From positions 49,290,001 to 49,354,000 of the forward strand of contig JBITNC010000001.1 in the NCBI GenBank assembly GCA_050084985.1: a stretch of DNA of 64,000 bases, in the 5' to 3' direction. Position numbers and translations under genes: made by a program. This document shows, in pieces, positions 1 through 64,000 of the stretch. Source of the DNA: Nageia nagi (lineage: Eukaryota; Plantae; Pinophyta). The number at the start of each line of letters is the position of its first letter. The stretch's first letter is position 1. Below the pieces are notes generated by a model. That model ran no database searches and had not been told where the DNA came from. It saw only the letters and a program-made list of their open reading frames with translations.

Positions 1-92
1 TGTTAGGAGTCACCATCCAGATGATTGTGAATATATTTATAACTGCTCACCTTATAGAACAACAATGAAAGAAAAATCCTAAAAATTCTCAC

Positions 93-179
93 ATTCTTTG
101 TCTCGTAGGAGTACCCTTTAAAATGGTAAACATGAATAATGCAGTCCTTAGGGCCTTTATTTCTCTCGTCTTCAGGAAT
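93..179 (-). CDS. UBP12: UBP12-like exon IPEDERNKGPKDCIIHVYHFKGYSYETKN
   Basis: CAG acceptor, GTGAGA donor, 87 nt; matches UBP12 IPEEEKNLGPHDRLIHVYHF. Confidence 0.9.
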
Positions 180-3100
180 CTGATAAATACATCCATCTCT
201 TAAAACTTTAATGAAAGCACAAATTGTGCCATGCAGTTTTCTCTATAAGTCATTAAAAGGAAACAATTTTCTTTGTCAAACATCCATAATGTCAGGAAGT
301 CTAAAAAATTTGAAAGCACACTTGAAAAACACACCTCTTCTGCTCTGTATGTGAAATGTTCGGATACAATGTACTTCAGTTTTTCATTAGGACAAAGTAC
401 CTATGAAAAACAAGTCATTTCTGTCATGCAAAAACAACGAAAGGTGGAATGCCAAAAATAACAGAGATATAAAAATAAAGGTAGCTGTAAAGCCAAAGAA
501 TACAGAGAGAAAATATTACCTTGCATATTCTGTGACCAGCAATCTGCAAAATTCTGAGCTCTGCCTGTTGATCAGACATCTCCACCTTTAAAGAAACAAA
601 ATAAATAAATTAAGAATAACACAGAACAAGGTTATTTTAGCTACAGACAGGAATAACAGAATGACACAGGACAGGAAAGAAAATAACTAGTATTGTTGTA
701 CATCATGAGGCCACACAACATAAGGTTACAAGAGCTTAAGCTGAATGGATGTGAGATAAGACAGTGTCAGCAGCCACAGACATGTCAAATTTTGTCGTAG
801 GAAATTGGTGTACCATCTTTGGGACTAAGAAAACAGTGCATGAAAAATCTCTGGAAGCAATGAAAAATAACTTTCTCAGCAGAAAGGTCATAAAAGTAGG
901 AGTTTGAATATATTGCTAGCTACTTGTAGAAGATACAGTAATAAGAATATTAGAGGCTATTGACAGATACTGGAAGTTTAAAAATACAGAAAATATTCGA
1001 TTTTTGTCTTCAAGTTTCTGTTCATGTTCACAATGGATGTAAAATCTAATTGCTAATGTCTCCATTTTGCGTTTTTATGATTATGCATATTTGTGTATGT
1101 GAAGCATGGAATTTGTGTATCTTAGGTGGTGTGGAAGTATTCTATGTGGAGTTAGACAAATAAAAGAATAAAAAATATAATAAAAGGGGATATAAGGGTA
1201 ATGTGTCAAAAGATATAATATTAGTTATCACATCTTTTATTTGTAAAATAAAGTTTTATGCATTTATGGATGCCTAGGGATTTGTCAATGCAAAATTAGA
1301 ACATGAGGCTATATAAGGAAGCTTGGCATCTCATTTTTGTTATGTTATGTTATATGTGTTGATTGTAATTGAGGATCCAAGTGATTCTTGTGGAGAAAAG
1401 GCTGATCCTTGCTCATTCTTTCTGAAGATTGGTGATGATCCCTCTCTTCAGGAAGCCCTAATTAGATAGACAAGTGATGGCCCTTGCTATTTGATTTGAT
1501 CTAAGGGTTGATCCCTTAGTTTTGAGGGGGAAATCTACCTAGGGTTTTCTACAAAGCTTCAATGGAATTAGCAGCTAGGGTCTCAGTGTTTGAGTGCAGT
1601 GTGGTTTGGTCATTTTCAGTGTTTGGCAGTGTGGGAGAGTCAATGGATAGCAGCATGGTATTTGTGGCATTATAGTTCAGCAGTGTTTTGGTGTATTCAG
1701 CTCATCTTCAGCTTTGTAATTGCAATTATATATCCAGTGAGTTATTTTATTATCAATTTCAAATGTGTTGATGTATTTGTCTCGCATGTTGTAGAAATAA
1801 TATAAAAATTGCACTATTTGGTGTTATTCGAAATCTTGGGCAATTTTATATTTATAGATCAGAATTTCATTATTTTGTTTGCAAAGAAAATTCTAAATTT
1901 TGGCTAGGGTTTGATAAATATTAGAAAAGGGATATTAAAAGTGGTATCAGAGCTTAGATTTTGTCATCTTGTGAAATCCATCAGATCTAATAGATCTACA
2001 ACTATTTTGAGCAGATCTAGTAGATCTACAAGAGTTTTGAGTAGATCCACCAGATCTAGCATTTTTGTAAGCAAATCCAATAGATCCGGCTATATTTTGA
2101 GTCAAAGTTTGTTACAGAAAATTCAGATTTTCAGTTTCTAGCTTCTGGGTATTAGAGATTTTTGGGTGATCCAGTACATCAAGGGGTATTGCACTTAGAA
2201 AGCAATTTTCGAGGTCACAAAGACATTTTTTTGAGAAAATATGCATTCCTAAACTAGGTCGTCTAAGCTTGGGAGATAAAATTTTCAGGTTTAAAGGCCA
2301 TTTTTGGGCACAAAAAGTCTTGATCTATCATCCTGGCAGTCAAAAAATTTGATATGAAGATTTCAAGTAAAATTGAGATTTCTAGTAAAATTGTCTGAGG
2401 AATTTCTGCAAATCCAATATTGTACAAGTTTTGAATACCCATTTGGTTGATTTGGACATTAAGAGTTTTGGGTATTATTGATCCATTGGTATTTTGCATA
2501 GATCTAACCATGTCTTGAGTGGATCTGGTATTTTTCATAGTTTTGAGCAAGGGTTTTGAAGATCATGGCACCATTGGAAGGAAAAGAGTTGGTTGAGAGG
2601 CTCTCTAATGCAAGAAATAAACTTAGACCTATATTTCAATCAAAAGATATTTTCTTTCGCACTTTTGGGGAGATAGAAGATTGTTTGCAAATGATAGATC
2701 AGCCACAAGTAGTTATAAATCCATTGGTGAAGGCCTTGGGCAAGTCTAGATGATTGAAACATACAAATATGCAAGTAAGAATCATGGTTACTTCTTGTTT
2801 GAGCAGAGTTTTAAGAATTTTTGCACCTAAAGCTCCTTATAATGATGTCACATTGAGAACAATATGTCAATTATTGGTTGATAGTTTTGAAGGTTTGAAG
2901 GATATTACATGTTCTCATTTCTCTAGGAGGGTTGTCATACTTGAAACATTTGCAAAAACTAAAATGAGTTGCATTTTGATAGACTTGGACACGGATGAGT
3001 TGGTTTATGAAATGTTTCATCATTACATTGCTTCGGCTAGAGAGGACGATGCTAATAATGTCATTGAAGCCATGAGAGATATTATGATTCTAATCATTAA

Positions 3101-6100
3101 TGAAAGTGACAAAATTCCTCAACCACTTGGAACTATGTTAGGGGCCGTTTGGAGGCAATATTTGGTTGATTCACCTGTTGCTCATGTTTTGGTTGACAGT
3201 GTTGTGAAAAGATGTGAGAAGGAGTTGAGACCTTTTTTGGACAGCAAAGAGGGTGGAAAAGAAGAGGAAATCAAATCAGAAATTTGTGATTCTACATCAC
3301 ATGTGGTATGTATGGCAAAATCCCAAAATGTTTCTTATGAAAATTATGACAATGATGGGATTTCTATGACTATTGAATCCTTCGATGGCACTAGTAAAAT
3401 TGATGCAAGTAATGACATGGTTGAGATCACTAATGCACTTTCAAAAGAAGAGTATGTTGGAGTACCCAAATCAAAAAAATGCCTAGCAATGAAAATTTTG
3501 AAGGAGAAGCACTTGAGTTTTGGGACAGCCATTGAGGCACTGCTCAAAGGTATGAAGTAAATTCTGATTTTTATGATAGCGGTTCATTAATTTGGCATAG
3601 CTATGTTATTCATGAGGAAAATGAGGAACAAGCAATGCCTAAATTGAAAGAGTTTGGTCTAGACTCCCAAACCGAACGGAGAAGAGTTTTCATGATGAGT
3701 TCAGTATTGGGGATTTGGAGAGTGAGGTATTCAGAAAAACAATCACTCATGAGAAGCACAAGGCACATATTTTTCTTGAACAAAACAACCAACACTTCAA
3801 ACCTTGGGATCCAGATGTGTTTCCACCAAAATATGATGAACTTGAAGCTGATTTTGAGGAATCTTCTGATTCAGCTATAGACTCATGTGAAGGTATTTTT
3901 CATACCGCATCTTTGCCTTCCTCAGGTTTTAAAAATCAAGTGGAAAGCCTTCTGCTTGGTGTCCATGTTAAAACTGTGATTGCATCTGAGCCATGCACGA
4001 AGAATTGTTCAGTTTTCAGCACTTTAACTGTTGGTTGAATTCTTTGTAATGGATTAGTACTTTTGAATTACGAAGCCCAACAAGAGGAATTCGATATAAA
4101 GGCGAGATTGGGTGGTTTTTGTGTAATATTTGCATTTGAAGATCTCAATCATAATCATCTAGTTGATCCAAACTGTAGCTCCACATTCAAGCATAGGACT
4201 ACCAAAGGATTAGATAACTCAAAGGTTAGTTTGATTCCCAACAATGTTTTGGTTTATCATCTTTTCTACAAAATTGTACTATTTGTCTTCCATGTTGCAG
4301 AAATGAGTTATTTTATTATCAATTTCAAATGTGTTAATGTATTTGTCTCCCATGTTGTAGAAATAATATAAAAATTGCAATATTTGGTGTTATTGGAAAT
4401 CTTGGGCAATTTTACATTTATATATCAGAATTTCATTATTTTGTTTGCAAAGAAAATTTTGCATTTTGGATAGGATTTGATAAATATTATAAAAGGGATA
4501 TTAAATGGATAAAAAAAGACAAATTTATGACTTACCAAAGCATGCGCTTAGCTTGAGGGTGAAGATGTGACCAAGATATGATCTTGAAGGCACCCAAATC
4601 AGGTCAAAAAGACAAAAGCAAGAAAGCGCATGACAACAAAAGTCATAATCAAGACTTTTGAAAGCATGTGCGTGGCTTAGAAGGGCTCCTAAACAAACAT
4701 GAGGGTGAAAATATGACTCTCTGGAGCATGTACTTAACTGGGATGGCATCCCAAGAGACTTCAAAGAGAAAAAATGGCTAAATCCTAACCCCAAAACATC
4801 AAGATCAATCCAAAAGAGGCATTAAGGAGGTGAGTGCATGCCAGAAAAAGACATAATCATGACTTTCTAAAGCATGTGCCTAAGATGAAGCGCCCTCCTA
4901 ATGGCTTGAACATGAAAATTTGACTAAGGCATGAGGAAAAGAGTATCAAAACTAGCCCGAGATCACATCAAGAGGGAAGCACATGACAAAGAAAGTCATA
5001 AATATGACTTTCTGGGGCATGCGTTAAAGGCAAGAGAGCTTCAAGAAGGTGTTAAAGTGCAAAAGTGACTAAGTGTCGGACTTGAAACTCCATGATTAAA
5101 CCCAAAACAGCCTAGATCATCAAGCACATGCCTCCAAAAGACCAAATCTTGTCTTCCAAAAGCCTATGCTCAAAAGGGAGAGATACTTGGGTCAGGCGCA
5201 TGATTTCAAAAGTCATAATTGTTACTTTTTGAGACATGAGCTCAAGAGAAGACATCATAATTAGACACATGACTTAAAGAGGAGAATTTCGGTCTACAGG
5301 TGCTAGCCACACACATCCCTAGGTTGGCTATCACATTTAATGCACATCTTTCTAGGCCAATCCTAGCCAACCAAGAGCAAATGAAACCCTAATTTTGCCT
5401 ATAAAAGAGGAGTCCACCTTCATTTTTACATTTTAAAGGGAAGAAGGTTGATATAGAGGAGGTGGTGACTACCAATGGTGCCTCATTAAAGAAGAAGTTC
5501 AGCATTGACCTAGCAACTATGATTAGATCATCACATGAACATCCTAGCCCAAGAGTGAAAGACAAGTCCACATAGATTCACTATGTAAGAAAATTCATCT
5601 TTAAGGTCAATAACATGTCAATCACCAAGGTCTTTTTGAACAAGGATCCTAAGAAATCTCAAGAATTGGAAGCCTATACCCAAAAGGTGGAGATAGGCAA
5701 GATCAAGGCCATAGGAGCAAAACGGATGAAAGAAATCAGAAGGATTGCAGAAGAGATAGAGGAGACCCAATGAAAGCATATCCTTGAAGAAGAGAGTCAT
5801 ACCATTCTCAAGATAGGGTGATCACTCAAGGACAAGAAAGAGCCATTTGTTTGGAAGCATCATATGATATGCATTTCAGCTAAAGTCACGAAGCAAATCA
5901 ACCAGAACAAGGTTGTCTCTGATGTGCTTGATATGGGGATGATGAAGATCTCAAGTCATGAGAACCAACTGGATGGGGGTGCTATAATTGAGATGCAACA
6001 ATTTTAATTTCATTTTATTTTAGGATAATTTTATTTCAATTTGGATTTCCAAACATTATTCATTTTGATTGAGCCTTGTAATGGATGAGGATTTGCTCCC

Positions 6101-9100
6101 ACAAGTGTTGGACTTAATCTTGTATTGCCATGTAGCATGTTTCATCACTAGTAATTAGGTTTTATTTCAAGTAATTTCATTTAAATTTACATTAGGGTTA
6201 GGGTAACACTTAGGGTTGCCACTTAAAATTATTTATAGCCCTTGAGGGCTCATTTTTGGGGGAGGATGATCATTTTACTCAAGAGAAGCTATTTTGAACA
6301 TGCTAATATTTTTAACTCTCTTGTATGTGAATGTGAGGCACAATTAACCAAATCAAGACTTTTTTCCACTTAATGGGATTGTGAGTTTGAGCACTTGTGC
6401 TTGTTGTTTACTTGTAGTTAGTACATGACTTGTGTACATTTCTCGCAAGTGTAGGCTTGTTAGAAAGATGGTTGAATATCTTATGAAGTTGTGTAATTGC
6501 TATTTGATGAGCATTACTCACTCTTTCGTATGAAGATGAATGAATGTTGGTGAAATCTCTGCTATGTCTTTTGGTTTGATCTTCTACTCACATTGTTGAT
6601 CCTTTTGCAACATCGCCATAGGATCCTACTTGTTTACAATTTGGACTTAGCTATTTGTAGCAAGGTGGGAAAAGTGAGTGTCGTCCTTCATAATAAATTA
6701 GATAGAAAAGTGGTTCAACCCCTAGTTCATTGGTGGGCTTGTCATTGAATGTACCCCCCGTGTGCCGTCATCCCCATTCTTACACTTTTCTTTGCTTTTT
6801 TTGTTATTTTTACTTTCTTTATTATCGAAAGTCTATACTTTCAATCGGTGTAGAACAACTCTAGTGCCCACAACAAACATGGTTAACCGTTGCTACCTCT
6901 ATCCTCCCACTAAGCATGTATAGCTATTGTCATAGTCGCACAAGACCTCTCATGATGCTAGAAACCTTGGGGTAATCAATCCTTTCAAGTGGAGGTTAGT
7001 AATGCAACCTCACTCACATGTTGGATGCCCTTTCCTAGTTATCACCTAGGTGGTCTTCGTAAGTGGAAAAAAAAACATCCCAACAAGGTCCAAAGACAGA
7101 AATGCATATTATCACATTTCCCAAGAATGAAGATCAAGATGAAGCTAGTGGGAGAATTTTATTTAATTGTTGTTTATTTTATTTCAAAAAAGATATTTTT
7201 ATTTATATTATTCTAACGAGGAAGAGTTTTTGCTCTTCACCTATCAAAATGTAATTTGACTCTAATCTTAGTCAATTTCACTAGGGCTAGGGTTAGTGCA
7301 ACACCTAAATTAGGGTTTGTGCCTAACAAGAAATTATAAGTACCCCAAGGGTCATTTGCAAAAGGAGGGGTAGAATAGTGAAAGCTTGGAGGAGCACGCT
7401 TGTGAAGAGAAATGCTAAGAAAGTATTTGTCATTTTTTTGGAATATGAATGGCATGTGTTTGATTTGTTCTTATGCATGGTGTAACTTAAATACTTGTGT
7501 TCATTTCTTTTGAAAACTTAGAGTTTTAGAGAAAGATAATTGAATATCTTTTGAAGTGTTTAAGTTTATGTTCTTTCATATTTTGCATTCAAAGTGTATG
7601 TATTTTGAACATGTGCTTTCCTTATGACATTTAGAAGTTTCTTTCATTTGAGCTTGGCTTTCACATTTTCCATCTCCATCTACCATTAAGCAATCTCCAT
7701 AGGATCATAACACTTTATGCTCTTGTCTTTCTATAAGTTGAATGAAGTTGTTTGTAGGTATACTTGATTGAATGGATGAAAAACCTTAAGAAACCCAAGG
7801 AAGATTAGTGATTCGGACAATGCTACACTTGTGATAATATTTTCTTGTCGTTTGGAAACCAACTCTTTATTCTGTTCTCCATTTTATTTTCTTTGTTTTC
7901 CTTTTTTTTGACAACCTCATTTCTCTTTTTCAATTTGCTGCACCTTAAATCCTGACAAGAAATCAAACTTCAAGAGTCTCAGCAAGGATAGGAAGATCTC
8001 TTTGACAAGCTAGAAACATACTTCAGATGCTTATTAAAATGTGGGTAACAACTACATCTCTACTTGACTAGATTCATTCCAAGATTTTATCATAAGAACA
8101 TAGACATTATAAGATAGAAACCTTGGGGTATCAGTCCTTTCAAGTGGGGGTAAGTAACACTACCTCACCCAAATGTTGGAAATCCATTTTGCCATCTTCG
8201 ATGGTATTTTGTAAGAGGAAGGAAAAAAAGCCCAACATATGGTAGTGTCCTTTGGTGCGAAAGCACCTCTCCAACAACTAGCAGTTCAAATTTTGTCCCA
8301 TCTTTGCAACTCCTTTAGATGTGAGTGCAATTGGAGTGTATTTGAGCATATACACTCCAAAAGTCATGATAGGTTGGTCTAGAAATGATTAAATGACTTG
8401 GTCTATGTGCATTACAATCTCATGCTTTACCACAAACAAATAAATGGATCTGATCAAGATGTAATCAATTTGGATGAGATTGATACCTCTTCTAAATGGA
8501 TCATGAAACTTGAAATTGAAACTTAAGCATCAGGTGATATTTATTTTGAGGAGGATATAGAATACATTGAGAGGAAGTCAGCATGTGAAGTTGAAGCCAT
8601 GTCACAATCATCGAGGACAGCACAAACATCCACAGTAGCTTTGAAACAAAAAGGGAAAAAGAGGGCAGATCACTAATGTGTTTGTAAAAAACATTTTGAT
8701 ATATATTTTAATGGTTTTGTAGAACCGCTATGTATATGGTATTATGTCATATTTAATGCAAAAAATATGTTTTCCTATACTTAAAATTTGAATTCTTTTG
8801 CTATTCTATTTTGTGGATGATTGCTGAATAATTTACCACATTTTTTAATAAATTATCTGCTATGTATTTCGATGATGCAAACTCTATGTATTTGTCATTT
8901 TAAATTCAAAATACATGCAAAACTTTTATCTATTTTTTTTTCAAGTTTGTTTTGTTGCATCACTGATTAATCTTTTCATTGATGTAAATGATTAATTGCC
9001 ATTCTGCATTTTAAAACAATGGTATTTTGAAAATGCAATAAATTTAGTGGCTAGAATAAAAAGGAAAATCATAATTGAGAAATGGCTATGTTGAAGACAG

Positions 9101-12100
9101 ATAATTGAAAGGCATTACTATCACTTGAAAGCTAACTCATTTTAATAAAAAAATACAAAGTAATGTATTTTTGAGAATCAACGAAAAAACATTCATGAAC
9201 AATTTCAAAATATTGAATTGTCATGAAGATTTTTATATATGAAGATGCAGGGGAGGTAATGGACCAATCGAAATTGAAAGCCTAATAACTAAAATAAATT
9301 TTTTGTTGAAAGCCTGAAGTGATAGTTGAAAATGGCATCTTGAGTTGGAGGGAAAATTTCCAAATTAAGTTCTCAACTATCACAACATAAGTGTATTACA
9401 CATCAATGAATATAAAAGAAGCATTGGGCGCTGCACAAAAACAGAAAAATAATAAATTATAAAGTATTCCATTATTCAACTTTCGTTAAGAAATTTAACA
9501 ATACCTTTGCTCTAAGGTGCTTTGTGATATCATTCACAGTACTTTCACCCGGCAAGGTTATGGTATGAGAAGACACCTGAGACACAAAATGGGCATGACA
9601 TTGTTTAGGCACTACAACAAATCTAAGATACAATGATTCTACAACACAAGCGATTGCATTACCTTTTCTACATTTGAGTTGTAAAAGGAAACCTTAATGA
9701 TCTTCAGTTTTTCCAACTCAAGAAGAGGCATATCAAGTATTTCGTAGTACAAAATATCTGACATCTGCCAAGTTACATGTCTTTTATATGATCAGAAATA
9801 GAATAGGTTAAATTATCCATCCATAAAATGAATAAAATGTTTCCCACCTGATTGCAATAAGCAAGAATTTCAACAAGACTTCTCACATCCTGATATTTTA
9901 TGGGTTGTTTGCCTGGTCGTCTGGTAAAACTATTGTGTGGTGTCAATCTGATTTTAGACGAACTATCTAATGCCAAATGCTGAGCCAAAATCACAACAAC
10001 TTCATCATATGTATTTAATTTATTCCTGAACAAGGAACAAATCAGAATCATTTTACAAGACTATTCCAGTTATTCATACTATTCAAACCATAGAATAAAA
10101 ATGGAAAATAAGTCATACTCACAATTCCATGGAAAACCCATCTTCTTTTGGCTTCTCCAATTTTCGGAAATGCACAACCTATATATTCACAAAAAAGATA
10201 ATAATATACTTTGTTAATTCAATAATTTTAGCATCTTTAATACTTGAATGAAGAATGTAATATTGTTTCACAACTTCATATTTATTGTTTTGTCCAAACT
10301 ATATATTAAACATTTCAAATTTTTATCTTGATTAGCATTTAGAGCATAAGACCATGGACTTTCTATTAATCCCCTTCAACCAAAACTCATGATCTAATCA
10401 ATTTATGTATTTAAATTTCTTTCACCCTATTATGGTACCTATTGAGCCTGCATAATACATTCCAAAATTTTCGCACTTTTGAGGAACCACTTTTAGCAAA
10501 AGCAGTGGAAAAGATCATCTTAGAGACATGATATGATGTATTTTTGAAAGGCCCAGGTACTAGAAGTCTTAGAGGCATGAGATGATGTGTTTTTGAAAGG
10601 CACTAGGCAGTAGAAACTTAAAAGAAAATTGAAGGATGTCAAGATCTAGGTTGAGAACACTTTTGAAGAGAAGGGGCAAAGTCAAACTATTTGAGGGTTT
10701 TGAAGGGATCGATGCCTTCAAAATCAATTTTTAGGCCCATACCATTTTCTCTCTTGAATCTAGGCACCAAAATACACTTGTTTGGATTTCCATAGGCTTC
10801 GAAATGTGTGCCTAGCCTTTGGAGGTGGAAAAGTTGACCAAATCGAAAATTTGAAGTATTAATGTGGCTTGGAATGGTCCTTTCCATCAATCTATGAGTT
10901 CAAAGTTGGTTTTTGACAAAAATCCATTTTCCTCCTCATGTTAGGGGCTAGAAATCACCCCATTGCATTTCCATAGGCTTGGAAATGTGTACCTAGGGTT
11001 TTGGGGCACTAGAATTGCTCAAAATCAAAAATTTGAAGACCTAAAGTGCCTTAAAATGAGGTTTTTGATGCAAACAAATCATCACCTTTGAATTATGACA
11101 CAAATCCCATTTCTTTTCCCAAAGGGGTGTAAAACCCATCCTAGATGCCATTTATGCATGCTTGGTAGATATCCAAAATTTCCAAGCCTAAAACATGCCT
11201 AGAATGACATCCTCTACTAGCTTGTGCTCTCTGATTTCAAATCTAGCAATCTTTGAAAAACAACCCTATCTCCCTTAGTCTCATTCTAGACCCAAAAATC
11301 CATGCTCTGATGAAATTTCTCAGATTCTGGTTCCTTGGCTACAAAATTAGTGACTAAATACTTTGATACTCTTCAAGGTCTTCATTGCATGATCTCGATG
11401 AATTGCCCCCTGATATCATGTTTGCACTCTTCAGAATGAACTATCCATCGCCAAAAGCCAATCTCAAGGCAATGCACCTCATTGTCTTTGCAATAAATAA
11501 GGTCCCCAAAATCTTTTATTTTGGGGTGTGATGTGCGGGCACAACATTAGCAAAATAAAAACAAAATTAGTATATAAAAAGGTACACAGTGATATGCGTC
11601 ATTCATTGGTATATGAGCCAATGTCAGCATTCACTAATAGTTGCAACGATGATTTACGTTAGAGTGAGTGAACTCTCACTAGTTATTTGAATAACCATCA
11701 AGACACCTATGTTGTAGTCTAGGTTTCAGAGACATAATTGTGGTTTCAACTCACTTAGATCAAATGATGTTGTCACATCATTCCAAATGTCCTCATCTGT
11801 CTCTTCACTCTTCATAGTTAGACAGTAGCTTGAGGCTAAAGTTCCTTTTTGTACTTCATCAACAACATGAGGCTTGTTGATCGCACTGTTGTTCAAATAT
11901 CTTGTCATCTAAGACTCCAGATAATCTCTTGTTCTCATATTTGCACTGATTGGCAAGGTACCATTGTCAGTTCCTGTTTCATCAGATTATCATTAGTATC
12001 ATCCAGAGTGTCTATTCCAACTGTAATCTTTGGGTCAGAACAAATAGTTCCTGAGCTCGGTATGCTCTAATGAGGGTAGCTTATATTCAGATTTACATCG

Positions 12101-15100
12101 ATTGGTAGCGAACCAATGTCAGTTGATGATCTTGAATGCTCAAGTATCCCGATGATTTCATTAAGATCCCTAAACTAGTTATATCCGCAATTGAAAACTA
12201 AGGCAATACAAGCTATTTTATTTACATTGCTGAAAACAAAACTAAACTACTAGATCACAGATTTTTCGTTATTACCGAGATCAAAGACCTTGTTTTGGTC
12301 TACCCTAAGGTGGAACTAGGGAGTAGTTTGGCCATCATCTGACATGCCTTCGAACTGAGAAAATAACAATGAAAAGGATCTTTGACATGTCACAAAACAC
12401 ACACATGAGATATTAATCTTTGAAATATAATCTTCTCTGAACTGATATGAATCTCTGAAAGGAGCATATGAGAAGTTCTCTTTATTGGATATCTCATGCT
12501 GTAAGGGTTCATCCATTCTGGGTGCTTCATTGATTGCAACAACCAACCCATTGATAGAATCAACCAATTCATTCTAATTTTCATACATCTCAACCTCTTC
12601 TATACCGAACGATAGAAAATTTAAACACTGTGGCGTAAGAATTGTAGGAATATAACCTTGATATTCTTCGTCACTAGACTCAGGATCACTTACATCTTCT
12701 AGTTCTCTCAATGCAGAATCTTGATCTATCTTTATTGAATCTTTGTTATTTTGCAAGAATAAGAAGTCATCAATCAAGACTGCACATTCTTCAAATTCAT
12801 CTTCACATTTTGCACTAAAAGAATCATCTATTTCTAGCTCAAGATGTGTGAAATTGTTTTTCTCTTCAAACTCACCAAATTCTGAATATGAATCAAATTC
12901 ATCATAATCCTGAAAAAGCATGAAGTCATTAATTGTGGCCTCCCATTCTTCAACTTTATCTTTACGTTTTGAATTGAAAGCTTCATCTGATTTTGACTCA
13001 AGATGTGTGAAGTTGTCTTTTTCAACGTCGCCTAATTTTGAATGTGGACCAAACTTATGATCATCCTCATCATCAATCACTTACTTTTCCATTCCCATCT
13101 CGTCTTCCTGATCAAAGAAGAACTCAAAGGTAAGATCATTCTAAAGAACATCATCATGTTTGGATTTTGTTGAGCTTTGATCTTCCTTGAAAGAGTAATA
13201 ACTTCTATTATCTGATTCTTCTTCTTCTTTATCATCAAAACTCCGATGATAATTATATTCATTCATAATGTGTAACCATTCTTTGTCGAACCATATCGAA
13301 AATGCACTTGGGATATCCAATACCATAAGTTCTATGTTATGTACTAGGCATAATTTCGTAAGTTGCATTCTGACATCTCTCACTATCCCAACTATTCATG
13401 CTTTACCATCAGTAAAATCAAAATTTTCTTTGGGATATGGGGTTGGAACAAGTCCAGTCTCACAACACGCTCCATATGACATGATGTCATAATCTAAATT
13501 AGGCTACACCATGCTAGTGAGAGAGATTGTGTTTTTGCCATAGATTTCAATAGACAACGAGAATGGTTCGTATTCTTCTATCTCCTATTCTAGATCCGAT
13601 TCTTATGATGTGCCACATTTTGAATGTCCATCGATTTCTTCATTCTTCTCAAAAGAATGAGGGTTCTGATAATATGGGGCTGATTTGTTCTTTAATAACA
13701 TCATTTGTTCTAATTCCTTGAATTGGTGTAGACTCTGAAGGAGTGGAACAGAAATTGTGTTGAGGACTTTTATTCAATGATTCCTTTCTTTTCATTTCTT
13801 CCAACTAATTACTCATTTCTTATGCCATCCTTTTGAGATCTTCATATCCTTGATTCCCCACAAATCCATTATTCGGTCCCAAAGTACTTAGTATTTGTGT
13901 TTGCAACTGATGTAGTCGGTTTTAAGAATGTGGGTTGAAAATCTGGCATATTCTGAGAATCAGGGGGTATCTTCAGCATTGATAACATTTGACTTCTCAT
14001 TTGATTTTGTTCATTGTCTTGATTGTACCAGGATGATTGACTTGATGATGATTGAGAGTTATATATACATTGAGCCTACTAGTGTTGCTTACTTGGGTTT
14101 AACCAAGCATCTAGATTCAAACAAGTCGTCATGTGTCCATAACTTGCTTGAGGTCGTATATATCCAAGTGTGCTATATGGCAATCCCTGACTGCTTCCTA
14201 GAATACTTCCTTGTGACCATGGTAGTGCGGACATGATTGTTCAGTTAATGATTTGATCCTTCAACACTGAACACAAGAAGTATTTGCAAAATTACCAAAA
14301 TAATGCATCTCGAGAACTTAGAATACTTAGATAAATATTCTCTTGAATCTGTAGTGTAATTTTTGACAATCTTGATCTGAAACTACTCAGAATCTTATTT
14401 ATAGCTTTAATCGACCCTCCTTAGCTTCAGTTGCTCTCTATTTGGTGTACGCTATATATTCTTTAAATTATAGCTTTGGAGTAAGAGAGCAAAATAAAAA
14501 CAAAAACAAAAGAAAAACTAACAATTAAGTATTGCATGGTAACCAACTCAAGGTGTTAGAAAAAACGAATGGAAACTAACAATCAGGGAAGATAAAACGA
14601 TCAAACGGCCCCTCCTTCTAGCACCAATTTATGTTGGGAAGGAAATCTTTCCTCTTACTCAACGATTTTCGTGAGACAATCAAGACGAGAAAGCAAACCA
14701 ACATTTAGATAAGAACGTGTTACTGAACTCCTCTTGTAAGGACTGATATCCCAAGGTTTCTATCAGAAGGTCGTGTCATTAATACGAGCTTGAATTATGT
14801 AGGACTTGTTTGGGAATCAGCTGAGTGGTTTAGTAGAGATAGTAACTGTTAACTCGCATTTTTTATAGGGATTGAGGTGTGTTATCTTGCAATAGTTTGA
14901 AAGTTGCTATAGTTTAAAAGAAAGTGTAAAATAAAGAAAAGAAAGTGAGAATGAGGCGAAATATTGGCTAGACTTCAAAGAGGCAATCACAATGCAACAT
15001 TGTCTAAATTTTCTTTCTCTCGGATCGGTTAAGAAATCTTGTTCAATTCAATCAAGTCTTTGAAATAAATGATTGTTGTCCAATCATTCCAAAGATGAGA

Positions 15101-18100
15101 GAAAAGCGGAGCTTATTGTCGGTACTCTACAAGCAGGACCAATGCAATCAAATGGACTATGTGTGAATGAGGGTGGGTGGTTTTGAACAAGAGGTCTAAG
15201 AAGATGTCTTAAGAGAAAGGTTGATTCAGAATACAAACATTTAACAAGCAAGTAATGGATTAGCAACAATTCAAGACAATTCAAACATTTTGAAAAATTT
15301 CCAACAAACATTGCTAAACTCGAAAGTTTTCAAAGAGAAGCCACAAAAATATTCAAATTACAAAAATTGCTCTTAAAGGATCAATCCACCACTCCAATAC
15401 ATGAAAACACACTTTGAATCAATATGTAGCCTCTTGTATTATATTTGCAAAAGAGTTATGCATGAGTACATCAAAGTTGCTCCTCGATTACAAAAAGATT
15501 TCAATTTTCATGAAAATTTGCCTTTTCTTGGACTAAAACATTCTAAGTAAAAATGAGACCCCCTGTGGTGTATTTATATACTTTTGGAGCTTATTTTTGG
15601 TGTTTCCCTAACCCTAATCTAGGCTAATTGAAATGCAAATTGAAACAAAATTACATTTGAAGTGGTAGGAGAATATGTTCTTCCTTTTAACTACTTTTAG
15701 TGTATATACATGAAAATTGATACTTTTACAAAGTATCTTACAGATCTGGAGTCAACTTTGGATCTTCTTCACCATCTTTGAGTGCCCTTTTCACTGAAAA
15801 GTGAATTCCACCATTGATTTGAGCGATATTGGCAAGCTTTAGAGGATTTTAGTGAAGATTTTCTGAAAAATGGATTTTTTTGGTCAAAAATCTGAAAAGA
15901 TAGGGGGAGGAATCCAAAATTTATAAAAATTTTAAAAAGTGCTCAGAAGGATCTTATATGGCAATTAGCTTGGAAAAGTGTGCCCACCCTTTTGGGGTAT
16001 TAAACTTGCTCAAAATGCAAAAAAAGTTTAGTGTGTCTTGGAATGAGGTTTTCCATGCATCTATGCCTTCAAAATCGATTTTTGGGCCCATACGATTTTC
16101 TCTCTTGAATCTAGGTACCAAAATACACTTGTTTGGATTTTCATAGGCTTCGAAATGTGCACCTAGCCTTTGGAGGTGGTAAAGTTGACCAAAAGTGAAT
16201 ATTTGAAGTATTAATGTGGCTTAAAATGGTCCTTTCCATAAATCTACGACTTCAAAGTTGGTTTTTGACAAAAATCCATTTTCCCTCCTCATGTTAGGTG
16301 CTAGAAATCACCCCATTGGATTTCCATAGGCTTGGAAATGTACGCCTAGGGTTTTGGGACACTAGAATTGCTCAAAATTGAAAATTTGAAGACCTAAAGT
16401 GCCTTAGAATGAGGATTTTGATGCAAACAAATCATCACCTTTGAATTTTGAGACAAATACCATTTCTTCCTTGGTGGATAGGCACCAAAATTCACTCCAT
16501 TGGATTTCCCAAAGGGGTGCAAAACCCCTCCTACATGCCATTTATGCAATCTTTGTTGAAATCCAAAATTTCCAAACCTCAACATGCTTGGAATGACATC
16601 CTCTACTGGCCTATGCTTGCTGATTTCAATTCTGGCAATCTTTGAAAAATGACCCTATCTCCCTTAGTCTCATTCTAGACCCAAAATTCTATGCTCTGAT
16701 GAAATGTCTCAGATCCTAGCTCCTTGGCTGCAAAACTGGTGACTGGATACTTTGAAATTCTTCAGGGTCTTCATCGCATGATCTCAGTGAAGTTCCCCTT
16801 GATATCATATTTGCACTCTTAAGAATGAACTATTGGTCACCAAAAGCCAATCTCAAGGCAATGCACCTCATTGCCTTTGCAAAAATAGGGTCTCCAAAAT
16901 CTTGTATTTTGGAGTGTGTTGTGCGGGCACAACACAGGGATGATGTGATTCAAAATGTTGCAAGCATCAAAATTTGACTAAATATTAGTGTGAAGGAGTT
17001 GGTCACATGTCTTTTCGTTTCATTGGTCAATGGGTAAGATTGTGATCTGGAATACAAAGTAAATGAAGTGCATTTATTCTTTTTATTTATTTTTTGTATT
17101 AAGATCAGTTGTATGTATGGGAATGTTGTTTATTAGGGATGATATAGAAAAGTATGCCCTTATAAACCATTAAAGCATAAGTTTTTTGCTCAGGATTTCC
17201 TAGACGACTAGAAGGGTACCAGATATATCATTCTAAATCCCATGATGATGTGATAATGAGGTCAAAAATGGAGTTGCTGTCCTCAATTGTTCCTATATCT
17301 AATTTAGATTGTTTGTAGCAGAATTGATATCAAAGTTTCCTCTAGAGATTTGAGCATGTATTAATAATTCTAGGTTGTCCTGAACGCCTTTGCATATATA
17401 CAATACACAACATAAAATTTCAATTTACTTATATCATACTTCACAGTTTTTCAATATTATAAGTTGTCACATATGAATGACCCATAAATTAGTTTGCTTA
17501 TTGAAAAAAGTAAATTCCATGTTGCAAATGATATGATTTATTTTATGAAGCTCTTTATTCGAAGTCATAAATGACTAGAAAAATAGGTTTCTTGTTATCT
17601 ATGACAATCCTATGCACTTGGTTTTTCTCCAAGGAGAACAATCACTCCTTTGGAAGTATCAGAGGCACCGTCTTCTCAGCTTCAATTTCCAAAACCATTG
17701 AGCTTTTCTATTTAAATAATAAGTTCTTAAAGTTCTACCTATTTTTCAAAAGTGTTCATTTATCTAAACTCTAAACGGAACAAAATTAAGATACTGGTTA
17801 AGTGGATACCACTCTCTATCCCAATTTCCCAAATTTTCATTAAATACAGACTACGTAAGATTTAATCAACTCTCTATCATTTCCAGTCTAAAAGTTACTC
17901 GAAATTTTATTAAGAGATGTGCATCAAAACACTTGATTTAGGACTTATAATAATTTACAATAGTTAAAACATTTCATCCATAAGCTAACAAAATCTACTA
18001 CCATAATAATGTTAAAGAATTCTTACTTGTCGAGTTCCATGATGCTGAAAATAGGTCTTGACAGAAGGATAGCGAAGATTATTCATGCTATCCACTGATG

Positions 18101-21100
18101 TTTGTAGGCATATAATATCGCCATTCTTAAGCTACAAAATAAATGGCCTTGCACACATAAGATTTGTAGAAAGATCTTGCTAGATAGACTATAAAATAAA
18201 TATTCTGTCCACCAACATCTTATCAAAGCACAGGTTTTTCAATGTTATCCTTATGTAAAATAAATATACAAAACAACCCAGAATCTTCACACAAAAGTTT
18301 CTTAATGTTGTTACTTGTTACTATGCAAGTTAAAAATAAAAGATAATCCAGAATCTTCACCTTGTTTTCTTCATAAGTTGCCAATTTGTTGATGAATTCA
18401 CACTTCACATCAGGGCGGTAACTAATCTCCTGAAAAATAAAATGCATATGATTTGCCATGTTAAAATCAAAACATCCAAGCTTAAGAGGGAAAAAAAAAA
18501 GGAAAAATAATTAGGATGATTGCAATTAGTAGACGAAGAACAGGGCATGGAAGAGGAAAAACTAAACTAAATAGATAAGCTGTTATTCGACAGATTACTA
18601 TGATTGCAATTAACAATAACTACAAAACAATGATTATCATCTATTGCAACACAAAATTAAATGATATTATAAATGGAATCATTGAACTTTTTGGACCTAG
18701 ATGCCAAAACACTGAACATTGGGTGTTTTGGGCCTAGATGCCAAAACACTGAACACTCGGTGTTTTGGGCCTTGATGCCAAATTTATTGAAATATCTAGC
18801 TAGACCCATACTTTGCTCTTTTTTCCACTTGGATGATTCTAATGATATTGCCATGATGATGAAAGATAATCCTGTGTTATTGCTTTCTTCTTGTGATAAA
18901 TCTTCATGATGATTGCTCATGATCTTTCCATTCATTTCTCCATATCTAAAATGAGCACTTGGGAGTGATTTATAAAGGATTAATGAATTCGATTTTGAGT
19001 TCACCTAGATGGACCCACTTGGAACAATGTGCATAGAAGATAATGCTAATTTAGAACAATTCGCTTAATTTTTATAATATTTCCAAACTTGTGCGATAAT
19101 GATTGCTTATGATCTTTTGAATGCCTTGCTTGTCATTTCTTTTTTCTCGTCATCATATTCGGAATGAGCACTTGGAAGTGTTTTATAAAGGATTCATAAA
19201 TTTGATTTTGATTTTACCTAGCTAGACCCACTTCGAATAATGTGAATAAAGATAATGCTAAATTAGAAGATGTCACTTTAAGATATTTGAAAATTACCCC
19301 TAGTGGCCAAAAATTAACGCTTTATGTAAATTAAATAAAACACTTCAATTTTTTCATAGCTAAAATGTAATTTAAGTTTCTGAACTAGCACAATCAGCCT
19401 GTGTCCCGCTGTGGGCGGATTATTTTTGAAATGTTGAAAGTGAATTTCGGGGAGTTGTTCCAAACACATATTTCATATGTCAAAAGATGAACTATCTGAA
19501 AATGTTTGTCCTATGAATTTATCTAAGATATTACATTCTCTGATGCAATGGAATCATCTTGAATTTTGGTCACCCTTTACATGTTTCCCCATCTTCCTTA
19601 ATATGGAATTAGAGCTGCTTCTATATTTTCTATTCTCTTAATGAAATTTAACAAGCAATGAAATCATTTAAAGGATTAGCAAAATCCAAATAAAATGTCA
19701 GGTTCAATTCTTTTGATTTTGAAATCAATTATCACATATGAAAATATCTGAAAACATTTCAAATCTCTAACCATTTTGAAGAGCATGAGCAGATTCATTC
19801 CAATACCGAACTGTTATATATTTCCTTTGCAAATAACATCCAAAGAAATAAGAAATTGTATAGGATGATGATAAATCAAAAACTGAAAGTTGATTAATCA
19901 CCCCAACCATTAGATTCATAAGCAGTGACCTAAGAAGTTATGTAACACAATAGAGACTTTAAGTAAGCAAAGAATTAAAAAAGAAATATAACCATTAGAT
20001 TCACTTGCCTCATAAAGCTCCACTTCTTCATCTGTTCTAAAGCCTGACATTTCTTTAAACTTCTTTATGTCGTCCACTGGCCTTCTTGCTAGCTTAACAA
20101 ATTGACTTCCAGTGTATCTGACAATAGAAACGAGTATATTTTAACAATAAAAATCTTTGATAATATTTGCTCAATAAATTAATAACCACACATATCAAGG
20201 ACATTTAGAACTCTTACCGAATCTCCTCTTTATCTGGATCATAAATCTTAAAAAATAAAAATATATCTTCCTTTGGCTTTGGAGACTGAAGATCTAGAAT
20301 CTGCTGATCCTGAAAAGTCACAGCTACAATCTGATACCTATGCTTCAAATATATGCTACAATCAAATTGATGAAACCTAAAATTTTACTCTGGTTGTCAA
20401 AGCAGTAAGGAAGTGTCATAAGAATATAAAGTCTCATTCATAATGCTTTCTATCGTTTTGTTTGAATCAGCGAGTTCACCTCACTTTTTTACAACGACAT
20501 GAACTGCTCTGAAGCAAACAAGTGGAACTAGAAGAACTCAACAAAATGCCTGTCCAAGGAACAAAAATCCTACTTCATGTTAAGGCAGAATTATAGGAAT
20601 CATATTTCCATTCATTAGACAATTAGAATTATATATAATACCAAATTTAGAACTTCAATGAATCTCAAATTCAACATCCAAATTTAGAAAAAATTCAATG
20701 TTTTTCAGCAGGCAGTGATTTTGTTGTTTTGTCTGCAATTCTGCCATAGAAAACCACACTCTTGTTGAATAAACTCCAGATTTGAAAATATGAAAATTCT
20801 TATTGGAAGAAGCTCTCCAACAGATTTTGAACAAAGTCAACAGAGCTACAGTTGAAAAGCTATGACCTCAAAAACTTGACCTTTATGAAACTCAAGTTTT
20901 GCCATTTATGATCAATTCTTAACATAGGGGTGACTGTTGTGCCTGCACAACACACCCCAAGATGCAGCATTTTGGGGACCCTACTTTTTTTGAAGGCAAT
21001 GGATGACATTGCCTAGAGGTGATTATACAACGGCTAGAGAAAAGAGTCAGAGCGGTCAAGTGATCAAGTAGTGCACACAAATACCCACAAAGGCACCAAG

Positions 21101-24100
21101 TCAGTTTAGTGTGTCCAGGGGGCATTCATGGTCCAGTTTCAAGCAACATCAAGCAGGATGCAATTTTGGATCATAGCGGTGACCAAGAAGGGAGTTTTTC
21201 ACCAAGCAACCAACAGAGCATAAAAAGGCTCGTTTTCATAGCATTTGAGTGCAAGATTGGCAGAGTTGACAAAAAAAGAGCGTTTTTTCAGGTATTGAGC
21301 TCATAGGTGCCTAGCATCACAAAAAGCACGTTTTTTGCAAAATTTGAGGTCAAAAGTACCTAAATAGCAAAAATGAGCATTTTTGTCACTTTTAAGTCCG
21401 GGTGCCTTGAAAATGACAAGGATGACAAAAATGGACGTTTTTGACAAAGTTGACCCTAGAAAGCTGGAAAAGAGCAAGGTAGAAAAGCACATTTTTGTCA
21501 CTTTTGGGCCCGAAAATGGTCAATATGGTAAAAAAAATGCGTTTTGCATAATTTGAGTCCGAAAAGCTCAAAAATGACCAAAAGTGACGAATTAAACCCA
21601 AAATGGCCAGAAATGCTAAAAAATGCTAGAAATGCTTGAAAAGGTCATTTTTCCACGCCAAGGGCCCAAAAATGCCGGAATTGGGAAAAATTGAATACTT
21701 TGAGCCCAGAAATGATGGAAAATGACAACTTTGAGCCTGAAAAGGTGGAAATGATCGTTTTTGCACCATTTGAGCTTGAAAATCATCAAAAATATAGAGT
21801 TTGAGCTCAAAGGTACCAGAAAGGGCATTTTGGTTGAGTTTGAGCTTCAAAATGCCGAGTGTGGCCAGAAATGCATAGGTTGAGTCCAGAATGTTCGAAA
21901 ATGCAAGTTTGAGTACCCTTAGCCCCAAGCATGTTTTTCCAAGGCATTGAAGATCCAAGTAAGGAAAAAATGGTGCATGTTTCTTATTGATAAATGTAAA
22001 TGGTATCGGAGTTCAAGTAGAAGAGCGTATTCAGAGAGATAAGGTGAATTCTATCATAGTTAAGATTCGAAATTTTCGATTTTGACCAAGTCTAAGGCTA
22101 AGCATAGTTTTTCAAGCCTATGGGAAATCCATAGAGATGCATTTTGGCACCTAGATACTAAAGAAAAAGTGGAAATGCAAAAACAAATGAAACATATATC
22201 CATGAGTGAGTGGAAAAGATGGTTCTAAGCCACATTAGGTCTCGAAATTTTTGGTTTTGAGCAAATAAAGAGCCCCAAAATGATAGGCACAAGTTTCTAG
22301 ATGTTTCTAAAACCATTGAAGTGAAAAATGGCGCCTAGGTTGACAAGATAGAATCATTTTTGACCAAAAATCAAGTTTAGGTGCTTGGAACTAAGAAAAA
22401 CATAATTGCAAACACATTTAGGTCTCAAAATTTTTGATTTTGAGCACATTTGGGCACTCCAAAGGCTAGGCACAAGTTTTAAGAGCTATGGAAATCCAAT
22501 TAGGTGAAAAATGGCAGCTTGGATCAAGGAATTTGATTAATTTTGGTCAAAAATCAAGTTTGAGTGGTCTACAAGGTGTAAAATGTGATTTCTAGCACAT
22601 TTAAGTCTTGAAAAATTCGAAAATGAGCAAGTTTTGACCCTCTAAAGGCTAGGTGCAGGTTTGCAAATGTTTCTAATTCCATAGGGATGAAACATGGTGC
22701 CTAACTTGGAGGGATAATTGAAAAATGCATAAAAATTTGATCCCAAGGTGTCAATTGCATGGAAAACCCCATTTTGAGCACATTTAGAACTACAAAATTC
22801 AAATTTTGAGCAATGGAAAGGCACCTAAAGGCTAGGCACAGGTTTTCATGCCATTGGAAATCCAATGGAGTGAAATCTAGAGCCTAAGATGGACATATTT
22901 TGCAAATTTTGCTCAAAACTCAAGTATGAAGGGTCCATTGGGTCAAAAACCATCATTTCAAGCATGTTTAAACTTGCAAAATTTGAATTTTAAGCAATTT
23001 TGAGGCACTTCAAGGGCAGGCACAGTTGTTCATGTCATAAGGAATCCAATGAAGTGAAATCTAGTGCCTAGGAACAAGAATTTTCGAAAATTTGCCTCAA
23101 AATCCAAATTTCAAGGGTCAATTGCAAGGAAAACATGATTTCTAGCAAATTTAAACTTGCAAATTTCCAAATTTGAGCAAGGGAAGTGGTCCAAAATCCT
23201 AGGTGCTGGTTTTCTAATTTTTACAATTCCAATGAGTTGAAAAATGGCACCTAGCATGAGGAGGAATCAAAATTTTTTCAAAAACTTCAATTTTTTTCAC
23301 ATGGTTGCATGGAAAAGGGCATTCTAAGCATGTTTAAAATTACAAATTTTTGGAATTGAGCACTAGAAATGCCCCAAAAAGTCAAGCGCAGGTTTCCAAG
23401 CTATTGGAGAACCCAAGAAAGTGAAAATTAGCGTCTAGGTGCAAGGAGAAAGCCCCATAAGTCATCAAAATTCGATTTTGGGCACATAGATAGGTGAAGG
23501 AAGTGATTTGAATCACATTTAAGCTTTGATTTTTTTTATTTTTACCCAAGGAAGTGCTTCAAAAAGTTAGGCACAGGTTCACCATCCTATGGAGTGTTCA
23601 AAGGTTCCAAAAACTTAAAAATTATGCAAAATGCACCCCTAAAGCACTTTTAGTTCAAAAACCCACTAAGGAGCATGCAAAAGGCACAAAAAGCGTATAA
23701 ATACCCCTCAAGGCTCTCATTTTTTCCACAAACATTCTCTTTGAGCCTCCATGCACCCATTTCCTCACAAAATCTCACAAATTGCTCAAAAACTTCAAAA
23801 TTGCTCACAAGATCCAAAATAAGCCAAAACCTTGTCAAATTTTTTCAAGGATATTGGAATTCCATCCTCTATCCACCCATTAGGTCAAATCAACTTTTTT
23901 AAAATTTTCAAAATTTCGAACCCCCTTATCTTTTGGTCATTTTCACCATTTTCAAGCTTTTTGAAAAAAAGTGAAAAAACACAAAAACAGTTTTTCAAAG
24001 CCAAAAAACTTCAAATTTTTGAGTGATCCAAACTTCGAAGTGAATACCATAGTGATAGATCCCATATAGTAGAGCAGCCTCCATCATTCACTTCCCAAAA

Positions 24101-27100
24101 ACAAAGCTTGAAAACCCATTTTACATCCCCATCTTTCCAAGCTTCGAAGCTGCAAAAACCTGTCAAAAAACGAATACATGGACTTAAAAAAACAGAGTTA
24201 ATTCAGACCCCGAAAAGTCGAAATTTGTCTCTGAGACTTGGCCACAATTCTCTTAGATTTATTTTCCAACACCCCATGTACTTGTTTCCCAATTTCAACG
24301 AACTTGAAAATTTGCAAAAATCCCCACAGCTTCTGAAAACCCAAAAATAAGCCAAAAATTTGACTATCTCTTGTTTCCTCCAAAATCGCTCTAGAGATAC
24401 CCAATACCACTCCTAACACCTTGTTGTACTCTATAGGTTGGAATCATAAGCATTGATAAGAAAAACAAAGAGCTCCAGATGGAGAAGCTCATGAAGACTA
24501 GCTTGATCACCCTAGAAAAAGAGGGAAGGCTCTCTTCCCTACAGCTATGCTAGTAGATGGCCTTGGACAAATCAGAGACACTGATTGGGAGCATACTGAC
24601 CCCATCAAGTCATTAGAGAAGATGGCCAAGATCCCACATGAACAACTCTTCAACAACACACTTGCTCAATCCAGAATCGTTGAAGCTCCTTTGATCCCTT
24701 TCACCTCTCCATTCCCAGAGCTGTGCCTCGAGGTAGCAAGATATTGTGACACAAAGGAGAGAGTCCTCCTCGAAAATTAAGGCACAAAAATACTAGATTT
24801 CACTATGGAGGGAATAGAGAGTGCATTTGCATGGAGTAATGAAGGCATCATATTCTCCATGAAAGAGTCTATCAAATTCTACAACAGCCTGACCAAGCCG
24901 GGGAACTTAATAAGAGATTGGTTAGTTGACAAATGCAAAGATTACAAGGCAAAGGCCCTAAGTCAACCAAGAAGGATAGACTTCTACAGTCTCGACCATC
25001 ATCAGTATGCTATGCAGGATCATGAGACAAGAGAATGATCAAAGATTCAAAAAGGAGTTTGTGGGTTTCGTACACCAGATCAGGAGAGGCAAAGGGATTA
25101 GGTGGAGTAAGGTGATCAGCGAATGCATGGCCCAACAATTATCCAGACTCATAGAAATGAAGAGATTCTACATGAGCTCTTACTTGGTATTCCTGCTTCT
25201 ACATGGCAAGAATAGAAAATATGCCATAACAGATACCAAGTACCTCTTTGATCCAGAAATGCCAGTATGGCAGAGTTACCCTAGATTCATGTTGGAAAAT
25301 TGGTGGGAGGAATTCAAAATGATGAATGAAGGATTCGAGTGCCGTATATATGCAGAGATAAAGGGGACCGTTAATATGACCAGGATATCAAAAGCGGCAA
25401 TCCAAGTTCTTCGAGGACATGCAGATTTTTATCTCAAAGAAATAGATGCCACATATATCAGGGTTTATAGGTCAATTAAGCCACCTTATAGACTTCCTTG
25501 TTATGCAAGTGATCGGTTCATTTTGATGGAATTTTGCAAACACTTGTCATACTTACACGAGAAAGTCTAGTGTAAAAAAGGTGCCACCACATGCAAATTA
25601 CCTATTTGCATAGGGGAGTACAAATGTACATCATGGCATCAAGTCAAGACGATGAAGATGGAGCTCGCATATTACGGCTTCACAGTAGAACATGTGGTAG
25701 AGTACTATGATCCTAGAGGTGTAATCGGTGAATTCTACAAGAAAACCTAGCGAATCGATTACCCTCACAAGTCCCTAGGAAAGTTCGAAAGGTATAGAAA
25801 TATAGATGACATCGAGCAAATTAGCAGAATAAATAGGGACTTGGCAGCAAAAGAGAAGCTCAAGTAGACCATAACCAAGAAGAAGGAGAAAAGAGATCTA
25901 CAAGAGGAGAATGCAATAGCCAGGATACATCCTTTGATAATCCTTAAAAAGAATCCCCTAATTCCATGTGAACCACCACCAATTTCACCTTTCGTGAGAT
26001 TGACACAAGGGTAGTCTGGTCAGTATGCCACACTCATTGTTCAACCAGGGAAGACTATTGATCAGACCATACAGGGATTATCGCAAGAGATAAGAACCAC
26101 TAAAGAGATTGGAAGCACTTCTCACCCATACAAACACTTAAAAAAGCTGATGGAAGTCCCTCCTAGAGGTCCATCTTGAGATGGACAATTATATTATTCT
26201 AGCCCTAGTCCTCCTATTTCTCCTCCTTCTAGTGACAACGAGGATGAATACAAGATTGATGAAGGAGACCTCTTGAAAGAATCCTTAGAAGATGGCCAGA
26301 TATCCGAAATACCTTACATCTCAAGCCATGAATCATATTCATTAGTCGAAGAGATATCGGCCATAAGTCCTCCTACCATGGAAGAACCCGTTCAAGCAAA
26401 AAGACCTACATCTACACGGGCTTCCACACCTCGACAACCAAAGAAGACACCTCCACCTCAAAGAAAACCTCCACCACTTGCTCCAAGAAGGACCTCGATG
26501 TCTAAGGGAATAGCTTCCTCATCAGAAGGGGATGGAGGAAATGAAGAGGATGAAGGTGAAGATGAAGACTAGGGGAAGAAAAGGACAAAGGAAGAATGTC
26601 AAGGGAATCCGGAGAGACAGGTGACTGTAATTGCTAATCCTGAGCCGAGTTACAATTTCGACATGGCAATGCTCTTAAAAAACTTAAGAACATATCATCC
26701 ATTCGAAGCTTGTGCCGACCTTGAAGCTGATCAAGATTCAGAGAATGAATTTGAGCATGTAGCCACCTACATCTCGATGAAGGATGATTCCATCATCATA
26801 GATACTGTTGCTACAGGAAGGAAAAGGAATACCGATGGAGAATTTGCATTAGTGGTGTAAACACGAGAAGATCCATGTAAAGCAATCGAAACTTTGGGCA
26901 GGCAACATGCAATAGTTTCTAATGTTGCAGCGCTAATAGAGGAGAAGACATCATAGAAGGTAGAGCTCAGGGAGCTGAAAAGTGAATTGGTTGAAAAAAG
27001 GAAGTTGACTATTGATATCCAAGCTGCTAACTTGATAGTTGAAGACATTAGGAAGCAGATTTCACTGAAAATCGAGATTCAAGCAATCAAACAAGAGTGG

Positions 27101-30100
27101 ATTAATGAGACCAAAGAGGCTATTCAAGAGTTATTCCTAGGAATAACTAATTTCTTTATTGAAGACAATGGGTCCTTCATCACTCAAGACAAGATCCGCG
27201 AACTGATTGCCAGGTGGGGCAATAGTTATCAAGTGATGCATGAGCTAAGAAGGAAAGTTGTTGGCATGCCAATGATACTGGAGTACTGTCATTAGTTCTT
27301 TTACCAGTATGATTGGCTATTCTAAGCTGTTTCGAAGTGTCAGGATTTCATCCAAGTCTGGACAAATTTCAAAGTAGACATGAAACAGCTAGCGGAATAC
27401 CAATTTGATCTAAGGCTGATCAAGGAAGATGGACGCAGTAGGGACTACTCCACAGTAATAAATGAGGTCCAGCTAATGATCAACACTTGCCTTGAAACTA
27501 AAGATATTAATGTCCTCAAATCTAGCAAACAGCTCAAATATGGTAGCAATATGGCAGTATGGTGCAGCAAAATGAAGAAGACTTCAAAGACCATCACCGC
27601 ATATCTGTTGGCAAATGAAGGGATAATGGAGATCCTCAACATCGGAGTCAAGAATAGAGAAATCTTCATGGGCACGGACTTCGAGGCCACCATTGCATCA
27701 CATGTGCAAACCGCAAATCAACCACCATAATTTTCGTCACTTTCAAAAATTTTGAAAATTTTGTAAATCAATCAACCAGGAAAGTTGAGCACCAAAACTT
27801 GACTAACCTTGCTCTCATGATCAGTCAGTCTGGCAAGTAGAGCACCAAAAGTCACCTAACTTAGTCATAGCAAACAACTATGTAATATTTTAATATTTTT
27901 TTATAGAATTAGAGCAACACTTGGAAACCCTAGAAATTGTATAAAAAGACCCCATTGTGAAAAGGTTCAATTTTTTTGTAAAAGGAGAAAAATTGTGAAA
28001 ACTTTTATGTAAGTCTTTTACAAACAAAATACAAAGTGGTTAATGCAAAGACTTGAGTTTGACACTTTTCATATTGATGTGATGGATTGATTCTTTGAGG
28101 GCACTCAGTGGGTTTATGTACTTTCACTTTATTCCTTTGAAAGCTCTTGGGTTTTAGGAAAGTTATCTCTAAAAAACATTAAAAAGTGCTTGAAGCCTAC
28201 CTATGTTTGTTGCTTGGTCCTAGCATGCAAGTTGATTGGGTATTCTATGTCAATTTCTACTTCTATGACATCTTGTTAGGTCCTTCATCCAAAACCATGA
28301 TCCATTCACTTTGATCTTTAAGACCTTCCATTTCCATTCAATTGAATCAGTCCTATTCGACATCTCCAACATTTTCGAGCATTTCCAGCCATGTTGAGCT
28401 CAACTTTGCATTTTTGACCATTTCTGAGCTTTCCAAGCTCAAATGGTTCAAAAATGCACATCTTTATTGTACTATCCACTTCCAGGCTCAAAATTGACCA
28501 AAATGCACCTTTTCATGATAATGACCATTTTTGAGCTTTTTGGGCTAATACTTGACAAAAACGCTTATTGTTGTCACCTTAGCTACATCCACTACTATCA
28601 GACTTAGACTTGGCAAAAATGCTCATTTTCGTCACACTTGGTATTTGTGAGCTCAAATTCTGCAAAAACGATCCCATCTCCACCGGCTACACTCTAAACC
28701 CAAAAACCCGTGCTCTGATGCTCTCTCTCAAATCTTGGCTCCTTGGCTCCAAAATTGGTGACTGTATACTTTGATACTCTTCAGGGTCTTCATCGTAAGA
28801 TCTCCTTGAATCAGTCCTTGATATCATGTTTGCACTCTTCAGAATGAACTATCCATCGCCAAAAGCCAATCTTAAGGCAATGCACCTCATTGCCTTTGCA
28901 AAAATAGGGTCCCCAAAATCTTGTATTTTGAGATGTGTTATGTTGGCATAAGAGATCTAAATCTGAATCATCTGACTTCTTAGAAAACACCTCTATGTAG
29001 TGCACCTATCCCTTGCCTTGGCAACGGTGCTCTAGCTCCCAAGTCTTCTTGCAATAAAAGCACTTGCCTTCCTCCCTCAACTTTCTCCAAGTGGCTGCAT
29101 CCAACTGGTTCGTCCAAGGTGGGGGGAAGGGTTTGGCCTTGCTAGGCCCCTCCTTGTCAACAAAAGTCTCCCGTGTGGCTGGCCCCTTGTACGTCTTCCC
29201 TCCCTTGAGGTATTTCATGGTCATCTCTAGATCATATGCAGCCTGAATGTCATCCTTAAGGTTCCTAGGTGAGCATACCTTGACCATCCCCTGCAATGGC
29301 TCCATCAATCCCTCTATGAAGAAGAATGTCAACCGCTCCTCAGGAAGGTGGTGAATCATGACTGCAATCTTTTGGAATTCTGATACATACTTTTCCAACG
29401 CCCCCTGTTGCCTTAGAGATGTCAAATCTTGGAAGTAGTCATTCTCCTTCTTCCAATCGAACCTCTTTACCAACTATATAGCAAACTCATCAAAAGAGGT
29501 AATGAGTGATTAATTCTAATTGATTACTCCATGTTACCACCATTCTAGGGAATCACCCTCAAAGTGTTATGATGCAAAGCGAATTGCATCTTCCTCCACC
29601 ATATTCGAGCTCAAGGTGAAGTAGGTGTATAGCTGATGTAGTCAAGCCCTAGCCATCATCCTCTTCCCGTCATAAATCTATACCTTCATTTTGTTTATCT
29701 TTAGCTGCAGGTCTCTCTTATCTTCCCACAAGCTTCTTGGAGTGTGTGGACCGTGTGAACTATTCCCCTTCAACCTTAGGATCTCAAGGTAGTTGTTGAA
29801 GTTGACATCTCTCTTCAATATCGAATCCAACATGGAATACTCCCTGAAAATCTGATTCAACTCTAGTGGGCCAAGAACCCTATTCTTCGCCTCTTCTCCT
29901 GACTTCTTGGCGAACATGGGTTTGGATGGCTTGTGGATAATGGGTTGTTACCCAATCTTGCCAACATCCTCATCTAGGTATCTCCCTAGGAGAGGGTTAA
30001 TACCCTATGGTGCTCGGTGTGAGTGGGATCTCAAGAATGTGGGTTCTGGATGACCCATAGATCTGTGGTGGGTAGACTCTCGATCTCTCAAACTGGGGAT

Positions 30101-33100
30101 CTCCTCATGCTCATCTCCAGATCTACTCTATCATCCATCCATGGCTCTTTGACTTCATCCTTAATAGAACATGTGGGGCTATGGGGCCTCTCTAGCTCTT
30201 CTCAACCTCTGACTTGCCTATGGATGGTATTCATCTATTTCTGCATGGAAGTGATAGCTCCTGTCATGTTGTTGGTGGCCAAAATAAGCTCATTGAATCT
30301 CCTCTCAAGCGTGGCTTCCCAAACCGGAGTAGGGCTTCTTCTCCTTGCTGATGCAGACCTCCTCTTGGCACCTCATTCTCTTCGCCAGAATCACCCTCAT
30401 TTGGCATCTCATTCATCCATGGTTGATGATCTTCCTCTTGGGTGGCCCTAGAAGTTGTCTTATCAAGTTGCGACTTTTCGCTCTTTATTGCAGATTCCAT
30501 TTCCCTTCTGATGCTTGACTTGGTGTAGTAGTTGTGAATAGCAGGTTTCATTCATAGGTTGGCCAGATCTAGGATCTGATACCACTTTAAAGATCCAATT
30601 ATAGAATCAAGTGCAAACAGCTCAAACAATGCAAGTAAACCCCAACATCTGATCTAGGGCATCCGAATTAAGCATAAACAACACAATATTGCCAACGTCT
30701 AGCCAAGACTAACATATACCAATATTCAAACCCTCACAATGTTGATGTATGGCTTACATAAGCATACATGCACAAAAGTAATCTAACGATGCAAACATGG
30801 AAAAGTATACGAGGTAATATGGAGATCAAACTGCCCAATGGTTGTATTAATGATGTGAAGTAGCAACAATACAATATCAAGCCCAATAGGGCTGACGTTG
30901 GCCTCAAAGGAGCCAACTAGGGCACAAAATATATCCTCAAGCTAGACGGACAGAACAGTCTTGCTACCTCAGAACCTGATCCTCTCCATTGAAGGAGCCC
31001 TCCTCAAATCCTAGAAACCACTAAAGGTAGAAGCTCAACCTCGGAATACCATCGGATGGGATAGGGTGCTGCACCAAAGCCATATACTAAAAGGATCCTT
31101 CAGCTTGCTAATCCTCCTAGATGTTGCATCTAAGGGTTTGCTTAGCGCTATGCTAAGTCTCTTGTCCTCTGGACGGTATCAAAGATAATAATAATCAAGT
31201 ATATCTAGCTATAAGGCTCCAATATCTTTTATAACACATCAATGGATCTGGATTGCATGCAGGAGTCATCACTTGGCTCCCATAATCCAATGTTAGCATT
31301 ATGGAGGCCCAAGATGCCCAATGTAGGTGCCTAGAGGTTAAGCATGCCTAACGTGGGTATCTAGGAGTAATTAATGCCAACATGGGGGTCTGGAGTGCCA
31401 TGCATGCCTAACGTGAGTCTAGGGATCATGCGTGGGTGTTGAGATGTCATAATGGGCCAACGTGGGGGTCTAAGAGTCTCCCCAACATTGGCACATGTGT
31501 ACAAGTGCTCATCCGTCCACTTAAGTGCTAAATGGACCTTGGGATTCCCACAATCATGTATCGAGATCTCCAAGTACATTAAAATACCTAATCTACGCTT
31601 GGGAGGGAGATGTCCCACTTGGGGCTCACAGTGGGGTCCATTGACTTATTAAGTATTCTATCATAAGTCCTAGCTTAAAAGCACAATTAAGTAATAAAAT
31701 ATAATAAAAAAGGAAATCTATTGGATTCTATATTCAATTACAATTATGCAAGGGGGATGTCACACCCCAAAACCCAACATCCAAGCATAAGAGACACAAA
31801 TAACAAGATTGACAGCAAAAATGTAATTGTATTTGATATAACAAGAGAGTAGCATAATTACAATTTTTTTGACCTAAGGAGCTTGTAACAAGACTTCCTC
31901 CAATAGGGTTATGTTGGATAGCTCTAGGGCTTCAACAATTGCAATGACAGCAAGGCAAAGTCCAAGACTTCCCCATAACTCTATGATAGAATTGACAGTG
32001 TTCCTCTCAAGAATGCTAGAGTAAGCTTGAGGCTAGCTTCCTATCACCTCAAGACCTCAAATTCAGTTTGCCCTAAAAGTGGCGAAGATAGAGTTCTCAC
32101 ACTCAATCCGATAAAAGGGGTTTCATAATCAATAATCACATTCTTTGGAATGTTTAAGACTCCGTTTATAAGCGATGTAATCTCTCTTCTAAACTTGCAT
32201 TGAGATGATCCAACGATGAGATGTGATCTGTGTGCTCACATTATCATTTTTCAAGATAGGGTGCCTCGAGATAGGTGAGATCCCATCCAATGGTCTAGGA
32301 GTACAACATCCAAGTGGTGGTGACATCGAGGTGCATTGGGATCAGCGCCAATTGTCCAATGCCCAAGAGAGGTGAACTAATACCAAAATGAATTTAGTAA
32401 TCTTCTTCAGTAGCAACTTCTCCAACAAATCTTGAACTCCTCCAAAAATCTCCTTCAATAGCAACTTTCCAATAGATTTTCAATTCTCTAGTAACTTTTA
32501 GCTAGCAAAAAGCGCAAGATCTCCGCTCTTCAACTTAACTCAAAATTCCTCCATGTGTGATGCCCTTCATTCCAAGAGGATGGCAAAATCAAGGCTCTAA
32601 TACCAATGTGATGAGCTGAACTAGGGTTCACTCATCAAACATGCCCTAGGAGAGGGACATTTGTCTTGTTCCTCTAAATTTAACCAAACAAGCTCAAAAT
32701 GCACAAATAATTTCGACGTCTAGGCAAATACGAATACAAACATGCAAATATCTCCCACAATCCAACATGGCATTTATGAAGCAAAAATAATATTCAAACA
32801 ATGGAATAATCACTCCAAAACCCAACATCCAAGCACAAGAGAGAAAAATAGCAACATTGACAGCAAAAATGTAATTGTATTTGATAGAACAAGAGAGTAG
32901 CACAATTACAATATTTTTGACCTAAGGAGCTTGTACCGAGACTTCCTCCAATAGGGTTATGTTGGATAGCTCTAGGGCTTCACCAATTGTAGTAGTAACA
33001 AGGCCAAGTCCAGGACTTCCCCACAACTTTGTGATCAAACTGATAGTGTTCCTCTCAAGAATGCTAGAGTAAGCTTGAGGTTAGCTTCCTATCACCTCTA

Positions 33101-35001
33101 GACCTCAAATGCAGGTTGCCCTACAAGTGGTGAAGATAGAGTTCTCACACTCAATCTGATAAAAGGGTTTCATAATCAATAATCACATACTTAGGAATGT
33201 TCAAGACTCCTTTTATAGGCGATGCAATCTCTCTTCTAATCTTGCATTGAGATGATTCAACGATGAGGAGATGTGATCCGTGTGCTCACATTATTATTGT
33301 CCAAGATGGGGTGCCTCGAGATAGGTGAGATCACATCCAACAATCCAGAATGCAACGTCCAAGTGGTGGTGATGTTGAGGTGCATTGGGATCAGTTTCAG
33401 GTGTCCAATGCCCAAGAGAGGTGACATGGGGCCTTGGGATGCCAAGAACTCCAACATGGGGGTGAATTAGACCCTAAATGCCCAACGTCCAAGTGTGGGG
33501 CTCTTCCAACACCTCGTGATGCCAAATAATTCCTTGAGATGCCACGTCCAACCTTGGAGCTCTTAATGATGCCTCGTAGTCAATGCAATCACCTAGAGGG
33601 TTGCTCTACCTCAAAAAGGGGAGCACTAATGATTAGAGATAGATCAATGCCAATATTACAACTTTCAAAGCTAAAAATTTGCAACACCTCTTTTAGAGAG
33701 ACTAATATTGCATTTACAAATATAATTGCCTTCGTATTATAAATACATTATTATTGGCATTTTAGGTAATTAACTAAATGCAATAAAAAGGCCATTTATT
33801 TCATAATTGGAGCTTTTAACTAAGTCTTTAAATGGAATTTACATCATTTGGCCAAATCATACAAACATAGACAAAATCACACCTAAATTAATGTTCCCAT
33901 TTATCAAAGGTGAAATGGGAAAAACACCTAAAAAATGGGTACATTACAGAAAAACATATTTCCTACCTTGATCTAGGCTGTATTGAATTTCTCAATAAAT
34001 AAAGCTTGGTGTTGTGTATGCAAAATACCTAGATCTGATTGGGTTTGCCTAAATATGTATTTTTCTTTCAATATTATTTCAGATCTACAATTTAGAGCTT
34101 GAAGTTTAGTAGATCTGCATACCTAAGGTTTGTATTTCAGTTTGGGCACATTATACACTGTATAAGGCTATGGGCCCTTTCAATCTCTGTTTTTACCTTA
34201 AGCAAAAATATATATGCACAAAATTACTTTGATGAACAATGTTAAAATTAGGCTTTGGATGGAATATGTCAGGAATCATACCAGCAATTTTCGCTCTTCC
34301 AAGAACAATGTCAGTTGAGTAGGTCCAGCATGCATGAGATTCTCAATCTACAAAAATCAGTTAGGAGCCAAATATTGAGATTGTCATATTTGAAAAGCAG
34401 AATTTTCTATTGTGAAAGTATCCTTACAGATTGAAATACCTCTTGCTGGGATGATGGTTTAGCAGGACGGTATGTGTAATTTCTCCTTGTATTCCAAACC
34501 CAAAACTTTTGACAATTTGTTGGAATGCCGAATTTCTCAGCAAGAATATCCTACAATTCCAAAGCAACTAGAAAGATGCCCAAAAGGATTTGATAATATT
34601 TTGCAAGTACATGATGTGAATGTAAACTCCAAGGTACTTATTTATGTCTACTTATCCATTTACATGTATCAAACAATTCACCTTAATTTGCAACAGAGGG
34701 GTATTTCTTTGAATACGAAGGCTCTGAACCTTGTCAACATTAACAAGGTCAAAAAGTATATCCTTTCCTATTTGCATTTGCAGAGAAGCTTCAGAAACCA
34801 CCTAAACCAGCACCATGGAAAATTAGAGTGCAAATGGTATCTGCATGTCATTTGATAAATAATAAATATATAACAATTTAGTATATTAAAGAATAGCATG
34901 ACACCCATGTTCATAACATATTAAGAGGAAATACAAATGTGAACCTTTATATTTATATGTTGTCGAGATTCTCTCTTATCTTCTCCTTCACAATCATTTT
35001 C
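93..35001 (-). CDS. UBP12: Spliced UBP12/UBP13-like (USP7 family) ubiquitin-specific protease, C-terminal UBL region: 15 exons, continues beyond the left edge; MATH and catalytic exons not in the window
   Basis: Exons 34945-35001, 34682-34801, 34428-34550, 34282-34347, 20218-20309, 20009-20117, 18361-18429, 18027-18131, 10123-10178, 9848-10025, 9663-9764, 9505-9576, 520-585, 335-400, 93-179. All have AG acceptors and GT (one GC) donors with compatible phases and no stops. Translation follows plant UBP12 motifs in order (QIGKDIxFDLV, FGIP..QxFWxW..RxNxTYRP, EDIxLFFKxYDP, GDIIC, VVHFRxLEKPKED, SKIRLTxHN, SDILYYExLD, RAEE|IPExE, IHVYHF). Confidence 0.93.
335..400 (-). CDS. UBP12: UBP12-like exon VLCPNEKLKYIVSEHFTYRAEE
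   Basis: TAG/GT, 66 nt; matches IFP..EKIENINDQYWTLRAEE. Confidence 0.9.
520..585 (-). CDS. UBP12: UBP12-like exon VEMSDQQAELRILQIAGHRICK
   Basis: AAG/GTAATA, 66 nt; matches VELSHPxAELRLLEVFYHKIYK. Confidence 0.9.
1982..2101 (+). repeat. 30-bp degenerate tandem repeat x4 just after the PBS
   Basis: Units such as CAGATCTAATAGATCTACAACTATTTTGAG and CAGATCTAGTAGATCTACAAGAGTTTTGAG. Confidence 0.75.
2565..3560 (+). pseudogene. PDS5: Intronless PDS5 (cohesin regulator, plant PDS5C/D/E-type) N-terminal HEAT domain with acidic tail; one in-frame TGA at 2751-2753
   Basis: MAPLEGKELVERL...LKHTNMQVRIMVTSCLSRVLRIFAPKAPYND...RRVVILETFAKTKMSCILIDLDTDELVYEMFHHY...RCEKELRPFL follows the plant PDS5 consensus LLRHSDxDVKxxVASCISEITRITAPxAPYDD...KRxSILETVAKVRSCVVMLDLECDxLIxEMFQHF. 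Confidence 0.88.
4510..7085 (+). mobile_element. Degenerate LTR-retrotransposon remnant(s), ending in a CCCAACA LTR terminus
   Basis: Short GACTTT..AGCATG repeats 4525-5280; TATA-like CCTATAAAAG at ~5400; purine run GGATGGGGG at ~5971; shared AGAAACCTTGGGG...CCCAACA end at 6960-7085. Confidence 0.6.
7250..8237 (+). mobile_element. Truncated LTR (3' part) of the Tat-like family
   Basis: 7880-8237 similar to 52260-52618; ends AGAAACCTTGGGGTATCA...CCCAACA. Confidence 0.65.
8240..8676 (+). pseudogene. hAT DNA-transposase C-terminal dimerisation-domain remnant
   Basis: FGAKAPLQQLAVQILSHLCNSFRCECNWSVFEHIHSKSHDRLV*K*LNDLVYVHYNL matches plant hAT CERNWSxFEHIHSKKRNRL..LNDLVFVHYNL; internal stops. 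Confidence 0.85.
9505..9576 (-). CDS. UBP12: UBP12-like exon VSSHTITLPGESTVNDITKHLRAK
   Basis: CAG/GT, 72 nt; matches VVIHxIRLPKQSTVGDVINDLKTK. Confidence 0.92.
9663..9764 (-). CDS. UBP12: UBP12-like exon MSDILYYEILDMPLLELEKLKIIKVSFYNSNVEK
   Basis: CAG/GTAATG, 102 nt; matches TSDILYYEVLDIPLPELQGLKTLKVAF. Confidence 0.95.
9848..10025 (-). CDS. UBP12: UBP12-like exon NKLNTYDEVV...SKIRLTPHNSFTRRPGKQPIKYQ...YCNQ
   Basis: CAG/GT, 178 nt, phase 2 to 0; matches SKxxTYDDVVERVA..LGLDDPSKIRLTSHNCYSQQPKPQPIKY. Confidence 0.95.
10123..10178 (-). CDS. UBP12: UBP12-like exon VVHFRKLEKPKEDGFSMEL
   Basis: TAG/GTGAGT, 56 nt; matches VVHFRSLEKPKEDEFCLEL. Confidence 0.95.
10705..16934 (-). mobile_element. 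Degenerate Tat-like Ty3/gypsy LTR element: 5' LTR 14632-16934, tRNA-Asn PBS 14609-14626, decayed internal region, truncated LTR copy 10705-11546
   Basis: LTR ends TGTTG...CAACA; minus-strand TGGTGCTAGAAGGAGGGG complementary to the 3' end of plant tRNA-Asn; 10705-11546 is a direct repeat of ~16058-16934; no RT or integrase visible and no PPT before 11546. Confidence 0.75.
12574..13080 (-). pseudogene. Acidic ORF remnant with a 53-aa internal duplication, inside the Tat-like element
   Basis: ExxNFTHLE...INDFMLFQ and ...NFTHLE...IDDFLFLQ; CTCAAGATGTGTGAA recurs at 12838 and 12997 (159 bp apart). Confidence 0.55.
18027..18131 (-). CDS. UBP12: UBP12-like exon LKNGDIICLQTSVDSMNNLRYPSVKTYFQHHGTRQ
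   Basis: TAG/GTAAGA, 105 nt; matches LEDGDIICFQK...YPxVPSFLEYVxNRQ. Confidence 0.93.
18361..18429 (-). CDS. UBP12: UBP12-like exon EISYRPDVKCEFINKLATYEENK
   Basis: CAG/GTGAAG, 69 nt; matches EIKFEPxVMCExxDKKxSFRxSQ. Confidence 0.9.
18689..19270. repeat. Intronic repeats: ~37-bp partly palindromic tandem x2.5 (18689-18782) and ~107-bp direct repeat (18950-19056 / 19163-19269)
   Basis: TTTTGGRCCTAGATGCCAAAACACTGAACA repeated; AATGAGCACTTGGRAGTG...GATAATGCTAAWTTAGAA present twice. Confidence 0.75.
19384..19420 (-). mobile_element. Possible Helitron 3' terminus
   Basis: Minus strand reads CCGCCCACAGCGGG (GC-rich, hairpin-like) followed after ~16 nt by CTAGT, in AT-rich context. Confidence 0.35.
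20009..20117 (-). CDS. UBP12: UBP12-like exon YTGSQFVKLARRPVDDIKKFKEMSGFRTDEEVELYE (GC donor)
   Basis: CAG acceptor; GAG|GCAAGT donor; matches YVGRLFVK...KLNEMAGFxPDEEIELYE. Confidence 0.92.
20218..20309 (-). CDS. UBP12: UBP12-like exon DQQILDLQSPKPKEDIFLFFKIYDPDKEEIR
   Basis: CAG/GTAAGA, 92 nt; matches KEDILLFFKLYDPEKEELR. Confidence 0.94.
22060..23620 (+). repeat. ~183-bp degenerate tandem array, ~9 copies
   Basis: AAGGCTAGGCACARG-like marker at ~22095, 22280, 22462, 22644, 22828, 23012, 23196, 23379, 23564. Confidence 0.85.
24479..27730 (+). pseudogene. Decayed ~1000-codon transposon accessory ORF (WSKVISECMAQQL..FYMSSYLVFLL domain, Pro/acidic linker, predicted coiled-coil C-terminus)
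   Basis: Chain of same-strand ORFs 24547-25570 and 26273-27730 broken by stops and frameshifts; TATAAATA at ~23695 upstream; no RT, integrase or DDE motif recognised. Confidence 0.65.
28954..31764 (-). mobile_element. Truncated Ty3/gypsy element: 5' LTR ~30587-31764, tRNA-Met-type PBS 30573-30584, decayed gag with zinc knuckle
   Basis: RFDWKKENDYFQDLTSLRQQGALEKYVSEFQ..FFIEGL and CFYCKKTWELEHRC in 29006-29473; TGGTATCAGATCC on the minus strand; LTR related to 61719-62748. Confidence 0.85.
31765..33948 (-). mobile_element. Deleted LTR element: 5' LTR 32607-33948, PBS 32594-32605, ~215-bp internal remnant, partial LTR copy 31765-32376
   Basis: TGTAATG...CATCACA ends on the minus strand; TGGTATTAGAGC PBS; 31765-32376 repeats 32813-33425; same family as 46834-48242. 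Confidence 0.85.
34282..34347 (-). CDS. UBP12: UBP12-like exon IENLMHAGPTQLTLFLEERKLL
   Basis: TAG/GTATGA, 66 nt; matches ..AELKLFLEVE. Confidence 0.88.
34428..34550 (-). CDS. UBP12: UBP12-like exon DILAEKFGIPTNCQKFWVWNTRRNYTYRPAKPSSQQEVFQS
   Basis: TAG/GTAAGG, 123 nt; matches EEVAKEFGIPVQxQRFWIWAKRQNHTYRPNRPL. Confidence 0.95.
34682..34801 (-). CDS. UBP12: UBP12-like exon VVSEASLQMQIGKDILFDLVNVDKVQSLRIQRNTPLLQIK
   Basis: TAG/GTGAAT, 120 nt; matches VARDEDLxEQIGKDIYFDLVDHDKVRSFRIQKQ. Confidence 0.95.
34945..35001 (-). CDS. UBP12: UBP12-like exon ENDCEGEDKRESRQHINIK (5' boundary uncertain: 35001, ATG at 35013, or 35027)
   Basis: AAG|GTTCAC donor, phase 0; weak match to KKEQEEKExKRxxKAxAHLYTIIK. 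Confidence 0.7.
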
Positions 35002-36249
35002 CTGTTCTTCCATCAAAATATGGTAAGCTTTGATACAAGTAAATTGAATCCAAATAGAAAGACATATATATCATATAAGAATAAAACAAATAAAAGCTGC
35101 TCACATCTACTTGAAATGCCTGATGTCAATTCAAACAAGTATCTAGTGGAAGCCTTGATTTAACCAGAAACAATCCTCTTTTATCATATAGTGTATTATA
35201 TTGAGCAACGGAAACTGCCCTACACCGTCCTTGCCTCATATATTTTTTGTGAAAGTCAAATCTCAATACCTAGGTCTCAGAATAAGTTTTCATATATTAC
35301 AAACTTCTCTTTTGAGAAGGTTTAAATATACTGTAAATTTGAAATAGATGTCAGAACTATTGCAGTACAAAACCTGTGAAAATTTGCAAATGTACATCTT
35401 ATTAGATCAAACGAATAATATAAAAGAAATCCCTGTCATACTAGACCTTCAATGAAGATGAAGATCAATTGTCGTAACTAAAAGATGTAATAATGCATGC
35501 AACAAGGCCCTTAGTCAACTTTGAAAACCCTTTTTCTAACATGTTGATGCTGTTATTTTATGTGAAGCATATAATTCATTGGTGCAAATCACAAATGAAT
35601 ATGCATATTTCATCAAAAAAATGGTTTTATCCAGTAACTACATGCCATTAACATCATAGAGTCTAGGATCACACAACCATTTAAGTAAAAGATATGAAAA
35701 CAAAATGTCTGATATATTATAATAGGTTTTGAGTTGTGCCTATACTTTCTATGTATGATAATTTTCCTTTGCTTCCTACAAGAAAACAAGACAAAGAATA
35801 TATTCATATGTAATTCAATAGAATTTTTTAATTAAAACATGCATCCGATATAGGTCAATGCCACCATTTCTAACCATGAATTATTCTCTATTTTTTGTAT
35901 TTTACCTTCCAATGGCAATCAAGCATACTACCATACAAATTGATTTGTATTATATCACCAGCTTTTCATTCTATAATTCCACATTTGAATGCCTTAGGAT
36001 TATTTAAATAATCTATCAATGATCACAAACTTGCCATTTACAAAGATTTGTGCATGCCATTAAAACTATAAAAACCATATCAGAAATTGTCAATGGTATA
36101 GCTAAGATTCTCCTTAAAGCGTTCCATTTCTCCGTTCCTTTTGAGATGGAATGATCTTCTTCATTGTGTTTTACTAGCATTTAGGATTATTTTAATACTT
36201 TGTAATAGTCTAGTGTCAATGGGACACAGTAAATGCATACTTTGACCCT

Positions 36250-36970
36250 ATGATGATGAGCACTTCATTCTAGGCATGCAAAAAAGAGTAATTGAGCATC
36301 TCAAGGTGGGACTCCACTCTTCTAGGAGTAATAAAGTATTTTTAATTTAAATTAGGAGTCTTTATTTTTATATTAGTTGTGGGTCATATTTGTAATTTTG
36401 AGGACCATATTTACTCCTCAAAAGTGGATGCTCAATGTAGGAAGGTTTATTTATTAATTCGGAGCGTTTTTAAGTCTAGGCTGGGTTGGCCAACCACAAA
36501 TTAGAAAAAGGCTTCTCCAAAGAGCACTATAAAAGGGAGATGAGTGGCTCACTTGAAAGCATGTTATGATATCTTTCAAACCCCCTTTTTGGAGTGCATG
36601 CTTCTCTCTCTCTCAAGGCTATGGAGAGGTTCACACATTTGAAGAATTCAATAGAAGAGTTTTGGACTGTTTTGAGCAAAAGGATGAGGAAAAATACTTT
36701 AGGAAATTGGCTACCCTAAAGAAAACCACCACAGTTAGTGCATACATCAAATATTTTTAGAATATTGCAATTATGGTTCCTCACATTTCACAAAACATAT
36801 TCGTATTTCTCTTTATCAAAGGGTTGCTTGATCCAATAAGAGGATTTGTGAAAGCTTTTGAGCCACCTTGACTCCAAGATGCCACTAGGAGGGCACTATC
36901 CTTAGAAGCTTCTACACCTTCTAAGATGCATAGATCTAACACTCCAGGATTGCCATCATGGAGAGGACAA
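36250..36970 (+). mobile_element. Old Ty3/gypsy remnant, left half (partial LTR and gag), split by the copia insertion
   Basis: TFEEFNRRVLDCFEQKDEEKYFRKLATLKKT..FIKGLLDPIRGFVKAFEP; 36250-36550 resembles the reverse complement of 53900-54197. Confidence 0.8.
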
Positions 36971-37947
36971 TGAAGGATTTGAACTAGATCTAAACAAATC
37001 CTCTAGGACCTTAGACTAGGAAACTCAAATGTACACAAGATAACACAATCACTCAAGATAACACATCAATATAATGTGGTTCCTCCCTCCTTGGGAGTAC
37101 ATCCACAACTAGTTCTCTTATTCTCAAATCTATGTCTCTCTTACAACTATTCTCTAGTTCTCTCCTACACAACCAAGTAGAGTAATCTTACTCAAAACTT
37201 AGATATATTTACAATAGGAGAGGCCCTCTATTTATAGGTTGAGAGCACCTCCCTAACCTTCCTTTAACCCAAGGGTAAGGTTAGGGTTACATTAAATGTA
37301 TCACCAAACTTCAACCTACCAACTACCCACTTTGGTAAAGTCAAAGTCTACATACTAAAGAATTCTATTAATCACTTAAGGTATCTACATACCTTTAAGT
37401 GATTAATTGAATTTACAAGGAGTTTAGATATTCACAATATTTCATTACAAATTCTAACACTCCCCCTTAATGCAATATTGGGATAGAGCGTAGAAGAGAG
37501 AAGAGAGAGAGTAAGAGAGAGTTCTCCTCCATAGAGATACAAGTGGAGATGAGAACTTTTACATATTTTGAGAATCTTTTTGAGAACTAGTATGAGACTC
37601 ACTACATTACCATTTGACAAAAAATGGTTTACAATACAATCATTAACCACAACTGGTTTCACTGTACATAGTAGTCGATCAACTTTAAGCTGACATGTGA
37701 GTCTCCATGAGCTTGCTTTCACAAGGTGAGTAACCTGCATTTCTGAAGAAGATCCTGCATGCTACAAGCAACTCATGAACAAAATCAGTTAGATGCATCA
37801 TATATTCAAATAAGAGAATCAAATAATGCCATCTTATAAATAACTGATCAATGGTGCACTATAAGCCAAAACGGAGATGCCAAGCCATCACTCATAGTCA
37901 CCTGTTGTATATAGACATGTGTTGATTTTAAAATAGAGCATAAAAAT

Positions 37948-38237
37948 TGTACAACGAGTTTCTCACGCAGAGCAAACTCACCACGGAGGTATAGAATGTA
38001 CAACAAGTTCGTCACGCAGAGCGAACTTACCACAGAGGTATATTAATTACATGCTCAAAATTTGTACAATAAGTTTCTCACGCAGAGCAAACTCACCACG
38101 GAGGTATAAAATGTACAAGTTTGTCACGCAGAGCAAACTTACCACTGAGGTATAAAATATTCAACACTCTATAACAACAATTGTACAACAAGTTTGTCAC
38201 GCAGAGCAAACTTACCACGGAGGTCTAGAATGTACAA
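37948..38237. repeat. ~49-bp tandem repeat x5 in the copia 3' UTR
   Basis: TGTACAACAAGTTTGTCACGCAGAGCAAACTTACCACGGAGGTATA core at ~37948, 37997, 38063, 38112, 38182. Confidence 0.9.
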
Positions 38238-38319
38238 TCAAAAAAGGGCCTCTTAGAGGTGAAGTTGTCATCACTAACAAAAGTTTAAACTTCAATACCA
38301 CTCGCCCTTGAGGGCAACT

Positions 38320-40392
38320 TCACCAACCCAGAGAATCCCTAAGCTTGCAGAAGTGAGCTTCAGGAAGGGGCTTGGTGAACAAATCAGCGGAGTTGTCAGT
38401 AGATGGACAATACTGCAAGTGTATGATATCATCTAGAACCTTCTCCCTGATAAAATGAGCTTGGATTTCTACATGTTTGGTTCGCTGATGGAACACAGGA
38501 TTCTTAGCCAAAGAGATAGCCGATTGACTGTTTGACGAAATAAGAGATGGGCCATTTTGCGTATACCCAATTTCGTTCAGAAGATGTCTTAGCCAAATAG
38601 CTTCTTGGGCGGCAACAGACATGGCTCGATATTCGGCTTCGGTGGTAGAAAGAGTCACAGTAGGTTGCTTCTTGGAAGCCCAAGAGATAGCACCTGAACC
38701 AATGCTAAACACATATGCAGAGGTTGATTTTCTGTCATCTCTATCTCCCCCATAATCAGAATCTGAGAACCCTGAGAGAACAATTGAGGGCACTTTGGAA
38801 TACTTAAGAGCAAGATCCTTTGTCCCTGCGACATACCTCAAGATTTGCTTAACAGCATTGAGGTGTTCAACATATGGTTTTTGCATGAATCGTGCCATCA
38901 GATTCATTGCAAAGGCAATATCAGGACGAGAGATAGTCAGATACAGAAGACTACCAATCAATTGTCTATAAGCTGTAGCATCAGCCAACTGAGAATCTGA
39001 GCTCAGTGATACAACGATTCCAGGAGAAACAGGTATTGCAGCATATTTACACTCCTCCATTCCAAACTTTTGCAAGATGTCTGATATATACTTAGATTGA
39101 CTAAGATAAGTACAATCTTTGTGTTGGTATACTTGCATCCCAAGATAGTAATGCAATAGACCTAGATCAGTCATTTCAAATGTTGCCTTGAGTTTGGAGA
39201 TGCACTCTTGGATGATTTCAATGTTATTGCCTGTTATGAGAAGATCATCCACATAAAGGAGAATTATAACCACGTCTTTTCCTTGATTGAGTACATATAG
39301 ATCTGAATCTGAGAAGCACTTGGAAAAACCAATATCTGCAAAGAAGCCTAAAATTTTCTTGTACCATGCTCTAGGTGCTTGCTTAAGTCCATACAAAGAC
39401 TTCTTTAGCTTACACACAAGAGTCTCTTTTCCTTCTGGAATAAATCCTTCTGGTTGATTCATGTAGATTTCAACATCCAAGTCCCCATTGAGAAATGCAC
39501 TTTTGACATCAAGTTGAAAAGCTTTCCATCCTTGAGCTGCAGAAAGAGCAAGAATTATTCTAACAGTAGGCATCTTGGCCACAGGAGCAAAGGTTTCCTC
39601 ATAATCAATACCATATTTCTGAGCGAATCCTTTGGCCACTAATCTTGCCTTGTATTTTTCAATTTTTCCATCAGAATTGTACTTGACCTTGTATATCCAT
39701 TTATTGCCAATCACATTTTTCTCATTTGGATAAGGAACCAAATCCCAAGTTTCATTTTTCATGAGCGCCTCATACTCAACTTTCATAGCTTCCATCCAAC
39801 ACTCTTGCTTGGAAGCTTCTTTGAAGGTTGATGGCTCATGCATATTATCAATTTTGGCAAATAAGGATTTATTCAAGGTCATACTTCTTGTAATTCTCTG
39901 TGCTGGAGAATTTTGCTCTTGTGGTGACTTCTCTACATGCTCATCCAACCAGTTAGGTGCAAGCGAAGAATCATCTGTATCAGACACTTCAGCATGAGAG
40001 GTCGTATTCTCAGAAAGTTCATTGAACTTAACATCCCTAGAAACAAAGACTATTTTATGGGATGAAGAGTAGAGCCTGTAACCTCTATGCTGATTATCAT
40101 ACCCCACAAAGATGCATTTTTCTGATCGTTTATCTAGCTTCTTTCTTTTCTCTGAGGTAATGAAGGCAAATGCATCACAACCGAAGATTCTGAAGTGTGA
40201 GAGGTTAGGTTTCTTTCCTGTCCATGCTTCATATGGAGTTTTACCTTCAACTGCCTTAGTAGGACACCTATTTAGGGTGTGAATAGCAGTGTGAACAGCT
40301 TCGCCCCATAAGAAACTAGGAAGGTTACCCAACATGCATCTTGCCATTTCCATAATGGTGCGATTCTTCCTTTCAGCAACGCCATTTTGCTG
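38320..40392 (-). CDS. Copia pol 3' part: integrase C-terminus, reverse transcriptase, RNase H
   Basis: QQNGVAERKNRT, YKARLVAKGF, QLDVKSAFLNG, LYGLKQAPRAW, LLYVDDLL, SDSDYGGDRDDRKST, STTEAEY, RTKHVEI. Confidence 0.96.
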   Translation of the reverse strand, partial: QQNGVAERKNRTIMEMARCMLGNLPSFLWGEAVHTAIHTLNRCPTKAVEGKTPYEAWTGKKPNLSHFRIFGCDAFAFITSEKRKKLDKRSEKCIFVGYDNQHRGYRLYSSSHKIVFVSRDVKFNELSENTTSHAEVSDTDDSSLAPNWLDEHVEKSPQEQNSPAQRITRSMTLNKSLFAKIDNMHEPSTFKEASKQECWMEAMKVEYEALMKNETWDLVPYPNEKNVIGNKWIYKVKYNSDGKIEKYKARLVAKGFAQKYGIDYEETFAPVAKMPTVRIILALSAAQGWKAFQLDVKSAFLNGDLDVEIYMNQPEGFIPEGKETLVCKLKKSLYGLKQAPRAWYKKILGFFADIGFSKCFSDSDLYVLNQGKDVVIILLYVDDLLITGNNIEIIQECISKLKATFEMTDLGLLHYYLGMQVYQHKDCTYLSQSKYISDILQKFGMEECKYAAIPVSPGIVVSLSSDSQLADATAYRQLIGSLLYLTISRPDIAFAMNLMARFMQKPYVEHLNAVKQILRYVAGTKDLALKYSKVPSIVLSGFSDSDYGGDRDDRKSTSAYVFSIGSGAISWASKKQPTVTLSTTEAEYRAMSVAAQEAIWLRHLLNEIGYTQNGPSLISSNSQSAISLAKNPVFHQRTKHVEIQAHFIREKVLDDIIHLQYCPSTDNSADLFTKPLPEAHFCKLRDSLGW

Positions 40393-42214
40393 GGGTGTAA
40401 GGGATTGTGAATTGTCGCTTAATCCCGTGTTTAACACAAAAGTCGTTAAACTCATTGCTATTATATTCACCCCCATTGTCAGATCTCAGCATCTTGATCT
40501 TAAAATCAGTTTGATTTTCAACAAGTGCCTTGAAGTCTTGAAACCTGTCAAAAGTTTGATCCTTGTGCTCAAGTAGATAACCAAATGTCATCCTACTGAA
40601 GTTGTCAATGAAGGTCAGAACATAAGAAGCTCCACCTAGTGACTTAGTCTGAAAAGGACCCATCAAATCTGAATGCACAAGCTGAAGAGGACAAGTAGCC
40701 CGAGTTGCCTTATCTTTTTCAAACTTTTGCCTATGCATCTTTCCTAGAATGCACCTTTCACAAAGACCAATTATGGGTGAAATATTAGGTAAACCTTCCA
40801 CAAGTGCTTGAGTTTTCATATCTTGAATACTCTTGTGGTTAAGGTGTCCTAATCGTTGATGCCAAAGATTACCTTTTGAACAAACATTTGTAGCAAGACA
40901 AATCTTTGAAGGTACTTGATCCACAATATAAAGGTCATTCTTTACTGATCCTTGCATCAAAGTGGCAAGTCCTTTCTTAACACACCAAGAGTGTGAGGTA
41001 AACTCAAATGAGCATCCTTTCCTTGTAATCTGAATCACGGAGATGAGATTCATCCTTAGTTTAGGAACATAAAAGACATTATCAAGAGTCTTTCCATGAA
41101 TCTTCACACTCCCTATTCCGTGAACATCAAGGACTGTATTATCACCTATCACAACTGCATCCTTTTTGTACTTATGAAAGTTTTCAAACTTATCTTTTTC
41201 ATAACACATGTGATTAGTGCATCCTGAATCAATAATCCAATCTGTTGAAATAGTTTGAGTCATTGAGTAGTAGGCAACAGAAGCAGTATGCTTGTTCTTC
41301 TTTTTATTATTGAAATTTCTCACATTTGCATTTCCCTTTCCTTTTTGAGCAAATTTCTTTTTGCGACAATCATACTCTTTGTGCCCAAAGATACCACAAA
41401 AGTTACAATTCCCATCAAACTTTTCTTGAGGTGTTGGATTGCTTGATCCTGCTTTATCATTCCTGTGCCTGTAGTTGCCATGATTGTTGTTGTTGTTGCC
41501 CTTTTTGTCATACTTCCTGAAGGTAGATGAGGACTTGTTGTCTTTGAATTTGTAATGTTTGAACTTTTTCTTGAAAGGAGTTTTGGTTGCTCCTAGAGCA
41601 ATGCTATGGTCCTTTGGAGAAAGGTTCAACATTTTCTTGTTCAAAGTTTCCTCATGCTTTATAAGAAGTCTAGAAAGGTTATCAAGTGAGATGACATCTT
41701 CTTCATCATCGAACCTTGTTTCCATAACTGTGACAAAGTTGCTGAACTTTGTAGTAAGGCTTTGTAGAATGATGAAGACCATGAACTCATCATTGATCCA
41801 GTTGCACCCACAACCAACCAATTGTGTCCTGAGGTCAATGATTTTGTTTAAGTAGATGGAGGCACTTTCATCTTCACTTTGTCGATACTGCAACAACTTT
41901 TGTAGAATGGTAAATCTCCTTGAAAATTTGGACCCAAGGTAAATTTTCTTTAACCTATCCCAAGCTTCCTTTGCTGAAGTTGATGAAGAAATCATGAGAA
42001 GGACATCATCTGAAACTGCACGGTAAATCATAGAAGTTGCTAACTCATTCTTTGAGTTGTATACTTCAAGAGCCTTCTCATCGGTAGGAGCAACCGCATC
42101 TTCACTAACTGTCTGCCACAGCTTTCTTGCTTGTAACTCGGCTTTCATACGTGGTTCCCATATTCCAAAGTTGGAACCATCGAGTATGTGCTTGGGAACG
42201 AAGGTTTCAACCAT
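40393..42214 (-). CDS. Copia gag, protease and integrase N-terminal part; frameshift at ~40392
   Basis: Zinc knuckle CNFCGIFGHKEYDC, WIIDSGCTNHM, LWHQRLGH, CERC, LVHSDLMGP, LRSDNGGEY; frame breaks within YTPQQNG. Confidence 0.95.
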
Positions 42215-44269
42215 TGCTACAAAAAACAAATGAATATGCAATAAGAATGTAAACTTTTACAATTTTCATCTATACATATAAAACATCTAATAAGCAAACA
42301 TGTCCCACATGTGTAAACTCATTAACCACGATCCATAGAAGGATAAAGTTGGGGTTGTTTTCTTGTATAGAATTAGGCCTTCACCTGGATGCCCGCAAGG
42401 TGGAGCCCAGGTACTACCAGTCCTCAACCAGTTCACCTTGGTCAGTGATATACTCTCACAAGGAGAAGTACCTACTATTTTCCAAGGATCCGACGTATCT
42501 TGGACCGGCCATTTTAATTATCTTGATTAAGGGTTTCAGTTTTCCTCCTAGGTTATCAGGATAATCCCTGAATGGACATGCGACATGTGGTATCACTACA
42601 CACATGCCTGTCCACCTAATAGAGTTATGTCCAATCCAACAGAGGTCTTAGGGGCAATTAAGACGGACTTACCACCACTTGGTTCTTCGGACTAAAAGGG
42701 CTCCAGTCTGCCCTGTCCTCACCTCATGGCTCCCCAAACAAGTCATGTTGTGGAAAATACGTGCGGATGTATTCATTTTAGGGGTTACTTTTCAAATTTT
42801 TGCGTATTACAAGTATAAGCAAATGTGCAAAAAATATAAAGTAAAGTGAAAATACTCCATCCACACAAACTTGTAACTTTAAGAGGCCAAAAATTGAGTC
42901 CAATGGGTTTTGTTCTAACCCCTAAAGGACTTTTACATTGTTCATATTTTCTCAATTTATTCAAGCACTTAATGAATTAAACAAAGAACTAAGTCCTACT
43001 TAGTATTTAATTCATAACATGCATTGTATCATGACTTAAAAATTTAAGTAAGAATGCATCATGCATTAAAAATTTAAGTCCTAAGCATGTTTTATTCTTC
43101 AAACAAGATACATGCATCATATGCAACATCTAGATAAAATTTAAGTAAAAAATTTATACTAATTCCCCCCCTATTTACTTAAAGATGTATCCCTTTTTAC
43201 TATGCTTAGAGATGGCATATGCACTTAAATGAAACATGCAATGTTGAGTAGAAGATTAGAAATAGGCTAAGTATGCCTAAGTGCATTTAATGGGAACAAT
43301 TGACTTGGAAGCAAGTAAGGAAAAATGCCTATGAAGGATAAGGGTGCAAGTTGTAATAGGAGACCCAGACCCCAATTTGTAAGGCTTGCTCCTAGGTAGT
43401 GGGTAAAAAATTAAGGCTCAACAACTAAAGTTGACAAAAAAAATGGGAAGGAGCCAAGTGTAAGCCTCAGGGTGGTGGAGAAGCTAGGCAGGGGTGGCAG
43501 GGGAGAGCAAGGCGGCAAGGAGGCCGCGGAGGAGGGCGGAGGACGTGTGAGGTGCGTAGGGCGGCTGTTGACCAGCCCAATGCGTGACCAATGCAGTCCA
43601 TAAAATGGTTTGTACGAGACTCATGACCAGTTCAGGGACAGATCCTGTGATCAGGGCAGCGTGAGGAGGAGGAGACAGTCGCGAGAGGAGGAAGCAGTCG
43701 CGTGGTGGAGGCGGAGGAGCGCGGGGCGGCGGTGGGGAGATGGTGGATATCCTGCGATCAGTGCAGGCCACGCAACGCGGGAGACTGAGATGGGCACCGT
43801 TGGGCAAACAATTCCTGTGCCTTCCCGTGGTGTGCATATCCTGCTACCATTTCAGTCCATGAAACGGTGTCTGCAACAGCGCGCGGAGCGGGGCAACGTA
43901 TCCGGGAGAAGTTCGCGGGAGGAGGCCACCAGTTGGACTACGACCGCTGTTGGTCGTGAAACAGTGTCAATGCCTGTCGAGGAAAGCCATGTGTTCAACG
44001 TTGCGTGCAGTCAGACAGGCGAAAAACGGCACGGTGCGTGGAGGGCAGGGCTGTGGTGGCGCGTCGACGGGTGGGAGCGGAGGAGCGGCTGCGCGCGGTG
44101 AACCCCCCCCCCACGATTTAATTCGTGAAGAATAATTTTATTGTTAATGAGCCCCCATTAATTTAGTTTGATTTTAAATAAATTTAAAAAACACAATAAA
44201 AATATATATTTTTGTGAATATCTTAAATATAAAAAAATATATATAAATATTTTTGCTTTTAAACAAATT

Positions 44270-44279
44270 TACAATAAAT

Positions 44280-44327
<48 letters not shown>

Positions 44328-44345
44328 ATATATATATAATATATT
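44270..44345. repeat. (TA)n microsatellite in the copia leader
   Basis: Direct reading of the sequence. Confidence 0.9.
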
Positions 44346-45480
44346 TTAACTATATTGTAAACAACAAAAAACAATAAATATTGATCTTTGGAATATATTA
44401 GTGTGCCCTTAAAAAAAATTTGTCCTCCTTTTATTTTTGGAAATATTGATGCCTTTTGCTTAGGATCATATCAATAACTCACTAATGATAGTATATATGA
44501 GATATTTCATAACAATACATTACTACTAACATAAAAAATGTTAGTATAAATATTGCAATTTTGCATCATATATGGGCATTTAATCAAATAATTGAACCAA
44601 CACATACTTTTAAGTTCAATATAACATGAACAACAAATTACAAGTGTTGTATACTAACCCTTTAAAAGAACTATAGCAATTTAAAATTGCAAGTAACATA
44701 GAGGATTAGTAAAAAATTGCAACTTGTTAATCATAACTTAAAAAAGGGACTAACACATAGCAAATAAGGTGTTAGTAGCATTATGTAATAATCAAAATAA
44801 ATGACCAAATGAGGAGAATCTTTATACCTGCTCTTTAAAATTTACCTCACCAAAGGGGTGAAAGATGAGGAGTGAAGAAGGATGAACCTCCAAGATGTAG
44901 CTTCCACACCAAAAGAAGAGCTTCCACAACAAGGAGAGCTTCTACACCAAGAAGGAGAGCTTCCACAACAAGGCTCTGATACCAATTGAAGGATTTGAAC
45001 TAGATCTAAACAAATCCTCTAGGACCTTAGACTAGGAAACTCAAGTGTACACAAGATAACACAATCACTCAAGATAACACATCAATATAATGTGGTTCCT
45101 CCCTCCTTGGGAGTACATCCACAACTAGTTCTCTTATTCTCAAATCTATGTCTCTCTTACAACTATTCTCTAGTTCTCTCCTACACAACCAAGTAGAGTA
45201 ATCTTACTCAAAACTTAGATATATTTACAATAGGAGAGGCCCTCTATTTATAGGTTGAGAGCATCTCCCTAACCTTCCTTTAACCCAAGGGTAAGGTTAG
45301 GGTTACATTAAATGTATCACCAAACTTCAACCTACCAACTACCCACTTTGGTAAAGTCAAAGTCTACATACTAAAGAATTCTATTAATCACTTAAGGTAT
45401 CTACATACCTTTAAGTGATTAATTGAATTTACAAGGAGTTTAGATATTCACAATATTTCATTACAAATTCTAACAGACAA

Positions 45481-45975
45481 GGGGGTGGACATGCTACATC
45501 TCAACCACCAAGAGTCTCAACGTCTGCACCACCTACCTAGAAGATGGATAACGCAACACAAAATGAGCTACGATGGAAGAAGTTGAGTTTCACTTGCAAG
45601 AATCCTTGGGAATCAGGTCACCATTGTCAAGGAAAAGCACAACACTATTATGTTGAGGTTATTGAAGGAGATTTGGAGGATGAGATGGATGCTATGAAGG
45701 TAGATGAACACCATCATGAAGTTAAATATATTGGAGGTACAATTGCCACATTGAAAGGAACATCCCAATATCTTACCATTAAAGTTGAAGGAGAGATCGA
45801 CAAGGAGAAAGTGCTAGTATTGATTGATGGAGGAACTATTCATAACTTCATTGATGAAGAGTTTGTTGAGAAAAAGACTATTAAGACAATGGAATTTGGA
45901 GGATTCAATGTGGCTATTGGAAATGGACAAATTTCCCCATGCAATAAGGTAATTGAAAAACTAAGACTAATATTG
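45481..45975 (+). pseudogene. Old Ty3/gypsy remnant, right half: gag zinc knuckle and aspartic protease
   Basis: ELRWKKLSFTCKNPWESGHHCQGK; VLVLIDGGTIHNFIDEEFV; continues the gag at 36620-36970 across the TSD. Confidence 0.85.
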
Positions 45976-46257
45976 CATTTACAATTAATAATTGCCTTGA
46001 TATCATCATTACATCATTATTGGCATTAAAATATTAATTTACTCCTAATTACTCTAAACATGCCCAACGTCCCATAATTGCAGTATTTATTTATTAAATA
46101 AAATATCCAAGTGGAACATACACAAATAATAGGGCCATTTCTTAGAAACATTGAAATTGCTCCTAAGTAGATATAAATCATACCTAAATTAATAAAATAA
46201 TAGTTGCACATCTTTAGAAGAAGGATGTGACCTTTCCAGAGAATTTTGGATTCACAT

Positions 46258-46727
46258 GTGTGCACAATATAATAAAATTGGCTTGACAAGAGAACTTCAA
46301 AATACCATATCTCCTTTGTTTCTTAACAAAACCTAATCGTGTAGCTTGTCAAAAAGATTGGCACAAGGTCCTCTTTCCATTCCAAGTGACGAAACATCAA
46401 TTTTTGGCTCATAGAATATAAAATATTCTTAAAACCACAAATGAGTAGAACCTTACAAATTGGGAACATTTCATAATAATCCCAATGAAGCAGTGTGCAC
46501 AATATAATAAAATTGGCTTGACAAGAGAACTTCAAAATACCATATCTCCTTTGTTTCTTAACAAAACCTAATCGTGTAGCTTGTCAAAAAGATTGGCACA
46601 AGGTCCTCTTTCCATTCCAAGTGACGAAACATCAATTTTTGGCTCATAGAATATAAAATATTCTTAAAACCACAAATGAGTAGAACCTTACAAATTGGGA
46701 ACATTTCATAATAATCCCAATGAAGCA
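46258..46727. repeat. Apparently perfect 235-bp tandem duplication
   Basis: 46258-46492 equals 46493-46727. Confidence 0.93.
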
Positions 46728-46833
46728 ATGTCTAAGCAATTTCCTTTTCATATCAATTTAGGGGATTCACTCAATTCATCCAACTTTGCAAACAAACAAC
46801 TTTCGTCCGAGTTTTTTCAAAGAGGAGTAGGAA

Positions 46834-48314
46834 TGTAATGTCCCCATTTTTTATGTGTTTTCCCCATTTCACCTTTGATGAATGGGAACATTAATTTAGG
46901 TGTGATTTTGTCTACTTTTGTAGGATTTGGCCAAATGATAAAAATCCCACTTAGAGACTTAGTTAAAGGCTCTAATTATGGAATAAATGACCTTTTTATT
47001 TATTTATTGCATTTATTTAAGTACCTAGAATGCCAATAATGATGTATTTGTAATTCCAAGGTAATTATATTTATAAATGCAATATTAGTCTCCCTAAAAG
47101 AGGCGTTGCATATTTTTAGCCTTGATAGTTGTAATATTGGCATTTGATATATCTCTAGTCATTAGTGCTCCCCTCTTCAAGGTAGAGCATCCCCCTAGGT
47201 GATTGCACCGACTACGAGGCATCATTAAGAGCTCCAAGGTTGGACGTGGCATCTCAAGGAGTTATTTGGCATCACGATACATTGGAAGACCCCCACACTT
47301 GGATGTTGGTCATTTAGGTCCTAATTCATCCCCACGTTGGAGTTCTAGGCATCCCAAGGCCCATGTCACCTCTCTTGGGCGTTAGACACTTGGCATTGAT
47401 CCCAATGCACCTCAGCATCACCACCACTTGGACGTTGCACTCTTGGATCGTTGGATCTAATCTCACCTATCCTGAGGCACCCTGTTTGGGCAATGATAAT
47501 GTGAGCACAAGGATCACATCTCATCGTTGGATCATTTCAATGCAAGATTAGAAGAGAGATTACATCGTCTATCAAAGGAGGACTCCTGGACATTCCAAAG
47601 TATGCAATTATTGATTATTAAACCCCTTTTATCGGATTGAGTGTGAGAACTCTATCTCTGACACTTGTAGGGCAACCTACATTTGAGGTATAAAGGTGAT
47701 AGGAAGCTAGCCTCAATCTTACTCCAACATTCTTAAGAGGAACACTGTCGGTTCCATCATAGAGTTGTAGGGAAGTCTTGGACTTGGCCTTGCCGTTGCT
47801 GCAACTAGTGAAGCCTTGGAAATATGCAACATAACTCTATTGGAAGAAGACTAGATACAAGCTCCTTAGGTAGATAAAAATATATTGTAATTGCGCTACT
47901 TTTTGTTCAATCAAATACAATTACATTTTGCTATTTGTCTCATTATGCTTGGACATTGGATTTGGAGTGGTTGTTGCATTGCTTAATTCCTGTTTTTTCT
48001 CCCTAATTGCAATGTTGGGATACTTGAAACATGTGCTTGTGCTATATTCTTATTTACTCAATATAGCTAGGCGTTGGGTTCTTGGAGATATTTTGCATGT
48101 TCGAAATCATATTTGTCCAAGTTAGCTAGATGTTGGGTTATTTGTACAATCTTGAGCTTGTTTGAGTAGTTTCATAGCTACAAGGCAAATGTCCCTCTCC
48201 TAGGGTACATTTTATGAGTGAACCCTAGTTTGGCTCATCACAAGAGTATCTGAGTATAACTGGATTTGCAATATTTTGAGTTATCAAGAGTGAGCCCTAG
48301 TTTGGCTCATCATA
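46834..48314 (+). mobile_element. LTR element reduced to a full 5' LTR (46834-48242), ~45 bp internal sequence and the last ~27 bp of the 3' LTR
   Basis: TGTAATG..CATCACA; GAGTGARCCCTAGTTTGGCTCATCA repeated from 48288; TSD AGGAA at 46829-46833 and 48315-48319. Confidence 0.88.
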
Positions 48315-48319
48315 AGGAA

Positions 48320-51300
48320 CTATAGTTGGTTATAAACAGTCAAATCGAAGTGAAGGAAGAACATGGGAAGAACTTGTTTTTGAATGAAAACTCTAGTTAG
48401 ATGACATAAAGTGGAATCAAAGTTAGAATATGTTCACTAAACATGCATGCTATGCAAAGAGCAACAATTTGGAGCAATTGAACACTTTAAAGGATTTTAA
48501 ACAAATTTTCCTAAAACTCATAAGTTTTCAAAGAAAAATACGAGAGCATTTAAATTATAGCAAAAGGTTCTCGATTAATTCCACAACACCACAATGATAT
48601 ATTCACTTTTCCCTTTTTAGTTACCACTTTGCATTACTTATAAAAGAGTTGTACAAAAAAATTTGGATTTTCTCTTCAATTACAAAAAAAAATTGGTTTT
48701 TCTCCAAATTTCTGTTGGAAACTGAATCCTTAGGTATTAAGGTTGAATGTAAATAATTAGATTTAGATGTTATAAGTGTGTAGATGTGAGAAAGAATTTT
48801 ATATTTATGTATTTTCGGATGTGTTGGAGAAATTCCAAAGGTCATAGTAAGATGAAGTTGTAGAGTCTTTAGGCAGTTAAAGAGTCTCTTCAAGAAGGTG
48901 AAGTGATAAGCCACTTTTTCCTCTATTTACGAATGTTGTATTGACGTAATACCTAAATATGGGCCTTACAGTGGTATCAGAGCTTGGCGCATTTTTTGGC
49001 TTCCCATGCGAGTTTCTTCTTGCAAATTCGAGTAGACTCCAATCTTCCATTTTTGTGCATAACTTTTAGTATGGTTATCCATCTTCAGTTCTATGAAAAG
49101 TTTTGGATACCCATTTCTATTAAATTCTTACATAAAAGTTTTTAGAGGCTGCCATTGTTTATTTCTTCTTCTATTCATGGGTTTTTCAATGTTTTTCTTC
49201 ATGAGTGAAACTGTTGTTGTTCTTCCTTCTGTATGTGTTTTTTTGGTGGTAGATGTTGGTTTGTTTTTATGGTTAGTGTTCTGATAGCAATGCCATATCA
49301 ACCTTTGTTGTAGATATACCCTTCTTTCCATGCTATAGAGTTGGTTGTTTCATACTGAATCTATAAAGAAATTTCAAGAAAAATCTATGTGTTTTTGTTA
49401 CTAAGGAGGTAAAAGTTGTTTGATGGTTGCATTTAATTACTTGGTTGTGTATTCTTGTTGATTTTATCTATTATGGCTGAGCAGCTCTTTGCATTTTTGG
49501 GTTTGGTTGTGCAAAGTGGTTCTTCTAGAAGGCATATATTTCTTCACAAAAATGCATTCCCTTGTTTCTATTGTTGGAGTTGTTTTGATCGGAAAAGAGA
49601 ATTGGGAAGAACGGCATAGAAAAATTATACACTCTGATTTTCAATGATTTTTAGGATGGTGACAATCCTCCTACTAAGCCAACGAATGCAAAGGAGCTTG
49701 CAATATGAAATGTAAAGAACAAGAAAGCTTATGCCTTGATTTCTTCTTCGAAGAGTAAGAAATTAGCCACCACATCAAGTCTGTTCCAGGTGATGCTTAG
49801 AAAGCTTTAAAGAAATTGAAGGACTTGTATGATACTCACTCTGAGTTGGAATTTATCCAACTTCAATTGAAGCTCTCCAACCTTGAGTTGAAGGATGGTG
49901 ATCCCATGGCTTTGCTTCAGAAGTCAAAGCTGTTATGCATGATCTTGATGCTCCGGGTGTCAAAATTGATATTTCTCTCACGGTCTACATCAAAGCTTTC
50001 TATCCTACCTATTCCAACTATCTTGAATCACTTCAAGCAAGTGGTAATTTGAAGTCTCTTACATTTGATCTTTTGGTTACGAAAATTGTTGAACGTGAAA
50101 AGGTTTTTGGAAAGAAGTTGGATAGTGAAACTCTTTGTATTTCTCAAAGGTGGAAGAATCGTTCTCAAGATTCTCCTAAACAAGAAGGTAGCTCAAAAGG
50201 AAAAACAAACAATAAAGAAAAGGGGAACAAAATCAAAATGAGAAAACTATTTCTTTTTGTGATCATTGTGAGCAAAAAGGTCATAATGCCAAAAATTGTT
50301 GGGCACCATGGGAAAAGATTAAAGAAAAGAGGGAGAATAATAAAGATAAATACAAGGTGGTCTATGATGACAATGCTTTTGATTCCACCCATGCCATTTT
50401 TGTAGATTGTAATAATGGAACTTATGAGTACTTGGGTTGTAATTGACCCCTTCGGATTATAGGGGGGAACTTGGGCTTAATCCTTGAGGTGGAACTTTTG
50501 AAGAGATTGCTTATTTTTTTGTTGGTGAGGAGTCTTCTACACACCTTGAGGCACATCTTTTTATTTCATTCTTAATCCCTTTTAGATTAAGAGGGGATGT
50601 TGGAAACCTAATCCTTAAGGATTAAGGTCGAATGTAAATACTTAGATTTAGGTGTTATAAGTCTGTATGTGGGAAAAAGTATTTTATATTTATGTATTTT
50701 TCGGATTTGTGTTTTGGAGAAATTCCAAAGGTCATAGTAAGATGAAGTTGTAGAGTCTTTAGGCGGTTAAAGAGTCTCTTGAGGAAGGTGAAGTGATAAG
50801 CCACTTTTTCCTCTATTTATGAATTGTATTGATGTAATACATGAATTTTGGAGTTAATAGAATTTGGATTTACAAATCTAAGAGTGGGCCTTACAATTTC
50901 ACCCTGGAACAAATGTGACCCCATAGGGTCTATTTATAGACTTTTTTTGGGATTTTTCCAAAAACTTGAAAAAGCTAAATTTTGAAATTTAAAGCTAATT
51001 GATATTACATTTCGGGTTGTGGGATACAACACTCATCCCATCAAAAGAATAGGTTAACAAAAATAGAAGTTTGCATCTTATGCAATGGATCTGGAGCCAT
51101 TCTAGACATTTTTGGAGCTTTTTGCATGTATTTTGGAGATGAATGACCATTAACTTTCAACTCTGCATGTTTGACTATCTTGCAATGTTCCTAAGGTTAA
51201 AGATGCTAGATTCAAGGTGCTTGACAATACCCATGTTTTAGAATTTGATTCTGAACCTTTTGTCGAAATAACTCCATTCACACTGGTGAAAACAAGTGGT

Positions 51301-51550
51301 TTGAGCTTTTTCACAAGGCTAGAAAACATGCACCTAGGTGGGAGAGGTAGCAAATTTGATTAATTTGGAGCTTCCTTTGGCCAAGATGATTGAAATTGTA
51401 TTGTTCTCATGCTCATGATTTCAAATTTTAATTTGAAAAATGCCATTTTGCATGCTAGATAAGGTTTTCTCTCTCCAAGGGGGTGTTTTTGCATGCTAAA
51501 CATGGCTAAAGATGGAAAAAATGCGCCTAGTCCCCATGTGCACAATTTTG
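48320..51550 (-). mobile_element. Fragment of the Tat-like LTR family, interrupted by the gag-only element
   Basis: 48335-48712 and 50901-51550 resemble 15140-16100 (e.g. GACCCC...TATTTATA). Confidence 0.55.
48713..50895 (+). mobile_element. Small non-autonomous gag-only LTR element (TR-GAG-like, copia-type gag)
   Basis: LTRs 48713-48970 and 50598-50895; TSD ATTTC; PBS TGGTATCAGAGC 48972-48983; PPT AAGAGGGGA; decayed gag with CDHCEQKGHNAKNC; no pol. Confidence 0.92.
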
Positions 51551-52049
51551 CTCTTTTTGCAAAATTTCAAAAGCTAAAACCATACTCCCAGCAAACACTT
51601 GCGACATGAAAAGACAACGAGCCAGGCATCATTCCTAAATCTTCAAGCATTTGTGATCTCTGCCCAGCACTCTCGTAATCGTGGATGAGTGTGACAACCA
51701 CCTACGTTGAAAATTGCATCATGCATTTTGTCAGCCTGTTGATCCTTTGATTGTCGATGTTGCCTAAGCAATAGGAGATCGAACATAGCGTGTTACGCAT
51801 CCATTCTTCCTCATCTATATGCGTTGGAAGGGAATCAGTCCTCTAGCTCATTTGCCTAACAGTCAACTCTACCCTTACATTGAGAGAGAGGCGATTGAAG
51901 ACTATTGTTTGCATTGTGCATACAAACACCATTCACATAGTAGATCGCGCAAGTCTCTTCTTTCATTTTGCATTAGGCGCACCTCAGGATTGCAGTCTAA
52001 GCTTCGTTCACGATCATGTCTCTCTCTAGGCTAGACATTGAATGCCTTT

Positions 52050-52618
52050 ATCTTCACTTGTAGGATTCAACATCGCTTAGTGCTTAGCTCCATTTTAGGC
52101 TCAAAATGGGCATGTTTCAGCTTTAAATTTGCAATTTTAAGTCCCTCTTGAGGTGTGCCTAGTAGAATGTGCCAATTTCAAGTTACTTAGGCACTTTAGA
52201 CAATGCTACACTCATGAAAATATTTTCTTGTTTTTCGAAAACCAATTCTTTATTTTGTTCTCCATTTTTATTTTCTTTGTTTTCTTTTTCTTTGACAAAT
52301 TAGTTCTTTCCATTAGCTACACTTTAAATCTTGACAAGAACTTGAACTTCAAAGAGTCTTAGCAAGGATAGGAAGATCGTTTGAAAAGCTAGAAATGTAC
52401 TCTAGATGCCTGTAAAAATGTGGGTAATAGTTGCATTTCTACTTGACTGGATCATTCCAGGATTTTATTGCAAAATATAGACATTTTAAGATAGAAACCT
52501 GAGGGTATCAGTTCTTTCAAGCAGGGGTAGGTAAAGGGTACCTCACTCAGATGTTGGAACGCTTGACCATTTACCATCTTGGTGGTATTTTGTAGGAGGA
52601 ATGAAAAACGTCCCAACA
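52050..52618 (+). mobile_element. Truncated LTR 3' end (Tat-like family)
   Basis: Similar to 7880-8237; ends in CCCAACA. Confidence 0.65.
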
Positions 52619-53277
52619 TATTCCCAAAGGGGTTGCCCCAAAGAGGCCTACTGGAAAGATCTCAACACCAACAATCTCAAGTATGAAGTTTGTAAGTTTT
52701 ATGACAAAGAACCCCATCAAAATGTACTTTTATGCAATGCAAAGATCAAAGGATATGATGTGTAAGTGCTCGATTGTTTGGCAAAAATGTAACATAAGCC
52801 TATATGCACCAAAGATAGCTTCATTCATAGGAATGAGTTCACAAGCGACGATGGTGATGTCGACTAGAGTTACAAGTTTCATGAATGACAATGCAAGGCC
52901 CAATGACCAATCAAACATTCTCTTCATCCATATTTTGTTAGCATTTGTGTTTTATTTAAAAAGGTGTTTTTTGTTTTGTTAGTATATAAATTAAAATTAA
53001 ATATTAAAAAAAAGTTGAGAAGGTGTATTTTTAGGATTTAAATATTGTTAGATATATAAATAGAAGAAGGCCACCCAATTACAATGGTTTGCCAAATAGA
53101 AAAAGGCCACCCAAAGACTTAGACCTATAACGAATGAAAAGGCAAACAAGAGGTTCTGACCTAGTCCTAAGGCAACCTTATGACCTTGTGGTGGTTCACA
53201 AAAGGCTTTGACCTTATGACATTAAACAAAAATTCAAATTAGGGTTTCCAACTTCTCCACATGCTGGCAAGATCAAA

Positions 53278-54197
53278 GCTCAGATACCATTGAAATATCC
53301 CAAATTAGAGGCATTGAGTTTCTTAACAATTATTGTTATTCTTAATTAATCCTTTTTGCTCCAAACCTAGAAATTAAGTAAAAGAACTCAAAATTACCAA
53401 AAATAAATTATTTAATTATTCCAAGCATACGTCCAACCATGAAACTCAAGATATATTTGAAATGCTGCTCAAGATGACACAAAAATAGGTGACAAGTGTA
53501 AATATGCTCAAATAATATTTATTAAGCAAAGAATGACCTCGAAAAGCTCAAAATATGCCAAGAAGGGGTGGCATTCCATCAAGGGATTTGAACACCACTT
53601 TTTGAATCTAAAAAAACTGAACGTCTTACTCTACGCTTGAAGATGGGATTCTAAAATTTTGTCTTCAACTTCAAATTAGACGCAAGATTGACCTTCACAA
53701 ACAAATATTTTTCATCCGAAGTAGTTATAGCTCTAAGGCTTCCAACTACTGGTTTTTTGAATAAGGTGTTCTATCTGAGCACTTCAATAGGTGTTCGTCT
53801 GCAAGAGGAATGGATGCACCAAATCATCCAATCGCATGCTCCAAGGGTTTGCAATAACAAGTAGTTTTGTTGATAGAAGATAACATCCTTCCAAATGAGC
53901 GCTCATCCTCCTTATATAGTGTGCTTGGAGAGATTACATTTCTTTTCTTTGGTTGGCCGACCCAACCCAACAATATAATATTAAATGACTCCTAGATTTA
54001 AAATGAACCTATCCTTGTTGGACACCAAGTCTTGGGGAGACAAATTAAATCCCAAGTTACAAATATAGGCCTACTTTATTAAAAATAATAAAAGACTCCT
54101 AATTAACTCTAATTAATTCCCAATACCCCTAGAAAGGAGGTTTCCACCTTGTGATGCTCAATTAAAGCATTTTTGCACCCAAGAATGAGGCATCACA
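53278..54197 (-). mobile_element. 5' LTR (53291-54197) with Met-type PBS, internal region lost
   Basis: TGGTATCTGAGC on the minus strand adjacent to the LTR end; similar to 36250-36550. Confidence 0.7.
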
Positions 54198-54341
54198 CAA
54201 TATTATTTTTAAGTGCCACAACGAAACTATTTATAGAGAAATCATAAAAAATCACAGAAATAGAGGGGCATCCCACTTTGTCATAAACTTAGGAATTGCA
54301 TAAATTACCATGAACACGAGATTTCATTTTGGGACATTACA

Positions 54342-54626
54342 ATCTCAAATGCCAAAGCCAATTCTTGTTTTCAATTGCAACATTTGCTACTTGGGCACCT
54401 TCCCTTCCAAATGTTAGAGTAAACAGTCTATTCTTGGTCATTGGGACTGTGGTGACCAACCTATGACTATTATTTTTATCATGTATTACACATTTTCCAT
54501 CTTCAAAACCAATTTTGGAATTCCTTTCCATTATTTGGCCCACACTTAGCAAATTGTGCTTGAGTTTTGGAGTGTAGTAGATGATATTTACCTTCTTGGT
54601 GCCTTCATTTGTGTTGACCTCCACCA
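54342..54626 (-). pseudogene. Ty1/copia pol fragment (protease C-terminus to GAG-pre-integrase)
   Basis: YYTPKLKHNLLSVGQI..FEDGKCVIHDK..MTKNRLFTL..WLWHLRL; bounded by LTR ends on both sides. Confidence 0.88.
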
Positions 54627-57600
54627 TGTTGTGCCTGCACAATATACCCTTAAATCTAGCAATTTTGGGGGCTCTTCTTCAGCCAGAGCAATAAAAAGAA
54701 ACACCTTGGAAACACAAGATGAAGCAGATCTCAGGGAAAACAGATACTAGAATGAGGAAAATGGCAAATCAATGTCTAGACTACCCAGGAATTTAAAAGA
54801 GCAAATGTACAACATCCAAAGAGTTTCAAGATTGCATGGGTGATTTTGGATCAATCCAATGTTCCAGGAAGCAAAAATGGCTAAATTGCACCTAAACATG
54901 GTCTTAGAGAGATGAAAATGCAAAATTAGAGTGTTAAAGGTGCTAAAAGGTGAAAAAGGATTGAAAAGTCCCTAAGCGCATGAAATTTGGCTCCTAAGAG
55001 TATAAAAATTACAAGAAAGGAGAAAAATAATTCAAGTGCATCATTTTGGGGTACATAGGAAATTCAAATCGACAAAATCTCCCAATTTTCCCTTTAGGTG
55101 CATGAAAACTGGACCTTAAAACATGTGAAAAGTGAAAAATCATAAAAAAATGGGCTCAAGCACATCATTTCAAGGTGTTAAAGTGTTCTAAATGGCAAAA
55201 TATGACACCTCTCCCTTAGGCGCAGGCAAAGCAAGTCTTAAAATGCTTAAGGAAGGTGAATGGGTGCGAAATAGCACTTACAAAGTGGTTTTAGAATGAC
55301 AAAAAAACAAATTTTTAATATTTCAAGGTTTAAAAAGACTCTTGGGACTCATACACATGATTTAGGGACCTTAAAAGGGGCAAAAGAAGACAAAAATGGT
55401 CCAAAATCACTCTATTGTGCCGGCACAACACTCCCAAAAAATTTCAAAAATTTGGAGAACCCAATTTTGATCAATGAGGTGTTTAAACGGTTTAAAAAGA
55501 GATTAGAACCTTGAAAATGCAATAAGTGTTGAAATCCCATGAAAGTCCTCTTTAAAATGCTTAAAAGACAAGTCGCACCTAAAAAGGTCTTAAAATGTCT
55601 TAAAATAACTTTTGCATTATTTAAAGGTCTTACGAACTCAAATGGTTAAGTCGAATCAAATCAAAATCTTAAAATAACCCAAAAAATAAAGTCGCATCAA
55701 AATGGGATCTTATGAGAGTTAAAATGTCACAAATATGCAAAAATCTAAAAAATGTGTAAAATCCCTTTTATCATACCATTTTGGAAGGATGAAGAGTTGA
55801 ATTATTATTATTTTAATACAAAATCACTTAATTGCACTTTTTGAGATCATTAAAAATCATAAGGGATCTAAACCATGATAACAACCCTTCTTTCCCTTCC
55901 TAAAACATATAAAATTGAAATATTAAAAGAGTCTAAAGTCTTTAAAAAAGGCGGTGCATATGAAGTATTAAAAAAAAATCATAGTATTAAAAGATATGCG
56001 GGCTCTCGCCTCCTTGGCCATACCAAATAAAAACATTGAGAAGTTTAAAAACTTAAAAGCTTACAAACCTCTCTTCCTTTACCTAGTCCCATGAAATCAA
56101 AATATTAAGAGGGTTAAGTGGTTTAAAGCAGGCAATAAGAAATAATTCGCATCATCACAAGTCAATAGAGAATTTAAGCTAAACTTTTGGTGCGAAGGGT
56201 TTGCTTGTGAAGATATCTTGTGCACAACAGATGGCGGCGCTGCAGAGAACCTAAACAAGGGAAACCCAAGATGTAGAGGAGAGGCAGATCTGGTCGTGTT
56301 CAACCTGGAGAACGCTTTCATCTTTATCCAAGATGTGTGTATGAGGCAATTCAGAATTATCAGTTGCAGGAACTTCCGCGAACACCTTTGCAGTCCATTT
56401 GTTGGCAACTTAAGAGCCACTTGGAAGCATGAATGAATTCTTATCCAATGCATTGCAGCCACCAGAGCCACTTGCAGTTCAAAATGCAGTTGAGTTCTTG
56501 AAGATGATTGTAAGCCTTGGATAGGAAGGAAAATTTAGCTAATCATGGACACTACTAGATCCTAAGTTTAGTAAAATGCTGAAAGATGCAGGTTTGGTGG
56601 ATGCTGATCCCAAGTGCTGGCATCATTTACGTTGTGCACATAGAAAGGTCAATGTCATTGAAGACCATGAATGATGGGCAATTCATGCTTTATGCTAATT
56701 CTGTTAATACCAGAAAGCAACAAATTCGCTGCCTCTGGCTGGCGCTAGTGACATAGTTAAAGTAAATGCAGTATATATAGGTGATTCAACAGCTATCTCA
56801 AATTAAAGCTTGCTTCTGTTTGGTGGCTTTCTTTCTGCAATTGAAAATGTTAGAAGGGTACTTAGTGTTCTTTATGCAATCTGATTTGGCTAAAACTTAT
56901 TTGAAACTTAAGGAGGAGCTTGAAAAGTTTATTAAGAAAACTTCAGAATTCAAGTTTGGATATCCATGGAGAAGGCCATCATTTGTGGCTTGGCAAATAT
57001 TTTGTTTTAAATAATATTTGTTTTAAGAGACCTTTTAGTATTTGCTTAGCTTATTTCTTGTGAGGAAAGGTTTTTGCTCCCACAAGCAAAGTATAATCTC
57101 AATATAATTATTAATTTCAGTTTTATTTCATTTGCATTAGGGCAACATTCAAATTAGAGCAACATTAGGCATTTGTGCTTAGAAAAATTATAAATACTTT
57201 TTTGTGGGTCATTTGTAAGAGAAGATGAACTAGTTTCACACTTTTACTAGAGGAGAGTGAAACTCAAGAGGATTATAAACTCTCTCTTTTAGAATGAAAG
57301 CAGCAAAATTTTAGAAGTGAATTTCATCATTTTATGGGATTGTGGATGTGAATTTTTGGATTTGGTATTTTCTTGTTGTGATTCTCATATCGTGTGCATT
57401 TTTTTTTTAAGCTTTGAGTTTTAGGAAAAGTTAGTTGTATATTTTACGAAGTATGTGGATTATTGCTTGATTATATCTTTTGCAATTTGCATGTTAAGTG
57501 GTTGTACTTTAGAATGATTTCTTTCTATGTCATTAGGTTGGAAATACATATTCAAAATGATTCACTCTTCATCTCTATATCTTCAGCCATCGCTCTTGCT

Positions 57601-58950
57601 TCTTGCTCATATTTGCATTCAAGTCGGACTATGTTGTTTGATGCAAATATTGATGAATGAATGCACATTTCCTAATTAATTTGGAAAAGGAAAAATCTAG
57701 ACAATGTACCATTGGTGAAGAATGTTGGATGGCCCTCTTATAGGGATCTAGGAGTGATTTAAGGTAGCTATAATTATTTACATAAGTGTAGTGGGCCATT
57801 ATCTTCCTTTAGATATTAATTTTGTATTTGTAGATCTCATCCTACATGCTCAACATGGGACGCCTCACTTGTGGGGACTTAATGAGATCCCAAAATGTGA
57901 TTTGGTAGGCCCAAAGAGTCATATTTAGGTAGATGCCTCATGTAAAGGCGTATTAAATGTCTTGTAACCCAAAGTAGAATTAGAATGTCTAGGTTGAGTC
58001 ATCCAACCACTTCTAGATGAGATGCCTCCTATAAAAGGCAATTAGAGTCTCATTTGGAGGATATGCTTAATTTTTTTTTTTAATTGTGGGCATGAGCTCT
58101 CTTCCACTCTTGTCTTCACAAGGGAGGTCCTTGAGGTCTTAGCATTATTTTTGGTTTATTCGACTGCTACCTCGAGGTTTGGCATTCCTCTTAGCGTATT
58201 TGACTACCACCATTACTACTGCTAAGTTTCTACCATTGCCAAGGTTCATCTAGCTTGGAGGAGGTCATTCATGGGTCCTGACTACCCAACTTAGTGATCT
58301 TGAAGAGGATGCTTCATCATTGAGGATTCCTGAGTTCGTTTGTATTGCTCGATATGTCATGGAAAGTCATCTTGTTGGGACATCACATCTAGGAGGCCAT
58401 TCTTGGTGCTTAACACCACTCCTTCAGCCTCCCACTGGGTCGCCCACCTCTTGGAGTTAGTTAAAGGCATCTTCAAGGGTTCTTGAGTTGAGATCTAGTC
58501 TCCCTGTCTGAGACGTCTCACTCTAGGGCATCATATATTGCTGCTTTGAGGCTTGTACATCTTTCTCTTGGCTCATTTTATCATTTTGTAATCAAGTTAC
58601 TTTTGTGGCATCATTTACTGGTGTATATTCAAAATCTCTTGCTTGGATGCTAGACATGATGATAATTGAAATGATTCATGCCCTGAGATGGTTCATCCCA
58701 TTTCTTGGAGTTAATTCGGATGCATTTGAGTAATTTTCATGCCCTAGCTAATTTGTCCTATTTTTGGGTAAATAATTGATGCACTTTGAGTATTTAGTAA
58801 TATACCCTCGTGGCTATTGTGTCGATATTGAAGTTTATTGGCCGGATCTGAGTTCATATTTCAGTTTTGAGTAAATTTGCTATCAAGTGTATGTGTGGAT
58901 ATGCCCATGCTCTAGTTTGTGCAAATTAAGGAGTTCCTGATTTCGGATCA
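54627..58950 (+). mobile_element. Large LTR-like insertion(s) starting with the TGTTGTGCCTGCAC terminus; right boundary uncertain
   Basis: Start shared with 20935, 16934 and 11546; internal short repeats; TATA-like motifs at ~57189 and ~58030. Confidence 0.5.
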
Positions 58951-59316
58951 TCAGAGTCTGTTAACTAAAATACTAAATTCCTACAGTTCTAGTAGCTGCC
59001 TTTTCCTCCAACCTTGAGCAATACTAAATGCTTAGACTATTTCCTTCAAGATTATTTAAAAAGTGCTTGTTTGCCTAATTCTAAACACGAAAAAAAAAAA
59101 AACTGGATAGCACTTTCTGTCTCAATTTTCCAAGATTTCTTTAAACATACACCAGCAAAGATTTAATCAACTCTCCACAAGTTCAAAACTTAAGAGAAAA
59201 TAAATCTATAGAAAAATACTTCGTCAAAAGTTACAATACAGCACTTTAGTTAAAAATGTTAAAGTTCAATAGTCTAAAAAAAATCCATTATCATATTACA
59301 GTTAAAGAACTCTTAC

Positions 59317-59421
59317 CCGTCTAGTTCTGACATGCTGCAAATAGATCTCGACAGAAGGATAGAGAAGCTCATTTGTGATATCCATTGACCTTTGTAGGCA
59401 TATAATATCACCATTTATAAG
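59317..59421 (-). CDS. UBP12: Duplicated UBP12-like exon LINGDIICLQRSMDITNELLYPSVEIYLQHVRTRR
   Basis: TAG/GTAAGA, 105 nt, open frame; paralogous to 18027-18131. Confidence 0.88.
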
Positions 59422-59576
59422 CTACAATATAAATGGTTATGTTTGCATAAGATTTTTATAAATTTTGTGATAGAAAGAGTCAAGACTATCCTCTCCAACA
59501 AAATATCAGCAAAGCAAAAGTTTCTCAATAGTGTGCTTATGAAGAACCAAAAAACAAGGCAACACAGCTTCTTCAC

Positions 59577-59645
59577 CTTGTTTTCTTCGTATGTTGCCAT
59601 TATATTGATGAGTCTACACTTAACATCAGGAAGGTAACTGATCTC
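59577..59645 (-). CDS. UBP12: Duplicated UBP12-like exon EISYLPDVKCRLINIMATYEENK
   Basis: CAG/GTGAAG, 69 nt, open frame; paralogous to 18361-18429. Confidence 0.88.
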
Positions 59646-59885
59646 CTGCAAAATCGAATGCATAATATTCACTAAATTAAAACCAAAAATCCAAGTTCAG
59701 GAGTAAAATGAATGTTGATAAGACAATGAACAAGGCATCCTAGAAGACAAACAAAATGAACCAACCACTCAAATGGATAAGTTGTAATTTTCTACAAAGT
59801 GCTATGATTACAATTAACAAGAACTCCAAAACGATGATCATCATCAAGTATCAAAACACAAGATCATATGCTATTCTAAATAAGA

Positions 59886-61273
59886 TGTTGACAAGTGGCA
59901 TGTGTGCTCAAAATCCAATTTTTTTGCAAAACAATGAAATTTGAGGAGGATGTGTAGAATGATCACCCAAATTCACTCTCCTTGAAATTTTTGAAAAATA
60001 TGAAAAAATGAGCAAGTTATGACTAGGCGGCCATTTTAGAGAGGATTTATTTTGAAAAAGCTCGAACCTCTTCCATCTGCTAATGTGAACAAGGGCATTT
60101 TGGCAAAAGGCTCAAAATCAAAATAAACCCAAATACAAGCAAATGGGCTCCATAATCACTCCAGATCCATGCAGATGGGTCGAATTTTTGTTTTTTAGTT
60201 TTTATTGGGATGTATTATTACCCCATTACCAGAAATGTAATTTCAAATTAGCATTTTCTTAGCATCTTAGTGAAAATTAGGGAAAAAAAAAATCTAGAGA
60301 GCATGCAAAACGCACTATCACTATCTAGCATGCAAAATGCACCAAAAAGTCTATAAATAAAAGGCATGGGGTCTCATTTGAGACAAAAAAATAGCAAAAG
60401 TTGAGGAAAATTAGCAAATTGTTGTATCCATGTAATTTTTTGCACAAATTAATACAAAATGGTGGAATACTTGAAACAAAGTGATTTGTCACTTGTGGGA
60501 TTGTGGATTCGACCTTTTTGGAGTTATTTTTGGATGATTTAGATTCTTTCATGCTTTTCCTTAAAAAATTTCAAATTTTAGGAAAACTGTTTGAAATGTT
60601 TTAAAAGTTCTTAAGTCATTCCTAGATCGTTGCCAATCCATAATTTGCACAGTAAGTGAACGTATTATGAAAATTTCTTTCATTCTATGACATCCAATTA
60701 GAATCTTTCATTCGAAACGAAGTTTGTGCGCACTTGTTGTTTTGTGTTTTCTTGATTGCTTATCGATTACACTTAGGTGTATCGATAGCAACTTTGCTCC
60801 CCACTCCTCTTAAGGATAAATTGGATTTAGGTCATTTTATTTTTAGGTTGGAAGACTTTGAATGAGACTTCTTGAATGATCTACAAGCTACAAATCTTAG
60901 ACACTGCTTCATTGTGACTCTTTCTTTGTCATCTAGCTAGTATTGATTCATTCTTGTCTCCTTTTTCCTTTTCTTTATTTTACACTCTTTAAAATCCATA
61001 GCAACTTTCGAACTATCGCATGATAAACACCTCAGTCCCTACAAAAAAATGTATGCTAACAGTTACCAACTCTATCCCACCACTTAGTTGATTCCAAAAA
61101 AGACCTATAATTTAAAGCTTGTATTAATGACACAAGCTTTTGTAAGAAACCTTGGGGTATCATTCCTTATAAGAGGGGTTCAGTAATGCATTCTCACCTA
61201 ATGTTGAGTTGTTTTTCCATCTTGATCATTTCACTATAATCGCCAAGTAAGAGGAAAGATTTTCTTCCCAACA
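59886..61273 (+). mobile_element. Solo-like LTR of the Tat-like family
   Basis: TGTTG...CCCAACA; 60900-61273 matches the reverse complement of 14632-15000; no TSD seen. Confidence 0.7.
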
Positions 61274-61718
61274 GATCCCACTTGGAACACTCATCTTAAC
61301 CTCCCAAGGACTTGCACTAGCTTGATCCTCCATTCCTTGAGTGTAAATCCAGTCCAGAACAAACAATTACACCTCCAAGAGGCTTGCATCAGGTTTATGC
61401 TTTCTATTTCGATGCACATCTCTGTTTAGATAACTCACTCGACTCTCCCAAAACCTACGCTCACCCCTTAGACGTTGGTTGACTTCGAATTTAGCACCAA
61501 ATTGCATAGAAAGTCATGTCTAATCCATAAATACACACATCCTTGGGTTCTCAGCCTACTAATCGTAAGAAAACCCTAGGATTTGCTTATAAAAGAGAAG
61601 CCTACCCTCATTATTGTATCACAAATTTGCTCTCTCTCCAAATTCGCTAGGGCATCCAAGTGAGCAAGTCTTTGTAACAATCCAAATGAGATCTCAAGGT
61701 AAAATCAACAAATTTTAT

Positions 61719-62748
61719 TACAATTGCCCAGACGTCAGGCCTAGGGCATCAAACACCACGCATACAAACCCTCAAGTGCCAACTTTAGGGTTAGACTATG
61801 CAATACACCTCACAAGAATGGAAATATGCCAACGTCTAGCAATTACAAGTAGATAGCAATGAACACAAGCTCACAATGCCAACGTCTGGCCCAAACACAC
61901 ATTATCCGATCAACAATACATCATAATGCCAACACATGATAAACACAAGCATACACTACAATAATGATACAACTCATGCATAAGATGAGTCAACACAACA
62001 CAAACATGAGATCCAAATGCCCTCTGGCTATACAAATGATATAGAATGATGATGTATACAATACCAAGCCCTAAGGGGCAATGGTTGGCCTCCAAGGAGC
62101 CAACTAGAGTACAATGATGACTATCCTCAAATACTGGCAGTATCACAGAACCATGGGACATAAATGCTCCCTCAAAACTCAAATCCTCTCCACTAAAGGA
62201 GCCTTGCTTTGATCTTGGAAATCCAATTGAATGGTAGAAGCAAATCCTCATAATGCCATCGGATGGGCAAAGGTGCTACAACAATGCCGTAGATAGACAG
62301 AATCCCTCATTCTAAATGCCCTCTAGACGTTGCACCTAGGAAAGGTTGCTTAGCATTGCTAAGACTTGATGTTCGATGGATTGTAGAAGTAATAATCAGT
62401 AGTCATCCAGTAATGAAGCTCCAGTGTCTATTTATACATTATCTTCTGTCCGGATCTCACCTAGGAGTCAACCTAGGCCCATCTAATCCAACGTTGGGCT
62501 TTTGGGGGGCTCAACTTACCTAACGTGGGTGCCTAAAGGTTAGACATGCCACGTGGGGGGCCTATGATCATTAAGTGCCTAATCTAATACTTAGGAGGGA
62601 GACGTCCCTCTTGGGGCTCACAGTGGGGTCCATTGACCCATTAATTCTCCTATCCTAAGTTACAACAATACAAATACAAGTACATGAATAAAGTATTAGT
62701 ACAAAAGTGACCAATTTGGTCCCACTAAATGAACAAGTGGGACATCAC
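61719..62748 (-). mobile_element. Solo LTR related to 30587-31764
   Basis: Shared CTTGGGGCTCACAGTGGGGTCCATTGAC, CCATCGGATGGG and GGAGCCAACTAG blocks; ends GGGACATCACA. Confidence 0.75.
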
Positions 62749-64000
62749 AATCATCTACGAGCATTTGGAGTAAGTCAACAAACCTAATATTCCACACTTG
62801 CTAAAGCGTGAAGGTAAGTAGTCTTGAGCCATATTAAGTTTAATGTTCAAAGTCTTTTGATTAAGATAGCACCCTTTCCAGCACAAGTCTTTGATCTTGT
62901 CTTCCTCCACACTTGCACCAAGGCACTCCATGTGCATGCCTCCTAGGCACCAATCCACCACAAGACGAGTGTGTCTTCCTCCACACCTACGCCAAGCCTA
63001 CCTTTCCTTATGCGTATCATTCCCAAGCACAAGTCCACCCCAAGACACAGAGCTTTTCTCCCCAAAGCATGAATCAGCCCCATAATGGTTAAACACACAC
63101 CTCCCTAATGCAAATTCACCATGAGACAACAAGTTTATCGCCCTTCACACTTGCGCCAAGGCTCCCTTCCCTCCTGCACATGCTTCCTGGGCACAAACTT
63201 CCTCTTAGGCACGGAGTTAGAGCCTCTAAGAACTTGCAAAGTCCTTCCTTGTTGTCTACGTGCCACGAGTCATGAAGCCCATCCCTAGCACAAGATCCCA
63301 TTGAATTGGCTAAATCCGAAAAAGATCCATTGCCTAAAGCTCATGTCAAGAGTGGCCTCACAAACATTAGGGATACAAATTGGCAAACACAAATTCTATC
63401 AAGATGTTGGAGAAGATAGTCCAAATTTCAAATGAGAGCTTATCCACTAACTTAAACTATCACTCCGAATTAGTCAAAGCAGCAGTTGTGCCATTTGTAG
63501 TCCTGTTTCCAAAGTTGTGTTACAAGGTAGCTTAGCAATGTGATGTGAGAGCAAGAACCCTCCGTGATAGTAATGATGACATCATTATGAGGTTCACTTC
63601 TAAAGGTGTAGAGGATGCATTTGGATGGGAAGGAGACAATATAGAATGCATGGAGGAAGACTCCATAGTCTTCTATGGGTTGTTGAAAGGACAAGGCAAC
63701 ATGATCTAAGAATGGCTTCATCCAGATGTAAGGGAACTCAAAGGGAATGCCTTGTTGAATGCTAAGAGAATAGATTTCCATCCTACAGTATCCAAACTGA
63801 TCTTTTTGTTATCAAGAGTATTAGGCAAAGAAGATGATTTCAAGTTTAGAAAAAACAAATTCACTTTTAGATATTTGATTGGGTGAGGAAAGAAAATAAG
63901 GTGGGGACTAACAATTGACGAAGCTTTGAAGAACCAAATATCGTCGATTGAGACAAATCAGAAGTTCTATATGAACTCATGCCTGGTATACTTGCTCTTA

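What the first reader, a model, noticed from the sequence alone, without database searches (positions are those of the whole stretch)
1038..4505. LTR retroelement carrying an intronless PDS5 (cohesin regulator) domain where gag should be
Seen: LTR, Met-PBS, ~600-bp leader, then an ATG-initiated ORF whose first ~230 aa cover the conserved N-terminal domain of plant PDS5C/D/E-type proteins. It has no introns and one stop, is followed by an acidic tail and a 3' LTR end, and is flanked by a candidate TGGA TSD. Known: host PDS5 genes are intron-rich, and the PDS5 N-terminal APEAP loop docks WAPL/sororin/haspin motifs. Here the loop reads APKAP (charge reversal). Inference: this is retro-transduced cargo, possibly a whole LTR family propagating a PDS5 module as a chromatin tether or cohesin-pathway decoy. 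The strong divergence from host PDS5 with a nearly intact frame suggests it evolved as coding sequence after capture.
Basis: partly seen in the sequence, partly recalled or inferred. Interest (0 to 1): 0.9.

Follow-up and report, generated by a model that had tools for sequence, protein, structure and literature searches.

The report
Dead conifer retrotransposon carrying PDS5 domain
This is a decayed copy of a multi-copy, gag/pol-less LTR retrotransposon of a conifer-like genome. Its only recognisable gene is an intronless copy of the N-terminal domain of a host PDS5C-class cohesin/DNA-methylation factor: a real and fairly unusual case of gene capture, but with no sign that this copy still works.

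Summary

**Element structure**
- 5' LTR at 1038-1939, followed by a perfect tRNA-iMet primer site at 1942-1953 and a 611-bp leader.
- An ATG-started, intronless PDS5 N-terminal domain follows (Pfam PF20168, E 5e-35). The predicted fold matches PDS5B (TM 0.85).
- The last 202 bp of a 3' LTR lie at 4304-4505, 94% identical to the 5' LTR.
- TGGA(T) flanks both ends.

**Family**
- Contigs from four related organisms cover the LTR, leader and PDS5 region with dozens of 80-95% identical variants per position. The 5' flank is low-copy.
- Six other first-stage notes describe the same architecture elsewhere in this genome, so the scan has found this before on other DNA.
- The cargo groups with short ORFs of Taxus and Cryptomeria, next to the gymnosperm Tudor-bearing PDS5C class.

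**State of this copy**
- It is dead: one in-frame stop, a frameshift, no gag/pol, no polypurine tract, and a 3' LTR cut down to 202 bp.

**Selection and function**
- One pairwise comparison with a metagenome relative gives dN/dS 0.40. A neutral simulation gives 0.74, and 0.40 was reached in under 1% of runs. This hints at past coding constraint, but that relative was not shown to be TE-borne.
- The tether or decoy function is untested.
- Gene capture by LTR elements is already documented as massive in gymnosperms, so this is a new member of a known kind.

The parts
1034..1038 (+). Left target-site duplication TGGA(T). It is 4 bp if the LTR starts at TG 1038, and 5 bp if the boundary is shifted by one.
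   Evidence: Sequence read. The same TGGAT follows the 3' repeat end at 4506-4510. The position coincides with the copy-number jump seen.
1038..1939 (+). 5' LTR, 902 bp. It starts TGTAAAATC and ends GATATTAAA, an imperfect terminal inverted repeat (7 of 9). A TATA-like CTATATAAGG lies near 1310.
   Evidence: Depth is 3-6 in the bins 500-1000 and 700-3000 from the bin 1001-1167 onward. Contigs bridge 1738 (X4 records 27 and 28). The last 202 bp are repeated at 4304-4505.
1942..1953 (+). Primer-binding site TGGTATCAGAGC (initiator tRNA-Met).
   Evidence: In one search, 54-83 contigs per run (X1-X3) match up to 1973-1975 and then diverge. The LTR and PBS are therefore shared with elements that have other interiors.
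1954..2564 (+). Leader of 611 bp, with a 30-bp tandem array (3.5 copies) at 1982-2086.
   Evidence: It is multi-copy (depth 200-1100). Joints 1955>2118, 1963>2430 and 1973>2118 in other copies link PBS-proximal sequence to the same leader.
2565..2750 (+). First 62 codons of the PDS5-derived ORF, starting at the host-equivalent ATG.
   Evidence: BLASTP to Ginkgo Gb_09525 residues 5-50, E 4e-6. Relatives P0003 and P0005 share the same start.
2751..2753 (+). In-frame stop codon TGA that interrupts the PDS5 domain.
   Evidence: Relative P0003 is open at this codon.
2754..3240 (+). Remainder of the PDS5 N-terminal HEAT/ARM domain, with the loop reading APKAP.
   Evidence: Pfam PF20168 E 4.7e-35. 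PDS5B 5hdt E 6e-12. AF2 model pLDDT 88.9. Foldseek top hit 5hdt with TMq 0.85 and rmsd 2.1.
3241..3560 (+). Acidic, non-PDS5 tail of the ORF. The frame is lost near 3470-3480 relative to copy P0004, and the stop is at 3558-3560.
   Evidence: P0004 shares this tail at 78% identity. There is no match to the Ginkgo protein beyond about residue 185.
3643..4035 (+). Open stretch in another frame. Its end (about 3850-4035) carries a C-x-G-x-FHTAS motif like cinnamoyl-CoA reductase and the NAD-dependent epimerase family. It is a possible second captured gene fragment (a lead, not shown).
   Evidence: The ESM Atlas feature hits are dominated by 3beta-HSD/epimerase. The two best PDB phmmer hits are both cinnamoyl-CoA reductase, at E 0.24 and 0.98. 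There is no Pfam hit and no word-based homologue.
4304..4505 (+). Remnant of the 3' LTR: its last 202 bp only. The first ~700 bp, the polypurine tract and probably part of the interior are deleted.
   Evidence: 94% identical to 1738-1939, K2P 0.062. It ends exactly where the TSD begins.
4506..4510 (+). Right target-site duplication TGGA(T).

Best explanation
Positions 1038-4505 are one old, now dead insertion of a non-autonomous LTR retrotransposon.

**How it works.** The family has the cis signals for retrotransposition: a promoter-bearing LTR and a tRNA-iMet primer site. It has no gag or pol, so it must be copied in trans by autonomous relatives that share the same LTR and PBS (inferred).

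**Origin of the cargo.** At the place of gag the interior carries the 5' part of a spliced mRNA of a gymnosperm PDS5C-class gene. It runs from the native start codon through the whole ~225-aa N-terminal HEAT/ARM domain. The C-terminal Tudor reader is absent. Unrelated coding-like sequence follows. The capture most likely happened by template switching between co-packaged RNAs during reverse transcription (inferred, by analogy with maize Bs1 and retroviral oncogene capture). The chimera was then amplified to many copies in a group of related conifers (shown).

**State of this copy.** It has since lost its reading frame (one stop, at least one frameshift), most of its 3' LTR and its polypurine tract. 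It can neither move nor make the protein (shown). The cargo may have been under moderate coding constraint earlier in the family's history (one test). In this copy it is a passenger relic.
For: - **LTR, PBS, leader, TSD and 3' LTR remnant:**
- **Repeat boundary and LTR length:** the repeat boundary lies at about 1038 and contigs run continuously across 1738 in other genomes.
- **Multi-copy interior:** 39-47 distinct contigs cover position 3025 in each of three organisms and 15 in a fourth. Most are 80-95% identical to this copy. The 5' flank is at depth 3-6.
- **Linkage of PBS to leader:** joints in other copies link PBS-proximal sequence to this leader.
- **Shared LTR and PBS:** 54-83 contigs per run share the LTR and PBS and then diverge at 1973-1975.
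- **PDS5 identity:**
- **No gag/pol:** no such Pfam domain in any ORF of the element.
- **Related short ORFs:** P0001-P0005 at 57-78% identity, all truncated or frame-broken.
- **Origin:** in the tree, window+P0001+P0002+P0005 form one clade (SH-aLRT 99). It sits inside a clade made only of short ORFs that includes Taxus and Cryptomeria (94). That clade lies next to the Ginkgo and Welwitschia ~900-aa Tudor-type proteins and apart from the long PDS5A/B type.
- **Intron-bearing host gene:** Arabidopsis PDS5C/RDM15 is multi-exon, with a T-DNA in the '7th exon' (PMC8184781).
- **Same architecture elsewhere:** six first-stage notes in this genome, unverified.
- **Background:** TE-mediated gene-fragment capture is reported as especially intense in conifers (PMC13477047).
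Against:
- The LTR ends in AA, not CA, and no PPT is present.
- The only relative with DNA in hand (L002) has no PBS in the 1032 bp upstream of its ATG and no LTR pair in 9.2 kb.
I did not establish their direction. The insertion may therefore not be shared with that organism.
- The intron content of the true donor gene in this genome was not checked.
Confidence: 0.8

Rival explanations
1. The family's PDS5C-derived protein is, or was, a functional TE-encoded factor kept by selection. One candidate is a Tudor-less decoy of the host RDM15/PDS5C protein-interaction domain that blunts RNA-directed DNA methylation. Another is a chromatin or cohesin tether. This copy would be a dead member of a family whose master copies express it.
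For: - dN/dS is 0.40 between this copy and L002 over 180 codons (bootstrap 0.25-0.62). A neutral simulation with the observed mutation spectrum gives 0.74 +/- 0.16, and only 0.4-0.8% of runs reach 0.40.
- The ORF starts at the native ATG and spans the whole folded domain.
- The model folds confidently as PDS5.
- PDS5C/RDM15 acts in RdDM through an N-terminal ARM protein-interaction domain plus a Tudor H3K4me1 reader (PMC8184781; bioRxiv 10.1101/2025.05.08.652912).
Against: - Every copy examined is truncated or broken: this window, P0001, P0003, P0005/L002 and P0004.
- The constraint test rests on one pair, and the partner is not shown to be TE-borne. The selection could date from a host-gene phase.
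- Family variability is only weakly lower at host-invariant positions (0.33 against 0.45; rho -0.14, p 0.07).
- No RNA run holds the stretch.
- The confident model is driven largely by host homologues in the alignment.
Confidence: 0.12
2. The short PDS5-like ORFs are a Cupressales-specific family of host genes (Tudor-less PDS5C paralogues). This locus would be a pseudogene of one of them that lies by accident between fragments of an unrelated LTR element.
For: - Taxus chinensis and Cryptomeria japonica annotations list several short PDS5-domain 'hypothetical proteins' in the same clade.
- L002 shows the ORF without a detectable PBS or LTR.
- The K in the loop is shared by the whole clade, including a 430-aa ORF.
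Against: - The leader and PDS5 region are covered by dozens of diverged contigs per organism. That fits a dispersed repeat, not a small gene family.
- The element is bounded by a matching TGGA(T) exactly at the repeat boundaries.
- Joints link PBS-proximal sequence to the leader in other copies.
- Other windows of this genome show the same LTR-to-PDS5 order (unverified).
- The annotated proteins are 'partial' and hypothetical, as TE-borne ORFs often are.
Confidence: 0.05
3. A one-off processed pseudogene of PDS5 (LINE-mediated retrocopy), nested in or beside an old LTR element and not propagated with it.
For: The sequence is intronless and frame-broken. An A-run (AAAAAAA) follows the right TSD at 4511-4517.
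Against: - The cargo has no poly(A) at its own end and covers only the 5' part of the mRNA.
- The PDS5 region itself is multi-copy in four organisms.
- Diverged sister copies exist.
Confidence: 0.03

Closest known systems
Maize Bs1 and similar gene-transducing LTR retrotransposons (own knowledge: Bureau, White and Wessler 1994; Jin and Bennetzen 1994; Elrouby and Bureau 2010)
   Same: A non-autonomous LTR element whose interior holds intronless pieces of host genes fused into an ORF. It was captured through an RNA intermediate. A mosaic of more than one donor is possible here: PDS5C plus a putative reductase-like piece.
   Different: Bs1 keeps part of gag and exists in a few copies. Here no gag is recognisable, the cargo starts at the donor's own ATG, and the chimera is present as dozens to hundreds of diverged copies in several species.
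Genome-wide TE capture of gene fragments in gymnosperms (Platycladus orientalis genome paper, PMC13477047)
   Same: The same phenomenon and the same plant group. Ty1/Copia and Ty3/Gypsy LTR-RTs holding exon fragments are reported as more intense and more ancient in conifers than in angiosperms.
   Different: That survey does not mention PDS5 or cohesin: zero occurrences of either word in the text. It also does not describe a family defined by one cargo.
LARD/TRIM-type non-autonomous LTR retrotransposons
   Same: LTRs, PBS and a non-coding or non-TE interior, mobilised in trans.
   Different: LARDs and TRIMs are defined by the lack of coding capacity. This family carries a host-derived ORF in the gag position.
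Plant PDS5C class / RDM15 (Arabidopsis AT4G31880; Ginkgo Gb_09525)
   Same: An N-terminal ~230-aa PDS5 HEAT/ARM domain, collinear from the start codon. Ginkgo Gb_09525 and Taxus short ORFs are the nearest named relatives, at 41-46% identity.
   Different: There is no Tudor domain and no basic disordered linker. It is intronless and strongly diverged. The acidic residue of the AP(D/E)AP loop is replaced by K. It is repeated and frame-broken.
TE-encoded anti-silencing proteins such as VANC of Arabidopsis VANDAL21 (own knowledge: Fu et al. 2013)
   Same: Only as an idea: a TE-borne protein that could interfere with host DNA-methylation machinery.
   Different: No functional evidence here. VANC is not derived from a host silencing factor and belongs to a DNA transposon.

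Membership tests
LTR retrotransposon | Two direct long terminal repeats | tested here: met
   5' LTR at 1038-1939. The 3' LTR is present only as its last 202 bp (4304-4505), at 94% identity. The full 902-bp unit is supported by contigs that bridge 1738 in another organism.
LTR retrotransposon | Primer-binding site complementary to a tRNA 3' end just inside the 5' LTR | tested here: met
   TGGTATCAGAGC at 1942-1953, 2 nt after the LTR end. The identity with the tRNA-iMet complement is from own knowledge.
LTR retrotransposon | Target-site duplication of 4-6 bp | tested here: met
   TGGA(T) at 1034-1038 and 4506-4510, at a boundary fixed independently by the depth jump. I estimate a chance match within the roughly 30-nt uncertainty at about 3% (my arithmetic).
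LTR retrotransposon | TG...CA termini | tested here: not met
   The LTR starts with TG but ends in AA in both LTR copies. The termini still form an imperfect inverted repeat, TGTAAAATC against the reverse complement TTTAATATC.
LTR retrotransposon | Polypurine tract before the 3' LTR | tested here: not met
   The 3' LTR is 5'-truncated, so the expected site is deleted. Only GCAGAAA precedes 4304.
Autonomous Copia/Gypsy element | gag and pol (protease, RT, RNase H, integrase) domains | tested here: not met
   No such Pfam hit in any ORF of 1038-4505. By contrast the Copia element at 38.3-42.2 kb of the same window scores RVT_2, rve and gag.
Repeated (transposed) family | Many dispersed, diverged copies of the same unit | tested here: met
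   2857-4080 contigs were laid per run for X1-X3 (224 for X4). Most were 80-95% identical and covered all bins from 1001 to 4507. There were 39-47 contigs at one PDS5 position in three organisms. Exact copy number could not be measured.
PDS5 (Pfam PF20168) | Significant profile match above the curated threshold | tested here: met
   121.2 bits against 27, E 4.7e-35, profile positions 40-203 of 1053.
PDS5 (Pfam PF20168) | N-terminal HEAT-repeat fold | tested here: met
   AF2 pLDDT 88.9 and pTM 0.86. Foldseek ranks 5hdt, 5frp and 5f0o first, with TMq 0.77-0.85. Caveat: the alignment is dominated by host proteins.
PDS5 (Pfam PF20168) | Acidic residue in the AP(D/E)AP loop | tested here: not met
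   K in the window. In the other 98 aligned sequences the counts are D 46, E 34 and K 9. All nine K belong to the short gymnosperm ORFs and P0074.
PDS5 (canonical cohesin regulator PDS5A/B) | Full ~1000-aa HEAT solenoid with the hook that binds kleisin | tested here: not met
   Only the first ~225 aa are present. In the tree the sequence groups away from the 1200-1900-aa proteins.
Plant PDS5C class (RDM15-like) | Short PDS5 domain plus C-terminal Tudor domain | tested here: not met
   The domain is nearest to this class. No Tudor domain is found in any frame of the element. It is a fragment derived from the class, not a member gene.
Processed pseudogene (LINE-mediated) | 3' poly(A) at the end of the cDNA and a TSD around the cDNA alone | tested here: not met
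   The PDS5 homology ends near 3240 without an A-tract. The TSD brackets the whole LTR unit.
Pack-MULE / other TIR capture | Terminal inverted repeats around the cargo | tested here: not met
   No inverted repeat pair of 30 nt or more in 1-9000.

The most novel reading that the evidence does not exclude
An LTR retrotransposon family of cupressophyte conifers captured the protein-interaction domain of PDS5C/RDM15, a host factor needed for RNA-directed DNA methylation of transposons. It kept that domain under purifying selection as its only ORF, without the H3K4me1-reading Tudor domain and with a charge-reversed partner-binding loop. The product would act as a TE-encoded decoy that titrates partners of the host silencing or cohesin machinery, or as a tether that steers integration.
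Probability: 0.12. Interest if true: 0.85.

Novelty: new member of a known kind. Interest (0 to 1): 0.5.

Why it matters
Gene capture by LTR retrotransposons is known, and recent work shows it is rampant in conifer giga-genomes. What stands out here is the cargo and its success. A complete, foldable interaction domain of a PDS5C-class protein has been copied many times across several species as the sole ORF of a gag-less element. In Arabidopsis that protein class helps establish DNA methylation on transposons and associates with cohesin.

If the coding constraint hinted at by one dN/dS test holds up, this would be a natural candidate for a transposon-encoded antagonist of host silencing. If it does not hold up, the family is still a clean, datable marker of retro-capture. 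It would also be a likely source of spurious 'PDS5-like' gene models in Taxus, Cryptomeria and related genome annotations.

Tried and rejected
The contigs that encode P0001-P0004 could not be read, so LTR-PBS-PDS5 linkage could not be checked in them.
- **Viral-contig scans** for the protein family and for the LTR-end/PBS pattern found nothing.
- **The metagenome scan** returned one sequence twice (L001 = L002). It has the ORF but no PBS or LTR pair.
- **A 202-bp-LTR (TRIM-like) model** was considered and rejected. It has no TSD (TCCAG against TGGAT), and contigs of another organism run continuously across 1738.
- **The first AF2 run**, with a 12-row alignment, gave pLDDT 49 and was discarded.
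- **The tail 3643-4035** found no homologue by word-based search and no Pfam domain. The BEN hit on 4063-4368 (E 0.03-0.04, below cut-off) is treated as chance.
- **ATG2**, named in another note for a longer copy, was not seen here.
- **Literature searches** for PDS5 with LTR retrotransposon, capture or conifer found no description of this family.
- **No RNA run** holds the stretch, so expression is unknown.
- **Copy number from summed contig depth** (a PDS5-to-flank ratio of about 170-300) is not reported as a number, because the tool warns that depth is not copy number.
- **No read-through.** The ORF was not read through its stop. The pieces were searched apart, and the stop codon was skipped (X) in the dN/dS script.
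- **No consensus** of the family was built.

Full report
**1. What is in the sequence**

- **Repeat.** Reading 700-5200 and the repeat searches confirm a 202-nt direct repeat at 1738-1939 and 4304-4505. It has 12 differences (94% identity, K2P 0.062).
- **Primer site and leader.** Two bases after the first copy lies TGGTATCAGAGC (1942-1953). This is the standard complement of the plant initiator tRNA-Met 3' end (own knowledge). A 611-bp leader follows, with a 30-bp tandem array at 1982-2086.
- **ORF.** An ATG at 2565 opens a frame that is stopped by TGA at 2751-2753. The same frame then runs on to 3557.
- **No other copy in the window.** No other part of the 64-kb window resembles the element.

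**2. The ORF is a PDS5 N-terminal domain**

- The piece 2754-3557 matches Pfam PDS5 (PF20168) at E 4.7e-35 over its first 162 residues. It matches human PDS5B and yeast Pds5 structures at E 6e-12 to 3e-9.
- The 62-aa piece before the stop aligns to residues 5-50 of a Ginkgo PDS5C-type protein at E 4e-6. The second piece continues at residues 73-268 with 41% identity.
- The cargo therefore begins at the donor's own start codon. It covers the whole folded N-terminal domain in one uninterrupted stretch of about 675 nt.
- With a 99-row alignment the domain is modelled at pLDDT 88.9. Its best structural matches are PDS5B 5hdt (TMq 0.85, rmsd 2.1 A) and yeast Pds5. The alignment is mostly host proteins, so this shows compatibility with the fold, not function.
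- The ORF pieces were always searched apart. The stop was not read through.

**3. The 5' boundary and the LTR length**

Contigs of four public DNA runs from four coded organisms were laid at 80% identity or more on 500-5500.
- Depth is 3-6 in the bins 500-1000 and 700-3000 from the bin 1001-1167 onward.
- Contigs of organism D run continuously across 1738 (1656-1812 and 1693-1851).
- The repeated unit is therefore about 902 bp (1038-1939). The 3' LTR is a 5'-truncated remnant.
- TGGA(T) lies directly before 1038 and directly after 4505.
- A 202-bp-LTR model has no such duplication.
- The termini are TG...AA rather than TG...CA. They form an imperfect inverted repeat.
- The polypurine tract is missing, as expected if a deletion removed the end of the interior together with the first ~700 bp of the 3' LTR.

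**4. It is a family, not a one-off**

Evidence: - Every bin from 1001 to 4507 is covered by many diverged contigs. Of the 4080 contigs laid for X1, 237 are 99% identical or more, 553 are 95-99%, 1569 are 90-95% and 1721 are under 90%.
- At position 3025, inside the PDS5 domain, 47, 43, 39 and 15 contigs of organisms A-D overlap.
- Joints 1955>2118, 1963>2430 and 1973>2118 are copies in which PBS-proximal sequence is joined to this same leader after internal deletions.
- Other joints show deletions inside the ORF (2596>2809 and others).
- At 1973-1975, 54-83 contigs per run (X1-X3) leave the alignment for other sequence. The LTR and PBS are therefore also used by elements with different interiors. 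These are the likely autonomous partners (inference).

Evidence from protein searches:
- They found short Logan-assembly ORFs at 57-78% identity (P0001-P0005).
- P0003 and P0005 share the same MAPL-GKEL start. P0004 shares the acidic tail.
- All are truncated or frame-shifted.

Evidence from the scan itself:
- Six other first-stage notes in this genome describe LTR elements with a PDS5 domain in the gag position. One is an 'intact' 7.2-kb element with a PDS5-ATG2 chimera.
- I could not read those windows, so they are leads, not evidence. They do agree.
- The scan has therefore found this before on other DNA.

**5. Origin of the cargo**

- The exhaustive HMMER search lists 945 relatives. The nearest host-type proteins are 40-45% identical: Ginkgo Gb_09525 (924 aa, C-terminal Tudor), Welwitschia, Psilotum and Marchantia.
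- In a 90-row tree of the domain, the window groups with P0001, P0002 and P0005 (SH-aLRT 99).
- That group sits inside a 15-row clade (94) made only of short ORFs of 109-337 aa. Where a source is named, these come from Taxus chinensis and Cryptomeria japonica.
- The clade lies beside the gymnosperm ~900-aa PDS5C-type proteins and apart from the long PDS5A/B type.
- The genome is therefore most likely a cupressophyte conifer. A longest contig of 129.5 kb in one run fits an inverted-repeat-less conifer plastome (my inference).
- PDS5C-class genes arose in seed plants (bioRxiv 10.1101/2025.05.08.652912).
- Arabidopsis PDS5C = RDM15 is a multi-exon gene. It has an N-terminal ARM protein-interaction domain and a Tudor H3K4me1 reader. 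It binds the Pol V subunit NRPE3B and is needed for RdDM at a subset of loci (PMC8184781).
- The donor's introns in this genome were not examined.

**6. The APKAP loop**

- The loop residue is D (46) or E (34) in the other 98 aligned sequences.
- K occurs only in the short gymnosperm ORFs and in P0074, a 430-aa ORF on a 1770-nt metagenome contig.
- The change is therefore an old, clade-wide state. It is not a private mutation of this copy and not demonstrably post-capture.

**7. Was the cargo selected?**

- The only relative with DNA is L002 (identical to L001), a 9.2-kb metagenome contig. It has 79% nucleotide identity over the domain, a related leader segment and its own frameshift. It has no PBS within 1032 bp upstream and no LTR pair.
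- Nei-Gojobori over 180 codons gives dS 0.65, dN 0.26 and dN/dS 0.40 (bootstrap 0.25-0.62).
- Neutral simulations used the mutation spectrum seen. They give 0.74 +/- 0.16 with the same estimator, and only 0.4-0.8% of runs reach 0.40.
- A second test was weak. Family variability is 0.33 at host-invariant columns against 0.45 at variable ones (rho -0.14, p 0.07).
- I read this as moderate past constraint on part of the path between the two copies. It is not yet assignable to a TE-borne phase.

**8. State and age of this copy**

- It has an in-frame stop at 2751-2753.
- The frame is lost near 3470-3480, relative to P0004.
- The later coding-like sequence is spread over three frames.
- No gag/pol is present.
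- The 3' LTR is reduced to 202 bp.
- LTR divergence of 0.062 corresponds to about 14 My at 2.2e-9 per site per year, or about 44 My at 0.7e-9. Both rates are from memory and only indicative.
- No RNA run holds the stretch.

**9. The rest of the interior**

- The acidic tail (3241-3560) is shared with P0004 but not with host PDS5C.
- The open stretch 3643-4035 ends in ...AIDSCEGIFHTAS....
- The Atlas feature search returns mainly 3beta-HSD/NAD-epimerase clusters.
- The two best PDB sequence hits are both cinnamoyl-CoA reductases, aligned on that motif at E 0.24 and 0.98.
- Pfam gives nothing.
- This is a lead for a second captured fragment. It would fit the 'mosaic' interiors noted elsewhere in this genome.

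**10. Comparison with the known**

- Mechanistically this is retro-capture of host mRNA by an LTR element, as in maize Bs1 (own knowledge). It is also the phenomenon catalogued genome-wide in gymnosperms in 2026 (PMC13477047).
- That paper's text does not contain the words PDS5 or cohesin.
- My literature searches found no description of a PDS5-bearing element.
- I therefore class it as a new member of a known kind.

**11. Limits and rules**

- Read laying and the look-up of sequencing runs allow one call each, and all runs were short contigs. Copy number, starts, ends and expression are therefore not measured.
- In line with the rule for proviral stretches in plants, I built no consensus and no repaired frame. 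I name no copy as a candidate for revival.

Noticed in passing
window:3643-4035 (+), motif near 3850-3900: The coding-like tail of the element carries a C-x-G-x-FHTAS motif. The ESM Atlas points to 3beta-HSD/NAD-epimerase clusters. The two best PDB hits are cinnamoyl-CoA reductases (E 0.24 and 0.98). It may be a second captured host gene fragment. There is no Pfam support.
   Followed up: partly
window:4502-5342: The 3' flank of the element is itself a repeat. Units holding palindrome-like GCGCATGAC...GTCAT...GCATGTGC motifs recur irregularly every 72-208 bp, two of the spacings being 145 bp. The bin 5176-5342 reaches summed depths of 14,000-19,000 in three organisms. Its nature is not determined.
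   Followed up: no
window:36971-45286 (-): A young Ty1/Copia element. Its 300-nt LTR segments are 99% identical. Its ORFs of 718 and 622 aa carry gag, protease-like, integrase and RVT_2 domains. It has no similarity to the PDS5 element's LTR.
   Followed up: partly
window:46258-46727: A perfect tandem duplication of a 235-nt unit, 100% identical.
   Followed up: no
window:10696-11491, 16047-16880, 28600-28899: Three related repeat blocks at 71-91% identity. They may be LTRs of another nested element. A gag-like remnant lies at 29009-29473.
   Followed up: no
window:729-1054 versus X2 contig record 10: A 766-nt contig of organism B follows the low-copy 5' flank up to about 1054. That species may therefore lack this insertion or carry a much more diverged one. 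The joint table was cut, so an empty site could not be confirmed.
   Followed up: no
L002:6184-6926: The metagenome contig with the related PDS5 ORF also holds ORFs with a hAT/DUF659-like motif (...ILSDGWKDRSGRDLLNFLV...) about 4.5 kb downstream. The recognition is from memory and was not tested.
   Followed up: no
proteins P0006, P0008, P0013, P0051, P0054, P0143 (Taxus chinensis); P0069, P0129 (Cryptomeria japonica): Several annotated 'hypothetical' short PDS5-domain proteins of these conifers fall in the same clade as the TE cargo. They may be TE-borne ORFs annotated as genes.
   Followed up: partly
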